This document shows positions 1 to 64,000 of a DNA stretch of 64,000 nt, one piece after another (the stretch's first letter is position 1; each line of letters opens with the position of its first letter). The stretch is from Hyaloraphidium curvatum SAG 235-1. Taxonomy: Eukaryota > Fungi > Monoblepharomycota. The notes below the pieces were generated by a model. It ran no database searches, had not been told where the DNA came from, and was given only the letters and a program-made list of their open reading frames with translations. The DNA lies in NCBI GenBank assembly GCA_025558095.1, contig JAIVFI010000012.1:434001-498000 (forward strand), given 5' to 3'. The translations under genes were made by a program, and so were the position numbers.

Positions 1-50
1 CTTGGCTTCGCCGATCGGCGGCTGATCCTTCCTTCTGCCGCTGTTGTCAG

Positions 51-1071
51 TGGGTCAAGGACTGTACACCAAGTGCACCCAGATTGCCGCGCAAGAGCTC
101 GGAGTGCCGCACGACTCGGTGTTTACCTCCGAATCTTCTACCAACACCGTTCCGAACACCGTTCCGACGGCTGCTTCGGCAGGCAGCGATTTGAATGGCT
201 ATGCGGTGAGCATTGGTCCGTCGTGGTGTCGCGCTCGTCCTAATGTGGTTTTAGGTTTACAATGCGTGCAAAGAGTTGAATGAGCGCCTCAAGCCTTATC
301 GTGAGAAGCTCGGACCGGACGCATCAATGGCTGCCCTCGCCTCTGCGGCTTTCATGGACCGCGTCAACCTGTCGGCGACCGGATTCTGGGGCCCGCCCGA
401 GCTCGGATACGTCTGGCGCAGCTACGACGAAGGCGGGGGACGCGACGACGAGGGCAAGGTTGGTCCCCTGTTCATGTACTTCACTCAGGGCGTGGCGGCC
501 AGTGAAGTCGAGGTGGACATCCTTACTGGAGACCACACGGTGCTCCGAACGGACATCAAGATGGATGTTGGAAAGAGCCTGAACCCAGCCATCGATTACG
601 GGCAAATCGAAGGGGCGTTCGTGCAAGGGATGGGGTGGTCGACGATCGAAGAGTCTCTGTGGCTCAAGAACGGAGCCATCTTCACTGCCGGACCTGGAAC
701 CTACAAGATCCCCGGTTTCGCGGACACGCCGCAACAGTTCCACGTGCGTTTGCTCAAGGGAGTCGAATGGCCGAACCTCAAGTCCATTCGCTCATCGAAA
801 GGCATCGGAGTGGGTGCGGCCGCCGTACGAGCTGCGTTTCCCCGACTGACGTTGGCGATAGGAACCTCCGCTGTTCCTGGGGTGCTCCGTCGCGATCGCC
901 ATCCGCGACGCCCTTCGATCGGCGCGCGCCGATGCCGGGATCGACGACGTCCAGGACTTCCGCCTTCCGCTCACTTCTGAGCGGATTCGGCTCGCGGCGG
1001 GCGACTTTTTGGCGCAGAAGGGCAAGGTGGAGGCGAAGGAGGGCCAGAAGGGTTGGTTCGTTCCGTTTTGA
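51..1071 (+). CDS. XDH: Xanthine dehydrogenase/oxidase, C-terminal molybdopterin-binding part (gene starts upstream of window; introns ~206-254, ~810-861)
   Basis: Motifs GQGLYTK, TAASAGSDLNG, LNPAIDYGQIEGAFVQGMG, SSKGIG|EPPLFLG after splicing; stop TGA 1069-1071. Confidence 0.95.
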
Positions 1072-1257
1072 GCGGCTCGCACGCGGTCTGGAGGAGAGCT
1101 GTAGTAGCTGATTGAATGATCTGTCGCATTGCTGGACGGAATTGAAGATAGAAGGAAGAGGAACAGGGCCTCGGGAGTCATTTGCGCTTCAGCGTGCGTG
1201 GATGACGGGGTGTCCTGTCATCTTGTCACGCACCACTGCGGCAATCTTCCCTGAATC

Positions 1258-1656
1258 ATGGCGTCTCGCGCCAAGCTGAGCACTCATGTTCTTGACACGA
1301 CCCATGGCATTCCGGCTGCGAACATGCGGGTAGATTTGTACTCCGTGTCGACCTCGCAGGACGGATCGCGTTCCCTGAACCACGTCAAGACTGTGCGGAC
1401 AAACTCGGACGGTCGCAACGACGGAGGCCCGCTCCTGTCCGCGGAGGAGCTGCGCGTTGGCGAATTCGAGCTGCATTTCCACGTGGCGGAGTACTTTAGC
1501 GCTTATCGCGCGGCGCACGGGGAACCGGCACCCTCCGCTGGGGTCTCGTTCCTGAACATCGTACCTATCGCTTTCGGAATCCCGGACGCTTCGCAAGGGT
1601 ATCACGTGCCATTGCTGTGTTCGGAATGGTCCTACTCGACCTACCGCGGAAGCTAG
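1258..1656 (+). CDS. uraH: 5-hydroxyisourate hydrolase (transthyretin-like), intronless
   Basis: [20 protein letters not shown] and diagnostic C-terminal YRGS. Confidence 0.95.
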
Positions 1657-1849
1657 ACCTAGGCTGGGCTGCCCCTCCGGATTCGGGGGGAAAACGGACT
1701 GATGCGCGGATGGGTCACGAGCTTTGCAGCGTACGATCTAGATGTAGTCTAATGGCAATGACATCCGCTGGACTTGCCCGGTCAGGTCGACGGGGGACGC
1801 GCGGGCAATCGTCATCGCCAGAACCGCGGCGGAGCGCACATCACCCGAC

Positions 1850-2775
1850 ATGGCAGGCAGGCTCGTCTTTATCGGTACGCGGATGACGCTATCCTCTATC
1901 CGCGCGGATCCTGACGCGTTCCGCGGGCAGGCGGCGGCAACATGGGGGGCGCCATCATCGGCGGCCTCCTCGCCCGCAAGGTGTACGGAGCGGACGACAT
2001 CGTGGTCTCGGAGCCCCATAAACCCGCTGCGGACGCGTTGAAGGAGCGCTACCACGTGCGCATCGCAAAGGACAACAGCGATGCGGTCAACGGCCCCGAC
2101 GGCGTGCCCGCGGATGTTGTCGTCCTCGCCGTCAAGCCCCAGGTGCTCCGAAGCGTCTGCGAGGCGCTCGCACCGGCCGTGCAGAAGCACAAACCGCTGG
2201 TGCTGTCGATCGCCGCAGGGATCCGCGCCGTGGACATTGGGCGGTGGCTGGGCGACGCCGGGGACGGCTCGAGCCCCGTCGCCGTGGTCCGCTCCATGCC
2301 CAACACGCCTGCGCTGCTCGGACAGGGCGCCGCGGGAATGTTTGCGTCTCCTGCCGTCTCGGAGCAGCAAAAAACGCGGGCCGTGACCATCATGGAGGCC
2401 GTGTCGCCGCAGGTACACTGGGTGCCCCAGGAGTCGCTGATCGACGTCGTCACGGCGCTTTCGGGTTCCGGCCCGGCGTACTTCTTCCTCATGGTGGAGG
2501 CCCTCGAAGATGCCGCGGTGAAGCTGGGCCTTTCGCGCGAGGTGGCTCGCGCGCTGGCCGCCCAGACCTGCGTGGGAGCGGGCTTGATGGTGATCGATCA
2601 GAACAAGGAAGGCGTGGACCCGGCCGAGCTCCGCAGGCGGGTAACGAGCCCGCAGGGCACCACCGAGGCCGGCGTCAAAGTGCTGGAAGGCATGGGCTTC
2701 CGGGATATCGTTGCCAAGTGCGTCGACGCCGCCAACAACCGGGGCATCGAGCTGGGCGACGTTTTTGGCAAGTGA
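1850..2775 (+). CDS. PRO3: Pyrroline-5-carboxylate reductase (intron 1875-1930)
   Basis: Spliced FIGGGNMG, LAVKPQ, RSMPNTP, LSGSGPAY, VTSPQGTT. Confidence 0.95.
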
Positions 2776-2861
2776 GGTGCGGCGGGCCATCGCAGGATCT
2801 TCGTCGTGCTGATCCCATGGCGCTATAGGGACGCTTCGATGAAGATGTAGGATTCCCCGGG

Positions 2862-3793
2862 TTACAGGTTGTTGGCGAGCCCAATCTTCTCCAGATATGC
2901 CTGCCATCCGGCATTCCTGTACTCTTCGCCCCGCTTCCGAAGCTCCTCCGGGTTCCCCACTGCTCCGGCGTAAATCCCGCGTCCGACGATGATGACGTCG
3001 CAGCCGGCCTCGACCAACACTTGGCGCGGCGTCCGGTACTGCTGCCCCAGAGCGTCGCCCGTCGACGCCAAGGACACACCAGGCGTAAGGTACAGAAAGT
3101 CCTCCTCAGGGGAGCCGGAGCCCAGTCTCCGTTGCCCAATGAAGCCGATGACAAAGTCCCTGTTCCGCATCGCCATCCGGAACGTCTCTTCGGTGTATCG
3201 CTCGTCGATCAAGTTGCCGGCCGAGGACATCTCGGCCAGCAGCAGCAACCCGCGACCCAGCGGCAAGCCGGCTTCGGCCAAGCCCTTCACGATCCCTTCC
3301 CCGGGGAGAGGGTGGGCGTTGGTAATGTCGGCCCACGACGCGATTTTGTAGATGCCGGACTCGTACTGCAGCTTGACGGTGTTCCCTGCGGCGAGGCAAA
3401 CGGTTGGACACCCGTCCAGGGGCAGCAACGAGAGTATCCACCAATGTCGGCAAACTTTCGGTCCTCGAATATGAGAAAGTCGTGCCGCCGTGCGAGGTCG
3501 GCGAGCGCCGGGACCACCGACTCGTCAAAGTCGGCGAGGATGTCTATGTGCGTCTGCGACGCGGGACGGCGCGGGTGGGATCAGGAATTATCCATGCGAG
3601 CTGCCAGGAGTGAATCAACCTTGAGGACGCAGATGTAGGGGCCCAGGTGGTCCGCGATGGCCAGGAGGTCCGACTTCTTCGTGACGTCGGCCGAAACCGA
3701 GAGATTGGTCTTTTTCCGCTCGATAATCTCGAGCAGCCGGATCGCCGTAGCATTCTTGAAGCTTTTGGCCCGGGATCCGTACGTGCTCGCCAT
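2862..3793 (-). CDS. URA3: Orotidine-5'-phosphate decarboxylase (spliced)
   Basis: [50 protein letters not shown]. Confidence 0.96.
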
Positions 3794-3917
3794 CGATTTG
3801 TGCTCGAAGAGGGAGGCAGGGCAACGCGCGAACCAATAACAATCAAATAGTGCAGAGGGGGGTCCCTCGGAACAGGCGATTGGAGCACCGGACTCGCAGC
3901 GGCAGACGGGCGAACGA

Positions 3918-5248
3918 ATGCCGCCGAAAGCAACTCTCGCTTTCGAGGGCCATGCGGCCTTCCGCCAACGCCTGGTCATGGCGACGCTGACGGGCAGGAC
4001 GGTTCGGATAGACCGGATACGGGCGGACGACGAGGACCAGCCGGGCCTCCGAGGTTGGAGCTGACAGCGAGTCGGCGATTCCTGTTGTGCTGATGGGCGT
4101 GGACAGACTTTGAGGTCAATTTCCTGCGCCTGCTGGAGAAGGTGACGAACGGCACCGCGATTGAAATCAACTACACCGGTCTGTGGGCCCGGTAATGCCG
4201 AAAGAGAAACGCCTTGCTCACGATGAGCTCCTCTTGTACCTCAGGCACCGCGGTGGTCTACCGCCCGGGCGTCATTACCGGCGGCAAGCTGCAGCACGAC
4301 TGCCCGGCGTCCCGGGCCATCGGCTACTTCCTGGAGGCCCTGATCCCCTTGGCCCCGTTCGCAAAGAAGCCGTTCGACATCACGCTGACCGGCGTCACCA
4401 ACGATGCTGTGGACGTTTCTGTGGACCGCATAAGGACGGTGCTGCTGCCCAACCTGCGGCGGCACATGAACCTCGACGCGGACAACGACTCGCTGGAGCT
4501 GCGGATCCTGAAACGGGGGGCACCGCCGTTGGGCGGCGGGGAAGTCAGGTTCGCCTGCCCAGTGTTGCGGTCTCTGAAGCCGGTGCAGTTCACGGAGCCG
4601 GGGAGGATAAAGAGGATCCGGGGCATCGCGTACGCGACAAGGATGTCGCCGCAGATGGCGAATAGGATCGTGGAGGCGAGCCGCGGGAAGCTGACGACTT
4701 TCATTCCGGACGTTTACGTCTACACCGACGTCTACAAGGGGGATGATTCGGGAAGGTGCGAGCCAATGCGGGAATCGGGGCGCACCAGCTTGGCTAAACT
4801 CCTTTCGTCTTGCAGATCCCCGGGATATGGACTGACTCTGGTTGCGGAGAGTACGACGGGGGCTCTTCTTTCCGCGGACTGTGCATTTTCGAAACCTGCG
4901 AAGCAGGAAGGGGACGGCAAGGAGGAGGCGTTGCCCGCCGCGCGGGTTTTCGAGACTCCCGAGGAGTTGGGGGAGTACGTGACGAACCTTTTGCTGGAGG
5001 AGATTGCGCAGGGCGGCTGCGTGGACTCGACGTGCCAGTGGCTCACGCTTCTCCTGATGGCCGCCGGCCCCGAGGACGTGAGCAAGGTCAGGCTGGGGAG
5101 CCTGACGGATTTTAGCGTGCAGTACCTGCGCGACATCCGGACGATCATGAACGTGCGGTTCAAGATCGCGGCCGATCCTGCGAACGGCACTGTGCTGCTC
5201 TCTTGCCTGGGCTCGGGGCTGCTCAACATCTCCAAATCGGCAGTGTAG
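3918..5248 (+). CDS. RCL1: RNA 3'-terminal phosphate cyclase-like rRNA processing protein (spliced)
   Basis: [63 protein letters not shown]. Confidence 0.93.
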
Positions 5249-5279
5249 CTTCGTTCGGTTGGCACCTTTGGCTGCATGA

Positions 5280-5945
5280 AAAATAAAAGGAACGAGAAGA
5301 TCTTCTCGCCCGTCCGATCCGCAGAGCAGGAGGCCCGAGGCTCCCCCGCGGCCTCCGGACGGCCTAGGGGCCGGACCGGCGCTACCTCCCCGGACTCGGA
5401 CGCGCGACGACACCGACCACAGGGAGGGCAAGCACGAAGCTTTGAGCGCCGCGGACCGCGAGGCCCGCTTCGCTTCCCCCCTGCCGCGTACGGCCGCGGC
5501 CCTCGCCCGGCGAGACGCCGGTCCCCTCTCGGTGCCCCGTCCTCGGCCGCCGGAGCGGACGGCGACCGTGTCCGCAGCAGTCAGGCAAGCGCAAACCCGG
5601 AGGCGGGATCCGCAGGCTGTACGCCTTTGGTTTTGGTTCGCGCGGCGACGCGTCGCCGGCGGGCGGTGGAAAGGCCTGTCCCAAAGCACCGCCCCGGCGG
5701 GGCGCCGCGGCAGCCCCGCCGTCCCGAGGTCGCCCGAGGGCGCCTTCAGCCTCGCACTTAGGGTTAGTTTCTGCCGGGCGGGCGGCGGGCGCGGTGGCCG
5801 CGGACGCATCCGCCGCCGACCCGCCGCCCGCCCGGTGGAAAAGCCATGGGGCGAGCGGGCGCCTCCGGGCACTGGCTGCCGGGGTTGCCGGCGGGCGGAC
5901 GGGAATCCGACCGCCCTCTCTGCGCGGGCCTGCTGTGCGGACCGG
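5280..5945 (-). ncRNA. Putative telomerase RNA (TER/TR); ends approximate
   Basis: Template CUAACCCUAA (+5758-5767 TTAGGGTTAG); 16-bp hairpin 6 nt upstream (5774-5789/5820-5835); pseudoknot 5623-5709; core-enclosing helix 5596-5605/5860-5869; CR4/5 junction 5419-5484 with P6.1 AAGC-UUCGU-GCUU; outer helix 5318-5330/5929-5941. Confidence 0.85.
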
Positions 5946-6157
5946 GCGCCGGCCCCGCGGGGGGCGGCAATCCGCGTGGCGGCCGCGTGCGGCACGCTCT
6001 TACCGATTTACCGGCGCGTCCCGGGCCCGCCCTCTTGGCGCTCTCGCGGTGGACGCCCGCGTCGAAAGCACATTCGACGAGTGGGGGCGGCCGTCCCATC
6101 CATCATTCCTCCCTTGCCCGACGGGCAAATGTACGGTCTATTGCATCAGCCCCCGTC

Positions 6158-7644
6158 TCATCTCAGGGTGCCCTGGAACACCGCATCGCGTGCGGCGTAC
6201 TTTGGCAGCGTGACCGCCGCGGCCTCGATCACGCTGCGGTCCGAGAAGAGCTGGTGCGGCTCGGCCCTCGCCGCCAGCGCGGCCAGGTTCCGCTCCAGGG
6301 TTTTCGCTGGTGTGGCAGGTGAGCTCGATTCGCACGGAAGGCGTGTAACGCGACGCACCGGCCTCGACCTCCTCCTTGGACGGCGCCGCGTCGGCCGACT
6401 TCGCCAGCCTCGCCGTCTGCAGCGCGTGCAGCTTTCTGAGCAACACCGCGTTCTCCTCCACCAGCCTCGTGCCCTCGTCCTCCACGTCCCCGGCCATCTC
6501 CCGCAGCAAGTCGATGTCCACGCCTTCGCGCGCCCAGGCCTCCTTGTCCGACGGGTCCGGCAGGGCCTCGTGGCCATTGGCCGTGGGCTTGACGCCGTTC
6601 GGCACCGTCGACGGGGCGGGTGCGGCGGCGACCGGAGGCACCGCTTCGCCAGTCGGGGCTGCCGGGGCCGCCGGGGTCGCGGCGGCCTTTTTCGCCGCGT
6701 TGGCGCCCTTGGACGCGTCGCCGTCGCGTTCCCTCCTCCGCGGCTTGGTAAAAAGGCGCGCCTCGTGCGAGTTGGCGTCGGAGCCCTCGTAATCCATACT
6801 GGGCGCGAAGGAGGAAAACTCGCCATAGTCGAGGTAGGCGACTGCAAGTTGCATTCAGCCGTATGACTGGCAAGCGCCGTTCCGAACGACTTACCGGGGT
6901 GCAGAGGTTTCGGTTTCCACGGCGGAGGGGGCAGCTCGAATTTCTCGGCGTCGGCGCCGAGTGTGAGCTCGCCAGAGGGGTCGTTGGTCGGGACCAGGCC
7001 CGACGGAGTGGGGATTACGGTGCCGACCTTGACGTGCGGGGCTGCGTCGGAGGGTGGGTCAGTTGCTGTCGCTTTGAAGCCCACGACGCGCCGACCCACG
7101 GAGGGAGGAGATATCCGAGGCCGTTATCGGCTTCCTGGCTGCCCCGGTGTACTGAATGGAGCCGTCGCTGTTTATGAGAAAGAGGTACTGGGACTTTTGG
7201 ACCGTCCACGGCCCCTCCGGTTCCTCGCCTGCGGGAAAAGTCAGCCGAGGCCGCCGAGCAAGCAGAGAGCTGCCTGCCTTTGTCGGCGAACGGCGACGAG
7301 GGCGGCGAGCCGGCCCGTTCGCGGTGCAGCCGGTAGTAGTTTATCAGCGAGGTCCCGGCGGCGAGCAAGCGCTGCGCCTTCTCGCGGTTCGGCGAGCCGC
7401 GGGGCTGGGCATTGAACACGGCGGCGTGCAGCGCGCGGAGGGCGCGCTCGAGGTCGTCCAGCGAGGCGAGCGAGGCCTCCTTGATCGACGACAGCCGCTG
7501 GGCCGCCGACACCGAGCCCTTGAGCGGCAGCGACTCGTCGACGCGGTGCAGCACGCGCAGCACGGCGGCGATCTCGTCGGCGTCGGGCCGCTCGCGGTCG
7601 GGCTGCTCGTCGCGCCGCCGCTTGCGGACCTGGCGGGAGGACAT
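6158..7644 (-). CDS. Rsc58/BRD7-BRD9-like chromatin-remodelling subunit (spliced, no bromodomain seen)
   Basis: Coherent exon chain; YLDYGEFSSFAPSMD resembles the LDYGPFSSFAP motif of the Rsc58/BRD7/9 group. Confidence 0.55.
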
Positions 7645-7803
7645 TGTGGTTTGAACGTCGTCTGGTCGTCTGTATCAAAAACTCGCGAGCCTAGAGCCAG
7701 GCTGACATCGATGCACCACCACGATTCTAGCACTAGCACAACCGCGTCCCTGACGACCACACTCTTGCGCGCTTGACGCCGCCCTCCGAGGACACGCGTC
7801 GCA

Positions 7804-9001
7804 ATGGCGTCCGCCTCAGTGCCCGCCGACCCCGTGGTGGTCGCGCCGTCTCCGAGTCCGCCGGATGCGCCGCTCCCGGCGGAACCCGACGAGAACGGCG
7901 GCCCCGCGGGCGTCATCGCCTCGGTCGCGCCGTCCTCGGCAACCGCGCCGCCGCCATCTCGAGCCGCGCAGCAGGCCGCCGCGGCAGCCGCCGCCTCCGC
8001 GCCGCCCGCGCCGCCCGCGGCAAATAAGCCGCCCCCCGCGCGCCGGCGCACGGGGTTCGTCGCGAACCTGTTCGCGTGCTGCTGCGGCGCAGCGGACGAC
8101 TCGGACATCGCAGACGCGCGGCCGCAACCGCCGCCAAGCGGCCCGCGAACGGCGCCCCCGCCGCCCGCGAAACCGGACTACGACCCCTCGCCCCCCCCGT
8201 CGGACGCGGCGGCCGCCTCGGTGCAGGCCGACGGCGCGGCTGCGGATGCGGACAATGCGGACGGCGCGGCCCTGCCGCCACCGGAGCGCAAATGGCTGCT
8301 GCGTCCGCTGGCGCCCGGGGACACGGGCAAGAAGTGCCTCGTGCTCGACCTGGACGAGACGCTCGTCCATTCCTCCTTCAAGGTGCGTCGGCATCGCCGC
8401 TGCGGTGTCTCGTCGCACGCTGACGCGTTCGAAGGCCATCCCCCACGCCGATTTCGTCATCCCCGTCGAGATCGAGTCGCAGGTCCACAACGTGTACGTG
8501 CTCAAGCGGCCGTACGTGGACCCCTTCCTCAAGCGGATGGCCGAGATTTACGAGATCGTGGTCTTCACGGCCAGCCTGGCCAAGGTGGGCCGGGATGCCG
8601 CGCGACGCGTGGGAACGCGCTGACCGCAACCCCAGTACGCGGACCCGGTCCTCGACATCCTCGACCGCCACAAGGTCGTCAACCACCGCCTGTTCCGCGA
8701 GGCCTGCATACACCACAAGGGGAACTACGTCAAGGACCTGTCGCAGCTGGGACGCGACCTGAAGAGCGTCATCATCATCGACAACTCGCCGGCGTCGTAT
8801 ATGTTCCATACCACGAACGCCATCCCTATCACGTCGTGGTTTAACGACGTCAACGATACCGAGCTGCTGGATTTGATACCCTTCCTGGAGGACCTGAACA
8901 AGGTTGGCCACCGCCCTATTGCACCCTCCCGTCCGGGCTAACGCGTTCTTGCCCAGTGCGATAACGTTCAGCTCATTTTGGACCAGACTACTAGTGAATG
9001 A
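7804..9001 (+). CDS. PSR1: Psr1/SCP-type FCP1-homology (HAD) protein phosphatase (spliced)
   Basis: [44 protein letters not shown]; Cys cluster LFACCCG. Confidence 0.92.
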
Positions 9002-9112
9002 ATGCCGCGGCGTCTTCTGCGATCGGGGTGCGGGGGTAATCGGGCGGTCGAGGTAATTTAATACCCTCTTGTACAGATGCGCACGGAAGGCATAGATGCT
9101 TCAATGGGCTGT

Positions 9113-10952
9113 TCATCGCCTCGCGCTCTCCTTTTCCCGGCGCTTTTTGACCGCCTTGGGAACCTTGGTCTTGCGCTTTTCCCGGCGCTCCTCCTTCGCC
9201 TGCGCTTTGCGCTCCCGCTTCTGCTCCTTATCTTCCAGCCGCTTTAGTCCCGTCGGTTTGGTGCCTTGGGGCTTTTCCGCCCCATGCGAGCCCTCGGAGC
9301 CCTCAGAATCCGACGAGTCCGACCCACTGTCCCCCTCCCCAGCGTCCTCCGGAATATGCGCCTCCGTCGCTGCTGGTCGCTCGTTTTCATCGCCATCAGC
9401 AGCAGCAGCCCGCGGAGCGGCCGCCACCTGCACGCCCGTCACGTTGCCGTACTCGAGCCTCTCGCCCCTCGCCAGCCGCGACGTCTCCTTCTCCACGTCC
9501 ACGACGTCGTCCAGGGTCCGGGGGATGAAAATGCTCTTGAACACCTCCTCCTGCACCTGGCTCTCGGCCAGCTCGGTCTCGGTCTCGGTGCCGGCCCTGG
9601 CGGCCGCCGAGGCGAGGAGGTGCGAGAGCCAGAGGTCCACGAGCGCCGCCTCGGGGTCGTCCCCGGACAGCCGGTCCAGTGCGCCGTTGCCCAGTTCCCG
9701 CCACGCGGCGGCAGCGATCGTCGCCGCGTCGGAAACGACGAACTCGAAAAGCGTCCGAAGGGAGAGGATCGGGCCGGCCGTCCGCTTCCCGAAAAACTCG
9801 CACACGTTGATGCAGTCCTTCCGGAGGAACTCCATCGCGTGCGGATGGTCGTGCTCGACCGATTGGGAGACGTCGATGATGTAAAGGCGGCCGTCCAGGT
9901 GTCTGATCGGTAGGGTCAGCGGGCGGCCGTTGCCAACGAGCCTTGGAGACTCACAGTATGTTGTACTCGCTCAGATCGGCATGCACGAGCCGGCACTTGT
10001 GGTAAATCACCCACATGGCCTTTACAAGCTCGACGTAGAGCCTGGACCACTCCTCCGGCGCCTCCACCGGCGCATCCTTGAGCCTCGGAGCCGGCCAACC
10101 CCGATCGTCCCCGACAAACGACATGACCAGCACGTGGCTCTTGAGCGCAAACGTCTCCGGGCTCGGTATCCCGGCCTGGTGTATCCTCTTCAGGTTCCTC
10201 ATCTCCTTCTCGGCCCACACCTTGACCATCTTGCGCGGGTTGTGCTTGGCGTAGCCGTTGCGGAACCTGAACTCGTCCTTGACGTACCGGTCCCGGTCCT
10301 TGAACACCAGGATCGACGTTTTGTACACCTTGATGGCATAGTGCCGGCCCTGCGCGTCCGTGGCGTGGTACACGTTTGCCTCCTTGCCGGTGCTTACGCA
10401 GCCGTTGATCTCCTCCACCACGCCGTTCTTGACCAGCTTCAGGAGAATGGCACGGGTGCGCGGGTCCAGGACCTGCTCCGTGGTCGCGCGGTTCGCCTTG
10501 TCCACCTTCCGGATCGCGGGGCCCTCGGCCTTCCTCGCGCTGGCCTTGATGCTCGCCGCCGCCGCGGACGAGTACATGTCCGGCGCGTCCATGTCGTCCA
10601 TCCTGATCCGGCTCCCGTAGACCCGGTTCAGCTCGGCAATGTTCTGCTCCCGCATTTGCTTCGTCGCTTTCGGGGCCGCCGGTGCGGGGTTCACGTTTCG
10701 TCGACCGGTCCGGAGGCCATTGAAGCGCTTGGTAAAATCGCCCGTGGCTTCGTCCCAGTCGTCCTCGTAGACCGCCAGCGTCTCCTCGGCGTCCTCCCGG
10801 GGCTGAGCAGAAGCGGGCCGGTCGACCGGGGCCGGGGAGGCAAACGCGCCCTCGTCGCCGCCCAGCGAGTCCTCGTCGCTGTCGTCCGAATCGCTGAAAA
10901 CCTCATCGTCGACCCTCCAGACCAGCGGAGCCGCCAGCTCGGGTGCGGACAT
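9113..10952 (-). CDS. RIO1: RIO1 atypical kinase (one intron ~9897-9955)
   Basis: STGKEANVY, KNPR-like KHNPRKMVKVWAEKEMRNL, LVHADLSEYNIL, IDVSQSVEHDHP, basic C-terminal tail. Confidence 0.95.
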
Positions 10953-11102
10953 TTCTGTTGGCTTGTTGTCACTCCTGTCACTCATCAGACCTGACTCCTT
11001 CGCGTGCTCCACGCAGCGCGCGCGCTCTCTACGGCGGCGCGCGTCCGCCCGAATCGCGGGAGCTGCAACTCGTCGGCCGCAAACGGAGGAGTACGGGAAA
11101 GG

Positions 11103-12281
11103 ATGGGCAACATTCGCACGAAGAAGCGGAAGCTGCTCGGACCGGAGGACGCGGGCGATCTCGCCGGAGCAACGGCAAACGGAGCCGCCGCAAACGAACC
11201 GCCCCCCGCTACACGCGACCCGCCTGCAGAGGGAAAGCCCGCAAAGGCGAAGATAAAGACAGGTCGCCGCGTGCTCGTCGCGGACGATCCCGAACCGGTT
11301 GTGCCTCCTGTTTCGCACAACCGCGAGACGATCTCTCCCACCGCCAATGACGCCGCCTCGTCGGAACTTCCGAACCTCGATGACGCGAAACAGGAAGCGA
11401 TCGGACGCTTCCTGGACCGATCGCTCCTTTTCCGCACTTTCGCCTGCCTGCAAATCCACATCGACGTCTTTGGGGACGAAGCCTCGCTCGAAGTCGTTGA
11501 ACGTTTCCTGTTCCGCCGACTCGTGACCTTCCTCGGGGCCGAGCGCCATACTGGCATGATCGACGGCGGGGGTTTCCCTCTCTACGTGACTGGGATTGCA
11601 CCAACCGATCAAATCGGTGTCGCGCGTCTGTCTGTGAGCTCGACGATGGAAGGCAAGGACGCGGCACACGTCTTCGTGATCCAGTCGACGGGGGAAACGA
11701 TCCAAATGAGCGAGGAAGCTTACGAGTCGTTGCGGACCAAGGTGGACGTCATTGCGGCGCATCCTGAAGATCGAGCGATCTGGGCGCGCGGCGTGGACGG
11801 TCCGATACTCGCGGAGCTGGCGGCGCGATACATCCTCGCCAACATGGAGTGGGAGCAGATGTCGCCGGTGATCAAGCAGCTTGCCGCACTCCGAGACAAT
11901 TCCCCGCGGAGCGTCGCGGACGCCGTGGCCGTCGCCGGCGGCTTCCGCGGCATGCAAAACTACGTCGCCGAGACCATCGCAGATTGCCGCACAGTCGACC
12001 AAGACCTGTTCGAAATCCTTCCGGCGTGCCTCCAAGAGCCCCTCCTTGTGCTCCGCCTGACGGGAGAGATCGTGGGCCAGGACGGTGTGATACAATCGCG
12101 ACTGTGGAGCGGCATCGTGTCCGCACGAGGGATGGGAGCCGATCTCGGAAGAGAGGCAGTCCGGGCATGGTGCACAAGGGGAGCAAGCGCCGGTGAAGAA
12201 GCGTTGAGGGCCGTGGGAAGGGTACTGAGGGAGAAAGACAAGGGCTTCTGGCGGGGTATCGGTGCTGGTATTGAGGTGTAG
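11103..12281 (+). CDS. Hypothetical protein, intronless (~390 aa)
   Basis: Long ORF with protein-like composition, divergent from RIO1; no motif recognised. Confidence 0.6.
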   Translation: MGNIRTKKRKLLGPEDAGDLAGATANGAAANEPPPATRDPPAEGKPAKAKIKTGRRVLVADDPEPVVPPVSHNRETISPTANDAASSELPNLDDAKQEAIGRFLDRSLLFRTFACLQIHIDVFGDEASLEVVERFLFRRLVTFLGAERHTGMIDGGGFPLYVTGIAPTDQIGVARLSVSSTMEGKDAAHVFVIQSTGETIQMSEEAYESLRTKVDVIAAHPEDRAIWARGVDGPILAELAARYILANMEWEQMSPVIKQLAALRDNSPRSVADAVAVAGGFRGMQNYVAETIADCRTVDQDLFEILPACLQEPLLVLRLTGEIVGQDGVIQSRLWSGIVSARGMGADLGREAVRAWCTRGASAGEEALRAVGRVLREKDKGFWRGIGAGIEV

Positions 12282-12321
12282 ACAGAGAGCGTTGCGAGCC
12301 AGAGAACAGAGGAAACGCGCC

Positions 12322-12742
12322 CTAGTGCCCGCTGGCGTCCCCTGGGAAAGAGTCGATGTCAGACGGAACAAAGAACACGCCCCGTGCCGCCCACGTTGTA
12401 GCCTCTTCAGCAAGGTCACCGAAACCAAGTTCCAGGCCTGGACATACGAGTCAGAACAGCGCTGAGGGACTGAATCAGTCCATGAAAGACGTATGGGAAG
12501 AGAATCGCGTCCACCTGGGTGCACGTCGTCTCTGAACTGTCCAGTTTTGCCCCGGGAGTCGGAACGCAGAGGCGGAAGCAGTTCTTTTGGATCTTCTCGA
12601 CAAGCAGCGAGAAGTTTTGAACAGCAATCTGTCGGGCAAAGTGTCGTGGCGTTCAATGCCGCCGGAGCGACACTCGAGCCCGACCAACCTCCCGCTTGAC
12701 CTCGGCGATGATTTCCTCCTTCTTAGAGCGTGAAGAGGCCAT
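12322..12742 (-). CDS. TIM13: Small Tim chaperone, Tim13-like (three introns)
   Basis: Spliced product EEIIAEVKRE|IAVQNFSLLVEKIQKNCFRLC...CTQ|RCSDSYVQAWNLVS; twin CX3C. Confidence 0.85.
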
Positions 12743-12873
12743 TTTGGAACAAAAGAAAGCGCGATGCGTCCGTGTACTGGACGTCGAACGGCTGGTCGAA
12801 ACGCGATGTTCGATGATGGATTGGACGCGTCGGCGACAGTGGTGCGAATGGGAAAAAGGTCGATCACATCTAT

Positions 12874-13841
12874 TCATCCGTTGATCTTGGCTCCGCCTGG
12901 CGTGCGAGTGGTCAGTATCGATCCATCTTTGCCACCGATCGGGCTCACTGAAGTCGAGCTCGGGATGTTGCTGCTGCAGTCTTCGCAAAGCCTCCTGCAA
13001 CAACCAAACCGATCAGACGGCCCACGGTGCGATCGAGACGCACTACACGCACCGCTTGCTTTTGTTGATCGCTGGTCGGCAGCCCCATCGACTTTTGCCT
13101 TTGATCGTACTGCCGCAATTGAGTTGGGTTTCCAGACAGCCAGGCGAGACCACACACCATCATCTTCTCGACCATGGCGCGCGTTTCTCCATCCAGGTCA
13201 GACAGTTTCGAGTTCTCGGGCTGGATCTTGGTCGTATCGATGGCTGGGTGGTGTGTGAGGACGTTCTTCCACCATTCCTGGCGATTGATCTTCTCCAGGT
13301 GGATCTGAAGCTCCGTTCCGTCTGGGAAACACATCGGGTCCATAAGCAACAGCTCGCGATTGCTGAGGACCAAGAAGCCCGACCAATGAGCCACGTGCAC
13401 TCGTCGACGTTGACAGGTTTGCAAAGTTCCCCCTAAGCAGGAAAGCGGCAATCGATGGCATGCCAGAAGGAAGCTCGGACCTCCAACTACCTCCATGATC
13501 GGTTCCTTGCCCTTGAACCCGACCTTGAGCTTGGTCTTCTTGATCTCCACGGTCACCTCCTTTCCTTTGGTCCCTTTCGGTACCGGCACGACAATGTCCA
13601 CGTCCCCCAGGGTCTGCCTCCATCGGTAAGGTAGCGCTAGTGTCCTCGGATGAGCTGGGTCTGATCCCGGTCCCCTTCGCGCGCGGGCCAGGGGTCACCT
13701 TCCTGCTCGGCCTTCTCCTTTGCCCGGGCAGCTGCTTCCTCCGCCTGCCGCAATCGACGCATCAGCGGTGCCCATTGAAACATCCAGATGGTTTATCGCG
13801 ACCTCGTTGGGCTCGGTCGGTGCCATCGCCTCGTCCTCCAT
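12874..13841 (-). CDS. nudC: NudC nuclear movement protein (CS domain; spliced)
   Basis: EWWKNVLTHHPAIDTTKIQPENSKLSDLDGETRAMVEKMM|YDQRQK; QHPELDFS. Confidence 0.92.
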
Positions 13842-14036
13842 GGTTCCCCTCCCCAGCTTGATGATGGTTGGCGTCGCGGCGGCGTCGCGACCACAGACCC
13901 AGGTCGCCTGCCCTGCAATCGGCGCTGTGCTCTTTCTGGATCACTCGGATCACATAGTGCAGTGATACTGCCCAGTTTTTCGCCGCTGAGGTGGCGGATT
14001 GAGTTGGCGGACGACCGTTGAGCCTCCCCGGACGCG

Positions 14037-14597
14037 ATGCTCATTCTAAAGTCCATCGTGAACTGTATTGACAACTCGGGGGCAAGGGCCTGCGAAGTCA
14101 TCAACGTTTTGAAGGGGCGGCGGTGGGCATCGGCCGGCGATGAGGTGGTTGTCGTGGTGAAGAAGGCACGGACTGGGGTCCAAGCGACGGTGGCTGCGGG
14201 CGCCCCGGGCAGCACCAAGGTGAAGAAGGGCGAAGTCAGGTGGGTTCCTGTCTTCTGCTCTATAGTCAACGCTTCTCACTCTATCGGGATTGTGCCGTGA
14301 CCGCGGCTCCATGCTATCCCGGCCTCTCTTCACCTATGCTTTCTGGGGTGGCCGTTCGGGCGATCTTTTCGCTGTTCCTGGGACCAACTTGCCGACTAAA
14401 GCCGAGCGGTTATTGTTAGGACTGCCGCACCCGTCAGGCGGAAAGACGGCTCGATCATCCGGTTCGATGACAATGCCTGCGTCCTCATCGACAAGAAGGG
14501 GCAGCCGATCGGGAACCGGGTGCTGGGCGTCGTCGCCCAGGAGGTTCGGACTAAGGGCTGGGGGAAGATCACGGCACTGGCGCCAAAGGTCATCTAA
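14037..14597 (+). CDS. MRPL38: Mitochondrial ribosomal protein uL14m (intron ~14240-14401)
   Basis: [38 protein letters not shown]. Confidence 0.9.
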
Positions 14598-14938
14598 GGA
14601 GAAACGGTTGGAGTCGTGGTCTGTCGGCGAGAAGGGGTGGTGACGAGGCTGGCGCTGTGTAGCCTGTAGGTGTGTCTCTTGGCCTCTGGAGGAGTAAATG
14701 GACTTTCGATGCCTATTGGCGTCTTCGCGGTGCTAGTGCCGAAGGAAGGCGCGAGGAAGTTGCTGGAAAACGGGGGCTGACGGCACAGCCTCGTGCGCGC
14801 GAGGCAAAAGGCCAGCGTGTCAATTCGTGTCCTCTCTTCGCCCACTGCATTCACGCTCGACAAGCGGCATACCCCGCCGCAGCTCCCGCAATCCACGCAC
14901 CCAGGCGCCCTCTCCTTTCTCGCGCGTCGCGAACGGCA

Positions 14939-17392
<2,454 letters not shown>

Positions 17393-17535
17393 AATTGTAC
17401 ATTTCCGGCGAAAAACATAGAGCTGAGCGCTGAACTGACGTTGACCTCGATTGCATCGGCGAGAATGATGGAGCCGAACTGACTTGGTTTTGACTCCCGA
17501 CGGCGCTCCGGTAGCCCCTCCCCTCGCTTCACACC

Positions 17536-18777
17536 ATGACGTCTACGCGGGCGCTGCTGCAGCTCGCTGTGGCCGTGGCGGTGGTGTACCGCGCTGTGCT
17601 CGTGACGCTGGGGCTCGGGCTGCCTGAGCTGCTGTTTGCGGTGTCGGTCGCGGCCGCGGTGCTCTCGCTTGCCCGCCGCCGCTTCGAGTGGGTCAGCGAC
17701 GTGCTCAGCGTGCAGACGCCTCCGACGCCTGTTGTGACGCTTGTTGCTGCGGGCGGGCGCGGCGTGGCGCTGGCGTGGGGCGCGGGGCGCGCGGGTGCGC
17801 CGGCGGGGGCCGCGTCGTTCCTGCTCGACGTTGCGGCGCACGGGCCGGGCGACGAGCCGCTGCGGTGGGCCACGCAGGTGCCGCACGCGCCGGGCGAGTC
17901 GGTCGTCGAGCTCGGCGAGCTGCCGCCGGCCGCCACGTACCGCATCCGCGTGTGGGCCGTCGGCGCGCGCGACGGCCTCAAGATCGCGTCGGCGCCCGTC
18001 ATCGTCGCGCTGCCGCCGGCAGACGCGCCGGAGCCGCGGCGCATCGAGGAGCGCAAGCCGCCGCCGCCGCCCGCGGACGCAAAGCCGGACCTGGCTATGA
18101 TCCTGCACGCGACAAGCTTCGCCAAGCAGCGCCAGAGCGCTGAGCAGGAGGTGCAGCTGCTGGCGAGCAGTCTGCAGGAGGAGGAGGCCGCGCTGCAGGC
18201 TGAGCTGCGCGGCCTGCGCGAGGTGCGCAGGCAGGAGGACTCGACGCGCAAGAGCCTGCTGCGCGGGCTGCGCGAGATGGAGGACAGCCGCAAGAACGCC
18301 GAGATGGAGCTCCAGCGCAAGCAGAAGGAGTGCGCCGACGCCGCGGAGCTCGTCAACGCCGCCGCGGCCACCGCGGACGAGTGGTCGGCGGAGCTGCAGT
18401 CCATCCAGGAGGGGACGTCGCTGACGGTCGAGAACGTGACCCAGATGGCCAGCCAGCGGAGGACGCAGCTCGTGGACACCCTGTCCGCCAAGGCCCGGGA
18501 GGGCAACGAGCTCAGGGACGTCGTGAACGGCTTGCGCGAGCAGGTGCTGGCCATCGAGGCCGAGATCAAGTTGGCCTGGAATACAATCGCCAACCTCGCC
18601 GTCGCCTCGCCCCCCGAGCCCTTTGGCGTGAGCGCCGAGTGGCAAGAGGAGCTGCTCGCGCTCCAGGCCGAAGCCACCCGCCGCCAGAACGAGGCCGTCG
18701 CACTCGAGGCCCTCCTCGTCGAAGAGTCTCGCCAGAAGATGGCTCTCTTGAGGGATCTCGCCGCGGCGACCCGGTGA
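17536..18777 (+). CDS. Hypothetical membrane protein: two N-terminal TM helices, FN3-like segment, long coiled coil
   Basis: Hydrophobic N-terminus; LPPAATYRIRVWAV FN3-like motif; heptad-rich C-terminal half. Confidence 0.7.
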   Translation: MTSTRALLQLAVAVAVVYRAVLVTLGLGLPELLFAVSVAAAVLSLARRRFEWVSDVLSVQTPPTPVVTLVAAGGRGVALAWGAGRAGAPAGAASFLLDVAAHGPGDEPLRWATQVPHAPGESVVELGELPPAATYRIRVWAVGARDGLKIASAPVIVALPPADAPEPRRIEERKPPPPPADAKPDLAMILHATSFAKQRQSAEQEVQLLASSLQEEEAALQAELRGLREVRRQEDSTRKSLLRGLREMEDSRKNAEMELQRKQKECADAAELVNAAAATADEWSAELQSIQEGTSLTVENVTQMASQRRTQLVDTLSAKAREGNELRDVVNGLREQVLAIEAEIKLAWNTIANLAVASPPEPFGVSAEWQEELLALQAEATRRQNEAVALEALLVEESRQKMALLRDLAAATR

Positions 18778-18795
18778 TTGTGGGGCATCGCTGTA

Positions 18796-21700
18796 TCAGA
18801 GATACGCTTGCCAGCCGGAGAAGAGTAGCGCGAGTTTCTCGGGGTCCGTGGCCGTCTGGATCAGCTCGTTGATCTGGCACTGCACGCTGACGGTGTTGGC
18901 GAGCTTTGCCCGCACTGTGCCGATGCTCCTGTCGGCTTCAGTGTTGACATTCGGAAGACCTCTCGCCTCGTTGCGGTCGTCGTCGACGGTCGCTCGAACC
19001 GGGGCAGCCCTAAAGACGGTGGATGGGTCGCGTTAGCTGCGGCGGAGCGCACGAGCCAAAGGGACGAACCATCGTTGCAACTGCGACGGGCGGCGGCGTG
19101 GCGAGCGGTCAGTCAAGTCGCGTTGGGCCATCAGTGCAGCGCGTCGCTCACGGGATCGTACCGCAGCACGTCCAGCAACGTGAGCAGCATGTTGGACGCC
19201 AAAGGAGAGCGCAATAGTGCGAGCACCTCCTCGCAGGATTTCCTGTGTAGCGGTCGCGGCTCTCACACGGCCAATCGATGCGCACTCCTCGTGGTCTTAC
19301 CTGAAAAGGCCTTCGACACCCGTGATCCCGAACCCGTCGATCGTGTCCTGGGTCAAGCGGAAGGGCACGGTCTCCGGGACGGAGAGCTGCTTTCCCATCT
19401 CGAAGGCGATGCCGAAGTCGATGTGCACGAGGGCACCCGTCACCTTGTCCATCAGCATGTTGTTGACGTGGCGGTCGCCGAGGCCTGTCCGAGATGGTGA
19501 GACCGGAAGCCGGCTTGCGCTGCACCGCGCCCACCCAAGATCCATCCAACTATCGCCATAGTCGCGACCGACTTGGTGTACGTCTGGCGGCAGTCGAACC
19601 ATTCCTGCGGCGAGGCGTAAGTAGAGCGAAGCGGTTGCGCAAGGGGAGCCAACCTGGGGATCCAGGTAGCTTTCTTCGAAGAAGTGCCGGAAAACGGGCT
19701 TGAGATCGTTAAGGATGCGACGAAACGTCTCGACCCTCTGCTGCACGGGCTGCTTCTGTGCGTCGCTGATCATTTTGCGCGCAGCCGCGGGAGCAAGATC
19801 TCGGGGTCGATAGCTGGAGGTCGACGTCACGACCGAGCCGTTCCCAATAACTCCTCAACCTACCGAGCATGAGCGTGAGCCAACCAGTCGCCCAACGGGA
19901 CGGATCCTTCCACCCTGTTGCGGTGTGGTCAAGCGCCTCCCAACAGCGCACGGTGACGAAACTGTACCATTCAAGCACACCCGTTATGTTGGACAGAGGA
20001 AACACCTTGTAGGTGCGGATGTAGAGACGGCGACGCCTCGTCGAAATGTTGCCACGGAGGAGGCCGTTGATGGTGGAGAACATGGTCGAGAAAATGGCAT
20101 CCTGTCGGACGTCATCCTTCTTCACCAGCTGCGGGTAGGCCCTAAAGGTAATGAGTCGGCTCCGAATCCGCGCTCAACACTCGCGCCAGCAAGTCCACCC
20201 ACTTGCCGTCGCTTCCGATGCAAATGACCTTCTTCGGCATAGTTATGCCTCCGTGCGAGATGGTCACATCGGGGCCAAAACCCTTGACGGTGACGTAGCC
20301 GCGGTAGACGGCCCCTTTGTCAACCGGCATGTCCCGCGTCACGATGGGGACGGCGCTATAATCGTGGATTGCTGCCAGCTTCGGTGCCTGCGAAACATCA
20401 ATCTAAGTCGGCCCAGCCGCCGGGCATTGCCAAGTATACCTCTTTTGCCAGCGGAATGGGCTTCGATGCCTCGGACTTGTACTTCGCAAAGTCTCGCACC
20501 GCAAGTTCTTCGTATGCGAGCAAGAGGTGCTGGGAAGGACCGGAATGAGCAAATCATGCAGGCAAGCGGATCCCGGCGAGTGGTCACCTCCATCTGCTTG
20601 GCCCGCAGTTTTGTTGCCTCAGATTTCGCCTTCAGCACAAAGGCGAAGATAGCAGTTGCTGCTTTGGAGCGCGATGCCGAAGCGTCAGTCGATCTGCTCG
20701 GGCCGCCATCCGCATTTCGCAGCGCGAAAACGGTGGGAAGGCAGTGAAAGGGATGCTGGCGCTGGGGATGAGAGTCCGACGGACGCGACTTGGCGCGGCC
20801 GAACCTCGGAGACCATGCGGCACAGGAGGGTCTGCAGGACGTTTTGAAAGGCGTCCTTGGAATTCATCAGTCTCCCAGATAGCTTTGATCGGCCGACATC
20901 AGCTGCGAGCGCCAAACAGCGGAACGCGGCTCACCTGATATACTAGGCCGACAAACTTGTGTGACGCCACTGTCCCAAGATTCGCGGCGAGAATGTCGTT
21001 GACAACGGAGTCTCCTGCATGCGACAGCCACAGGGATACCAGGCGAGACACGTCCATTGAGTCAAATGCATCGGTCAAGGCAAGAGACCTTGTGTAGCTG
21101 CGAATGGCAAGCTCCAGGTACTTTCTTTCCTCTCTTTCGAGATCAGCTATTGCCAGATCATCTTGTTGCAGAGTCTGACGGCCTTTCTTGATGCGAGCAT
21201 TGAGCCTATCTGCCTCGTTCTTGTCGCGCTGCCCCATTTTCTTTAGCTGATCCGACTCCATCGCAATTTCGTCGCTCTGATAGAACCGCATCAGGACAAG
21301 AGGGTCGGGCCGGAACGCAGTCCCCTACCTTTTGCTCTCGGCGCGCCTTTGCTTCTTCCAAGCGCCCAGATGTCCGGAAAGCAACAATGTGTTCGTCGGC
21401 ATACCGAGCCAACTCATGCATAGCCTTTCCCCGATCCGGATTGCCTTCGTCATCCGCGGACAGTAAAAGATAACGGTCGATCACGGAGAGGGGTTGCTCC
21501 AACTAGAAGAGCGTCAGCGGATCCATGCAGCTCTGCAGGCGCACGCACCCTCTCTGCTCCGACGTAGCGCCCCAGGAGACAACGAATCGGAGACACATTG
21601 TTCCCCCCGATGCTGTTCTTCAGAGCCGTTCCAAGCAAGGTCTCGAGCTTGCGTATGGCGAGACTCCTCTCGTCCCAAGCCCAAAGCGCCTTGGCTTCTT

Positions 21701-24700
21701 CGCAGTGAGTAGCCAGATCCCACTCCGAGGCCAGCTTGGAGTGTCGCGGAACGCTGCTCAGCTCCTTATGGAGGGTGGCCAATTGCGCTACGGCAAGCTG
21801 AGTTGATCCGGCTTTGCGGGCCAGCCGAACAAACTGCGCCTGATGGCTGCACAGAAAGTCTCTCACGCTGTCCACGTCAAGGCCAGCGGTCGCGTCCGCT
21901 TCTTTGGCGATCAAAAGCATGTGCGTTCTGTGCATATGTCAGGCGACGAAAGGCTCGGTTGCAGGGGAAACTCACCTTGCCGAAAGCAGTGGCTCGACAT
22001 CCGAGAACGCCCAATCATCCTTGATCACGCTTAGGCGCAGTTGCCACAGCTCAACCAACGCGCCCATCTCTCGTTGCCGTGAAAGCACCTCGGTCATCTC
22101 CTCAACCTCACGTGCCAGCAGTCCTTTGCGCGCGATTGATGCGACCTTTGCCCACGAGTCAATGCCGGTACTGGTGAGCTCGTCGCTGCACTGCGTGTAG
22201 ATTCGCTCCAGCATGCTGGAAATTCGTTCACGGCTACTCAGGTCCGCCAAAGAATCCATCAGCCGGTGAAACTGCGCGTTAAAGGTCGTCCCGCCCAACA
22301 TATCGGCTTCTTCGTTCCAGCAGCCTGTTCTCCATGCAGCTTCCGCCTGAATGTCCGACAAAGTCGAATCCAGGTCACTCTTCCCCTGCAGAAACCCCGA
22401 CAGAGTGTTGAAGAGTCCGAGTCCGGCAAGGGAGCGTGCAACCGCCCGTGATCCTGCAGAGTGGCAACGTTCCGTTACAACACAGAGCGGATGGCATCGA
22501 AAACTAACCTTGAGCACCGCCTGTGGCATCGGTGAGCCCAAGGCTTTTGAACCTGGAAAGAAACATACTCAGACGCCAAGACCATCTGCTTCGTGCTCCC
22601 GACTTACCACTGCCGCTCGTGTTCGAAGCGACGAGACAATTCGGTGGGGCGGAATAATGACAGGTCCCCGTACATCATCTGCATCGCGTCGAAGTTGTCC
22701 GCGTCGAGGTTCTCGAAGATCTTGAGGACCATGTCGCGCCCTTCCCTCCGAACCCCGCTGCCCCTGCGCAGATCGGGTGCGTTCGGAACGACCTGCTCCA
22801 GGAACAGTAGCGCCGTGGCAAACATCTGGGACAAGGAGCCACGATTTCGGTTTTCGCGGAGTGTGAGGGGACACCATCTCAACCAACCTTGGTTTTTATT
22901 GCGGCCTGTCCCAGGAATGATGCATCAGATCGACAGAAGCGACCGACAGGCGGCGAAGCCGACGATCTACCTTTGCGATTTCGAGCGAGTCAAGAGAGCC
23001 CACAAACGACTTGATCTCCTGCATCTGCGGGTGGTCCCTTTGAGCTCGCAGAAACAGAAGAATCCGGATGACGTTGGAGATGGCAGCTGGCGTTTGATCC
23101 TCGTGAGAGCCAAAGAAGGTCTTGAAAGCGGCTACGAGCGCATCCTTGTTCTGGGTCGGAACTTCCTTGGCGTTCGTCGGCATTCGCCCGGGGCAATCAA
23201 ACGGTGGAACAAGCGCAAGGAACACCACGAACGGAAGTAGCTCCTCGGCGAGCCTTGGATTCAGGCGCACCACGTCTCGTGCGTACCTCATGGCTGCGAG
23301 TGCACCGTGAGAGCGGGCTCCGAAGCACATGATGCCGCAGCTTACCCAAGCTATACGTGTGGGGAGCCAGCGATTCAAAGGCTGCAACCAGCCAAGCGTC
23401 ATGCGTTTTCGACGCAGACTCGCTCAGGGAATCCGGCGATGGGATGCTTAAATCCGCTGCGGCCAGCTTCGTTCTAGAAGCGACAGGCGGCCCATTGCCC
23501 AACTCCTTGATGACGGTGACATATCCAGCGACGTTCTGAAAGCTCGGCAACTGGAGCTTCAAATTGGGATCGCGAAGCAGCATTCGCAAAGCGTCCCTAG
23601 CATGCAACGAGACTTGCGCGAGTCCCGAGTCCGATGCAAGGTCAAGCAACAGGGCAATGACATGAGCGTAAATCGGAGCGTACGAAAGGGCAATTGGATC
23701 CTTGCTCTTCGAGAGGAGACTACGGTATCCGAACGAAAATGCCGATCCGACGGTCAGCCTTGAGCCGTCTTCCACGATCCCGATTGCGGAGAGCGCGCGG
23801 ATAGAGCTCGCTTTCAGCCGCTCCGGAGAGCCGTTGTTGGTTGCGATGGATGACAAAACCGACAGCGTCCGCGATGCAAGAGCTGCGTTGTGCTCGCTTC
23901 GGAGCTCGACGAGGAAAGATGCTTTCGACGCCATCCCCAGAACGTCCGCGATGTTCGTCGTAAGAAGCGCCTGGGATCGAACGCCGAGCAAGGCCAGACT
24001 GGCCAGATCGGATTCCATGTCGTTCCGACGAGCCAAAGCAAGTTGGCGCAAGATGTCCAAAGTTCGACCGTCGTCCCTCATGCACGCCGCCACATTCCAC
24101 ATCTGCCGAGCGGCCCGAGCATCGAAACGAGGACTACGGCTCAGCAGCGCGCGGATGCAAACATAGACGCCGTTGACTTCATGCGCGGAAGAAGGGTTGG
24201 TTTTCGTCAGAACGTTGGCGAGCGTCATGAGTACTTGGGACAACTGCGTGTCCCATGTCTGTAACGGAAAAGAGTCACAAAGTGGGACCTGATCCGCAAA
24301 AGGCGTCTCACCTCATGCGGAACGAGTCCAACGAGCCAGATGAATATGTGTACCGAGAGGGACGACGTGGTAGCGAGCTCTGCCAGAGCTTGCAATGCGA
24401 CTTTGCACGGACTTGAGAAAAGACTGGCTTTGCCATTCGCGCAGAAACCTACCCTGCACGCAGAGGCCGCTGTTGACGACCGTGGGCTCCGACAAGGCGA
24501 GAAGGACGGCAAACCCGGCAGCAAAATCGTCAGCCTCTCCGGGCAAATCCGTAGAGAACCTGCTCAAGAGCATGCGATCGATGCACCACGCAACATACGC
24601 CGGGTCGCTCAGATTGATTCCGAAATCTGGCACATTCTGTCGTTGCGCGATGTTAAGGAGGCAATCCGCGAAGTGTTCTCAGAGACCCACCTGTCGGAAG

Positions 24701-27700
24701 AAGATCGCCGCGGAGTAGCACCTTCGCCAACTGTATCGTGGCTCAAGTCCGCGGGAGGCGTATGGTGCGAGACTTTCCGCGTCCGTAAAGGACGATGACG
24801 TGCCTGCAAGCACCGATCGAAGCTTCGTGACGTGCTCTGCCTCTGGAGGCGGCGATGCTCTAGATGTCGCCGACGGCTCATCCGCTTTGCATGACAGCAA
24901 CATGTTCAAGAAGATTTCATCGACCCCGGCCTTGAGCCGTCGCGAGAACGAATCCGGATCGAGTTCTTTCATTAGGCCATGCAAACGCTGTTCCAGTGCA
25001 GTCGGTGACTCGGCGGCACGCAAAGCCACATATGCCACAGCTTTAGTAAGAGAGGCTTCCAGTAAAGAGCGCTTGGGGCTCTGGAGCGCCGCCTCGACGA
25101 ATCTGCCGTCGCATGGCGTAAGGGCAACAAGATCCACGCAACGACGGACGGCGAATGCATACCGGAACTCTTCATCGCGTCCAGTGGCAAGCAGCTGGGC
25201 GATGACCTCCTGCTTGTTCTCGTCCAGAAGCGCCTTGAATGTTTGATAACCAAGGAGATTGATTGGAAAACCCTGCAGCGCCGCTCCCGACACCAGCCAG
25301 TAATGCAGCAGGGTTGGGAACAACCGGCGGCCACAGTCGTGCGGATTCGGGAACCGCCACTCGCTCGCAAGCCGCGCCATGCAGACCGCCAGCAAAGGCT
25401 GTAGTTCAGATCCGGGGATCTGAACCAGCCGAGCCAGAGCTCTCCCAACCCGGTCGCTGGATGCACCAACTGCCAGGAGCGTCAGGAAGGACGCATATGT
25501 GACACGCTCCTCCGTGCTCGACTTTTGCACTTCCTGTGCTGGTCCTTGGAAAGTGTGAGCCAGTGGACTGCTCGAGCCTCGTCAGCGCAACTCACCTTGC
25601 AAAACGCCGTCGACGACACTTGGAAAGGAAGCGAGAAGAGCGCCAGCGCCCGTGCCCGCCAGCCAACGCACGTACAGATCCGAATCGTGGAGGACTTTGA
25701 GCCAGATCGAGGCGTCCCAGCATTCGGTCAGCATGGTGCGGGACAGCTGGGGCCGATCCAGAGCTGCCAAAAGGAAAGAAGCAAACTCCAATCTCACTCG
25801 GCGACCGATAGGCTTCTTCTCAATCCGAAAGCGAAGCATGCGCATGAGCTCTGAAATCACGCCTTTCACGTTTTCCGTGACTTCACTGGCTGGATCGAAT
25901 GCCAGTAGAATGAGGTGCGCAATGCGAAGAACGAGTACAAAGCTCCACGCGTCCTCTTGGAGCGAAGGATGGCGTAAGATCTCGCCGATTGCGGCGTTCA
26001 GGCGTCGAACATGAGTCTCCGACATGAACTTCCGGACGCGCACGAGAGAATGTACCGCTTCGAGTGCGGCACCACTGTCGAAAAATGGGCCCGGAGTAAT
26101 GAAGCTGATAAGGTCGTCCAGCCAAGCTTCCATGAGCAAGTTGCTGTTCCCAGTGCCGAGATGGAGGGAAAGCACGGCATCTCCGTACAGACTGGAAGCA
26201 TACGACTGAGAGAATTCGGACCGTTCGGGATCATGGTGGAGATCGGCACTTCCCGGCCGATAGACCAGCGCCATCAGCTGTCCGCTGGAAATGTCCAAAA
26301 CCTGCCGACCGCGGTCGCCGCCGGATTCCGCAAAGTCATCGTCCTCGCTGCGCTTTCGCTTGCCAAGGAGATCCATACGATCGTCGGACGGCACGAGTGC
26401 CTTGGCCGCCTCCAGAAGGTGTGCCAACGCATCGGATTCCACGGCCCTCCAAAGGTTGGGACGAGGAGGAGGGGGTCCGTTGCGATGTCCGCAATCAAGC
26501 ATTTGGTTCCGCAAGGCCTGTGTTGGCGACGATCCCATTGCCCAGGATAGAGCCTGCAGTACTCTGCTGCTCCGCTCACCAGAAGCAGCCGTTGTTTGGT
26601 CGCTCCTGAAGTCAGATGCGAGACTTTCGGCTACGATCTTGGCGATCTCGGAAATCATTGCAGGCAACGCAGCTCTTGCGACAACGGCATCACCGGCCCT
26701 AGCTGGCAATGCAGAGGAGATGCGGGCCAGCAGCCCCATGATCCAAATGCAGGATAAGGTGCTCGGAAGCGCTTCGATCAGGGCATGGCCCGCACCGGCG
26801 CCGTCCTGCGAGGCGTCTCGCGTCGTGCGCAAAGCTTTGGTCACCGTGTTTCGCAGCGCTTGCAGAAATGAAAGAAGATCGCTCGATTGCGACGCAGCAT
26901 AGTCCGATTGCACCTCCGAGGGGGGGTCCGATGTGTGCAGCAGCTCACCACGCAAAATCGAAGTGGCGATGTCGAGCTCCCGGAGGCAACTCTCCGAGGG
27001 CGGCTCCTCCACAGCTACGGCATAAACGTCGTCGCCGCAGCTGCCACGCTGAAGCTCCCACCACGTGCACGACAACTCGTGCAAAAGGACGACGCATTCC
27101 CGGTTGAAGAGCTTCCACTGATCCGGCCTCGAAGCTGGCGGTGCAGCAATGAGGCTCTGAACGACGCCGAGAGTGAGCTCCGTAATGCATTGGACGCATC
27201 GTTTCGCCTCTCCGGCAGTGGTTCCCCTCTGAGAACGCAAACGATCAAGGCGTGCACGATGCCAGCGCCAAAGCCCAGTGCCGAATCGCCGAGTGCTAGA
27301 CAGCGGGTCCGACGTGTTCGTTTCCAGCCAACCAATGCCAAGATTCGGATCCTGAAGGAGAGCGTTGGCCATTGTAAAGCGCAGTTTCGGACACGATGAC
27401 TTGCCTGAGGGTCCACGAACCCCTGGCGCAACAGCTCGGCGAGCGTGTGGGCCGCGGCATCCGAAAACATGGGAGAGTTCAAGCGAGTCAGACACTGCGG
27501 AGTCAGGGCGATGAGAGCGTGAAGGAATGCGCGCCGCTATCACCCACGAGTGCCGCCAGCTTGGACCATTGGTCCTTCAACTCGAACGATGTGCCTTGAT
27601 TCCGAAGCACCGTTGTCAGGGCCAGAAGTGCCCAAGAAGTTACCTCAGAATCTTCGAAGGAAATTGCATCCATCAATGCCGGCCCCAGCTGTTGCCATGC

Positions 27701-29499
27701 AAGCGGATGGAGATTGTCCCGCCGAAGAGCGAGGACGTAGACCAGCTGAAGTGCCATCAGAACGACATTGCCTCCGGAGCTCTTGATTGCCTCAGACATG
27801 GCCGAAATGATCGTCTGTGGCTGCTGTGCAGCCGGCGTTGTTCCGACGTCGCGGACGGCAAGAATTTCAACGATACGTGCCGCCAGATCCAGAACCATCC
27901 ATGTCCTGAAATGCGGTTCATCTGGCTCGGGCTGAGATACGTGCGGCGCACAGACGTGCGCAAAACTTACCCAGCAGAGCCAATCCTGTGCTGCGGCTGT
28001 CCCACTCGGAGCGCCCGGCCCACAACGCGGAAAATGCGACGCCACCAGATGCCCATGGTTCGAACCAGGGTTGCTTGTGCACGATGTCCGCCCAAACGCG
28101 CTTCCAAACGGCCCGGAGTGCTTCCACACCCCGTCCCTCCTTCGAAGCATCACTCCTCAGAAACCCATGCGCCACCGCTAGTCGGCAAGTGATCCGGTAG
28201 TGTTGTACCAGTTCAATCTTCAGCGCCTGTTGCCTGCTGTCCCAAAGCTTTAGCAGAAACGGTGAAAGTCGCCAGCACATCGCCAAAGACTGCGAGTGGG
28301 GCAGCAGGTGAGCGCCAGCCAGGCACACGGAAACGCTTCGGCTGTATTCACCTCCTCCAAAGCGTTTGGTGCTGTCTCCAACAGAACGCAGTTGAAAGCG
28401 GCAAGCACATGGGGATGACTGGGGCTTTCCGGGAAAGTCCGGAAGAAAGCACTGAACGTGTCCAAAAGCTCCTTCCGCCACGGAAGCACGTCTTTGCCGC
28501 AGACAACTAGCAGCGACAGAATCTTGGCAATCTCAAGATCCTCGACGGTGTGACTGGCAGAGGAAGCTCTCGCTCTTCCTGCCGTGAAGTGACCTTTCGC
28601 ACCGCTGGTGGCCATGGGGTCCTCTCCGTCAGAAAGGCCAGCATCGGAATCAGAGCGGCTCCCTTCCGAGTCGAATCTCGACAGTGTCCTGCCGCGATCT
28701 GCTTCAGTGCCATATCGAGAACTTCATCATCAGTCCGAACCTGCTGCATAGACCGAAGCAGCCTTCGAAGAACGTAGTCGAAATCTGGTCGCGGTATCGC
28801 TTCACAGACTAAGGGAACGGCGTGTGAATGGAGTGAGACAGCGCCGAACCCCATGCGTACCATCAAAGCCCGGAGCAATCGCAGCAGCGTCGGTGCCAAA
28901 GGTGCAAAAAGCACTTCCGGACCATCTCCATCCAGCACTGAGGGACCGTGTTGGATGGGGCCAAGTTTAGCACAGTGAGCGGTCACTTACGCGCGAGCAA
29001 TGATTTCATGACCTTCTTGACCGATGCGTTGTCGAGGCTCAACATTCCCAGCTCTGGTGAGCAGAAGCTCAATCCATATGCTTTGCGATCCAAGCCAGAG
29101 ACACCAACCTAGGATGTCTTTGAACTGCTGCCCTATGTGTTTCAAGCGGTTCAACAGGGCGGCATCCACACGCCCGTCCGCGTTAGAGATCTTCCTGCGG
29201 AGCAAGCAACGTCAGAGTCGGTGTGAGCCCGCGATGCAACGCGCGGGTCACTTGTAGTAGGCTTCCTTCTCCACGTTTATGGCGGCTGCCAGGCCAGCAA
29301 CGATCTTCTCCCAATCCCCGGGGTGCACCGAGAGGTAGAGATCGTGGTGCACCAACGCAGACTGTCTCGGCGCTTCAGAACCACGGAAGGAAAAGAGTTG
29401 TTCCCGGAGTACCTTGACTCTGTCCACGGCATCCTGGCGGTCCTTGGGCTGCAAGCAACCGCCGGCCGCGAGTTGAGAAGGTGACGTCGGCGGGGCCAT
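18796..29499 (-). CDS. TEL1: ATM/Tel1 PIKK kinase (~10.7 kb, many introns; start approximate)
   Basis: [74 protein letters not shown]. Confidence 0.9.
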
Positions 29500-29832
29500 C
29501 GGTCAGCATGCACGGCCCTCGTGACGGCCGGGAACACGCGATGCGGGCCCGGGCTACCCACTTTCGGAGATCGCGTGTCGACGAGAGCCTGCGAAAGCCT
29601 TTGCATGGGCTCCGGAGGTGGAAGAGTGTGTGGGACGACGGGTGCCAGTCAGCGCGCGCGTGCGCGGCGAGGACGCGCCGACGCGAAACACCCGCACGGC
29701 CCAGGACGAGGCCGCGAGCGTACTCGGCAACACCGCTTCAGAATCGGGCCCGGAAGAGTCGCGTAGCCTGCTGCGCGTGGCCTCGGACCGATGTCGTCCA
29801 TAAAGCAGGTAAACCCAGCAAGGACACGGAGA

Positions 29833-31996
29833 ATGGACCGACAATTGAATCTGGGACACATCAGTCAACGAGTGTTGCGGGAACGTACCTCGAAGGAGAC
29901 AACGCAAGTTTTTTTGTACCGTTCGCAACCTGGTGACCCGGCCTTCAACGTCTGTGGCCTTTCCAGGTGAAGCGATCGGTGCTGAAGCTGACGAGCCCGG
30001 ACAACACGGAAATCTCGCGGAAACACGTGGACAGGTGCCGACTTTGTCTTTTGTGTGCTTTGCGGGGCCTCGCATGACGCCGAGTCGCGTCCCACCTGCT
30101 GCTGCAGGGTCCTGGAGGCTACTCGCGATCGGCGCTACCCGGTGGAAGACATTTTCCGGTTAATGAAGCAGCGCCTTGGGGAGAAGAACTGGGCGGTGGG
30201 AGCTCTTCAGACATCATGCGATTGGGCCCTTGCTGACGGTCGGAAACCAGACCTCGTTCAAAACGCTCCTGCTGCTCCATGCTATACTGCGTGAAGGAGC
30301 TGCTGAAAGGATACAGCCGTACCTCGGTGGTTTCAGCCAGCTGTCGACTGCCAGCTACTTTGGGGACGGGTTCGGTGCGCTCCCGCAACTTGCCTGCCCG
30401 CCACCGCGCTCATGCAGCCATCAGGGACAATGCAAGATCAGTACCTCGCGAGGTACGGAGATTACATTTCGGAAAGAATACAGGCTTCTGGAGCGCCGGG
30501 CGAAGACTTCACCCGGGACAAGGCGGTGCGCGACCGGGTGGTGGAGCGCTTGCGTCGGACGCAGGCGGTGCCTCTCATGGGAGAAATCGCGAAGCTGCAA
30601 CGCCATATCGACGCGCTCCTGAAGTGCAAGGACATCCTGAACGAGATCAACAACATGATCGTTGCCCAATGCTATCAGCTTCTCCTCCGGGACCTCATGC
30701 CCCTGTTCCACGTGCTGAACGAAGGTTGGCGGCGTAGCTGTCTCTCACGACGTCTCACTTACGCGCCTGCAGCCATGATTTGCTTACTCGGGTCCTTCTT
30801 TACGTTGTCGAAGCCGGACGCGACAAAGGCCCTGGCGGCTTACCGCTCTTTCCTGCGCGAAACCGAAGAGACGGGCGTGTTCTTTCAAGCCGCGCGGAGA
30901 TTCCGCGACGTTATCGCCGTCGACGTTCCGGAAGACATCAAGCCTGCCCCGCAGAGCCTGATCCGGTCGCTTGAGAGGTAGTCTCGTCTCGTGCATTGTT
31001 GGCTTTCGTTGACCAACGACCCACAGCTATGTCAAGGATCCCGACTTTGATAAGCATCGCGCGCAGTACTTGGCAAACAAAGACAAGGCAAAAGCAAGTG
31101 GGTTGTGCCCTGTGCAGCGTTCGAACGTGCGGAAGCTGACCCCTGTGCTAGAACCGGCGCCGGCGTCCTCCCCGCCGCAGCCAACGCCGGCGCCGCAAGT
31201 GCGATCACAATACTCCTCGGCGGCGAGCACTCCCAGGATAGAGCCGCCCAAGCAAATCCAGCGAACAGAGCAGCGGGCACAGCAGCGGAAAGAGCCTGCG
31301 GTGGATTTTTTTTCCTCTCTCGACGAGGAGCTCGGCGCCTTCCAGGCCTCCAATCAGAGCTGGAGCCCCGTCTTTGCCAATGCCCAGCAACAGGACTGGT
31401 TCGCGCGCCCTGCGTACCAGGCGCAGCAGCAGGCCTCATCGGCGGGGTCGTATGTTTCGACGCCTCCTCAGGGTTTCGGGTACGGGACGCCTCCTGTTGC
31501 GGATCCTCTGGCCGGTCCCGCGATGCCGGCTGCTACGGGCGGCGGCTGGCAGGCCCAATCGTTCGATCCTTTCGGCCTTCAGTCTCCGAATTCAGGACCA
31601 CAGATGTCGAGTGCCGGACCCAGCGGACCGGGGCCCGGCGCTTGGGGCGGAGGAAACAGCGGCTATGCGTTCGGCGGAGCGCCACCGGCGACTACAGCGT
31701 ATGCTCCAGTGGGACAAAATGCCTTAGGCGGGATTCCGAGCGGTTTTGGTGGCGCTGGTGCGGCTCAGCAGTCGAGTTTTGCGGACTTTGGATTCGGAAC
31801 CCAGCAACCATCGGCCGGTGCGGGTTATGGCGGCGTTCCACCCGGTTACGCAGGCAGTGGCGGCGCTTTCCCGGCACAATCGGGGGCGGGGCAGATGCCT
31901 GCGCAGTATCAGGGGACGAGCAATCCGTTTGGGAGCCCGCCGGCACCGCAGCGGGCCAACCAGCCCATGGCCGAGTTCGATCCGCTGTGGAGCTGA
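29833..31996 (+). CDS. ANTH-domain clathrin adaptor (AP180/CALM/Yap180-like)
   Basis: RLGEKNWA|..FKTLLLLHAILREG, CYQLLLRDLMPLFHVLNE, low-complexity tail with NPF/DPF/DPL motifs. Confidence 0.85.
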
Positions 31997-32321
31997 ACGC
32001 ACGGCAGTCCTCTGGCTCTCAATTAGCGGTAGTAACAGTAGTTTTGTAAGGACGGAGTTAATGGGAGTGGCTTGTTCCAATGGTGGTGTGGCACAAGTTG
32101 ACCAAAAGCCCCCTTCAACCCCACCGCTGAGGCGACAAGTCACGGCTTGCAGCGTCGCCGGCGACGAAGGAAAGGTGAAATGTATTCGCCTCTCTCGACG
32201 GGGCCCACTCGACGACCGCTACGCCTTTGGCGGGGCCGAACCCGCCGGGGGTGCCGCCGCCGGCTCCGCCGGTGCCGCCTCGGGCAATCTCTTCGGTGTA
32301 GCAAGGCCAGAACCGACTCCT

Positions 32322-34375
32322 CTACTCCTCCACGTCCTCCTGGTCTACGTGCTCTAACCCAATCATCTGCACGTCGTCCAGCAGCTCCGGGGCCAGGCGC
32401 TCCACGATCCCGATGAAGATGGCTAGCGTCTGCTCCGGATCGCCGAGCAGGCCTAAACGGAAGTCAGAATGGAGCGATCGCAATCGCCGGCGACTTCCGC
32501 GCACCTTCTTCCAGCGCGTCAACCATTGCACACCCCACGTTGTACCTCCGTATCAGGTCGTCGCTCAGCCACGGCCCCTTCGGTCGCTTGTACGCAGCGC
32601 CGTCCTCGCGGCTCTGGTAGTCCTTGCCCTTGAAGTTGCCCATGAGGAAGCGATCGCGGCAGTTCTCGACCAGGCTCCTGCTGCCGCCGGGCAGGAGTAT
32701 CATGATCGCGCCGTACAAGAACTCGGTGTTGGCGTGCACGTAGTTACGCATGAAATGGACCTGGCAGACCCTGAGAGGATAGATCTGGGGAGGGCAAGGT
32801 CGCGATGAGTGCCGTGCACGCGAGCGATCGCAAAAGCGGCGCCAAACCTGCACAACCGAGTAGTCCCCCGCGAGTCCCTCGCCCTGGTACCCGCGCCACT
32901 TGAAAAGGTTCGGGCCGACCTGCTTGCCGTACTTGAGCACGGAGGCGATGATTGAAGGCGCCTTGGAGGAGAAGAAGGTGAAGGTGTCGTACTCGCCCAC
33001 AGGGTTGTGGATGCTTCCCGCCCCGAAGATGTGCACGACCATCTCCTTCTCGGGCAGGTAGACCCAGGGGAGGTCGCCGTTGGTGAAGCCGACCGCGCGC
33101 AGGCTCGTGTCGACAATGTCGCAGAAGCGCTGGGCGCACTCGCGCTGCCACTGCTCCCCTGTCTTGTCCTCGGGCCGCTCGCCGAGTATGCGCTGCTTCA
33201 GGTAGTACTCGGGGACCGCAGCCAACTGATCGATCTGATCAAGAAGATGTGCGGGGAGGTCCATCCTTGCGAAAGCGGTGTAGAGGGCAGCAAAGGCGCG
33301 GACCGTGTCGACGAAGTACGCCGGGTCCTTTGCCATCTCGTCTTCGAGCTTCTCCTTGAGGTGGTGCGCGTACTGGTACGGCGCGAACTCGGAGAAGAGG
33401 CGAAGAATGCGCTTCTGGCCGTCGGCCTCCTCCACAAAGTCCTGTTCTTCGAATCCAAGCAGATCCACGGCAACGCGCGGCTTCTTCTCTGCGTCCGAGT
33501 CCTCGCCGTTGCGGTTCTTGACGTGCTTGGTCCCAACCTTCATGCCGTCCGCGGGTAAAAATGGGTTTCGGGCGCGCAGCCAGCCGGTCGTAGAGCGCCT
33601 TGAGCATGGCTGTCTTGTGGGTGAGCAAAGGAGGATCCCGGCCGAACAGATCGCGGCTAAGGATGCCGTCAGGCCGGAGCTTGCGCAGATGGACTGCGTG
33701 GCGGTACAGCATCACGAGGTCTGCCGGCGACGCATCCTTCACAAACGCCTCGACGTCCTCCGGCGAGAAGTAAAGGAGCGCTTCTTCACGAACGTAGGTC
33801 TTCAGGTCGCGAAACGCGGCGGTCGAAAGCGAGTTGAGGCCGTTGATGTTCGAAGCCTGGATGTTCGGGGCGAAGTTGACCGTCCGCTCCTCCTTCTTCC
33901 TGACGAAGACGGCATCGAGCACGTCGACCCTTTGGTGACTCTTCGCGACCTCCTTCATCGTCTTGAGCGCACGCTTGACCAGGTCCTCGTCTCCGCCGAG
34001 CGCCTCCAGGCAATCCTCCTGGGAGAAGAGGCGCACGTCGCCGGAAGCGGCCTTGTCCTTGAGCGACTTGAGCAGCACCAGCGCGGCCTTGCGGTCAGAG
34101 AGGTCGGTGCTCTGCAGGGCCTCCATTGGCGCTGCGGAGTCGGCACCCTGGTCGTCCCTCGCGGCGGCAGGGGCGTCGTCGGCGCCGGGAGCCTCGCTCA
34201 TGAGCCCGTCGACCTCGGACTCCGGCTTGTCCCCGTCCGTACGAGCACGATGGCTCTTGATCCTTGACGGCGAGTTGAGTGCCGAGGGTGCGTCGGGCGT
34301 GTCGTGCAGTCTCTCGGCCCCGCGCTTCGCCGACGCGTTGCCGAGGGCGGCCTCCTCCATCTCGTGGCCCGACAT
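32322..34375 (-). CDS. Hypothetical protein with an apparent 1-nt frameshift at ~33560
   Basis: Two abutting ORFs with coding-like composition (34375 onward and 33543 onward) plus 3' introns; no motif recognised. Confidence 0.55.
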
Positions 34376-34669
34376 GCTTTCTCGATGTCAGAGAAGTCTC
34401 TGTAATGATGATGCAGGGCGCTCTCACGTTTCGGAAGTGCAGCAACGGACCTGCTCGCTGGGGACGTCAGAGCCAGTTTTCTCTTCGAGGTGACGACTGT
34501 CCCCGGGACTCTGAGCCGCGGGACATCACGACGACCCCAGATTTTGAGGCAAAAGAGCCATTTCTGCTGCATCAGTGAAATTTGGGAAGGAAGTGGATCA
34601 CGAATTCAGCTCTGTTTGTTGTCCACATTATTTGCCTCACTCTAATCCGATGTGCACCGAGACGTCAGC

Positions 34670-35509
34670 TTAGTGCTGCTGCTGCTGCCTGATTCTGACG
34701 CCGTAGAACCAGAAACTGGCGGGCTTCGGGCTCAGCCTCCTCTCGTAGCGAACTCCAGCCTTCTTGAACGACTCGAGTCCCATGAGGTCCGCGTTCAGAC
34801 TCGTCTGCCACCTGACCCGGGCACCTTCCGTCTTTTGTTCGCACTTCGCTCGGATGCCGTAATTGCCAGCGACTAGCCAGGCGTCCAGGTCCGCGTACAG
34901 ATCGTTCATCAGAGTCTCGTAGGCGGGGCCGAACTCGAGGCGCTCCTTGGCGTAGGCGGCGTAGATCTTTGCGCTGCTCGGCAAGTCCTCCGCTTCAGCA
35001 ATCTCCGTCTTGATCCTGGCGACCGCCTTTGCCGAAAGACCGGGTCCGCTGGGGTCGGCGCGCTCTTCGCGAGCAAGCTTGTCTTCGATCACTGTCGCTA
35101 GGCCGGCCAGCTCCGCGAGGATGAGGAGATCCTGCCCTTCCTCGTCGACCGATGCGATCATGGCGTTCCGGTCCTCGCTTGAGAGTTGCAGAACCTCAGG
35201 CACCGGCCTTGTCGAGGTGGACGTCTGTGGGGGGCGGTTAAGGCTTCCCAGAGCGAACGAGAATCCCTCGCCCACTTTGTCCCCGGGGGCCTTGAAGGCA
35301 AGCGGAGCCGAGAAATCCGATGCGCGCGTGGAGTCGGCGTTGCGAGTCGGCTGGGTTGCCTGCTTCCTGGTCTTCGGCTCGCCGCTGACCGAAACCGCCG
35401 AATCCCGCCGGTTCCCGCCGTCCGTCGGCTTCGTCGCAGGCGTGGCAGGTTCTCCTTGCGGAGGCTGCGCTTTGCCCTTCTCCTTCTTCTTCCTCTCGTC
35501 CTTTCCCAT
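34670..35509 (-). CDS. Hypothetical protein
   Basis: ORF from MGKDERKKKEKGK with helical, protein-like C-terminal half. Confidence 0.55.
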   Translation of the reverse strand: MGKDERKKKEKGKAQPPQGEPATPATKPTDGGNRRDSAVSVSGEPKTRKQATQPTRNADSTRASDFSAPLAFKAPGDKVGEGFSFALGSLNRPPQTSTSTRPVPEVLQLSSEDRNAMIASVDEEGQDLLILAELAGLATVIEDKLAREERADPSGPGLSAKAVARIKTEIAEAEDLPSSAKIYAAYAKERLEFGPAYETLMNDLYADLDAWLVAGNYGIRAKCEQKTEGARVRWQTSLNADLMGLESFKKAGVRYERRLSPKPASFWFYGVRIRQQQQH

Positions 35510-35674
35510 TGTGCGTGAGGGCCGTAGAACGAAACGCCTTCGCGAGTTTGGGTGTGACGCCGCTCCATCACTTGCGATCGTGGTTCGCACACCATCTATG
35601 CACACCAAAGGAGCCAATCGGACGTTCTATTGTGATTGAGACTCAAGAAGTCCATTGAATGCGCAGAGATTCCT

Positions 35675-36606
35675 CTACGCCTTGGCCGCGCCGGCAGCCG
35701 GCGGAGGTGCTGCGGCTGGAGCAGCGTCGGGCAGCCGTTTCGGTGTCGGCACTCCTTGCCCTACACCTTCCCAGGCACTCTCATAAGAAAATTGACTGAA
35801 ATCGATCCAGAAACGTTAGGAAGGTTCCCGGGACACCCCACGGCCGACGCACCGGAACTGCTGGGTCAGCTCCAGGGGCTCGGCAACGATCCGCTTCTTC
35901 TCCTCGTCGTAGCGCACCTCCACGTAGCCGGTGAGCGGGAAATCCTTGCGCAGCGGGTAGCCCTCGAAGCCGTAGTCGGTGAGGATGCGGCGGAGGTCGG
36001 GGTGGCCGACAAAGATGATGCCAAACATGTCGAACGCCTCCCGCTCGAACCAGTTTGCCGACGGGTAGATCGGGGTCACGGAGGGAACCGCGGTCATCTC
36101 GTCGCAGTACGTCTTGACGCGCAGGCGCGAGTTGTAGCGGATGCTGAGCAGGTGGTACACGACCTCGAAGCGGTTCGGCCGCGTGGGGTAGTCAACGCCG
36201 GCAATGTCCTGCGCGACCATCAGTCGCCGCCGGGCCGGGGCAGCGGCGCACGTACTACGCATTGCTTGAACTGGCAGTTGGAGTGGTCCCGCAGGAAGAG
36301 CATCACGTTGGGCACCGCGGTCGGCGGCACGTAGAGCGTGAGCTCGTCCTTGACGACGGCCACGCGCTGGATGTACTTGGGCAGGCACGACAGCACGTAC
36401 TTGCCGAACTCGTGCAGCTGCGCGGTCTTCTCGGCCGGCGCGGCCTGGCGCAGCGCGCGGCTCGAGTGGAACGCCGCGGCGCGGCCCGCTGCGGCGCGTG
36501 AGACATCGCGATCGCCGCGCCCGCCCGGGGCGCCCGCGGTACCTTGCGGCGCAAGCGAGCTCGGCGCGAGCCGCGCGGCGGCCAGGCGCCGCGCCAGGAC
36601 GTTCAT
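35675..36606 (-). CDS. NDUFS3: Complex I 30 kDa subunit (NDUFS3/Nad9), nuclear-encoded with presequence
   Basis: [56 protein letters not shown]. Confidence 0.96.
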
Positions 36607-36713
36607 TTCGTGGGGTTGCCGACGGAGGCGCGCGCGAAAGACCATTCGTCAACACGTTGCGGCACTTTTATCGGACGCTGTCTTCCGGCCTCTAGGTACC
36701 GATTGGGACCGCG

Positions 36714-37148
36714 ATGCAGTCGCTGCGATTCGTCCGACGCTGGTCGACGCTGGCTCAGAAGATAAAGACGCCTCCGAAGCCCGTGGAGCCACCGAACGAG
36801 AACCCTCCGTGGGCAGCCGCTGGACACGGACAACGGGCAGCCGCACTGACGCATCGCGCTTTCTGCCGCAGGTTACTGATGAAACGGATCATTCTTTCCG
36901 ACGGATCGTCGTTCACGGTCGCTTCGACCTCGCCGAAGCCTTTCGTTCAGCTGTCAAAGGACACGCGCAACAACCCACTCTGGAATCCGCTCGTCGGAGA
37001 GACGGAGGATAACAGCGGCAAGATGGCGCTGTTTTCAAGTCGCTTCGCGATAGACACGAACACTTCGGGGATCCAGGGGACGTCTGGGGACGGGAACTTC
37101 TTGCCAGACAGTAGTGCGCCGCCGGCGCGGGCCAAGACGCGGTCTTGA
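36714..37148 (+). CDS. Mitochondrial ribosomal protein bL31m-like (one intron)
   Basis: RIILSDGSSFTVASTSPKPFVQLSKDTRNNPLWNP. Confidence 0.75.
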   Translation: MQSLRFVRRWSTLAQKIKTPPKPVEPPNENPPWAAAGHGQRAAALTHRAFCRRLLMKRIILSDGSSFTVASTSPKPFVQLSKDTRNNPLWNPLVGETEDNSGKMALFSSRFAIDTNTSGIQGTSGDGNFLPDSSAPPARAKTRS

Positions 37149-37214
37149 TGCTTGTATGGTTGACAATCGTGCTGTATCACATGGAGATGATCTACAATGC
37201 CGGGCCCGAGTGTC

Positions 37215-37823
37215 TCAGCGCACGTTCGTCCTATTCTGCAGCGCGGTGCGGTGCACAAACGCTCGTCTCTCCAGGGCGCCGCTGGTACCCCTGAGCACCA
37301 GCAGAATTTCGTTGGCAAACCTCACCGGGAAGCTGCCCTTCTTCTTTTCGGCAGCCTGCTTGATCCAGAGCACGGCAAAGCGCCGCCGAGCGCGCTCCGT
37401 CAGGGGCCGCGGCACCTGGATCCGGCGGGCACCTCGCTTCGTCGACATCAGCTTCACGAGCGGGGCGCACATGTCCAGGGCTCTGGTGAGCAACTCCACG
37501 GGGTTCTGGTTCGTCTTGAGCTGCAGCAACCGGAGGGCCTCGGCAACCATCCGCTCGTAGCGCGCCTTCTTCCCGTCCCGCATGATGTTCTTGACCACGG
37601 AGTCCACGGCGGGATGCGCGCCCACGGGCAGCAGCGGGTCTGGAGGTGCCGTCGATGGCGTGGAGCGCGTCTCGTACGGGGACGCGTTCGACGGGCCAGA
37701 CTGCACCAAGCGCCGTCCCGGTATTGGCCCAAACGGCGCCACAGCCGGTAATCGAGTTCGGGATACGGTCCGGAAGCAGATGGCCTGAGGCCGGAACAGG
37801 ATGCCGATTCTGCGGGCCGCCAT
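37215..37823 (-). CDS. RSM7: Mitochondrial ribosomal protein uS7m
   Basis: NIMRDGKKA, QVPRPL..RRRFAVLWI, HRTALQNR. Confidence 0.9.
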   Translation of the reverse strand: MAARRIGILFRPQAICFRTVSRTRLPAVAPFGPIPGRRLVQSGPSNASPYETRSTPSTAPPDPLLPVGAHPAVDSVVKNIMRDGKKARYERMVAEALRLLQLKTNQNPVELLTRALDMCAPLVKLMSTKRGARRIQVPRPLTERARRRFAVLWIKQAAEKKKGSFPVRFANEILLVLRGTSGALERRAFVHRTALQNRTNVR

Positions 37824-37886
37824 TGGGAAGGTGCGTCGTTGTTTTTCGCGGCTCCTCCCGTCGTCAGCACTGCCTCACGCAGCTCT

Positions 37887-40800
37887 TCATCGCTGCCATC
37901 GCACCTCTTCACCGTGACTAAGTTGCTGCCAAAAATGCTGTGCGCCAACTACGTCAATTGAGATTTTGCGGGCGTCGAGACTGCGAACCTTTGCGATCTC
38001 GTCCGGATGCGCCGAAACACCCGTTCGGGCGAGGCGCATGGACTCCCTGACGATCGCCGAGACAGAGTTGAGGTCAAAGCTCGCTGCGACGAAGAGCTTT
38101 TAGTACTGCTCCATCTGCGAGGAACGGTCGTAGCACACTACCCTTGCTTCCGGAGAGGAAAGGATGAGCAAGCAGCTCGGGAATGGTTGCACGCCTCTTC
38201 GGGTCGCGATCGAGGCACCGCCGCAGCACCTCGTCGGCGAGCGAGAAGCTGGATGGCGGGAAAGGAATCGCGAACTCTGGATCCACGATGGCGTGGAGCT
38301 TCTTGATCATCGACGTGATCGATCCGAACGGCGGCTGCCCAAAGACCATTTGGTACAGGATGCAACCCAGGGACCAGACATCGCTGGGGCGTCCGAGCTG
38401 TGTTGGATGACATTAGGCAGCCGAACCAATCGAAGCGCTCATTCCAGCAACGGACCTTTAGATATTGCCGCTTGCTGCCGGTCATGTCAGTGATGCTCTC
38501 GGGGCTCATGTAGTTCACCGTCCCGGTCTGCGGACCCGGGAGACACGAGTTCAGACCGGCGCAACCCGGGATGTCCGTGAACCGACCTGGTGCTCCCTGT
38601 GGATATTTGTCGTGTCGTTCGGGATGCTCTTTGCGATCCCGAAGTCGATCTGTGCAGATGCAACTTCAGAAAAGCAAAGGTGCTTGAGGTTGTGCCCTGC
38701 TCACCAGTTTCAAAGAACCTTCGACGAGGAGGAAGTTCTGGCGGAGAGGATCACCGTTACTTCATTCCTTCGAGGTGTTCAGAAACTAACTCACTGCCGG
38801 CTTCAGATCGGTGTGGATGATGTTCTCCTCGTGTATGGCGTGCACGGCCTGAAGCATCTGCGTGGGACCCAATGAGCTCCAAGTTCGGTCCATAGCTGCC
38901 AAACGCAGACCTGTTCCCAATACATGCGAATGAAATTGATGCTCAGGTTTCCTTGCTCGCGCTTCATGAGCGTCGCCAGGTCCACCTCGCCCAGCTCCAT
39001 CACCTGGCCAGGATCGCGCTCAGCGAACGTCACGCGCATTCAATGCGGAGGTCGCACCATGAGGATGAAATCCTCGTTCATTTCCGCGTCGATCAAGCGG
39101 ATGATGCGCTCGTTCTTGCGCAGCTTCTGGAGCAGCGAGATTTCGTTGCGATAGCCCTCGGTGGCGAACTGGTCCGCTGTTTTCAGGTTCACTTTCTTCA
39201 GCGCATACTGCTTTCCGTCCGCTGCCATGAGCTTGTACACCTTGCTCGAGCCGCCCCGACCGATGACCTCGAGGCGTGCGTAGATGACGCCATTGACCTG
39301 GTTCCGCGGTGGTTCAAGTAGCTGGAGCGATCCGGCATCGATCGGCTTACCTCGATGTGGGTTTTCGGGTTCAACACCGTTCGCTGCAAGGGAGGTGTTG
39401 GCAAGGGAGGTCTGTCGGCGGGTCTGGATAGCGCTGCCGGAGGTCGCGGGGGTTCGGCTGCCAGCGCCTGGTTGATCGTTTGATCTCCAGACGGGGATTT
39501 GGTGTCTTCTGCGGGCGAAACCCGGCGGCCGCCTTCCGGGTTCCAGTGGGATGCCAAAACCGTGGCAGACGGGTCGCCCATCGCCTGGGCGGAGAGCGCC
39601 GGTTGCTCATCCTGGGCATAATTGTGCCTACTTGAGACCGTTGATGGTACGTGGCGCACTGTAGCATTGTCCTGTTCGGGCTCCCTGTCCGGCAGTACAG
39701 CGCTTCCGCTCGAAACGGGATGAGTGGCGCCAGTGGAAGACGTCAATCCATGCCCCGCTCTTGCCCGCGTTTCGGAGTAGATTTTCAGAGGGGTTACCTC
39801 CGACGATGCAGCCGCTGAGCTGGGCGTCAGTGCATGGCTGCCGCGCGGCGGCAGTTCGCTCACCAGCATCGCTCTCGGGTGAGTCAGAGTCGGGACCGGA
39901 GCTCTGGGGGGATCCGTCGGTCCCAAGGAGCACGTGCCGTTTGGGCGGACCTTCAAGTACGTCCGATGAGCGGGGGAGCACGCAGACCCAGCGAAAGGCG
40001 TTCGTACCGAGGCGTTTCCGATCCAGCCGCCGTAAGCGGCTTTGGAGGCCCGAGGACGCCGGCTCCGAAGTCCCAGAATCCCTCGACGCCCCAGAACCGA
40101 TTTTGAAGGAAGTGCGGTCCTCATGGTCCGCGCGCGGGGTCTTGATGGTCATCGCGTCGATGCTCGAAACAAGCTCCTCCCCAGCCACCGCGCTCGGCGT
40201 CGACGAGATCGCAGCAACTTGCTGTGCTTCGCTGGATTCCTTTCCTCCCGGTCCCACGGGCTTTGCCATGGCGATCGCAGAACGGAGAGGAACCGCGGTT
40301 TCTTGGGCAGCGTTCGGCTCCGGTGGCTCGCGCAGTTGGCGGGGCGGCACGTTCTCCTTGTCATTGAAGGGAACGGGCGCTGGGGGGCTTTGCACTGACA
40401 ACGCCCGGCCATCCACGCTCATAGACCCGATGTTTGCCCCTGGCACAGTGTTCGAAGGCCTCGCCGATCGAGAACCAGGTTCCAGATGAGACGGCAGGTT
40501 CTCCAAGTAGTCCACGAGAAGGTCAGCTGGCTGCGCATTGAGTGACATTCCAGTTGCGATAGTGTTCTTTGCCGCTTCCAGAGAGCCTGCAGATTGTAGG
40601 TGAGCCCCGTTTAGAGAGGGCATGGTGCAATCCCACCCCTTTCAAGTTCGCAGTCGGCAAGGCCGACGTAGAATTTGGCCGACCGCAACCCTATCTTCGA
40701 TGTCCGCATTCGTCGGTAGACCGAAGTCGCGTCGTCGCTTCCGCCGGCCTCGCTGTCGCCCGCCACCGCAATCAGTATTGAGCCACGCCCGCTGGAGCGA

Positions 40801-41165
40801 AAACGCGCACTTGCACAGCCTGGCATACTCGAGCCAGATATCGATGAGGAGGCCGTTGTTTCTGTGGAGCTCCACCGACATCTTTTCCGTGGCCTCCTTG
40901 AACAGGGCGAGCAGCGTTCGAGAGAGCCCGCCCGGTCCGTCCGGCGTACGCGTCCCTCTGGCCGCCTTGACCCGCTCGGCATTCAGAAACTCCGCCCATG
41001 CTAGCCAAAGAGGCGCCAGAATATACGGCAATCAGGTCGGAGACGAGCCGAGAAGGGTGTGCCTCGCGGACCTCCCGGATGGTTGTTGGCTTCCTCAATC
41101 TTCCTCCGCCACACGGACCTCTCGAGCTTGTCCGCTTCCATGCTCCATGCGCTGCTCCCGCTCAT
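37887..41165 (-). CDS. MPS1: Mps1/TTK kinase (multi-exon; ends approximate)
   Basis: IGRGGSSKVYK, GYRNEISLL, MELGEVDLA, IDFGIAK, GTVNYMSPES, DVWSLGCILYQMVFG. Confidence 0.9.
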
Positions 41166-41287
41166 GGCATTCCGGGACCGGCGCGCCTGGCGGCCATGCC
41201 CCCAATGTGCTTTTGGGAGGCAGGAGAATTCGTAGTCGCCGTAATGGACTCGGCGGGGAGCATCACCAACATCATCAATCGAGGTCG

Positions 41288-42196
41288 TCACATCCACAGC
41301 TTCTTCAGCGGCTCTTCTGCCGAGTCTTCGGCAACCTTCAGCACCTTCGACCACATCGCCTCCGTAACTTGAGCCATTGATTGGCCCGCGTCCACCACCT
41401 GGGGCAGAGCAAAGGAATGATCAGGACTGACCGGCAAGAAAGGCAGAGCGTGGTGCCCTCGCCTGCCACGTCTCGTCTTTAAGATCTTGGAACACCGATG
41501 CCACGCCCTCCTGCATCTCCTTGGTTTCGTACCTCTCGCCTCCAAACCCCTCCCGTTGGGCAGCGGCGTCGCCCGAGATGCTGAGGTAAAAGACGACGTC
41601 CGGTCGCACGAGCCCCGAGTCCGGAGCCTTGCACCAGGGCAGTTCCAGTCCCTGCGTTGCGACTGCCTTGAGGAAAACGTTGCTATTGGGGTGCACTACG
41701 GTCAAACCTTGGCGACGCTGTACGCCACCCCCGAATACGCGTAGCGATCTGCAATGACATGGACTCCGGATCGCAGTACGCGCTCAATGTCGTCGCTGGC
41801 GGCGATTGGCGGTCCAGCGATCCCGAGTAGGTACGGCAGGCATTGCCGAACCTGTGCTCCCACCGGTTGGCGGAAAAGAGGAGGTGCACGGCCCGAGCAT
41901 CCAGGTTCGCTTCGCTCTTCAGGTAGTCGTTGATCATTTGGCCAATTCGGGTCGTCCGGTCTGGAGGGCTCTCGTCGGCGCGACGAAAACGCGGTGGGCC
42001 GAACCCCGCATACCGGGGAACCTCCGCAACTCCGCCTTCCTCCCGCTGACATTTAATCTATCGAGGAGTGCTCGGCATTGTGTCGACTTCCCCGAGCGGT
42101 CGGCACCCTCTAGGTTGGCGGGTTGGACACGATGAGAGACACCCCCTGTCCCCCGGAGGAGGTCCTACCGAGCACGATGAAGATACCGCGAGGCAT
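41288..42196 (-). CDS. CDC8: Thymidylate kinase (spliced)
   Basis: MPRGIFIVL|[41 protein letters not shown]. Confidence 0.93.
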
Positions 42197-42367
42197 GGCA
42201 CGGGCATGTAATGCACAAATCAGTTGCGCCAACCTGCTTTGACAGCGAATAGGAGAGATAGATTCGGAGGGTGATGCCGCAGCAGCGGCTGCGCGCTGGC
42301 CCGCCCGGCGGCCGCCTTCTCAGACCACACTGTCCTCGCGTCGGCGGGCAGCCGGGCAGGCGGAGAA

Positions 42368-44303
42368 ATGGCTCTGGGGTCCGAGGAGGAGTTCAACGAG
42401 GCGCGTGCAGCACCAAGCTGGACGGGGATTCCTGTTGACACCCATCGGTTGGCGAGCAGGCTCTCGCGAAGCACCTACAAGCTCGAGGCACTACGCTCCC
42501 CACGGATCTGCAAGTGGGCGGCAAGGTGGTTTCATTACGGGCTCTGTACGAGGCTGTGCGGGAAAATGGCGGCTCCGGCAAGGTTGGGTTGCCCGTACTG
42601 GAGCCGTGGGCGGACCGGTGACGGACGACTTGACAGTCGCGGGACGCGCGATGGTGGAGACATGTCGCTTCCATATTCGATCTTGGCTCCTCTTCCAACG
42701 CCATTATGGGTCAGTTGGAGCGGCTGAACGGACTGGGATGGCGGTTCATGAATCAATCGCCAAACAGCGCTGCGGAACGCGTATACCACCTATCTTGCGG
42801 ACTTTGAGAAGCTGCAATCCGCCGAAGCAAACCACCAGGGCGGTATGTGGACGTGTCTGGTCTTGGACTCCAGTCGCTCATTGATCAACGGCGCTCCAGC
42901 ATCTTCCTCAGCCGCAGCTGCGCCGAATGCTGCGGACATCGCCGGCGCAACGGTGCCGAAGCCACTCTACCTCCCCTTCCGGCGTGATGTTGCCGCGGAG
43001 AATGGTGGCTACGACCCAGCGCTGCTGGAGGGGGAGGTTTTGCCCCGCACCAAGAAGCTCCAGAAAGAAGAGTTCGGTATGTCTGCTGGGACCTTCCGGG
43101 GCCAAATCGCCTGAGCCGGGTTTCCCAGGGTCCGTCGACTTGATGCGGATTGGCATGCACCTCAGGAGTGGGCAGAACTTCGAGATGTCTTACGGACTGA
43201 ACGTTCTGACGGTGATCTCTGCCGAGATGGATGTTCCTTTGGTGCACACTCCGGAGCTCGTGGCGGTCATGTTTGAGCTTTGGCAGCTGGGTCTCGGGGT
43301 CCTTCGGGAGCTCATCGGAGCGGTCGAAGACGGGAGCGGCTTCGACTACGACTGGAGCTACCGAAGCGCGGTCGACGGCCTGGCCGTTTTCCGGCTGGCT
43401 GAGGCGAACGACCCGACGGACGAGCGGGTGAAAGCGGGGAGCCGCGTGCTCGCGATCACGGACGCTTTTCGGAACCTGTCCTTCTCCCCGGAGAACCAGA
43501 AGTACTTGGGGAAGGATGCCGGGTTTCTGTCGCTACTCGTGGACACTCTGTCGTTGAAGCTGCCCGAGCCAGAACAAGAAGGGATGCGTGGCCGGGAGCC
43601 TTTGGAGGGGCGCGCCCTCGTTTTGGAGCTGCACAAGAACATGGTCACGCTCCTCTCCAACATTGCTGGAGAAGTGAAGCTGTCGTCGCCGTTTGCGGCC
43701 AGCCGCGTCCTGCGGTTCATGCTGGGTTTCCTCGGGGATGAACCGAATCCGGAAACGGAGTTGGGTCCTTACTCGTTCCCGGCCTTGGAGGCTTTTGCCA
43801 AAATCTGCCTGCTCATCGACAATCGGGAACTGCTGGCGTGGAATTCGGAGCTCCTCGGACTGGAGGCTTGGATCCCCAGGCTCGCGCGCTATCTAACCTT
43901 TGCCGCGAAGGACTTTTCCTTCACACCGCAGCGGCTCGCTGTGCTGGAACTCGCCCTGATGGCCCTCTACAATCTGAGCAGTCTGAACGAGGAACTACGA
44001 AGGACCGTCATTGCTCAGCCCGGGGCCATTCAGAACCTTTTCAGCATTGCTATGGCGGGCAATCCCGGCGCAGTGCACATCACACTGGGCCTGCAGTGGA
44101 CCATGGTCCGCGCCAAGGCGGCGCAGATACTCCGGGAACTGGCGAGGAGCGAGGCGAGCCATGCTACCTTCCGGACATTCGAATATGTGATGCTCGCCCT
44201 CCTCATGGACTACCGATCCCAGCCCACGAGCGAGGAACGGACGGCTGTCGACGAGCTTGTAACTGCGTTCCATGGTATCCTCTTTTCGCTGCAGCTCGGG
44301 TAG
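42368..44303 (+). CDS. ARID plus ARM-repeat protein, Swi1/BAF250-like
   Basis: ARID-like DLYKLFVLV-type region with YLRTLRSC/YE helix, GSVDLMRIGMHLRSG, DAFRNLSFSPENQ. Confidence 0.7.
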
Positions 44304-44312
44304 ACCGATGGG

Positions 44313-45887
44313 TCACAGCGATTTGCGGTACACAGCCGTGGGACCCAGCTGTGGCAGCGAGGTGAGCGAATGAAGGCGGCTGGTAGCGGCGGTTGCCCAC
44401 CTCATTGTAGTCGGCCCGTGTAATCCATACCCTCTCGGTCGTAGTTTTGAAGATGGCCTGCGCAGTAATCTGGGCGCCGACAAATGCCATGTCCTGCGGT
44501 CTCTCCTTCATCTTTGTGAAGTACTCGGGAGGTTTCACGAACTTCAGCTCCTTTGGTTGAAGGTCATTTGCCGTTTCCGAGGCCGCAACAAATTGCGTAA
44601 GCTCCTCCTCGAGACGCTCTCGAAGGCCTGCGAACGCCGTCAGCGTTCTGTCTCCAAAGACCGCTCCGTCAAAAGAACGCACCCTTCACGGCACTCAAAC
44701 CTCCACACAGGACCACGTTCTCATACAGGGGTATTCGTTTCTCCAGATCCACGCGCAAAATAGCCAGATCCATAGCCTCCGGAAGGCTCATCACGCTCTT
44801 GCCATTCAGCGCGGGATCAAAAAGCACCTCCATACACTGCAGCCGGGCGGAGCCGATGGATACCTTGCAAAGCCAGCACCGGTCAGCCCATCTCCAGCGC
44901 GGCCCAGTTCGAAACGAAACACGCACAGATTTGCCATCGATGTCGACTGCAGGCCCTTGATCTTGCGCTGGCCTCGACAGCCTCGCCCCCGGACCGTACA
45001 TCACCTCACATATCCCAGATTCCTTGATTCGCCGGCAGTCGGCAACGTCGGGGGAACGTCCCAAAGCGGCTTCCAAGGCCGCATCGCTCCGAAGAAGTTT
45101 AAGCATGTACTGCTCAACATCACTGCCTCCCAAGGGAATCCGTTGCACTGCCTCCAGGAGCAAGACGCTGTCAAATACAGGGGTAATGTCTTCGTACGCG
45201 AGCGACCGATTGGAAACTTTCCGAGGAGCGAGAACGCCGGATTCTCACCTATGGAATCATGGCCAAGGTCGACGACGAGCCCCGTGACGAGGGCATGGCT
45301 GTACAGTGCCATCAAGGGTTGCTGGACAATGTAGAAGCCCAGCACTTGCAATCTCTCGAAAGCGGCCTGGGTCGCAAGTTCCCAGGAATCCAAAGCGAAG
45401 CTGACGGGCACCGATAGCAACAGAGGGTGCTCTGCCTTGGCCTTCTTTTGCGGCTGCTGCTGCTGCTGAAGCCGTTGGAAGCAATGCTGTCTGGGGTCCA
45501 GAATCAAAAGCTGCCCGCTAGCGCCGTCGCAAAAGGTCCCACAAGAGAGCTTCTAACGCGGGCCAGTCCGCCACGTGCCCACGGTGGATCAGGTCCCGAT
45601 ATGTGACCGCCGGCCCATCCTCGTTCTCGCGCAGGTACGACTCGATCTCGTCGCCAAATAGCATCTCTCCCCCTGCATCTCCATCTCCCTCTCCGTCCTG
45701 CTGGGGAGAGACAATGCCAACTCTCGTCGATATCCTCTGTCGAGAACCGAAGCTGTGGGCACAGAGCATCGTCTTCGGCGGCACGCCGAACCTCTGTCGG
45801 TCCGCTCTGCGGCTCTGCCCTTCCCGCTCTGATTTGGTAGGAGCCAATCTCAAACACGAATATGTTCTGGTCCGTGAAATGTGCCAT
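44313..45887 (-). CDS. ARP9: Actin-related protein, Arp9-like (spliced)
   Basis: FVFEIGSYQIRAG, GLVVDLGH, YENVVLCGG, KPPEYFTKMKE..AFVGAQITAQAIF, ITRADYNE. Confidence 0.75.
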
Positions 45888-46021
45888 TGGGGGTCCCGAG
45901 TCGGCGTCTACGGTGACGGGTCGCGGGTCGCGGCCAACGTCACCACCAAACCTGCGCGCGTTGCGGCCCGGGGGAACGCGTCAGACGCGTCTGGACGCTG
46001 ACTTTTCCTCGAGGATTCGCG

Positions 46022-46839
46022 ATGGAGACGAATCCCCGGGGAATACCGCGGGCACCGTTCGTCGTGCGTCGCTGTTGGCCCGCGCCCGGCTCGGCAACCT
46101 CGGCAACTGGCCCCCTCTCACCGTAGGCGAAAGTGGAAGACTTCCTCACCGGCTCGGATGCCGAAACGACTCTGGATAAGTTTTCCGAGATGCGGTCGTC
46201 AGTGGACGTGTGTGTCTGCCGGGGGGTTCCTGAGGCGGTCCCGCCGTCGCAGGAAGTACGCCTTCATGGAGGACCAACTCCTGAGGAAACGACGGAGCCT
46301 TCAGGAGAAGATTCCGGAGCTCGAGAAGACTTTGGAGGCTGTCAAGTTCTTTGTCTCGAAACAGGTACGGGTATCGCACTCGAGCCCAGGGACAGCATGT
46401 GCTCATCTTGCTGGCTACCCTCAGGGGGAGGAGGAGCCCATCAAGGTTCGGTTCGAGCTCAATGATACCCTGTGGGCCAACGCCCGCATCCCACCGGGGG
46501 ACAAAGTTTGCCTGTGGCTTGGGGTTGGTTTTGCAGGTGCTGTCATTTCTGGAAACGTCCTCACGATCTCTGCAGGCAAACATCATGGTTCAGTACTCGA
46601 CAGATGAAGCTGCAACGCTTCTTTCTGATAAACTCTCGTCGGCCAAGACAAACCTGACTTACACCTTGGAGGACCTGGAGTTTCTGAAGGAGCAGATCAC
46701 GACAATGGAGGTGAAGTGGGTGATTAAAATGGCATGTGCCTATGGCGCTTGAGGCTGATTGATGGCTGCTTTGTGCAGCATTGCACGGGTTTACAACTAT
46801 GATGTAAAGCAAAGACGGGGCAAGGAGGCTGGAGAGTGA
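46022..46839 (+). CDS. PAC10: Prefoldin subunit 3 (spliced)
   Basis: NPRGIPRAPFV, FELNDTLWANA, VCLWLG|ANIMVQY, DLEFLKEQITTME, ARVYNYDVK. Confidence 0.93.
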
Positions 46840-46959
46840 CCTCAGGTTCCACTGTGTTTGTGCGTGTTGTATGATGATCAATCGATACCCCAGCTTGTAT
46901 GCAAACACCAGCATCCAAATCACTGAAGGGGGCATGGAGAGACTGGCAGCGGCAGCCCT

Positions 46960-47395
46960 ATCTCGTCTGCAGCTTCTGATCCCCTCTGCATTGGCCAACA
47001 GAAAGTGCTCTTCGTCTCCAATGTGCCCAGAGTCCTGCTTGCACGTTGCCTGCTGCATTGGCCATGCGAGTGATGCGAGAAGAACACTTCAGCAAGGAAC
47101 ACCGCATGAAGGGCCGGGTTGATCTCCGTACACGAAATCCGAACTTCAAGCCTTCCAGCAGCTCGTTGCACTCAGCCCAGGGAGCTAGCCGAGCATTCCA
47201 GACTCGGTAAAAGACCTTCTCCAGTGTCATCTCTATGCTGATGCCTCGGTAGTTGCCAGCCACGTTCTTGGGCCCCTTCTTGTGTAGCACAACCAGCTGT
47301 GTCTGGCCCCAGTCTCGCATGTTGACGCCATTGAGCACGTTGTTGAGCAGATCGACAACAGCTTGTTTCAGCACAGTGGTCCCGTAATTGACGAA
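46960..47395 (-). pseudogene. Diverged LINE relic: RT N-terminal fragment joined directly to C-terminal zinc-finger fragment
   Basis: 47075-47395 matches the RT segment (KGPKNVAGNYRGIS); 46965-47058 matches TCKQD..GDEEHFLL. Confidence 0.8.
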
Positions 47396-50300
47396 GAAGA
47401 AGAATAGTATTGGTGACCCTGACCTGCCCCTGGCTTGGCCGCTGTTACACCATGAGTTTGCTGCTAATTGCAAAGTTCATCGTCGTCGTGTGTCTTTTTC
47501 ATTTTCCCAGTTTTCCTGTCCTTCATGGACTTTGAGATGAAGCTGGCAATGGAGTTGAGGGCCTTCTCCTTCTGCCGCCTCGCTTTGATCGTGGGCTCGA
47601 ACTCCTTGATGCTAAGAGCCCAGAGCCAGGTCTCCATGTTCCACTCGCGGCCTAGTGCTTCCAATCTAGTCTGCAGCTTCTGGCGCCGCTCCGCATTTGC
47701 TGAACAGTGAAACAGAAAGTGTTATTCGTCTCCAATGTGCTCAGGGTCATGCTTGCACGTTCTCTGCTGCACCTCAAGTCCTTGGTGCCTGCCTGTCTCC
47801 ACCTCCAGGTCGTGGGTAGAGCACAGCAACTTTTGGACATCCCTCCGGTGCTTCTCCACCCGGATTAGGGATGGTCCGATGTGGCCAAAGGTCATGTCAC
47901 ACATCCTCCAAAAGTGCAGTTTGTCGTTGTCCTTGAGCCTCTGGGCATTGATCTCCCTGAACTTGCCCTTCACAAGATTCTCCACAGTCTTCTTGGGCCA
48001 TGAGAAAGTGTCCTTCTCCCACATCTCCCTCCCATCTTCGCCGCCATAGTATACAAGTAGTTCCCTCAGGAAGGCAGCCCAGTTCCAGGACCCCTTCAGT
48101 GCCTCGATCTTGAGCTCTTTGTAAAGAAGGTACAGCGCAGGATCCGCTGTTTTGATGCGCATGAGGAACTTGGGAGCCGACTCATGGTCATGAACTGCAA
48201 GAGGGTACTGGCCAGTGATCGCGTACAGACAAGCCAGGGAGGTAGACGTGGGCCAATGAGTGACAGCACGAAGGGCCATGCATGTCACTTGTCCCTGGTG
48301 CTTTCCCCGGCAAGGTACTCCTCCTTCGGCATCTCCACAATGAACGGGTTCCCATATTGGCCCACTGCCTTGGCCTTCGTGTTGTAGCAGAGCTTGAGCT
48401 GCTGGAGGTCAGGACTCATCCCAGGCTGCTCCCTGATGTCACGGAGCCAGAGCCCATAAGCAGCGTTCATCTTGGCCTCTCTGCCATGCACATGGTCCTT
48501 GCTCCGGCCGGTTGAGGTCAGCTGATACCCCAGAAGCTTGAAGCTGTCAACCCTCTTCAGCTCCTGGTCCCTGTACATGAGCTTTACACGGTGAGGTATC
48601 TTCCTGGCCATCCACTCTGTCTTGCTGACGTTGATCTCCTTTGCATTGTCGCTTGAAGTTTCTTCTTTGCTTTGCTTTGCCCAGCTCTGCAGTTTGCCGC
48701 AACGTGTCCCGACTTGCCACATGTGAAGCAAAGGTTCTCGTCGCGACGCTCCATGTACTCCTCTTGGCTCAGATCGAAGCCTCGATTTCCTTCTTCATGG
48801 CGGCCTTGGTCGTTGTCATGACCATTACCGCTTCCCCAACAAGATGAAGAACAGAACAGCGACGAGAGGGGAACCGTGTTTCACTCCAGTCAGGAACTTC
48901 ATGAAGTCCGACTTGGTCCCATCCTCATCCCAGAGCCTTCCCCACACCCGCCCGAACGCCATCTCAAACACGTCAACAACCTGTTTGGGTACACCCATCT
49001 GCTCCAGTTTCTTCCACAACCTCGGGCACTCCACCGTGTCAAAAGCCTTTGTGAAATCTACAAACACCATAATCGGCTTCTCCTTGCGTGCCTTGGCCAA
49101 GGAGAAGAGCGCCTCAGCGAGGAACACTGCATGAAGGGTGGACCTCCGTACCCGGAATCCAAACTGCGAGCCCTTCCAGCATCGCAGCTTGTTGCACTGA
49201 GCCCAGGGAGCTAGCCGAGCATTCCAGACCAGGGAAAAGACCTTCTCCAGGGTCCTCTCTATGCTGATACCCTGGTAGTTGTTGCCAGCCACGTTCTTGG
49301 GCCCCTTCTTGTGTAGCACAACCAGCTGTGTCTGGCCCCAGTCTCGCATGTTGACGCCATTGAGCACGTTGTTGAGCAGATCGACAACAGCTTGTTTCAG
49401 CACAGTGGTCCCGTAATTGACGAAGAAGAAGAATAGTATTGGTGACCCTGACCTGCCCCTGGCTTGGCCGCTGTTACACCATGAGTTTGCTGCTAATTGC
49501 AAAGTTCATCGTCGTCGTGTGTCTTTTTCATTTTCCCAGTTTTCCTGTCCTTCATGGACTTTGAGATGAAGCTGGCAATGGAGTTGAGGGCCTTCTCCTT
49601 CTGCCGCCTTGCTTTGATCGTGGGCTCGAACTCCTTGATGCTAAGAGCCCAGAGCCAGGTCTCCATGTTCCACTCGCGGCCTAGTGCTTCCAATCTAGTC
49701 TGCAGCTTCTGGCGCCGCTCCGCATTTGCTGAACAGTGAAACAGAAAGTGTTATTCGTCTCCAATGTGCTCAGGGTCATGCTTGCACGTTCTCTGCTGCA
49801 CCTCAAGTCCTTGGTGCCTGCCTGTCTCCACCTCCAGGTCGTGGGTAGAGCACAGCAACTTTTGGACATCCCTCCGGTGCTTCTCCACCCGGATTAGGGA
49901 TGGTCCGATGTGGCCAAAGGTCATGTCACACATCCTCCAAAAGTGCAGTTTGTCGTTGTCCTTGAGCCTCTGGGCATTGATCTCCCTGAACTTGCCCTTC
50001 ACAAGATTCTCCACAGTCTTCTTGGGCCATGAGAAAGTGTCCTTCTCCCACATCTCCCTCCCATCTTCGCCGCCATAGTATACAAGTAGTTCCCTCAGGA
50101 AGGCAGCCCAGTTCCAGGACCCCTTCAGTGCCTCGATCTTGAGCTCTTTGTAAAGAAGGTACAGCGCAGGATCCGCTGTTTTGATGCGCATGAGGAACTT
50201 GGGAGCCGACTCATGGTCATGAACTGCAAGAGGGTACTGGCCAGTGATCGCGTACAGACAAGCCAGGGAGGTAGACGTGGGCCAATGAGTGACAGCACGA

Positions 50301-53300
50301 AGGGCCATGCATGTCACTTGTCCCTGGTGCTTTCCCCGGCAAGGTACTCCTCCTTCGGCATCTCCACAATGAACGGGTTCCCATGTTGGCCCACTGCCTT
50401 GGCCTTCGTGTTGTAGCAGAGCTTGAGCTGCTGGAGGTCAGGACTCATCCCAGGCTGCTCCCTGATGTCACGGAGCCAGAGCCCATAAGCAGCGTTCATC
50501 TTGGCCTCTCTGCCATGCACATGGTCCTTGCTCCGGCCGGTTGAGGTCAGCTGATACCCCAGAAGCTTGAAGCTGTCAACCCTCTTCAGCTCCTGGTCCC
50601 TGTACATGAGCTTTACACGGTGAGGTATCTTCCTGGCCATCCACTCTGTCTTGCTGACGTTGATCTCCTTTGCATTGTCGCTTGAAGTTTCTTCTTTGCT
50701 TTGCTTTGCCCAGCTCTGCAGTTTGCCGCAACGTGTCCCGACTTGCCACATGTGAAGCAAAGGTTCTCGTCGCGACGCTCCATGTACTCCTCTTGGCTCA
50801 GATCGAAGCCTCGATTTCCTTCTTCATGGCGGCCTTGGTCGTTGTCATGACCATTACCGCTTCCCCAACAAGATGAAGAACAGAACAGCGACGAGAGGGG
50901 AACCGTGTTTCACTCCAGTCAGGAACTTCATGAAGTCCGACTTGGTCCCATCCTCATCCCAGAGCCTTCCCCACACCCGCCCGAACGCCATCTCAAACAC
51001 GTCAACAACCTGTTTGGGTACACCCATCTGCTCCAGTTTCTTCCACAACCTCGGGCACTCCACCGTGTCAAAAGCCTTTGTGAAATCTACAAACACCATA
51101 ATCGGCTTCTCCTTGCGTGCCTTGGCCAAGGAGAAGAGCGCCTCAGCGAGGAACACTGCATGAAGGGTGGACCTCCGTACCCGGAATCCAAACTGCGAGC
51201 CCTTCCAGCATCGCAGCTTGTTGCACTGAGCCCAGGGAGCTAGCCGAGCATTCCAGACCAGGGAAAAGACCTTCTCCAGGGTCCTCTCTATGCTGATACC
51301 CTGGTAGTTGTTGCCAGCCACGTTCTTGGGCCCCTTCTTGTGTAGCACAACCAGCTGTGTCTGGCCCCAGTCTCGCATGTTGACGCCATTGAGCACGTTG
51401 TTGAGCAGATCGACAACAGCTTGTTTCAGCACAGTGGTCCCGTAATTGACGAAGAAGAAGAATAGTATTGGTGACCCTGACCTGCCCCTGGCTTGGCCGC
51501 TGTTACACCATGAGTTTGCTGCTAATTGCAAAGTTCATCGTCGTCGTGTGTCTTTTTCATTTTCCCAGTTTTCCTGTCCTTCATGGACTTTGAGATGAAG
51601 CTGGCAATGGAGTTGAGGGCCTTCTCCTTCTGCCGCCTTGCTTTGATCGTGGGCTCGAACTCCTTGATGCTAAGAGCCCAGAGCCAGGTCTCCATGTTCC
51701 ACTCGCGGCCTAGTGCTTCCAATCTAGTCTGCAGCTTCTGGCGCCGCTCCGCATTTGCTGAACAGTGAAACAGAAAGTGTTATTCGTCTCCAATGTGCTC
51801 AGGGTCATGCTTGCACGTTCTCTGCTGCACCTCAAGTCCTTGGTGCCTGCCTGTCTCCACCTCCAGGTCGTGGGTAGAGCACAGCAACTTTTGGACATCC
51901 CTCCGGTGCTTCTCCACCCGGATTAGGGATGGTCCGATGTGGCCAAAGGTCATGTCACACATCCTCCAAAAGTGCAGTTTGTCGTTGTCCTTGAGCCTCT
52001 GGGCATTGATCTCCCTGAACTTGCCCTTCACAAGATTCTCCACAGTCTTCTTGGGCCATGAGAAAGTGTCCTTCTCCCACATCTCCCTCCCATCTTCGCC
52101 GCCATAGTATACAAGTAGTTCCCTCAGGAAGGCAGCCCAGTTCCAGGACCCCTTCAGTGCCTCGATCTTGAGCTCTTTGTAAAGAAGGTACAGCGCAGGA
52201 TCCGCTGTTTTGATGCGCATGAGGAACTTGGGAGCCGACTCATGGTCATGAACTGCAAGAGGGTACTGGCCAGTGATCGCGTACAGACAAGCCAGGGAGG
52301 TAGACGTGGGCCAATGAGTGACAGCACGAAGGGCCATGCATGTCACTTGTCCCTGGTGCTTTCCCCGGCAAGGTACTCCTCCTTCGGCATCTCCACAATG
52401 AACGGGTTCCCATATTGCCCACTGCCTTGGCCTTCGTGTTGTAGCAGAGCTTGAGCTGCTGGAGGTCAGGACTCATCCCAGGCTGCTCCCTGATGTCACG
52501 GAGCCAGAGCCCATAAGCAGCGTTCATCTTGGCCTCTCTGCCATGCACATGGTCCTTGCTCCGGCCGGTTGAGGTCAGCTGATACCCCAGAAGCTTGAAG
52601 CTGTCAACCCTCTTCAGCTCCTGGTCCCTGTACATGAGCTTTACACGGTGAGGTATCTTCCTGGCCATCCACTCTGTCTTGCTGACGTTGATCTCCTTTG
52701 CATTGTCGCTTGAAGTTTCTTCTTTGCTTTGCTTTGCCCAGCTCTGCAGTTTGCCGCAACGTGTCCCGACTTGCCACATGTGAAGCAAAGGTTCTCGTCG
52801 CGACGCTCCATGTACTCCTCTTGGCTCAGATCGAAGCCTCGATTTCCTTCTTCATGGCGGCCTTGGTCGTTGTCATGACCATTACCGCTTCCCCAACAAG
52901 ATGAAGAACAGAACAGCGACGAGAGGGGAACCGTGTTTCACTCCAGTCAGGAACTTCATGAAGTCCGACTTGGTCCCATCCTCATCCCAGAGCCTTCCCC
53001 ACACCCGCCCGAACGCCATCTCAAACACGTCAACAACCTGTTTGGGTACACCCATCTGCTCCAGTTTCTTCCACAACCTCGGGCACTCCACCGTGTCAAA
53101 AGCCTTTGTGAAATCTACAAACACCATAATCGGCTTCTCCTTGCGTGCCTTGGCCAAGGAGAAGAGCGCCTCAGCGAGGAACACTGCATGAAGGGTGGAC
53201 CTCCGTACCCGGAATCCAAACTGCGAGCCTTCCAGCATCGCAGCTTGTTGCACTGAGCCCAGGGAGCTAGCCGAGCATTCCAGACCAGGGAAAAGACCTT

Positions 53301-56300
53301 CTCCAGGGTCCTCTCTATGCTGATACCCTGGTAGTTGTTGCCAGCCACGTTCTTGGGCCCCTTCTTGTGTAGCACAACCAGCTGTGTCTGGCCCCAGTCT
53401 CGCATGTTGACGCCATTGAGCACGTTGTTGAGCAGATCGACAACAGCTTGTTTCAGCACAGTGGTCCCGTAATTGACGAAGAAGAAGAATAGTATTGGTG
53501 ACCCTGACCTGCCCCTGGCTTGGCCGCTGTTACACCATGAGTTTGCTGCTAATTGCAAAGTTCATCGTCGTCGTGTGTCTTTTTCATTTTCCCAGTTTTC
53601 CTGTCCTTCATGGACTTTGAGATGAAGCTGGCAATGGAGTTGAGGGCCTTCTCCTTCTGCCGCCTTGCTTTGATCGTGGGCTCGAACTCCTTGATGCTAA
53701 GAGCCCAGAGCCAGGTCTCCATGTTCCACTCGCGGCCTAGTGCTTCCAATCTAGTCTGCAGCTTCTGGCGCCGCTCCGCATTTGCTGAACAGTGAAACAG
53801 AAAGTGTTATTCGTCTCCAATGTGCTCAGGGTCATGCTTGCACGTTCTCTGCTGCACCTCAAGTCCTTGGTGCCTGCCTGTCTCCACCTCCAGGTCGTGG
53901 GTAGAGCACAGCAACTTTTGGACATCCCTCCGGTGTTTCTCCACCCGGATTAGGGATGGTCCGATGTGGCCAAAGGTCATGTCACACATCCTCCAAAAGT
54001 GCAGTTTGTCGTTGTCCTTGAGCCTCTGGGCATTGATCTCCCTGAACTTGCCCTTCACAAGATTCTCCACAGTCTTCTTGGGCCATGAGAAAGTGTCCTT
54101 CTCCCACATCTCCCTCCCATCTTCGCCGCCATAGTATACAAGTAGTTCCCTCAGGAAGGCAGCCCAGTTCCAGGACCCCTTCAGTGCCTCGATCTTGAGC
54201 TCTTTGTAAAGAAGGTACAGCGCAGGATCCGCTGTTTTGATGCGCATGAGGAACTTGGGAGCCGACTCATGGTCATGAACTGCAAGAGGGTACTGGCCAG
54301 TGATCGCGTACAGACAAGCCAGGGAGGTAGACGTGGGCCAATGAGTGACAGCACGAAGGGCCATGCATGTCACTTGTCCCTGGTGCTTTCCCCGGCAAGG
54401 TACTCCTCCTTCGGCATCTCCACAATGAACGGGTTCCCATATTGGCCCACTGCCTTGGCCTTCGTGTTGTAGCAGAGCTTGAGCTGCTGGAGGTCAGGAC
54501 TCATCCCAGGCTGCTCCCTGATGTCACGGAGCCAGAGCCCATAAGCAGCGTTCATCTTGGCCTCTCTGCCATGCACATGGTCCTTGCTCCGGCCGGTTGA
54601 GGTCAGCTGATACCCCAGAAGCTTGAAGCTGTCAACCCTCTTCAGCTCCTGGTCCCTGTACATGAGCTTTACACGGTGAGGTATCTTCCTGGCCATCCAC
54701 TCTGTCTTGCTGACGTTGATCTCCTTTGCATTGTCGCTTGAAGTTTCTTCTTTGCTTTGCTTTGCCCAGCTCTGCAGTTTGCCGCAACGTGTCCCGACTT
54801 GCCACATGTGAAGCAAAGGTTCTCGTCGCGACGCTCCATGTACTCCTCTTGGCTCAGATCGAAGCCTCGATTTCCTTCTTCATGGCGGCCTTGGTCGTTG
54901 TCATGACCATTACCGCTTCCCCAACAAGATGAAGAACAGAACAGCGACGAGAGGGGAACCGTGTTTCACTCCAGTCAGGAACTTCATGAAGTCCGACTTG
55001 GTCCCATCCTCATCCCAGAGCCTTCCCCACACCCGCCCGAACGCCATCTCAAACACGTCAACAACCTGTTTGGGTACACCCATCTGCTCCAGTTTCTTCC
55101 ACAACCTCGGGCACTCCACCGTGTCAAAAGCCTTTGTGAAATCTACAAACACCATAATCGGCTTCTCCTTGCGTGCCTTGGCCAAGGAGAAGAGCGCCTC
55201 AGCGAGGAACACTGCATGAAGGGTGGACCTCCGTACCCGGAATCCAAACTGCGAGCCTTCCAGCATCGCAGCTTGTTGCACTGAGCCCAGGGAGCTAGCC
55301 GAGCATTCCAGACCAGGGAAAAGACCTTCTCCAGGGTCCTCTCTATGCTGATACCCTGGTAGTTGTTGCCAGCCACGTTCTTGGGCCCCTTCTTGTGTAG
55401 CACAACCAGCTGTGTCTGGCCCCAGTCTCGCATGTTGACGCCATTGAGCACGTTGTTGAGCAGATCGACAACAGCTTGTTTCAGCACAGTGGTCCCGTAA
55501 TTGACGAAGAAGAAGAATAGTATTGGTGACCCTGACCTGCCCCTGGCTTGGCCGCTGTTACACCATGAGTTTGCTGCTAATTGCAAAGTTCATCGTCGTC
55601 GTGTGTCTTTTTCATTTTCCCAGTTTTCCTGTCCTTCATGGACTTTGAGATGAAGCTGGCAATGGAGTTGAGGGCCTTCTCCTTCTGCCGCCTTGCTTTG
55701 ATCGTGGGCTCGAACTCCTTGATGCTAAGAGCCCAGAGCCAGGTCTCCATGTTCCACTCGCGGCCTAGTGCTTCCAATCTAGTCTGCAGCTTCTGGCGCC
55801 GCTCCGCATTTGCTGAACAGTGAAACAGAAAGTGTTATTCGTCTCCAATGTGCTCAGGGTCATGCTTGCACGTTCTCTGCTGCACCTCAAGTCCTTGGTG
55901 CCTGCCTGTCTCCACCTCCAGGTCGTGGGTAGAGCACAGCAACTTTTGGACATCCCTCCGGTGTTTCTCCACCCGGATTAGGGATGGTCCGATGTGGCCA
56001 AAGGTCATGTCACACATCCTCCAAAAGTGCAGTTTGTCGTTGTCCTTGAGCCTCTGGGCATTGATCTCCCTGAACTTGCCCTTCACAAGATTCTCCACAG
56101 TCTTCTTGGGCCATGAGAAAGTGTCCTTCTCCCACATCTCCCTCCCATCTTCGCCGCCATAGTATACAAGTAGTTCCCTCAGGAAGGCAGCCCAGTTCCA
56201 GGACCCCTTCAGTGCCTCGATCTTGAGCTCTTTGTAAAGAAGGTACAGCGCAGGATCCGCTGTTTTGATGCGCATGAGGAACTTGGGAGCCGACTCATGG

Positions 56301-58265
56301 TCATGAACTGCAAGAGGGTACTGGCCAGTGATCGCGTACAGACAAGCCAGGGAGGTAGACGTGGGCCAATGAGTGACAGCACGAAGGGCCATGCATGTCA
56401 CTTGTCCCTGGTGCTTTCCCCGGCAAGGTACTCCTCCTTCGGCATCTCCACAATGAACGGGTTCCCATATTGGCCCACTGCCTTGGCCTTCGTGTTGTAG
56501 CAGAGCTTGAGCTGCTGGAGGTCAGGACTCATCCCAGGCTGCTCCCTGATGTCACGGAGCCAGAGCCCATAAGCAGCGTTCATCTTGGCCTCTCTGCCAT
56601 GCACATGGTCCTTGCTCCGGCCGGTTGAGGTCAGCTGATACCCCAGAAGCTTGAAGCTGTCAACCCTCTTCAGCTCCTGGTCCCTGTACATGAGCTTTAC
56701 ACGGTGAGGTATCTTCCTGGCCATCCACTCTGTCTTGCTGACGTTGATCTCCTTTGCATTGTCGCTTGAAGTTTCTTCTTTGCTTTGCTTTGCCCAGCTC
56801 TGCAGTTTGCCGCAACGTGTCCCGACTTGCCACATGTGAAGCAAAGGTTCTCGTCGCGACGCTCCATGTACTCCTCTTGGCTCAGATCGAAGCCTCGATT
56901 TCCTTCTTCATGGCGGCCTTGGTCGTTGTCATGACCATTACCGCTTCCCCAACAAGATGAAGAACAGAACAGCGACGAGAGGGGAACCGTGTTTCACTCC
57001 AGTCAGGAACTTCATGAAGTCCGACTTGGTCCCATCCTCATCCCAGAGCCTTCCCCACACCCGCCCGAACGCCATCTCAAACACGTCAACAACCTGTTTG
57101 GGTACACCCATCTGCTCCAGTTTCTTCCACAACCTCGGGCACTCCACCGTGTCAAAAGCCTTTGTGAAATCTACAAACACCATAATCGGCTTCTCCTTGC
57201 GTGCCTTGGCCAAGGAGAAGAGCGCCTCAGCGAGGAACACTGCATGAAGGGTGGACCTCCGTACCCGGAATCCAAACTGCGAGCCTTCCAGCATCGCAGC
57301 TTGTTGCACTGAGCCCAGGGAGCTAGCCGAGCATTCCAGACCAGGGAAAAGACCTTCTCCAGGGTCCTCTCTATGCTGATACCCTGGTAGTTGTTGCCAG
57401 CCACGTTCTTGGGCCCCTTCTTGTGTAGCACAACCAGCTGTGTCTGGCCCCAGTCTCGCATGTTGACGCCATTGAGCACGTTGTTGAGCAGATCGACAAC
57501 AGCTTGTTTCAGCACAGTGGTCCCGTAATTGACGAAGAAGAAGAATAGTATTGGTGACCCTGACCTGCCCCTGGCTTGGCCGCTGTTACACCATGAGTTT
57601 GCTGCTAATTGCAAAGTTCATCGTCGTCGTGTGTCTTTTTCATTTTCCCAGTTTTCCTGTCCTTCATGGACTTTGAGATGAAGCTGGCAATGGAGTTGAG
57701 GGCCTTCTCCTTCTGCCGCCTTGCTTTGATCGTGGGCTCGAACTCCTTGATGCTAAGAGCCCAGAGCCAGGTCTCCATGTTCCACTCGCGGCCTAGTGCT
57801 TCCAATCTAGTCTGCAGCTTCTGGCGCCGCTCCGCATTTGCTGAACAGTGAAACAGAAAGTGTTATTCGTCTCCAATGTGCTCAGGGTCATGCTTGCACG
57901 TTCTCTGCTGCACCTCAAGTCCTTGGTGCCTGCCTGTCTCCACCTCCAGGTCGTGGGTAGAGCACAGCAACTTTTGGACATCCCTCCGGTGCTTCTCCAC
58001 CCGGATTAGGGATGGTCCGATGTGGCCAAAGGTCATGTCACACATCCTCCAAAAGTGCAGTTTGTCGTTGTCCTTGAGCCTCTGGGCATTGATCTCCCTG
58101 AACTTGCCCTTCACAAGATTCTCCACAGTCTTCTTGGGCCATGAGAAAGTGTCCTTCTCCCACATCTCCCTCCCATCTTCGCCGCCATAGTATACAAGTA
58201 GTTCCCTCAGGAAGGCAGCCCAGTTCCAGGACCCCTTCAGTGCCTCGATCTTGAGCTCTTTGTAA
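47253..58265 (-). repeat. Tandem array of ~2028-bp near-identical chimeric LINE-derived units (~5.4 periods)
   Basis: (GAA)4 junction recurs at 47393, 49422, 51451, 53478, 55506, 57534 (periods 2029, 2029, 2027, 2028, 2028); ORF track repeats. Confidence 0.97.
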
Positions 58266-60222
58266 AGTAGGTACAGCGCAGGATCCGCTGTTTTGATGCG
58301 CATGAGGAACTTGAGTGCCGACTCGTGGTCATGAACTGCAAGGGGGTACTGGCCAGTGATCGCATACAGACAGGCCAGGGAGGTAGACTTGGGCAGATGA
58401 GTGACGGCACGAAGAGCCATGCATGTCACTTTGTCCCTGGTGCTTTCCCCGGCAAGGTACTCCTCCTTCGGCATCTCAACAATGAACGGGTTCCCATATT
58501 GGCCCACTGCCTTGACCTTTGTGTTGTAGAGCTTGAGCTGGAGGTCAGGACTCATCCCAGGCTGCTCCCTGAAGTCGCGGAGCCAGAGCCCATAAGCAGC
58601 GTTCATCTTGGCCTCTCTGCCATGCACATGGTCCTTGCTCCGGCCGGTTGAGGTCAGCTGATACCCCAGAAGCTTGAAGCTGTCAACCCTCTTCAGCTCC
58701 TGGTCCCTGTACATGAGCTTTACACGGTGAGGTATCCTCCTGGCCATCCACTCTGTCTTGCTGACGTTGATCTCCAGCCCATTGGCACTGGCATATGCAG
58801 ACAGAAGATCCAGCTGCATCTTGGCATCCTTCACCGTCTTCGAGATCAAAGTGGTGTCGTCTGCAAAGAACAGAGCTAGCAAGCTGACCATCCTCTCCTG
58901 ATCCTCTTCCTCCTCAGACACCATGCCCAGATCCATCCCTTTTGCACCATTGGCCTCCATGAAAGCAGTGATGTCGTTGATGAACAAGATGAAGAACAGC
59001 GACGAGAGAGGGTCCCCCTGCTTCACTCCGGTCAGGAACTTGATGAAGTCTGACTTGGTCCCATCTTCATCCCGGAGCCGTCCCCACACGCGCCCGAACG
59101 CCATCTCGAACATGTCAACAACCTGTTTGGGTACACCCATCTCCTCCAGTTTCTGCCATAACCTGGGGTGTTCCACCGTGTCAAAAGCCTTTGTGAAATC
59201 TACAAAGACCATGATCAGCTTCTCCTTGCGTGCCTTGGCCAGGGAGAAGAGTGCCTCGGCAAGGAACACTGCATGAAGGGTCGATCTCCGTGCACGGAAT
59301 CCAAACTGCGAGCCTTCCAGCAGCTTGTTGCACTCAGCCCAGGGAGCTAGCCGAGCGTTCCAGACCAGGGAGAAGACCTTCTCCAGCGTCCTCTCTATGC
59401 TGATGCCTCGGTAGTTGCCAGCCACGTTCTTGGGCCCCTTCTTGTGCAGCATCACCAGCAGTGTCTGGCCCCAGTCATCCATCTTGACGCCATTGAGCAC
59501 GTCGTTGAGGAGGTTGACAACAGCTTGCTTCAGTACTGCAGTCCCGTACTTGACGAACTCGAGCCGGATCCCATCCTCGTCCTTTGCCTTGCCGTTGGGG
59601 GCCTTCTTCAAGACCCTCTCCAGCTCCTTGAGGGTGATGGGGCGCAGCAGGTCTCCAGAAGGCGTGATCGTGGCCTTGGGAAGTGGTGGAAACGTGAGCC
59701 TTGGATCCTCCTCGATCTTGGTCACGTATTCGGCGCTGGCGACCATCTCCATGTGGCGCACCAGCTCTGCAAAGGGCACGGGGTTGCCCTTGCGCCTTGC
59801 GTGAGCCTTTCCAAGCAGCTGGTAGTACCCCTTAGGCTCTCGCCTGAAGAGTCGCTCTAGCAGCTTGGAGTTCTCTCGCTCAGCAACCCTCCGCATCCTC
59901 TTCTCCAACTTCTTCCGCTCCTTCTCCAGCTCCCGCGTCTTCCCCTGGTACTCCTTCTTCCACTCGTCCTTCTCCATGAGGGATCGCAGCTCAAGAAGGC
60001 GTGACAGCTTCCGATCGATCTCGGCCCTCTCTGCCGAGTCCGCAAAGCCGTTGAGGAACTTGTCCGCCTCTTCGTGTACGCTGACCTTGTCGTACTTCTT
60101 CTTTGCGACCTTGTTCACCGCTGCCATGATCTGGATGAGCCGGTTGCACTTGTCGGATCCAGCTTGAAGTTGCTCGTACTCTTGCATTGCCTCCTTGACC
60201 CAGGGCTCGTCGTAGAGGTTTC
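57534..60222 (-). mobile_element. 5'-truncated non-LTR retrotransposon (RTEX/RTE-like): RT, C-terminal zinc-finger region, 3' UTR stem-loop, (TTC)n tail
   Basis: NYRGISI, QFGFR, FVDFTKAFDTV, GVKQGDPLS, FADD, INVSKT, HDLEVETGR..RTC..DE*HFLFHC; endonuclease absent. Confidence 0.92.
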
Positions 60223-61236
60223 GATTGGTTTCTTTTGATGATTATTCATGTGGACGACTTTGGATGTAGCTCAACGGACGAAAAACGGACGATTGCATTT
60301 CTTGAGGAGCTGGGAAAGCGGATTAAGATACGTTACATGGGTCGCATGAAAAAGTTCCTGGCTTTGGAAATCAAGCAGGACGAGAAGGCTGGAACAATCA
60401 CAATCAAGCAGTCCAACTACATCAAGAAAGCCTTGGAGGACTTCGGAATGGACACTTGCAATGCAGTTTCTGTACCTATGGACGTTGGGGTGAAGCTCAG
60501 GAAACGGAAGACGGAGTTGTCTGCTGCTGAGGAGCAGGAAATCGGACGTTTTCCGTTCAGATCAATGGTGGGAAGTTGGATGTATGCTATGAACTTCACC
60601 AGGCCAGACATTGCCTTACCTATTATCACGGAGAGCCGTCATGGGATGGCACCTACTCGTGAAGCAGTGGAGCAAGTCAAGAAGACAACCAGATACTTGA
60701 AGGGAACAGCTGACTTTGGCTTGGTTTACAAGAGGGATCCGAATCTGGACATGACCAAAGCATTGCATGGATATGCAGACGCCAGTTTTGCTGGGGATCT
60801 TGACACTGGGAAGTCAACAACTGGGGTTGTAGTGATGATGGGGAACGGTCTTATCATCTACAAGTCGCAACTGCAACCAGTGGTGGCTCTTTCAACAACA
60901 GAGGCCGAGTACATGGCTCTATCTTATGCTGGACGTCAAGTTGCGTGGCTAAGGAGTTTATTGGAGGAATTGGGATTTCCTCAGCAAGGGCCAACAGTCA
61001 TCAAGGAGGACAATGAGGGGGCTATCAAGCTGGCGCAGAATCCTGTCTTTCACGAACGTACCAAGCACATTGGAGTGCAGTACCATTTTGTGAGGGAGAA
61101 AATTGATAGTGGAGAGATACAGCTGGAGTACATCAACACAGAGGACCAGCTTGCGGATCTCCTCACCAAACAGCTACCAAGGGAGAAGTTTCAACGTTTC
61201 AGGGCACTTATGGGAATTGTAGAGATTCGTGACTAA
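60223..61236 (+). mobile_element. Ty1/copia pol 3' fragment (RT from catalytic motif, plus RNase H)
   Basis: HVDD, TRPDIA, GYADASFAGD, VALSTTEAEY, EDNEGAI, HERTKHI, QLADLLTK. Confidence 0.95.
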
Positions 61237-61381
61237 CTTTGGGGATTTCTGGACACTTCTTGGGAATCTTGCAACGAGGGGGAGTGTTGGAATGGATCGT
61301 TGCTACGATTCTGTATCAATAGGGAGTCTATTGGCGTGTGGGGATACTTGGGTACGACCGGAGGGGTCATCTAGGGACTTG

Positions 61382-62601
61382 GGGGGTATGGGTATGGTAT
61401 TGGTGACCCGGACCTGCCCCTGGCTTGGCCGCTATTACACCACCATTGGTTTGTTTAGCTGTGTCGACGACCTATCTGCCTCCTCCTTCCCTTGAATCCA
61501 CAGTATGCTCCAGTCCCGGTGTTGTTTGCTGGCAGGAAAACCTTCCCACGAAGGTGAAAAACCTTCCAGAAAGAATGAGCAGTTTGGTTTCGGTTTGGGT
61601 TTTGGGACCTTCCCATCCAGCGGGTACAATGTCAGGCATGCAGCTTCATCTAGGTCCTGAAAAGTTCAGTGTTGGTTCTGGTCAAAAGGTGCTGGATTCG
61701 CCGTGTAGGCGAGCAAAGAGCCGTAGGGCTCCTGCCTCCATTCCCCGTGTGTCTTGGAGTCGCCATGTAGGCGAGCAAAGAGCCGTAGGGCTCCTGCCTC
61801 CATTCCCCGTGTGTCTTGGAGTCGCCGTGTAGGCGAGCAAAGAGCCGTAGGACTCCTGCCTCCATCCCCGTGCGCTTTGGAGTCGCCGTGCAGGCGAGCA
61901 AAGAAGCCGTAGGGCTCCTGCCTCCATCCCTGTGTTGGCCGCTTACGTGTCCAGAGACCGGAATCCACGGATATGTCGTTGTTTGCGCCGCGGCCCCTCC
62001 TTGAAGAGGCGCACCGGCGGGCAGTCAGCAGCGTTTAGAGCCAATGCGCCGCGCAGCTGCCTGCTCCATTCGCGCCCTTTCGCACCAGAAAGCGCACGCG
62101 GTTGGTCGCTTGTTGTTTGGCGGGGTGCGTCCACGCGAGCGACGCGTCCCATGTTTGACGTGCGCCGCCGTTAAGTGTCATGTTTCTGCGCCCAGAGCCA
62201 GAGAGCCACGCGGTCCTACGGCACGTTTTTCAAGCGGCACACGTGAGGCACACGCTGTCGTAGGCCCGCGGTCGCGTCTTCAGCACGCGACGCGTTGTTT
62301 GCCCACTAACAGACGCGGCGCCCCCCGGAGAAGAGCCTAGCCGCCCTGCAGGGCCAGCGCAAGCCTCTTGAGGCCAATGGGCTCCTCAAGCGCTTTTGCG
62401 GCGTCGCCTGCCACGCTTGGGGCACCGGTTTTGCAGCCGGTCCCGTCTGCGCGTCCCCGGGTGCCCAACCCGCACACCGCGCCGGCGCCGCGCTAGAGGG
62501 CAGGAGCCCTAAAGCACGACGACCCCAGACACTGCTGCTCCGCTGCTCGCGGCCCAAAGAGCGCGCGCGAGCAGCGGGGTGGGCAGGGGTGTTTGGAATT
62601 T
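61382..62601 (-). mobile_element. Non-autonomous (SINE-like) retroposon sharing the LINE 3' end
   Basis: 44/46-nt identity of 61397-61442 to the LINE 3' UTR motif, own simple tail, 6-bp candidate TSD, no RT-like ORF. Confidence 0.7.
61698..61935. repeat. ~62-bp tandem repeat, ~3.8 copies
   Basis: Units start at 61698, 61760, 61822, 61883 (TCGCCGTGTAGGCGAGCAAAGAGCCGTAGGGCTCCTGCCTCC...). Confidence 0.95.
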
Positions 62602-62833
62602 GACTTGTCATCGCAAGGGAATGGACAACGGGTCAACGTGAAACTGTCCCTCTCCCCATCCCGTCCATCTGAGTTCTGACCCGGTTCAGACCACTGGGGC
62701 TACGTCTTCCCCACGCCCCATAGCCACTCCAACAAGTTGGCCGGATCACCAACATACAATCCTGGTCCCTCCTCCAATACTGGACTTTCTACTGGTGACT
62801 GCTGGAATGAAGGCTACAAGCTTTCTATAGCTC

Positions 62834-64000
62834 CTAGGGAGTGCTGGTGTTCTTCACACTGGTGCTAAGGACTATGCCTGCAGCCACTGTCTCGCCTGCT
62901 GCCCTCAGCGTTATTCTCCCCAAATCCTTTGAAGCCCTAAACTCCTCAAGGCACACGTCCCTTTCCGTTGCCAGCTCAACAACTGCACTAGCTTTTGAAG
63001 GCAAACGGCGTGGATTGAGCTGCTCCACCTCCCCAGTGCGCGGATTCTGCAGTTGCCTTATCTTCCTCAGCATAACCTCGCACGATGCACTGAGGCAGTG
63101 TAGGACCAGCTGACGTAATGCAGAATCAAGCAACAATGGTGCTCCACTTGCTCCGAACACCTACTTTGGAGCCCGGGATGAGTGGCATTTTCATGTCGAA
63201 TGTCACGATCTGAGCATCAAAGTGCTTGGTGATGGGTATAGGGGCGTCGACTGGGCACAGTGCATCAATTGCTCTGCAAAGGTATGAGTTAGAATAAAAG
63301 AGAAGAGCAGACACTGGAAGCCCGTTTACCCCAGATTGTTCAAGTCAAAACTCCCTTGCAACGATACCGACACAGGCTGGCGAGCTTGTGCCGCAGGAAC
63401 TGCTTCACCGTGGAGTTCAATGCCTGCATGAAAGCTGTTAGCAACACACGATTTACTGCAATGCAGCAAGAAGAAAACTCACCTTTGCAAGTGCCCGTGT
63501 CTCCTCCTGGAAGCATCAGAACCCTGTCACCAATCTGAATGCGTCCAGATGCGAGAATCCCGTGCAACGTGAACCCAGAAGGCCCGCCCTTGCCGAAATT
63601 GTGCACGATAATTCGCATTGGGCTGCCTGCAGATGAGGCTGGTATCGTAGATGAATCTGGGAACGACGGTGTCAATGACCGGCCCAGTTCCTCAGCAGAT
63701 GCTGCATCCAACCTATTGTCTCCAACAGAGTTTTCCCGGCGTACCAGGGGCACAGCTCCGACCTCTCCGACAGGTTGGTACCCAGCAGTCCACTGCAGGG
63801 GATGAAGGACACTTTCTTGAACCCTGTCTGGTCCAGAAAAGGCTGGAGCTTGGCAACAATTGAGTCGAAGCGACCCTTATCCCATCCAACCTAAGGTTCT
63901 GTTGGTCCAAAGTGCCCACGTTCCGTGCCACAGACCCACATTATCCATTTTGTTCACTGGTACAAAGGTCAATTGAGGGCGCGAAATGCAACATCCATGG
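62834..64000 (-). CDS. HBS1: HBS1-like translational GTPase, C-terminal domains II-III (starts beyond window)
   Basis: FVPVSG, GILASGRIQIGDRV, FDAQIVTFD..PLIPG, LGRITLRAAGETVAAGIV. Confidence 0.82.

Follow-up and report, generated by a model that had tools for sequence, protein, structure and literature searches.

The minus strand of positions ~5945 to 5280 of the window, by which we mean the whole 64,000-nucleotide stretch of Hyaloraphidium curvatum DNA analyzed here, is very probably the telomerase RNA gene of this organism. A sequence-only reading of this DNA had made the same proposal, which is now sustained by a footprint at the chromosome ends: bases of the template flank are present at de novo telomere junctions, and the flank sequence is exclusive to this locus. 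Known fungal telomerase RNAs come from Ascomycota and Basidiomycota. Our literature search found none from Chytridiomycota or other early-diverging fungal phyla, in agreement with the earlier remark that no such RNA had been described, and, within the literature searched, the H. curvatum gene would give early-diverging fungi their first telomerase RNA.

Location, copy number, and transcription of the candidate gene

The proposed RNA (5279 to 5945, minus strand; ~0.65 to 0.7 kb, with both ends approximate) lies in a GC-rich gap (0.75 to 0.81) between the 3' ends of two converging genes. These are indeed the neighbors named in the sequence-only reading, RCL1 on the plus strand, with its stop at 5248, and a DUF3512/Rsc58-like open reading frame (ORF) on the minus strand. 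The last part of RCL1 (4214 to 5248, plus strand) has the Pfam domains RTC and RTC_insert, is covered by spliced RNA contigs, and is 94% identical to an H. curvatum protein; protein searches used both the unspliced ORF 4214 to 5245, in which a 60-nucleotide in-frame intron is read through, and the single exon 4814 to 5245. The Rsc58-like gene (6138 to 7649, minus strand) is upstream of the candidate, has a weak match to DUF3512 as in Rsc58/BRD7-type proteins, and is covered by an RNA contig at 6369 to 7649. Its ORF stops at 6138, its GC3/codon signal fades below ~6330, and its contig reaches no lower than 6369; the gene itself probably ends upstream of the ORF stop, or it has an unmodelled intron. 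Codon periodicity is absent from the gap, where no codon position stands out (GC3 is 0.80 to 0.88 in the RCL1 exons).

A DNA search of the genome returned the candidate region as a single copy, as had been anticipated for a telomerase RNA gene, and found no paralogue. The genome also has a TERT gene, with the TERT RNA-binding domain (PF12009) encoded at C15:409344-409646 (contigs of the assembly are designated C2, C3, and so on). Just upstream of the candidate, a short dispersed repeat of 48 nucleotides (window positions 6020 to 6067) is 96% identical to C7:455748-455795. Contigs of 151 nucleotides that are identical or near-identical to window positions 5837 to 5987 and 6031 to 6181 are present in a soil metagenome run from 2024, so the species or a strain of it occurs in that soil sample.

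One H. curvatum sequencing run holds spliced contigs and is therefore RNA. Within the gap, contigs of this run lie at 5760 to 5943 only, at a depth of ~16 compared with 170 to 400 for the flanking genes; none of them, strand-blind and with uninformative gaps as they are, lies in 5944 to 6311 or 5392 to 5759. The RCL1 mRNA contig, from the opposite strand, ends at 5264, and no contig bridges the upstream gene to 5943. A separate transcript of low abundance, starting at or below 5943, would agree with this pattern. At the other end, the palindrome GAGAAGAUCUUCUC (5306 to 5293) and a following U4-A-U5 tract (5288 to 5279) may together serve as a 3' end zone (5279 to 5306, minus strand). By inspection, there is no H/ACA box domain and no ACA 3 nucleotides from a plausible end; nor is there a clear Sm site with a 5' splice site, the U4-A-U5 tract being followed by C, not G, and by no splice-site-like sequence.

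Predicted fold of the candidate RNA

The 651-nucleotide minus strand has a minimum free energy (MFE) of -418.8 kcal/mol, with a z score of -5.95 (plus strand, z = -4.0). Folding reproduced the domain order that had been read from the sequence, namely, boundary hairpin, template, a possible pseudoknot, closing helix, and CR4/5. The template CUAACCCUAA (5758 to 5767, minus strand), which corresponds to 1.67 copies of the TTAGGG complement, is unpaired in the MFE structure; as the earlier reading stated, CTAACCCTAA is present on the minus strand at 5767 to 5758, and it is unique in the window. The proposed boundary hairpin (5768 to 5841, minus strand) is likewise predicted, with 17 bp between 5835-5819 and 5790-5774 extended by the 4-bp helix UUUC/GAAA, and it abuts the template at 5768, next to C5767 (local z = -6.4). 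The product expected from read-through past this boundary, GGTTAGTTTCTG, was found nowhere else in the genome.

The 10-bp closing helix of the sequence-only reading, in which CCCGGAGGCG (5869 to 5860) is the perfect complement of CGCCUCCGGG (5605 to 5596), forms in the MFE structure. As a predicted element (5595 to 5870, minus strand; 5870-5861 with 5604-5595), the core-closing helix appears in the MFE structure as well as in the centroid structure and encloses the template and the pseudoknot domain. The outer helix of the same reading (5318 to 5941, minus strand; 5941-5929 with 5330-5318) fared less well: 12 of its 13 pairs are available by sequence, but the MFE structure does not choose it, and we list it as an alternative that would join the 5' and 3' regions. 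By our estimate, ~3 chance helices of 10 bp are expected per 650 nucleotides of sequence with 78% GC.

Within the core, a possible H-type pseudoknot spans 5623 to 5694 (minus strand). Its stem 1 (5694-5687 with 5668-5661) is in the MFE structure, and its candidate stem 2, found by inspection only, would pair GCCUUU (5675 to 5670) with AAAGGC (5628 to 5623). The loop of stem 1 begins with CUUU, with a U run at 5685 to 5683, and the A-rich strand at 5638 to 5626 is left unpaired in the MFE structure. On inspection, this putative pseudoknot could have the vertebrate topology, with three U-A pairs possibly available for triples.

The CR4/5 junction, for which (as for the pseudoknot) the earlier reading gave no coordinates, is placed here at a three-way junction at 5484 to 5419 (minus strand) formed by a 9-bp P5 (5484-5476 with 5427-5419), P6 (5474 to 5445), and P6.1 (5442 to 5430). 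When the junction was folded alone, the local MFE structure made up 0.45 of the ensemble (z = -3.25). P6.1 is defined by a 4-bp stem and a 5-nucleotide NUNGN loop (PMC3592445); the candidate P6.1, AAGC-UUCGU-GCUU, has a 4-bp stem, and its loop UUCGU conforms to this consensus (PMC3592445). A scanner for strict junctions (P5 of at least 8 bp) found 5 in 351 kb including the candidate, a background of 0.011/kb; when G-U pairs were allowed in P6.1, it matched everywhere and was useless for ranking loci. With the minus-strand z score of -5.95 and a three-way junction found ~0.011 times per kb in background, the structural context of the template exceeds chance.

Could the locus nevertheless have nothing to do with telomerase, the motif being a chance match in a structured GC-rich spacer formed by the converging 3' untranslated regions of the two genes? 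GC-rich sequence forms many chance helices, the plus strand also beats its shuffles (z = -4.0), and RNA coverage is thin. Moreover, CTAACCCTAA alone is not significant genome-wide, being no commoner than its reversed control (about a dozen interstitial copies versus 27). However, this explanation leaves the P6.1-type junction unaccounted for, and the contigs do not fit a spacer of 3' untranslated regions, since that of the RCL1 mRNA ends at 5264 and none links the upstream gene to 5943. It also has no answer to the in-register flank match of the bases added at several independent healed ends, described below, and we consider it very improbable.

Repeat units of the H. curvatum telomeres

The sequence-only reading had expected (TTAGGG)n chromosome ends and had itself counted non-TTAGGG telomeres as evidence against its proposal. 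This expectation failed: the 33 assembled ends that we inspected carry (TTAGG)n, and the assembly (31.9 Mb) has no run of four tandem TTAGGG units. At contig 3' ends, (TTAGG)6 gave 703 forward and 0 reverse matches. The 31 terminal arrays that were parsed are 117 to 176 nucleotides long and comprise 822 TTAGG, 34 TTAGGG, 10 TTTAGG, and 6 TTTAGGG units, with TTAGG accounting for 95% of all units. Units of the TTAGGG type open the array at 11 of the 31 ends but make up only ~4% overall; several arrays are pure TTAGG from unit one. An assembly artefact is an unlikely source of the TTAGG repeats, given that RNA and DNA short-read contigs match the assembly gap-free over 5.5 kb and that arrays of pure TTAGG from the first unit exist.

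The template thus holds 1.67 copies of TTAGGG versus a bulk repeat of TTAGG, and faithful cyclic copying of CUAACCCUAA would give TTAGGG. G runs longer than 3 are almost absent (2 of ~900 units), and T runs reach 4, a pattern that a three-C template fits better than stuttering on two Cs. There may be two template alleles, CCC and CC, but these would leave the concentration of G3 in the first units unexplained.

Every terminal array is at the 3' end of its contig. Among the first 20 contigs, no 5' end has CCTAA, and some 5' ends begin within coding sequence of the gypsy-like type; the contigs may have been oriented deliberately, or they may be chromosome arms that were broken in repeats. Contig 25 has an internal (TTAGG)n array of ~125 nucleotides at a distance of 16.7 kb from its start (C25:15200-18500, ~positions 1480 to 1600, plus strand), which points to a former chromosome end, a fusion, or a misjoin. 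On C10 (809500-812700), C20 (707470-707850), and C17 (728160-728370), telomere-like repeats are clustered in both orientations a few kilobases from contig ends that have no terminal array; at C10, inverted copies of a subtelomeric repeat lie on either side of the cluster. The clusters on these three contigs might represent palindromic ends, or else artefacts of fold-back assembly.

Template flank sequence at healed chromosome ends

Directly 3' of the template, the RNA would continue with GUGCGAGG (5750 to 5757, minus strand), a flank that we propose aligns broken DNA ends and whose GUG would be copied to CAC in DNA. A DNA copy of RNA 5767 to 5750 reads CCTCGCAC-TTAGGG-TTAG. In the genome, CCCTAAGTGCGAG occurs nowhere else, CC(C)UAAGUGCGAGG occurs at this locus only, and CTAAGTGCGAG has a single further occurrence, which is preceded by ACAT and is not telomere-like.

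The flank recurs at one subtelomeric interstitial site. At C16:738360, ACCTAACCTAACCTAA, which has three CCTAA units, is followed by GTGCGA, six bases that likewise come directly after the template in the window. Beyond GTGCGA by 25 bases (C16:736800-739800, positions 1561 to 1627), an 18/19 match to RNA 5885 to 5867 lies in the opposite orientation; this RNA-sense, upstream match is weak taken alone (p ~0.025). The site had been considered as an alternative telomerase RNA gene and is now read as a telomerase product. Because its flank is shared with the template, terminal junctions were tested for copies of the flank.

The junction of the C3 telomere reads CCTCGCAC, T, TTAGGG, and (TTAGG)28, and that of C35 reads TCGCAC and then TTAGGG. 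TCGCAC is the DNA copy of RNA 5757 to 5752, and it stands directly before the repeats at these two telomeres and at the interstitial C16 site. With a background of 2.4e-4 per position (351 kb), it was expected 0.007 times in the 31 junctions and was seen twice, and it is the only 6-mer suffix common to two junctions. Subtelomeric blocks are common to several ends (the C3 end, C10:809-813 kb, C16:740 kb, the C35 end, and the C12 end) at 78 to 100% identity, which allows the healed breakpoints to be reconstructed.

At the C3 end, the unbroken paralogue on C10 (94% identical) has GGCTCCTCG followed by GCCGCGG, and the healed end has the same sequence followed by CAC and TTTAGGG. The comparison indicates that the DNA broke after CCTCG, which would have paired with RNA CGAGG (5754 to 5750), and that CAC was newly made as directed by GUG (5757 to 5755). 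At the C35 end, GGCGTCG continues into CCGCCCC in the unbroken paralogue on C12 (100% identical) and into CAC and TTAGGG at the healed end, pointing to a break after GTCG(C) and the addition of (C)AC after a 3- to 4-nucleotide microhomology. The C22 end differs in that GTTCAC, followed by CCCATG in the unbroken paralogue on C26 (100% identical), is followed directly by TTAGG; here, CAC appears to have been present already and to have served as the seed. The de novo CAC and (C)AC thus adjoin microhomologies of 5 nucleotides (C3) and 3 to 4 nucleotides (C35), in register with the candidate RNA. In addition, 17 of the 31 junctions have a C immediately before the repeats, as pairing with G5757 predicts. 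At C3 and C35, GGG directly follows the flank copy, from which we conclude that CCC is read on the first pass.

Taken together, flank-templated bases at healed ends and a flank that is unique in the genome imply that the RNA copied by telomerase has the sequence of this locus. By this indirect route, through genomic footprints, the candidate RNA appears to be the one that telomerase copies in vivo. The opposite relation, in which the locus is itself a telomerase product (a copied flank and TTAGGGTTAG inserted at an old break) and the true RNA is encoded elsewhere, would have a parallel in the interstitial telomere-like sites that exist in this genome, one of which (C16:738360) carries the same 6-nucleotide flank. 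We judge it highly unlikely, because the source RNA would need CC(C)UAAGUGCGAGG, which the genome has at this locus only, because the 8-nucleotide flank agreement at the C3 end continues into the locus's own sequence, and because the boundary hairpin, the closing helix, and the P6.1 junction would all have to be coincidence.

Other template-like loci, databases, and relatives

We scanned the genome for TTAGG-type templates, defined as (CCTAA)n 10-mers in all five phases preceded by a non-repeat base, and examined ~35 interstitial loci of this type as well as eight other interstitial CTAACCCTAA loci. No RNA gene stood out among the ~35 TTAGG-type loci, several of which were repeat families, and the GTGCGA flank was absent from the eight other CTAACCCTAA loci. 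Across the ~45 other interstitial template-like loci of both repeat types, the flank was absent except at the C16 site. A site with mixed five- and six-base units (C2:661713-661728) was rejected as an alternative gene, since it lies antisense within a gypsy-like frame.

These results bear on the repeat mismatch. If the candidate were a former or second telomerase RNA used in healing only, with the TTAGG arrays made by another RNA or by inter-telomere recombination, one would understand why the template encodes TTAGGG when 95% of the units are TTAGG and why TTAGGG is concentrated in the first units. However, the DNA search found no paralogue, no RNA gene was seen among the ~35 interstitial loci with a 10-nucleotide TTAGG-type template, and the uniform arrays of 117 to 176 nucleotides are as expected under telomerase control. 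We give this division of labor little credence.

Searches with the Rfam telomerase families (vertebrate, ciliate, Saccharomyces, ascomycete, and plant) gave no match at E values up to 10 over 4800 to 6500 and none at the gathering score in the whole window, a result that is expected for an RNA evolving this fast. The nearest relatives of RCL1 beyond H. curvatum are at most 58% identical. A pattern scan of metagenome DNA gave no match, and a scan with the RCL1 exon found only relatives of at most 50% identity. In Gonapodya and Polychytrium, the surroundings of RCL1 lack a template motif. These searches thus yielded no relative near enough for a covariation analysis of the predicted helices.

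Discussion

How might an RNA with a TTAGGG-type template maintain TTAGG telomeres? We propose that copying is limited on the 5' side by the stable hairpin with its end at 5768, that CUAACCCUAA (5767 to 5758) templates the repeats, and that the adjoining GUGCGAGG (5757 to 5750) extends the alignment region. The closing helix and the pseudoknot, together with the CR4/5-type junction and its P6.1, would form the two TERT-binding domains. In healing, as reconstructed from the junction sequences, the 3' end of the broken DNA pairs with CGAGG, CGA, or GUG of the flank, and the remaining flank bases are copied, yielding CAC, followed by the template, often giving TTAGGG. After this first pass, translocation may place the 3' G of the DNA opposite the middle C, and a stroke of five bases, possibly fixed and with one C bulging out, would add only GTTAG per cycle and produce the TTAGG bulk. 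We offer the composite picture only tentatively, and it may well prove wrong in part: a vertebrate-like chytrid RNA of ~0.65 kb with a TTAGGG-type template, in which a five-base stroke that leaves one C uncopied gives TTAGG at steady state and all three Cs are read only on the flank-primed first pass.

The candidate resembles vertebrate TERC (Rfam Telomerase-vert) in several respects. Its template CUAACCCUAA is one base shorter than the human one, and its predicted elements come in the same order, with the template followed by a possible pseudoknot, whose loop is U-rich and which has an A-rich strand, then by a closing helix and a CR4/5 three-way junction. Both have a P6.1 of 4 bp with a 5-nucleotide NUNGN loop, and both are compact, with lengths of hundreds of bases. 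Unlike vertebrate TERC, the candidate has no Rfam match and, on inspection, no visible 3' domain of the H/ACA type (hairpin-hinge-hairpin-ACA). Its boundary element is a local hairpin abutting the template, whereas that of vertebrate TERC is the long-range P1b helix. The telomere product also differs, being mainly TTAGG in H. curvatum.

The telomerase RNAs of Pezizomycotina and fission yeast are ~1.2 to 2.4 kb long, roughly two to four times longer than the candidate. They have an Sm site and undergo spliceosomal 3' cleavage, in place of which the candidate shows only its U4-A-U5-C tract. The Neurospora crassa TER and Schizosaccharomyces pombe TER1 have a boundary element, helices that enclose the core, and a P6/P6.1 junction resembling that of vertebrates, all of which are predicted for the candidate, as well as a pseudoknot, which the candidate may share (PMC3592445), and filamentous fungi mostly have TTAGGG-type templates (PMC3592445). 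A non-ascomycete comparison is provided by the telomerase RNA of Ustilago maydis (PMC9564094), which has T/PK and CR4/5 domains and, like the candidate, follows a protein-coding gene that has the same orientation (PMC9564094). In H. curvatum, the contig-free segment at 5944 to 6311 gives no support for a precursor shared with the upstream gene and is not decisive on this point.

The nearest precedent for the healed-end readout would, by analogy, be the vertebrate TERC-ITS, in which telomeric repeats lie beside short stretches reverse-transcribed from telomerase RNA at breaks (PMC8537989). The C16:738360 site resembles these elements, as a template-adjacent copy with an upstream RNA-sense match is the commonest vertebrate layout (PMC8537989). 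In contrast to TERC-ITS, the clearest H. curvatum cases are terminal healed telomeres, and the copied stretch extends 2 to 3 bases past the microhomology.

Healed ends are a natural readout of the template-adjacent bases and offer a cheap confirmation of candidate telomerase RNAs for which there are no relatives or RNA data. A six-base template serving five-base telomeres, if real, bears on how telomerase sets the repeat register, and the stroke model, if true, would be a new route to an altered telomere repeat length with no change of the template. If our identification is true, the candidate RNA would supply a model with which other early fungal lineages can be searched, and a chytrid RNA that is compact and combines a near-human template with a canonical P6.1 and a triple-helix-type pseudoknot would support a vertebrate-like core in the ancestral opisthokont telomerase RNA.
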